In this document: positions 1-11,254 of the stretch, piece after piece | Layout: every line of letters starts with the position of its first letter | How positions within the stretch are numbered: the first letter of the stretch is position 1 | NCBI GenBank assembly: GCA_031459535.1 | Contig: JAVKIJ010000090.1 | Location: forward strand, 1-11,254 | Length of the DNA stretch: 11,254 nt | DNA from: Candidatus Fervidifonticultor quintus | GTDB taxonomy: Bacteria; Sysuimicrobiota; Sysuimicrobiia; Sysuimicrobiales; Humicultoraceae | Direction of reading: 5' to 3' | The notes under the pieces: model-generated | The model's database searches: none | Told to the model about the DNA's origin: nothing | The model's input: the letters and a program-made list of their open reading frames with translations, nothing else | Program-made: the position numbers and the translations under genes

Positions 1-590
1 GAGACCACCGGGATCGTGGGTTTCCGCTCCCGGGAGTCCAGGTCGGGCGATCCCCAGATAGTGGTGCAGATGCCCTCGTGGATGCGTTCCCCCGGGCTGA
101 TGAAGATGGCCCCCACCGCGCCCCCCTTGATGAAATCAGCGACCTTCCCGGGAGACGCATAGCCTTCCGTGAGCACGATCCTGCCAGCGATGCCGGCAGT
201 GTCGCGGCCGATGCCCTCGAACAGGCCGCGGATGTGGCCCAACTGCCCGGTCGAGAGGTAGACCACCTCACCCCGCTTCCACCTGCCGCCCGTGGACAGC
301 GACATGGACGGAGTCTTGGCGAACAGCGACCGCCGTTCGGGCGCCAGGACTTCGAGCCTGGCCCTCCTCGGGACGCTGATGAACAGCGTGGGCGTATGGA
401 CCGTATGCGGCACACCGTGCGTCTTCAGGCGCCTGCTTAGGTAGTCGAAGGCCCGCTTCTCGTCTCTGGTGCCCGATGCGCGAACGAGGCGGGTATAGGC
501 CTCGACGAGCGCCCACGGTTCGTCCAGCGAGACCTCGGCGGTGAGCAACTGCTCGTCGGACTCATTGCGCCAGGTGCTGATGGCTGTCAT
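1..590 (-). CDS. Probable M28-family metallopeptidase with PA domain, N-terminal 196 codons (runs off left edge)
   Basis: Translated by hand. ATG at 590 is preceded by AAGGAGG and the frame has no stop to the window edge: MTAISTWRNESDEQLLTAEVSLDEPWALVEAYTRLVRASGTRDEKRAFDYLSRRLKTHGV...GEVVYL...IAGRIVLTEG...GAVGAIFISPGERIHEGICTTIWGSPDLDSRERKPTIPVV. R-x-SGT-x2-E-x2-A-x2-Y resembles M28 N-termini. G-R-IVL, GAVGAIF and IPVV resemble a PA domain. The Zn-binding residues would lie outside the window. Confidence 0.72.
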   Translation of the reverse strand, partial: MTAISTWRNESDEQLLTAEVSLDEPWALVEAYTRLVRASGTRDEKRAFDYLSRRLKTHGVPHTVHTPTLFISVPRRARLEVLAPERRSLFAKTPSMSLSTGGRWKRGEVVYLSTGQLGHIRGLFEGIGRDTAGIAGRIVLTEGYASPGKVADFIKGGAVGAIFISPGERIHEGICTTIWGSPDLDSRERKPTIPVV

Positions 591-621
591 CAACGCCTCC
601 TTGGTAGGGTATAAGCCGATC

Positions 622-640
622 GGGTTCCTCCCGGGCAGGT
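622..640. repeat. Copy 1 of bipartite motif GGGTTCCTCC-CGGGCAGGT shared with 6492..6516
   Basis: The 10-nt and 9-nt blocks recur identically at 6492-6501 and 6508-6516. Both copies lie about 31-36 nt upstream of a minus-strand start codon. Confidence 0.4.
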
Positions 641-659
641 GCCGCGGTCCCCGCCCCCG

Positions 660-686
660 GCAGGAATGCGGCGCGTGACCTGGAAC
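660..686 (+). promoter_or_regulatory. Candidate sigma-H-like promoter (GCAGGAAT...GGAAC) for the hypothetical gene
   Basis: AGGA at 662-665 and GAAC at 683-686, 17 nt apart, resemble the Bacillus sigH consensus AGGA-N17/18-GAAT. Confidence 0.25.
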
Positions 687-759
687 GGCCCGGAGTGCCC
701 GTTCCTGTGTCGGGCGGGCGCCACGGTTGACGAAGCCCATTGAGAGGAGAGACCAGCCC

Positions 760-1197
760 GTGAAGATTGAATTCTCCGCGGACCAGTTCAGGGCCTTGGT
801 GGAGCTCGCCTATCTGGGAAACTGGATGGTGAATGGAATTCGCGTCCCCGCTGACCATGTGGAGCGGTACAGCCAGGTTGAGCAGTACCTGTTCTCGCTG
901 GCGGGCCAGTTCGGTCTCCGGGACGTCGCCGAGATATACGAGCCCTTGGCGGCCCGGGTTCCAACGGCTGCGTTCGAAGAGCGCATGGCGGAGTGGATCG
1001 CCGAGTACGACAACCAGACCTTCTGGGACGAGCTGGTAGACCGTCTGGCCGATCGCGACCTGTTTATCGAGTACGGTGAGGCATTCGGCGCATTGCCCGT
1101 AGAGCAGCAGCTCGCGAAGCGGGAGCCCATCGTCCAACGGTACGAGCGCGAGTTCCAAGAGCACGGGCTGGATCGCGTTCGCATCCCGGAATTCTAG
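760..1197 (+). CDS. Hypothetical acidic, probably helical protein (~145 aa)
   Basis: ORF-track frame 727..1197. GTG at 760 is preferred because GAGAGGAG lies at 742-749. The sequence is protein-like (MKIEFSADQFRALVELAYLGNWMVN...EYDNQTFWDELVDRLADRD...YEREFQEHGLDRVRI) and fills the gap between its neighbours without overlap. Confidence 0.82.
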   Translation: MKIEFSADQFRALVELAYLGNWMVNGIRVPADHVERYSQVEQYLFSLAGQFGLRDVAEIYEPLAARVPTAAFEERMAEWIAEYDNQTFWDELVDRLADRDLFIEYGEAFGALPVEQQLAKREPIVQRYEREFQEHGLDRVRIPEF

Positions 1198-1233
1198 CGG
1201 CGTGGGATCAGCGCCGTCAATCCTGGCGTCATC

Positions 1234-2154
1234 TCACAGCTTCAACCGGGGATCGAGCGCATCACGAAGACCGTCTCCGAGGAAGTTGTATGCCAGGACC
1301 GTGGTCAGGATCAGCAGCCCTGGGTAGACGGCCAGGTTGGGTGCCGACCAGATGTAGATCTGCGCGTTCTGCAGCATGTTGCCCCACGACGGCAGCGGGG
1401 GGCGAATCCCCAGTCCCAGGTAGGAAATGGCCGACTCAGTTAGAATGGCAAACGCCACATTCAGCGTCGCCGCCACGATGATGGACGGGACGACCTGCGG
1501 CAGGATGTGACGGAACATGATGCGCCCGTCGCGGGCGCCGATGCTGCGCGCCGCGTCGACAAACTCGGTCACGCGCCACCGCAGGAACTCACCGCGTACG
1601 ACGCGCGCCACGGGCATCCAGGCCGTCAGGCCGATGACGATGGTGACCGTGACCGGGCCTCCGCCGAAGACAGCGAGGGCGGCCAGGATCACGAACAGGG
1701 TCGGCAGCGCCATCATGGCGTCGGTCAACCGCATCAGCGTCACGTCCTGCCAGCGACCGAAATAGCCCGCCAGGGCGCCGACCGCCACACCCACCGAGAC
1801 AGAGATGGCCATGGCCACGAAGCCCACCGCCAGCGACACTCGGGCGCCGAGCACCAGGCGAGCCAGGACGTCCCGGCCGATCTCGTCGGTGCCGAGCGGG
1901 TGCTGGACGCTGCTCCCCGCGAGACGCGCGATAGGATCCGCGGCGAACGGGTCGAGGGGCAGGAGCCACGGACCCAACATGGCGATCAGGTGGACCGCCG
2001 CCAAGAAAGCCAGGGCCGCGAGCGCCGGCCCATTGCGCCGCAGACGGCGCGCCGCGAGCCGCCACAGGGTCCGCGGCGGCGCCGGGCCGACGAGCACCAC
2101 TGTCGGGGCCGGGACCCCGAGGTCGACGCTTGCGGGCGGCCGCGCGCTAGCCAT
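1234..2154 (-). CDS. Peptide/nickel ABC transporter permease, OppC/DppC type (306 aa)
   Basis: Contains HPLGTDEIGRDVLARLVLGARVSL, the EAA loop EFVDAARSIGA...RHILP, ESAISYLGLG..PP.PSWG and C-terminal NFLGDGLRDALDP. Start moved to ATG 2154 (MASARPP), which overlaps the upstream permease by 8 nt. The ORF-track extension to 2286 lies inside that permease. Confidence 0.95.
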   Translation of the reverse strand: MASARPPASVDLGVPAPTVVLVGPAPPRTLWRLAARRLRRNGPALAALAFLAAVHLIAMLGPWLLPLDPFAADPIARLAGSSVQHPLGTDEIGRDVLARLVLGARVSLAVGFVAMAISVSVGVAVGALAGYFGRWQDVTLMRLTDAMMALPTLFVILAALAVFGGGPVTVTIVIGLTAWMPVARVVRGEFLRWRVTEFVDAARSIGARDGRIMFRHILPQVVPSIIVAATLNVAFAILTESAISYLGLGIRPPLPSWGNMLQNAQIYIWSAPNLAVYPGLLILTTVLAYNFLGDGLRDALDPRLKL

Positions 2155-3094
2155 AGGTGATGCGGGGATCGAGCCAGCCGTATGCCAGATCCACGAGCAG
2201 GTTTGAGAGAATGACCACCACGGCCACCACCACCGTAATCGCCATGACCATCGGGTAATCACGGCCGATGGTGGACGAGACGGCAAGCTGTCCCATCCCC
2301 GGCCAGCCGAAGATCGTCTCGGTGATCACGGCCCCGCCGGCGAGGCGGGGCACCAGCACCCCCAGCACCGTCACCACGGGGATCAGGGCGTTGCGGATCG
2401 CGTGGCGGGACAGCACCACGTGATCTGGCAGCCCCTTGGCCCGCGCGGTGCGCACGTAGTCCTGCCCGATTTCCTCGATCAGCGCCGACCGCATGAAGCG
2501 CACCAGGTTGGGCAGCGTCGCGGTGGCCAGCACCAGTGCCGGCAGCACCAGGTGCGTGAGGCGATCGGCCAGGGAGAACGGTGCGCCGGGCGTGGCCAGG
2601 CCTGAAGCCGGGAGCCAGTGCAGGTGCACTGTGAAGACCAGGATCAGGAGGATGGCGAACCAGAATGCGGGGATCGAGACGCCGATGAACGAGAGGAACG
2701 TCACCACGTGGTCGGCCAGCGAGTAGCGCCGCGTCGCGGAGATGATGCCGGCGGGGATGCCGATCAGGATGGACAGGGCCAGGGCGCTGCCGCCGAGCAG
2801 GAGCGTGTTGGGCAGGCGTTCCAGGATGACCTCGTTGACCTGGCGGCGGTCACCGAACGAGCGGCCGAAGTCCGCCCGCAGCGCCGCCCCGATCCACTTG
2901 AGGTACCGCACGGGGAGGGGTTGGTCCAGGCCCAACTGACGGGCAAGCGCCTCCCGCTGGTCCGGCGTTGACTCCATGGTCATCATGATCGCCGGCCCGC
3001 CCGGCGCCATGGAGACCATGGCGAAGGTGAGCGTGGACACCACCAGGAGCACGACCAGGGCCTGGAAGGCGCGTTCGAGCAGGTAGCGTCCCAC
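2147..3094 (-). CDS. Peptide/nickel ABC transporter permease, OppB/DppB type (315 aa)
   Basis: Contains LGLDQPLPVRY...DFGRSF, SIPAFW, the EAA loop DYVRTARAKGL...HAIRNA, ETIFGWPGMG and NLLVDLAYGWLDPRI. GTG start with upstream GGAG. Confidence 0.96.
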   Translation of the reverse strand: MGRYLLERAFQALVVLLVVSTLTFAMVSMAPGGPAIMMTMESTPDQREALARQLGLDQPLPVRYLKWIGAALRADFGRSFGDRRQVNEVILERLPNTLLLGGSALALSILIGIPAGIISATRRYSLADHVVTFLSFIGVSIPAFWFAILLILVFTVHLHWLPASGLATPGAPFSLADRLTHLVLPALVLATATLPNLVRFMRSALIEEIGQDYVRTARAKGLPDHVVLSRHAIRNALIPVVTVLGVLVPRLAGGAVITETIFGWPGMGQLAVSSTIGRDYPMVMAITVVVAVVVILSNLLVDLAYGWLDPRITYG

Positions 3095-3126
3095 GGCGGC
3101 TCCGGTGAGGCGGCTGGATCAGATCG

Positions 3127-3165
3127 GCGAAGCGGCAGGCCCCGCCGGGGGACCCGCCGCTTCGC
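3127..3165 (-). other. Intergenic RNA stem-loop between binding-protein and permease genes
   Basis: Perfect 10-bp arms GCGAAGCGGC (3127-3136) and GCCGCTTCGC (3156-3165) extend inward to 17 bp with a 5-nt loop. The two mismatches become G-U pairs on the minus-strand transcript. No U-tract follows. Confidence 0.75.
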
Positions 3166-3180
3166 TTCGATACCGCGCTG

Positions 3181-4761
3181 CTACTCCAGCTTCCACTCGT
3201 TCGCCCACTGGAAGGCCGCTCGCAGGTGAATCGGCGGGATACCTTTCAGCCGCTTGTTCCACGCCCGGATCTCGTTGGGCCACCAGAGCTGGAGGTAGGG
3301 GAGATCCTCTGCCAGCAGTTCCTGGAGTCTCTTATAGATGCGCTCGCGCTCGGCGATGGTGGTGGCCCTGCGCCCGGCTTCCATCAGCGCGTCTGCCTCC
3401 CTGTTGTTGTACATGGGAAGGTTGAAGCCCCGCTCCGCGGCGCTGCTGTGGGCATAGTTGAAGAAGTCCGGGTCCTCGGGCATGATCCACCAGCCCAGCA
3501 GCGCGTCGTAGCGCCGCGCCAGCATGCCCTGGATGAACACGTTGAACTCGCGGCCTTCCAGCACGGTCTCGATTCCCACGGCCCGCAGGTATTGTTGCAC
3601 CAGGGCCGCCAGGGGCTCGAAGTACTGGACGGTCGGGTACAGGAGGGTGAAACGGAACCGCTGTCCTCCCTTGGTCAGCACGCCGTCCGCGCCGGGCTGC
3701 CAGCCGGCCTCGGCGAGCAGTTGCCGGGCCTTGGCGCGGTCGAACTCGTACGTCTTCACGTTGGGGTTGAAGAAGTTCTTGAGCACCGGCGTGAGCGGGG
3801 AGCTCGCCGGGGTGGCGAAGCCCTCGAGGAACCCTCGAATCATTGCCGGGCGGTCCATGGCGTGCATCATGGCCTGGCGGACACGGCGGTCCTGGAACAG
3901 CGGGTTGCGGTGATTGGGCGCCAGGTAGTAGAAGTTGTTCTGAGGCAGAGTGTTGATCTCCACGTTCGGCCGGCCCTGGACGGCCTTGACCAGCGCCGGG
4001 TTATCGATGAAGAGGATGTTGAGATCGCCGGCGAGGAACTGGGCGATCTGCGCGTTGACGTCAGGCAGCACCTTGTAGGTGATCGTGTCGATGGACGGCG
4101 CCCCGCCGAAGTAGGCCGGATTCTTCTCCAACGTCACATACGAGCCCGACACGTACTCCTTCATCTTGTAGGCGCCTGTGCCGATGGGCATGCGCTTGTT
4201 GAACGCGTCGTGGGTCCAGTAGTTCTCCGGCGCCACGCCGGCGAAGGCGTGCCGGGGAATGATGCCGGCGTTGACGCCGACGACTGCCACGAGGCTGGCC
4301 TGGGGCGCGGACATGAGAAACTGGATCGTGTACGGATCGACGACCCGGGTTTCCTTGATATTGCTGAAGGCAGCCCGCCCGGTGGCACCGAGGCGGGGGT
4401 TGAGGATGATGTCATAGGTGAACTTGACGTCGTCGGCGGTGAAGTCGCGGCCGTCGTGCCACTTCACTCCCCGGCGCAGCTTGAAGGTCCAGGTGAGGCC
4501 GTCGGCCGAGACATCCCAGGACTCGGCCAGGTCGCCGACCCATCGCGACTCTTTGCCCCACTTGGTGAGGCCATTGAAGAGGACCCTGGTCACGAAAATC
4601 GACTCGACGAAGTGCCGGGGGTGCCAGGGATTGAACGTCGGGTCGCCGACGATCGGGAAGACCACGCCGCCGCCCGGCGCAGGTCCGCCCGCGGCGGGCG
4701 GGACGACAGCCACGGCCAGGAGCAACCCGACCACAGCCAGTGGGAAGAGACGAGCACGCAT
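3181..4761 (-). CDS. ABC transporter substrate-binding protein, family 5 (OppA/DppA/NikA-like), 526 aa
   Basis: Sec-type signal peptide MRARLFPLAVVGLLLAVAVVPPAAG with no lipobox Cys. Family-5 signature GDLAESWDVSADGLTWTFKLRRGVKWHDGRDFTADDVKFT, plus PIGTGAY, FQDRRVRQAM and KARQLLAEAGW. Confidence 0.96.
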   Translation of the reverse strand: MRARLFPLAVVGLLLAVAVVPPAAGGPAPGGGVVFPIVGDPTFNPWHPRHFVESIFVTRVLFNGLTKWGKESRWVGDLAESWDVSADGLTWTFKLRRGVKWHDGRDFTADDVKFTYDIILNPRLGATGRAAFSNIKETRVVDPYTIQFLMSAPQASLVAVVGVNAGIIPRHAFAGVAPENYWTHDAFNKRMPIGTGAYKMKEYVSGSYVTLEKNPAYFGGAPSIDTITYKVLPDVNAQIAQFLAGDLNILFIDNPALVKAVQGRPNVEINTLPQNNFYYLAPNHRNPLFQDRRVRQAMMHAMDRPAMIRGFLEGFATPASSPLTPVLKNFFNPNVKTYEFDRAKARQLLAEAGWQPGADGVLTKGGQRFRFTLLYPTVQYFEPLAALVQQYLRAVGIETVLEGREFNVFIQGMLARRYDALLGWWIMPEDPDFFNYAHSSAAERGFNLPMYNNREADALMEAGRRATTIAERERIYKRLQELLAEDLPYLQLWWPNEIRAWNKRLKGIPPIHLRAAFQWANEWKLE

Positions 4762-4765
4762 CAGC

Positions 4766-5275
4766 CTACCCCCTTTGCTTTGGGCGCCTTCGCGGCACCG
4801 CGCCGTTGCCCGTCGGCTCCGGCAGCCACGTGTAGCTCTGCTTGTGGATCCGCAGGATCATGGACGTGTCGGTGCGAATGATGCCCGGCACGCCGGCCAG
4901 ACGGTCGACCAGGAAGTCGTGCAGGCTGTCGGTATCGGGCAGCACCACCTCGATGATGATGTCGAACGTGCCGGTGGTGACGGCGATGTACCGGACCTCC
5001 GGCATCTCCATCAGCCTGGCCAGCGCCCGCTTCACCTTGCTGCGCTGGACGTTCAGGCCCGTGATCGCGGAGGCGTGCATACCGACCTTGATGAGATCGG
5101 CCACGGCCACGACGCGGATCACCCTATCGGCCAGCAGCCGCGACAGGCGGTTGCGCACCGTGCCCTCGGTGACGCCCAGGGCCCTGGCCAGGGCGCTGTA
5201 GCTGGTCCGGCCGTCTCGCTGGAGGGCGCAGATAATGCCCTGGTCGAGGGCGTCGAGCTGGTTGGCGTGCCGCAT
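4766..5275 (-). CDS. Lrp/AsnC-family transcriptional regulator (169 aa)
   Basis: N-terminal HTH LDALDQGIICALQRDGRTSYSALARALGVTEGTVRNRLSRL and C-terminal RAM domain with VTTGTFDIIIEV and GIIRTDTSMIL. GGGAG RBS. Ends 4 nt before the binding-protein start. Confidence 0.95.
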   Translation of the reverse strand: MRHANQLDALDQGIICALQRDGRTSYSALARALGVTEGTVRNRLSRLLADRVIRVVAVADLIKVGMHASAITGLNVQRSKVKRALARLMEMPEVRYIAVTTGTFDIIIEVVLPDTDSLHDFLVDRLAGVPGIIRTDTSMILRIHKQSYTWLPEPTGNGAVPRRRPKQRG

Positions 5276-5310
5276 GCACTCCCGCCCGGGTTGCTATCTT
5301 GGTCCGTGGC

Positions 5311-5354
5311 TCTGATTTCCGAAGCAGAACTCAGGCGCCGCTACGAATATCGAA
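5311..5354. promoter_or_regulatory. Two candidate Lrp/AsnC binding boxes (5311-5323 and 5342-5354), 31 bp apart
   Basis: TCTG-ATTTC-CGAA and TACG-AATAT-CGAA are 13-bp elements with AT-rich cores, upstream of the Lrp gene and about 3 helical turns apart. Confidence 0.35.
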
Positions 5355-5390
5355 AGACATCGCCGGCCTGTTAGCTGGCAGCCTATCATG

Positions 5391-5428
5391 AACGGGGAAG
5401 GGGGGTCAACTCCCCCAGTTCCCCCGTT
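5391..5428 (-). terminator. Imperfect hairpin spanning the LacI stop codon (possible terminator or 3' stabiliser)
   Basis: The minus-strand RNA AACGGGGGAA-CU-GGGGGAG-UUGA-CCCCCC-UUCCCCGUU can form about 15 bp with bulges and the UGA stop in the loop. There is no clear poly-U tail. Confidence 0.4.
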
Positions 5429-6455
5429 GCGATGGGGCTGGTCGAGCCCTGGGGAGCGAGGCGCCGCAGGATTCGCGCACCACCAGCCGGGGCTGAAAGA
5501 CCACGGTCTGGGGGCGCCCGGTACGCCGTGTCTGTAAGCGCTCCAGCATCAGTCGGCCGGCAGCGGCGCCGAGCTCATAGCCCGGCTGCGCCACCGCGGT
5601 GAGCGGGGGCGTCAGGATCGGTGCCCAGTCCATATCGTCGAAGCCCACCACTGCCATCTCTTCGGGAATCCGGACGCCGGCCTCCTTGAGGCCCAGCAGC
5701 GCGCCGATCGTCATCAGGTTGTTGGCCACGAAGATCGCGGTCGGCCTGACCCGCAGGCGCAGGAACCGGCCGACCAGCTCGTACCCGCTCTGCTCTTTGA
5801 ACGTGCCCTCGAGGACCAGCTCGTCGTCGAGGGCGAGCCCGGCGTCTTGCAGGGTGGCCCGATACGCTTCGAGACGCTCGCGCCCCGTATACAGGCGCCG
5901 TGGGCCGCTGATGATGCCGATGCGCCGGTGCCCCAGCCGGATGAGGTGCTCGATGGCGGCGCGCACGCCGGCCCGGTTGTCGATGAGCACGGCGTCGGCG
6001 GCCAGCCGCGAGAGGCGCCGGTCGATCTGCACAATGGGAGTGCCGCCGGCCAGTATGCTCCGCAGTGCCGATGCCGACCCACCGCTCGGCGAGATGATCA
6101 GGCCGTCAACGCGCTTCTGGCGAACCGTGCGGAGGTACATCCCTTCCTTGTCCGGATCTTCATCGGCGTTGCACAGCACGATGGCGTATCCCTCCGCCAG
6201 GACCACGTCCTCAATGCCGCGCACGACGGAGGCGAAGAAGGGGTTGGCGTTGTCCGAGACAATGACGGCCAGCGTGTGGGTCCGGCCCTTGATCATGCTC
6301 CGGGCGATCGCGTTGGGGTGGTAGTCCAGCATCCGGGCGGCGCGCAGGATGCGGGCGCGGGTGGCGTCACTCACGTACCCGTACTCGCCCAGCGCCCTGG
6401 CCGCCGTGGCGACGGATACCCCGGCGCGCCGCGCGACATCGCGAATGGTGGCCAT
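5406..6455 (-). CDS. LacI/GalR-family transcriptional repressor (349 aa)
   Basis: HTH ATIRDVARRAGVSVATAARAL and hinge YHPNAIARSM. Sugar-binding domain motifs NPFFASVVRGIE, HLIRLGHRRIG, GVRIPEEMAVVGFDD, PPLTAVAQP and LVVRESCG. GAGGAG RBS. Confidence 0.97.
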   Translation of the reverse strand: MATIRDVARRAGVSVATAARALGEYGYVSDATRARILRAARMLDYHPNAIARSMIKGRTHTLAVIVSDNANPFFASVVRGIEDVVLAEGYAIVLCNADEDPDKEGMYLRTVRQKRVDGLIISPSGGSASALRSILAGGTPIVQIDRRLSRLAADAVLIDNRAGVRAAIEHLIRLGHRRIGIISGPRRLYTGRERLEAYRATLQDAGLALDDELVLEGTFKEQSGYELVGRFLRLRVRPTAIFVANNLMTIGALLGLKEAGVRIPEEMAVVGFDDMDWAPILTPPLTAVAQPGYELGAAAGRLMLERLQTRRTGRPQTVVFQPRLVVRESCGASLPRARPAPSQRGNWGS

Positions 6456-6456
6456 C

Positions 6457-6470
6457 TGGTAACGTTCTCC
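6457..6470. promoter_or_regulatory. LacI-type operator O1 (TGGTAACGTTCTCC) overlapping the lacI RBS
   Basis: Pseudo-palindrome centred on AACGTT with the central CG typical of LacI/GalR operators. A near-identical copy lies at 6591-6604. Confidence 0.7.
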
Positions 6471-6491
6471 TCACTTCCACCCGGGTGATAG

Positions 6492-6516
6492 GGGTTCCTC
6501 CGGGTCTCGGGCAGGT
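6492..6516. repeat. Copy 2 of bipartite motif GGGTTCCTCC-[GGGTCT]-CGGGCAGGT
   Basis: Same two blocks as 622..640, separated by a 6-nt insertion. Confidence 0.4.
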
Positions 6517-6548
6517 CTAGCCCGGGGCCGGGTGGGGGGTTGGATTGA

Positions 6549-6577
6549 GCAGGAGTTCTGGCGTGGGGGAAGCGAAT
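6549..6577 (+). promoter_or_regulatory. Candidate sigma-H-like promoter (GCAGGAGTT...AGCGAAT) of the sugar operon
   Basis: AGGA at 6551-6554 and GAAT at 6574-6577 are 19 nt apart, slightly longer than the Bacillus sigH spacing. Operator O2 lies just downstream, where a repressor site would be expected. Confidence 0.35.
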
Positions 6578-6590
6578 TCTCCCAGGGACC

Positions 6591-6604
6591 TGATAACGTT
6601 CTCT
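6591..6604. promoter_or_regulatory. LacI-type operator O2 (TGATAACGTTCTCT)
   Basis: Pseudo-palindrome 23 nt upstream of the isomerase ATG, 12/14 identical to O1. Confidence 0.72.
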
Positions 6605-6627
6605 CACTCTTGCCACGGAGGCTGCCC

Positions 6628-8043
6628 ATGCGCGCGCCGAAGATCGGCATCCTCACGTTCTCCGACGGCAGGCCGCACGTGCACCGCGAGCTGCTGTCGC
6701 TGACCCGCCAGTTCCAGGACCGCCTGGCCGCGCGGCTGCAGGCCATCGGGTGGGAGGTCGCCACCGGGCGTGAGATCATCTGGAACACCGACCAGGCCAC
6801 GAGCGAAGGCCGCTACCTCGCGGCCCAGGGCGTGGAGGCCACGATCTTCAACTATGCCATCTGGGCCTGGCCGCACTACTCCGCCATTGCCGCGCAGTTC
6901 GTGCCCGGGCCGATCCTGATGTTCAGCAACGTCAACCCGCAGTACCCCGGGCTGGTGGCGATGCTGGCCGCAGCCGGGAGCCTGGACCAGGTCGGGGCCT
7001 TCCACGGCCGTGTCTCGGGCGACATTGACGACGAGAAGGTCTTCGAGCGGGTGCTGCAGTTCCTGCGGCCGGCGGTGGCGAAGAACCGGCTGCGCGGCGA
7101 AGTCTACGGCGTCATCGGCGGCCGGTCCATGGGGATGTATACGGCGGTGCCGGCGCTGGACCACTGGCAGCGCCACTTCGGCATCGACATCGAGCACATC
7201 GACCAGTTCGAGATCGTGCGCCGAGCCCAGGCGGTCCCGGACAGCCGGGCGGATGCCGGCATCGCCTGGCTGCAGCGCCACGGGGCGACGATTCACTACG
7301 ACGGCGCCAAGCTGACCCCGCAGCTGTTGCGGCGCCAGATCAAGGCCTACCACGCGGTTCGCGAGCTCATCGACGAGTGGCGCCTGGACTTCTGCGGGAT
7401 CAAGGGGCAGCCCGAGATGACCAACCACTTCGCCACCATGGATGTGGCCGAGGCGTTCCTGAACGACCCGTACGACTGGGAGGGCCCACACGATCCGGTG
7501 GTCTGCGCCACCGAGGCGGACAGCGACGGTGCGCTGACCATGGAGGTCTTCAAGCACATTGCGCGCACCCCTGTGCTCTTCGCCGACGTGCGGCACTACG
7601 ACGCCGAAGAGAACATGTGGGACTTGGTGAACTCCGGCGCGCATGCCACATACTTTGCGGGTAAGTCGTTCGACCCCGCGGTCAACCTCAAGCACGTGCA
7701 CCTCTACCCGGCGATCATCTACTTCCCGGCCGGTGGCGCCTCCGTGATGCACATTGCGGCGCCTGGCGAGGTGACCCTGGCGCGGCTGGCCCGGCGCAAC
7801 GGCCGGTACTGGATGGCCATCGTGCCCGGCGAGTTCCTGCAGTTCTCCCCGGAGAAGGCGGCCGCCAAGGCCAGGGCCACCACACCCGAATGGCCGCACG
7901 CGTTCGCTAGGTTCAACGTGTCGGCCGAGGAGTTCCTCGGCGAGTACGACTCCAACCACATCCACGGCGTCTACGGCAACTACGTGGAGGACCTGGTGTG
8001 GTTCTGTAAGATGACCGGGATCGAGCCCCGGGTCTTCGCGTGA
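6628..8043 (+). CDS. fucI: L-fucose/D-arabinose isomerase family protein, short form (471 aa)
   Basis: KGQPEMTNHFATMDVAEAFLNDPYDWEGPHDPVVCATEAD matches the FucI catalytic segment (Glu in AEAF, Asp in ATExD). Also VLFADVR, YFPAGGAS, GEVTLARL, TTPEWPHAF and metal-ligand His in SNHIH. Start moved to ATG 6628, with GGAGG at 6617-6621. Confidence 0.88.
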   Translation: MRAPKIGILTFSDGRPHVHRELLSLTRQFQDRLAARLQAIGWEVATGREIIWNTDQATSEGRYLAAQGVEATIFNYAIWAWPHYSAIAAQFVPGPILMFSNVNPQYPGLVAMLAAAGSLDQVGAFHGRVSGDIDDEKVFERVLQFLRPAVAKNRLRGEVYGVIGGRSMGMYTAVPALDHWQRHFGIDIEHIDQFEIVRRAQAVPDSRADAGIAWLQRHGATIHYDGAKLTPQLLRRQIKAYHAVRELIDEWRLDFCGIKGQPEMTNHFATMDVAEAFLNDPYDWEGPHDPVVCATEADSDGALTMEVFKHIARTPVLFADVRHYDAEENMWDLVNSGAHATYFAGKSFDPAVNLKHVHLYPAIIYFPAGGASVMHIAAPGEVTLARLARRNGRYWMAIVPGEFLQFSPEKAAAKARATTPEWPHAFARFNVSAEEFLGEYDSNHIHGVYGNYVEDLVWFCKMTGIEPRVFA

Positions 8044-8050
8044 GGACCTC

Positions 8051-9730
8051 GTGGCGACGCGCTACACGATCGGGGTAGACTTCGGCACCGAGTCGGTGCG
8101 GGCGGTGCTGGTCGACGTGGCCGACGGCCGCATCGCGACCACGGCGACCTATACCTATCCCCACGGTGTCATTGATCGCGCCTTGCCTGAGACCGAAGAA
8201 CGTCTGCCGCCCGACTGGGCGCTGCAGCACCCCGGCGACTGGATCGAGGCGCTGCAGACTCTACTGCGCTCCATGGCCGCTACAGCGCCGCAGCAGGCCA
8301 TCATCGGGATCGGCGTGGACTTCACGTCGTGCACCGTGATGCCCACCACGGCCGAGGGCGCGCCGCTGTGCCTGCTGCCCGAGTTCGCCAAGAACCCCAA
8401 CGCCTGGCCCAAGTTGTGGAAGCACCACGCGGCGCAGCCGTACGCGGACCGGATCAACGCCACCGCAGGCCGGCCAGGAGGAGAGTTCCTCCAGTGGTAC
8501 GGAGGGCGCACCTCGTCGGAGTGGTCCTGGGCCAAGGCCTGGCAGGTGCTGGCCGAGGCGCCGCAGGTCGCCACAACCGCCGCCCGCTGGATCGAGGGCG
8601 GCGACTGGATCGTCTGGGAGCTGCTGGGGGCGGAGGTACGCAGCGCCTGTCAGGCCGGGTACAAGGCGCACTGGCAGAAGGATGCGGGCTTTCCTCCCGC
8701 CTCTTACTGGGCGTCGCTGCACCCGGGGCTTGAGGCGTTCCTCGACAAGCTCGGGCCGACACCCCAGCCGGTCGGCGCCCGTGCCGGCGGTCTGTGCGAC
8801 GCCTGGGCGCGACGTACCGGGCTGCGGCCCGGGACCGCCGTGGCCGTGGCGGTGATTGACGCCCATGCCGGTGTGCCTGCGGTCGGCGTCTGCCGGCCCG
8901 GCCAGCTCGTCGCCATCATGGGCACGTCCACCTGCCACCTGCTCGTCGACCCGCACCGACGTGCCGTCCGGGGCATCTCGGGCGTCGTCGAAGATGGCAT
9001 ACTCCCGGGGCTCTTCGGCTACGAGGCCGGACAGGCCTCGGTGGGCGACATCTTTCAGTGGTTCGTGCGGAACGCGGTCCCGGCCGGGTACGCCTCGGGT
9101 GCCGGCGAAGGCGAGGCCGCCGTCTACGACCGGCTCGCAGCCGAGGCCGCGCGGCTGGCCCCGGGTGAGAACGGCCTGCTGGCCCTCGACTGGTGGAACG
9201 GCTGCCGCACGCCGCTGGTGGACGCCGAGTTGTCCGGGCTCATCGTGGGACTCACGGTGACGACCCAGCCCCACGAGATCTACCGCGCGCTCCTGGAGGC
9301 TGCGGCCTTCGGTACCCGGCGCGTCATCGAGACCTTTGAAGACGGCGGGGTGCCCGTGCACGAGGTCCACGCCTGCGGGGGGCTCGCCGAGCGCAATCCG
9401 CTGCTGCTGCAACTGACCGCCGACATTATCGGCCGCGAGGTGTTGGCTGCGGGAGTCCAGCATGCCTCTGCGGTGGGGTCGGCCATCTATGCCGCGGCCG
9501 CGGCGGGTGGGTCCGCGGGCGGCTACGACACCATGGACGAGGCCGTACGGCGCATGGGCGGCAAGGAGCGCGTGACGTATCGGCCTCGCCCCGCGGCCCA
9601 GCGCGTTTACGAAGGGCTCTATGGAGATTACCTGGCACTAGCCCGCTACTTTGGTGAAGGCGGGACCGGCATCATGAAGGAGCTGCGGGCACGGCGCAGG
9701 CACTACGCCGCCGGGGATACGTCGCCGTGA
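8051..9730 (+). CDS. araB: Ribulokinase (FGGY family, AraB/L-ribulokinase-like), 559 aa
   Basis: Contains IGVDFGTESVRA, ALQHPGDW, IGVDFTSCT, KLWKHHAAQ, YGGRTSSEW, AGYKA, IDAH, MGTSTCH, YEAGQ and LDWWNGCRTP. GTG start with a GAGGA RBS overlapping the isomerase TGA. Confidence 0.92.
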   Translation: MATRYTIGVDFGTESVRAVLVDVADGRIATTATYTYPHGVIDRALPETEERLPPDWALQHPGDWIEALQTLLRSMAATAPQQAIIGIGVDFTSCTVMPTTAEGAPLCLLPEFAKNPNAWPKLWKHHAAQPYADRINATAGRPGGEFLQWYGGRTSSEWSWAKAWQVLAEAPQVATTAARWIEGGDWIVWELLGAEVRSACQAGYKAHWQKDAGFPPASYWASLHPGLEAFLDKLGPTPQPVGARAGGLCDAWARRTGLRPGTAVAVAVIDAHAGVPAVGVCRPGQLVAIMGTSTCHLLVDPHRRAVRGISGVVEDGILPGLFGYEAGQASVGDIFQWFVRNAVPAGYASGAGEGEAAVYDRLAAEAARLAPGENGLLALDWWNGCRTPLVDAELSGLIVGLTVTTQPHEIYRALLEAAAFGTRRVIETFEDGGVPVHEVHACGGLAERNPLLLQLTADIIGREVLAAGVQHASAVGSAIYAAAAAGGSAGGYDTMDEAVRRMGGKERVTYRPRPAAQRVYEGLYGDYLALARYFGEGGTGIMKELRARRRHYAAGDTSP

Positions 9731-9832
9731 CCGGCGGTGTGGGGACGGTGATACGATCAGGCGGAGGGATGCGTTAGGGGGTGAGAAGCGCATTTTGCGG
9801 ATGCCTGGCAGAGTCCGATGGAGGTGAGGACA

Positions 9833-11143
9833 ATGGTAGGAATGGGAGCGACGTCGCGGGTGACGAGGCGCACCTTCATCAAGGGCGCTGCGGCCGCGGC
9901 GGCGAGCCTGGTGGTATCAGACCCGTGGTCGCGCACATTCGCCCAGGAACGGGTGATCACCCTCGACTACTACACGCTGTTCCACAGCGGTGATGCGGCG
10001 GCCATGGAACGCATCGTGCGCGCCTTCAACGCCGAGCACAAGACGGTGCGGCTCAACCTGCTGCAGGGGCAGTGGGCCGAGTACTACGCACAGCTCTTTG
10101 CCGCAGTCGGCGCGGGCAACGCGCCCCACATCGGCATCTGCCACAGCAGCCGCATCATGGATGTCTGGCGGGCGCTGACGCCGCTCGAAGAGTCCCGGGC
10201 GGGCAACCTGCTGGAGCTCGCCGACCTCAAGATGCGTGACTACACCAAGAACGTGTGGGACTCGGGCGTCTACCAGGGCAAGCGCTATCTTGTGCCGCTG
10301 GATTCCCACATGTGGGGCTTCTGGTACAACAAGGACCTGTTCCGGCAGGCGGGTCTCGACCCCGACAAGCCGCCGGAGACCCGGGACGAGTTCGAGCGCG
10401 CCGCCGACGCCATCAAGTCCCGGACGGGCAAGTTCGCGTTCCACCCCGCCGAGGACGCGCTGCCGCGTAAGATCCGGCGCGCCTGGGAGATCTTCTTCTG
10501 GGGCCAGGGCGGTGAACTGCTCACCCGGGACGGCCGGCGGGCCGCGTTCAACGATGAGCGCGGGCTGCGCGCCCTGGACTATCTTGTCGGCGTGATCCGC
10601 CGCGGCTGGAACCAGCCAGGCACCGACGGCTTCAAGCAGTTCGCCGCGGGCCAGCTCGGCATGCTCCTGGCGGGCAACTGGTACTTCCCGACCGCCAAGG
10701 AGAGCGGCGTCAACTTCGGCTTCCACTATGTGCCGAAGTTCTTCGACAAGCCAGTGACCTGGGGCGACAGCCACAACCTGGTGATCCCCCGGCAGCGGCC
10801 CGAGCGGACGAGCAACGAGATGCTCGTGGCTGCCATCAACGCCATCAAGTGGATCAACCGGCACTCCGACCTGTGGGGCATCTACGGCGGCCACATCCCG
10901 GCCTATCTGGCCGCGCAGCGAAGCGCCGACCTGCTCAAGTCCGATACCTGGCAGATCGCGCTGCGCAAGTTCGCCGATATGGCCAACCAGGGATGGGTCC
11001 ACTATCCACTCATCCACGAGAAGGCCCCGCAGGTCCACTCGGCCATCGAGCCGTACATCCAAGAGGCCTACAACGGCCGCCTCGCCCCCCGGGACGCGCT
11101 GGCCCGGGCGGAGGCGGAAGTCAACCGCGTGCTCGGGAGCTAG
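9833..11143 (+). CDS. Carbohydrate ABC transporter substrate-binding protein (family 1/CUT1) with Tat signal peptide, 436 aa
   Basis: Twin-arginine motif TRRTFIK, followed by an Ala-rich h-region and TFA-Q. Family-1 SBP motifs FNAEH, AGNAPHI, YQGKRYLVP, WYNKDLFRQAGLDPDKPPET, FAAGQLGM..AGNW and PRDALARAE. Start moved to ATG 9833 because GGAGGTGA lies at 9820-9827. Confidence 0.93.
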   Translation: MVGMGATSRVTRRTFIKGAAAAAASLVVSDPWSRTFAQERVITLDYYTLFHSGDAAAMERIVRAFNAEHKTVRLNLLQGQWAEYYAQLFAAVGAGNAPHIGICHSSRIMDVWRALTPLEESRAGNLLELADLKMRDYTKNVWDSGVYQGKRYLVPLDSHMWGFWYNKDLFRQAGLDPDKPPETRDEFERAADAIKSRTGKFAFHPAEDALPRKIRRAWEIFFWGQGGELLTRDGRRAAFNDERGLRALDYLVGVIRRGWNQPGTDGFKQFAAGQLGMLLAGNWYFPTAKESGVNFGFHYVPKFFDKPVTWGDSHNLVIPRQRPERTSNEMLVAAINAIKWINRHSDLWGIYGGHIPAYLAAQRSADLLKSDTWQIALRKFADMANQGWVHYPLIHEKAPQVHSAIEPYIQEAYNGRLAPRDALARAEAEVNRVLGS

Positions 11144-11254
11144 GAGCCCGTCCCGGAAATGGCGTCGAGATGAGATGCTATGAGACCTGACCTGCTTGTG
11201 AAGCGAGTACCAGGCCAGGAAAGCTCTTGGGCCGGGATCATCCCGTGCTCACCC

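Follow-up and report, generated by a model that had tools for sequence, protein, structure and literature searches.

A FucI-like isomerase and an AraB-type kinase in one operon: a probable D-arabinose module in Candidatus Fervidifonticultor quintus, possibly supplied from Kdo

The stretch of DNA analysed here, which we call the window, is the whole of an 11.3 kb contig (C129) from an assembly that is 88.85% complete. On its forward strand, one operon comprises a FucI-family isomerase gene (6628-8043; 471 aa), an AraB-type kinase gene of the AraB family of pentulokinases (8051-9730), which starts 7 bp past the isomerase stop, and the gene for a CUT1 ABC solute-binding protein (9818-11143). We propose that these act, respectively, as a D-arabinose isomerase, as a kinase phosphorylating D-ribulose at C5, and in a glycoside importer. 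Divergent from them on the reverse strand lies a gene for a LacI-family repressor with the Pfam domains LacI, Peripla_BP_1 and Peripla_BP_3 (5406-6455), and the remaining genes of the window encode an AsnC regulator and a peptide/nickel-type ABC binding protein with two permeases. A preliminary description had reported a tightly linked FucI-like and AraB-like pair followed by a sugar-binding protein, in a window free of AraA, AraD, FucA and FucK; the reading frames are confirmed, and no homologue of those four enzymes is seen among the window's genes.

Because the window is the entire contig, the sequence downstream of the binding-protein gene cannot be read from it; an operon continuation read from the window itself was rejected, as the contig ends 111 bp past that gene, and no recognisable permease start lies within those 111 bp. 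To judge by gene order, the operon probably resumes on another contig of the same genome (C32), which encodes a permease and a cytoplasmic BNR_2 protein of sialidase fold. The link is one of synteny with a related locus (L024) rather than an assembled join, and the C32 permease, encoded upstream of the BNR_2 gene, is 76% identical to the permease of the L024 operon.

The LacI protein scores below every NCBIfam equivalog cut-off (the best, RbsR, gives 252 of 531 bits), and its gene occupies the same position in 15 of 40 clustered loci of the phylum and is present in 31 of 80 metagenome loci, a set with isomerases 55-85% identical. The default search for inverted repeats found none in the promoter region, and candidate operators were obtained by direct pattern search. 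The pattern GRTAACGTTCTC has two copies in the window, neither assigned a strand and both in the LacI-isomerase spacer: GGTAACGTTCTC at 6458-6469 and GATAACGTTCTC at 6592-6603, 36 bp 5' of the isomerase start. By chance 0.02 copies would be expected in the window, and two or more occurred in 0 of 200 shuffles. Of 38 phylum loci, 21 have a NNNAACGTTNNN site in the 260 bp that precede the isomerase, for the most part between -27 and -71; in L019, L038 and L039 the site forms a perfect palindrome.

The isomerase carries the Pfam domains Fucose_iso_N1, N2 and C (E 9e-28, 6e-15 and 3e-38, all above the gathering score); a longer frame from a GTG at 6532 is less likely, because relatives start at the ATG. 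It matches solved FucI and the D-arabinose isomerase 3a9r at E about 1e-19 to 1e-20, in the alignment to solved FucI its ATEADS falls on ATENDS and its FADVRHY on FADVRTY, and E296, D320, H444 and H446 are invariant in an alignment of 18 family members; we take the matched residues to be the catalytic and metal-binding Glu, Asp and His of FucI. Against the FucI equivalogs it stays far below the cut-off (91.4 of 775 bits for NF008220, 80.7 of 850 bits for TIGR01089), its 471 aa fall well short of the 587-591 positions of the FucI profiles, and the model for sulfoquinovose isomerase, a relative of similar size, gives 39.9 bits (NF048012). Since the enzyme is distant from FucI and a similar-sized relative is a sulfoquinovose isomerase, FucI specificity is not transferable to it. 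The FucI-type partners are not matched either, the partner kinases being ribulokinase- or xylulokinase-like and the FucK models far below cut-off. Among the candidates scored, 2838 proteins from several phyla belong to the subfamily at E <= 1e-20, under the generic public name 'L-fucose/L-arabinose isomerase family protein'. Distant homologues adjoin a split transketolase.

The kinase of the window scores 659.4 bits against the NCBIfam ribulokinase model NF003154 (cut-off 428), 651.4 bits against TIGR01234 (cut-off 583) and 602 bits, over residues 3-549, against the solved ribulokinase 3qdk. Lying above L-ribulokinase equivalog cut-offs, it would at face value point to L-arabinose. Across the isomerase family the partner kinases fall into at least three FGGY subtypes, all nearest to pentulose kinases and none to FucK; many are nearest to xylulokinase, yet under its cut-off (302-352 of 380 bits). 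That AraB of E. coli phosphorylates D-ribulose in vivo is reported in a study of EHEC (PMC12307932).

Of the phylum's 94 genomes, 47 have the isomerase, and 44 of these have the kinase too, directly adjacent in 43 of the 44, tallies that overstate independence because these genomes are kin. In the three isomerase genomes without the kinase (G012, G019, G088), the contig breaks off next to the isomerase, on the side where the kinase would lie. A strong Aldolase_II match (E < 1e-20) is absent from 20 of the 47, ten of which have a completeness of 95% or more (G001, G013, G026, G030, G033, G038, G039, G059, G066, G083). The preliminary description had named, as the sign of a different route, a gene for AraD or a class II aldolase just downstream, and the comparison did not bear this out: no class II aldolase gene recurs near the isomerase across 40 phylum and 88 other loci (128). 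A single genome, G072 (locus L020), has an unassigned class II aldolase gene convergent with the isomerase. To our knowledge, all L-ribulose-5-P 4-epimerases have the class II aldolase/epimerase fold. Two Aldolase_II matches elsewhere in the source genome (C111, C104) were considered as AraD or FucA and rejected, as their contexts are unrelated and they score below all cut-offs; AraA_N was not found in that genome at 88.85% completeness.

Three kinds of putative feeder gene adjoin the isomerase in the metagenome loci. A DHDPS/NanA-like lyase gene is present in 28 of the 80, in 10 of them directly downstream of the isomerase, and in 7 of these 10 its predicted start overlaps the isomerase ORF by 8 nt; BNR_2 is present in 11 (directly upstream of the isomerase in 8), and DUF2961 (GH172) in 8 (within 300 bp of it in 4), which leaves 42 loci, many of them short, with none of the three. 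DHDPS and GH172 never share one of the 80 loci. DHDPS is also found in 9 of the 11 BNR_2 loci, and the sequence of the other two stops short on that side. Isomerases linked to GH172 and isomerases linked to the lyase are intermingled in the same well-supported clades; the GH172-linked isomerase of L095, for instance, is 89% identical to that of L098 and 91% to that of L099. The order LacI-DHDPS-SBP-permease-permease-BNR_2-isomerase recurs at locus GC from 0.46 to 0.63. That GH172 enzymes release D-arabinose is reported in two studies (PMC10115798, PMC10509167), and according to the second (PMC10509167) fructofuranosidases also belong to the family.

In the phylum the lyase subtype scores 320 bits or more, well clear of the matches at about 297 bits and lower that occur in all 94 genomes. 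It is found in 20 of the 94, 19 with the isomerase and one (G044) with the kinase only, and within 12 kb of the isomerase in 12 genomes. BNR_2 orthologues, which often abut the lyase gene, occur in 19 phylum genomes, 18 with the isomerase and one (G028) in which the BNR_2 contig also bears a kinase fragment; both the lyase subtype and BNR_2 are absent from 22 of the 47 isomerase genomes. The subtype was not found in the source genome, where the top match, 46% identical, resembles DapA (assembly 89% complete), and the other DHDPS paralogues there (C24, C66, C1), tried as the lyase, were rejected for their unrelated neighbourhoods. Two relatives, G092 (96% complete) and G083 (98%), have the isomerase, kinase, ABC system and BNR_2 without the lyase subtype, so that either the lyase is dispensable or BNR_2 directly yields the isomerase substrate. 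An HpcH/HpaI-type aldolase was considered as a stand-in for the lyase; matches exist in all five of the genomes without the subtype that were tried, none on the isomerase contig.

By their sequences, the linked lyases differ from DapA: the DapA motif has Arg at Tyr+5, and none of six lyases examined has it, their motif being YNIPQxT or YNIPLFT. They also fail to reach the NanA cut-offs (118-143 bits against 281) and, with the exception of that in L008, the dapA cut-off. BNR_2 as modelled by AlphaFold (pLDDT 93.7) is sialidase-like. Its 50 Foldseek matches listed from the PDB are GH33 sialidases or close relatives (TM 0.69-0.81), the exceptions being a designed protein and a protein whose function is unknown, and the best 60 of 87 PDB matches in a profile search are sialidases or sialidase fusion constructs, with the same two exceptions. 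In a partial mapping of the sialidase arginine triad and nucleophile, R200 and a YSY-type tyrosine region align; no N-terminal RIP motif was seen, and an invariant Gln (Q184) aligns with a Glu of the sialidases. The hydrolase chemistry may differ from that of sialidases.

The importers vary. The binding protein of the window has SBP_bac_1/SBP_bac_8 matches and a TAT signal; its nearest solved proteins are distant (7bvt, 5ci5 and 4qrz, E 3e-23 to 6e-13), and the arabino-oligosaccharide binder 6rjy is a weak match (E 9e-10). In L008, L012, L024 and others, the gene for its orthologue precedes two permease genes and a BNR_2 gene. In L005-L007, L011 and other loci, TRAP or TTT transporter genes come after the kinase gene, and the nearest solved relatives of the TRAP binding protein are 4p47 and then SiaP sialic-acid binders (E 5e-47 and weaker). 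A monosaccharide-type ABC system accompanies the pair in L050, L051 and L053; in all, two CUT1 types, CUT2, TRAP and TTT are represented next to the pair. As a neighbour from pentose phosphate metabolism, a transaldolase-family gene is divergent from the isomerase in L042, L048, L050 and L051.

From this gene context we suggest that the operon is probably a module converting D-arabinose to D-ribulose and D-ribulose to D-ribulose-5-P. The dedicated epimerase- and aldolase-free D-arabinose route of the preliminary description agrees with every comparative test run, all of them on context, whereas its suggested source, actinobacterial D-arabinan, is not the one indicated: the sialidase-fold hydrolase, the NanA-like lyase and the sialic-acid-type importers point to Kdo. 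The neighbourhood survey for GH172 that it recommended bore fruit in the metagenome loci, eight of which carry the gene, and not nearer home. GH172 (DUF2961) and GH183 (DUF4185) were not found in the source genome and its phylum; PF11175 and PF13810 profiles gave no match in the source genome (control genomes were likewise without signal) and tblastn of ten DUF2961 proteins against it returned nothing.

In the pathway that we envisage, LacI would repress the operon, and the ABC system (binding protein in the window, permease on C32) would import a glycoside from which the cytoplasmic BNR_2 hydrolase of C32 would free an ulosonic acid, most likely Kdo. A NanA-like DHDPS-family lyase, present in sister species, would cleave Kdo inside the cell to pyruvate and D-arabinose. 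The short FucI-family enzyme would then convert D-arabinose to D-ribulose and the AraB-type kinase phosphorylate this at C5, and the D-ribulose-5-P would join the pentose phosphate pathway, neither an epimerase nor an aldolase being needed. Among the natural substrates known to us, only Kdo would suit the whole set of a sialidase-like hydrolase, a pyruvate lyase and this particular isomerase. Going by the neighbouring genes, we put a Kdo feeder that supplies the D-arabinose at a little short of an even chance. As for Kdo made by the cell itself, the source genome has no KdtA match and only marginal CTP_transf_3 matches, which weakly suggests that any Kdo is scavenged.

Kdo aldolase activity (EC 4.1.2.23) reportedly dates from 1966. 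Our literature searches found no published gene assignment for the cleavage of Kdo to pyruvate and D-arabinose; they turned up nothing but LPS-remodelling Kdo hydrolases, an RG-II Kdo hydrolase and papers citing the enzyme of 1966. Taken jointly, and with slightly more reserve than the feeder alone, the window may be the downstream half of a first genetically defined Kdo catabolic pathway, in which a cytoplasmic GH33-like hydrolase would release Kdo from imported LPS or pectin glycosides, the new DHDPS subfamilies would be the orphan Kdo aldolase, and the widespread 470-aa FucI-like family would be a dedicated D-arabinose isomerase that, with the pentulokinase, also serves GH172-based D-arabinan use in other lineages.

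It is also conceivable, though unlikely, that the isomerase acts on some other released aldose (D-mannose from Kdn, or D-lyxose or D-xylose giving D-xylulose), with the FGGY kinase acting on the matching ketose. The wide divergence of short FucI-like enzymes, seen in the sulfoquinovose isomerase match and in the homologues beside a split transketolase, would allow this, as would the many partner kinases nearest to xylulokinase, the fructofuranosidases of GH172 and the fact that the sialidase fold also serves Kdn. The window kinase, however, is a ribulokinase by curated cut-off, and we know of no natural ulosonic acid that gives D-xylose or D-lyxose by aldol cleavage and of no FGGY fructokinases; moreover, fructose from GH172 would make an adjacent isomerase needless, and GH172 abuts the isomerase in four loci.

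An L-arabinose operon, in which the FucI-like enzyme stands in for AraA, the AraB kinase takes L-ribulose as its substrate, the epimerase is encoded elsewhere or belongs to an unknown family, and L-arabino-oligosaccharides are imported, strikes us as improbable. It would account for a kinase above both NCBIfam L-ribulokinase cut-offs, the public family name, the absence of classical AraA from the source genome and the weak 6rjy match, plant oligosaccharides being typical cargo of CUT1 importers. But it sits poorly with the 20 isomerase genomes that have no strong class II aldolase/epimerase fold protein and with the 128 loci in which no such gene recurs near the isomerase; the linked glycosidases are GH172 (D-arabinofuranose-specific in print) and the sialidase fold, not L-arabinofuranosidase families, and carboxylate-type TRAP/TTT importers and a pyruvate lyase would have no role. 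Very improbable is a general D-ribulose/pentose salvage pair whose neighbours merely share LacI regulation of unrelated sugar routes, for although the transporters are so varied and many isomerase genomes and (often short) metagenome loci carry no feeder gene, the lyase start overlaps the isomerase ORF in seven loci, BNR_2 abuts the isomerase in eight, one gene order recurs across a wide range of GC, and no genome of the phylum has the lyase subtype or BNR_2 without also having the isomerase or kinase.

D-arabinose is a rare sugar, and dedicated bacterial genes for it are barely defined, the isomerase and kinase of the published D-arabinan loci being putative. If the context reading of a D-arabinose module is true, a large isomerase subfamily with a generic name gains a function, two very different sources of D-arabinose, mycobacterial-type arabinan and Kdo, feed one module, and the Kdo aldolase activity of 1966, for which we found no gene in print, acquires named candidates. 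Kdo is present in the LPS of most Gram-negative bacteria and in pectin RG-II, so that a pathway returning it to metabolism would be of consequence for carbon turnover in hot springs, soils and guts.

The proposed pathway can be set beside several known systems. Clusters of nan genes combine a sialidase, a SiaP-type TRAP or ABC importer, the NanA lyase and NanK/NanE, and the relatives of our operon are like them in having a sialidase-fold hydrolase, a DHDPS/NanA-family lyase and a SiaP-related TRAP binding protein under one repressor, whereas the window itself has only the isomerase, kinase and binding protein, with BNR_2 on C32. They are unlike nan clusters in the step after the lyase, which is a FucI-like isomerase and a pentulokinase instead of a ManNAc kinase and epimerase; no NanK, NanE or epimerase is among the recurrent neighbour clusters annotated, and an isomerase and pentulokinase after the lyase fit a C8 acid (Kdo giving D-arabinose) better than a C9 sialic acid. 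As in araBAD, an AraB-family kinase above the curated cut-off stands beside an aldose isomerase and a sugar ABC importer, but AraA and AraD were not found and the isomerase is of the FucI fold family. Enterobacterial D-arabinose catabolism (E. coli B, Klebsiella) uses FucI and a D-ribulokinase, the same two reactions with the same end product, D-ribulose-5-P, that we propose here; the enterobacterial and EHEC routes borrow L-fucose, ribitol or L-arabinose enzymes, whereas this operon is dedicated, with a distinct isomerase and a kinase of its own. For the D-arabinan locus of Microbacterium arabinogalactanolyticum, a putative isomerase and kinase leading to D-ribulose-5-P have been proposed by Shimokawa et al. 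(2023, PMC10509167). The published D-arabinan loci, as described in that work and in PMC10115798, have cytoplasmic exo-glycosidases; our source genome differs in having no GH172 or GH183 detected and in a linked glycosidase of sialidase fold, and relatives of the operon add a pyruvate lyase and acid-sugar importers. The likeness lies in an ABC importer with a putative isomerase and kinase, described for M. arabinogalactanolyticum and for PUL42 of Dysgonomonas gadei (Al-Jourani et al. 2023, PMC10115798), and the operon in the window likewise brings isomerase, kinase and CUT1 binding protein together in one locus.

The isomerase (6628-8043, plus strand; 471 aa) belongs to the FucI family and carries all three FucI Pfam domains, and the AraB-family kinase that follows it on the same strand (8051-9730) starts 7 bp past its stop. 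Against two ribulokinase equivalogs this kinase scores 659 and 651 bits, over cut-offs of 428 and 583, and it scores 602 bits against the solved ribulokinase 3qdk. Third comes a solute-binding protein of the CUT1 type (9818-11143, plus strand), which carries a TAT signal, and a LacI regulator (5406-6455) diverges from all three genes. ORFs, Pfam domains and equivalog scores bear out the preliminary description of this isomerase, kinase and binding-protein set, including the start at 6628. The 172-bp spacer between the LacI and isomerase genes holds GRTAACGTTCTC twice (6458-6469 and 6592-6603; 0.02 copies would be expected by chance), and in 21 of 38 related loci the isomerase is preceded, at a distance of at most 260 bp, by a site centred on AACGTT. 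Upstream of LacI, on the minus strand, stand an AsnC regulator (4766-5275) and a peptide/nickel-type ABC system composed of an SBP_bac_5 protein (3181-4761) and permeases (2147-3094 and 1234-2286); this block (1234-5275), with synteny also in L006, L007 and L021, has no evident tie to the sugar operon.

The source assembly comprises 3.1 Mb in 138 contigs and is 88.85% complete; in contig C129, complete at 11,254 bp, only 111 bp follow the binding-protein gene. Read on its minus strand, another contig, C32, starts with a truncated permease sharing 76% identity with the second of the two permeases in the orthologous L024 operon; next comes a 321-aa sialidase-fold (BNR_2) protein, 68% identical to the product of the gene after that permease in L024. 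It is this synteny, rather than an assembled join, that makes C32 the probable continuation of the window operon.

Among the 94 Sysuimicrobiota genomes scanned (phylum tallies count G016, and the Aldolase_II and lyase-subtype scans also count G024, both marked unpublished), 47 contain the isomerase. The kinase is present in 44 of these and directly adjoins the isomerase in 43; in the three exceptions the isomerase lies at a contig edge. When neighbouring genes were clustered in 40 phylum loci, the importers after the pair proved highly varied, including CUT1 ABC systems (whose binding proteins are of two kinds), CUT2 monosaccharide-type ABC systems, TRAP (DctPQM) and TTT (TctCBA), and a DHDPS-family protein and BNR_2 also recurred. 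The TRAP binding protein beside the pair in L007 is closest to 4p47, then to a series of SiaP sialic-acid binders. At least three FGGY subtypes are represented among the partner kinases across the isomerase family: AraB-type and over cut-off, intermediate between the ribulokinase and 5C pentulose-kinase models, and xylulokinase-like but under cut-off; none of those compared is fuculokinase-like. According to PMC12307932, AraB phosphorylates D-ribulose in cells. We note that the kinase match contains a single in-frame TGA in three genomes of one genus (g12; G027:C39, G028:C68 and G029:C1), shows TAG in G007 and is split across two frames in G070. Divergent from the isomerase in several phylum loci (L042, L048, L050 and L051) are a gene for a PfkB kinase and a small one of the transaldolase/FSA family, and L050, L051 and L053 also carry a CUT2 ABC system, an aldo-keto reductase and a short-chain dehydrogenase.

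The preliminary description had named AraD or a class II aldolase in the operon as evidence that would overturn its D-arabinose route; the search for either left the route standing, the only class II aldolase beside an isomerase among the 47 genomes being that of G072 (locus L020), which fits no curated family. That gene (1902-2693 of L020, minus strand) is convergent with the isomerase and scores best against the models for an L-ribulose-5-P epimerase subfamily (121/251 bits) and ribulose-1-P aldolase (116/300). AraA_N has no match in the source genome, at 88.85% completeness, and the two class II aldolase-fold matches found there are on contigs other than C129, in unrelated surroundings, and score far under the cut-offs for AraD and FucA. 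Only one class II aldolase-fold gene of the genome is strong (7516-8130, under all cut-offs); its neighbours in L004 (4129-9035 of contig C111) are a UPF0261-type protein, a creatininase/IolN-like hydrolase, a zinc dehydrogenase and a LacI regulator, and L004 is a separate, putative sugar or acid-sugar locus. Aldolase_II at E < 1e-20 is absent from 20 of the 47 isomerase-bearing phylum genomes, 10 of which are at least 95% complete, and no class II aldolase cluster recurs among the neighbours at 80 metagenome loci. These scans argue against an L-arabinose or fucose-type route for the predicted enzymes.

The 80 metagenome loci, whose isomerases are 55-85% identical and whose GC content ranges from 0.39 to 0.72, had their neighbours clustered unlabelled and annotated afterwards. 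An FGGY kinase occurs in 39 and a DHDPS-family gene in 28. In 10 loci the latter is directly downstream of the isomerase, and in 7 of these 10 its predicted start falls within the isomerase ORF, by 8 nt. BNR_2 appears in 11 (8 directly upstream of the isomerase), and DUF2961, or GH172, in 8 (4 within 300 bp of it). The order LacI-DHDPS-SBP-permease-permease-BNR_2-isomerase(-kinase) is repeated in L091, L092, L098, L104, L112 and L115, and without BNR_2 in L090. DHDPS accompanies BNR_2 in 9 of its 11 loci, the remaining two ending on that side; no locus combines DHDPS with GH172, and all three are missing from 42 loci, many of them short. In L095 and L134, GH172 occupies the slot of BNR_2, past the permeases and ahead of the isomerase. 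GH172- and lyase-linked members are interleaved in the same well-supported clades of a tree of 121 isomerases, the GH172 label requiring 8 changes for 8 rows. The isomerase of L095 (GH172) is 89% identical to that of L098 (DHDPS and BNR_2) and 91% to that of L099, and hence isomerases in the two contexts should have a common substrate. PMC10115798 and PMC10509167 describe GH172 enzymes as exo-alpha-D-arabinofuranosidases, some of which also cleave fructofuranosides.

An AP_endonuc_2 (xylose-isomerase-like TIM barrel) gene is linked to the isomerase in 8 of the 80 loci (L079, L080, L082, L087, L097, L120, L129 and L130), in some from the position directly upstream. Most of these isomerases group in two tree clades, and the linkage may mark a third setting, in which another sugar is used. 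The window isomerase is remote from characterised FucI, and one short relative is a sulfoquinovose isomerase; the match of the window isomerase to the SftI model is weak (39.9 bits). Distant homologues, 36-40% identical, in Clostridium, Planctomycetota and Spirochaetaceae records (L026, L027, L028 and L032) adjoin a split transketolase (Transketolase_N; Transket_pyr plus Transketolase_C), an arrangement reminiscent of the sulfoquinovose transketolase route.

A lyase profile built from six linked DHDPS proteins distinguishes a subtype scoring 320 bits or more from matches of about 297 bits and lower in all 94 phylum genomes. This subtype is found in 20 genomes, of which 19 have the isomerase and one (G044) the kinase; in 12 it lies at most 12 kb from the isomerase. 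BNR_2 orthologues, often directly adjoining the lyase, occur in 19, of which 18 have the isomerase and one (G028) carries part of a kinase on the BNR_2 contig. Neither is present in 22 of the 47 isomerase genomes, and G092 (96% complete) and G083 (98%) have BNR_2 and no lyase of this subtype, which was likewise not found in the source genome (88.85% complete). The linked DHDPS proteins retain the GTTGE and YNIP motifs and the Schiff-base lysine; they lack an arginine five residues past the tyrosine, which is a DapA marker. All fall under the NanA cut-offs and, except for L008, under the dapA cut-off too. The BNR_2 model (pLDDT 93.7) folds as a six-bladed propeller whose 50 listed PDB fold matches are all GH33 sialidases or close relatives, bar a designed protein and another without assigned function; 60 of the 87 PDB sequences matched by profile search are listed, and these are sialidases or sialidase fusion constructs bar the same two entries. 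What fits less well is an invariant Gln that aligns with a sialidase Glu.

We consider it rather likely, from gene content and context, that the pair is a D-arabinose module, in which the isomerase would convert D-arabinose to D-ribulose and the kinase would yield D-ribulose-5-P. This was the route first proposed, and it is supported by the adjacency of the pair, the lack of a strong Aldolase_II match in 20 of the 47 isomerase genomes and the GH172 links. Its suggested source, actinobacterial D-arabinan, is amended here toward Kdo, given that neither GH172 nor GH183 was found in the source genome and that relatives have nan-like neighbours. The layout is that of a sialic-acid cluster (DHDPS/NanA-family lyase, sialidase-fold BNR_2, SiaP-like TRAP binder), except that here the lyase product would go by way of a FucI-like isomerase to a pentulokinase. 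To our knowledge, Kdo is the only natural 3-deoxy-ulosonic acid that yields a pentose of FucI-type configuration. Taken with that layout and the enzymes downstream, this leads us to propose, tentatively and at slightly less than an even chance, a feeder in which the lyase would split Kdo into pyruvate and D-arabinose. Such an activity, EC 4.1.2.23, is credited in PMC12199768 to work from 1966, and the literature searched held no gene assignment for it. Several findings sit awkwardly with these readings: the remoteness of the isomerase from characterised FucI, the lyase subtype missing from the source genome as well as from G092 and G083, and the 22 isomerase genomes with neither lyase nor BNR_2. 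Nor does the source genome show any sign of its own Kdo synthesis.

The conversion of D-arabinose through D-ribulose to D-ribulose-5-P is established chemistry in enterobacteria. The same sequence is drawn, as a putative route, for the D-arabinan locus of Microbacterium in PMC10509167. New by comparison is a dedicated and widespread subfamily of short isomerases, putatively serving this route, and its apparent coupling to a nan-like module, which points to Kdo.
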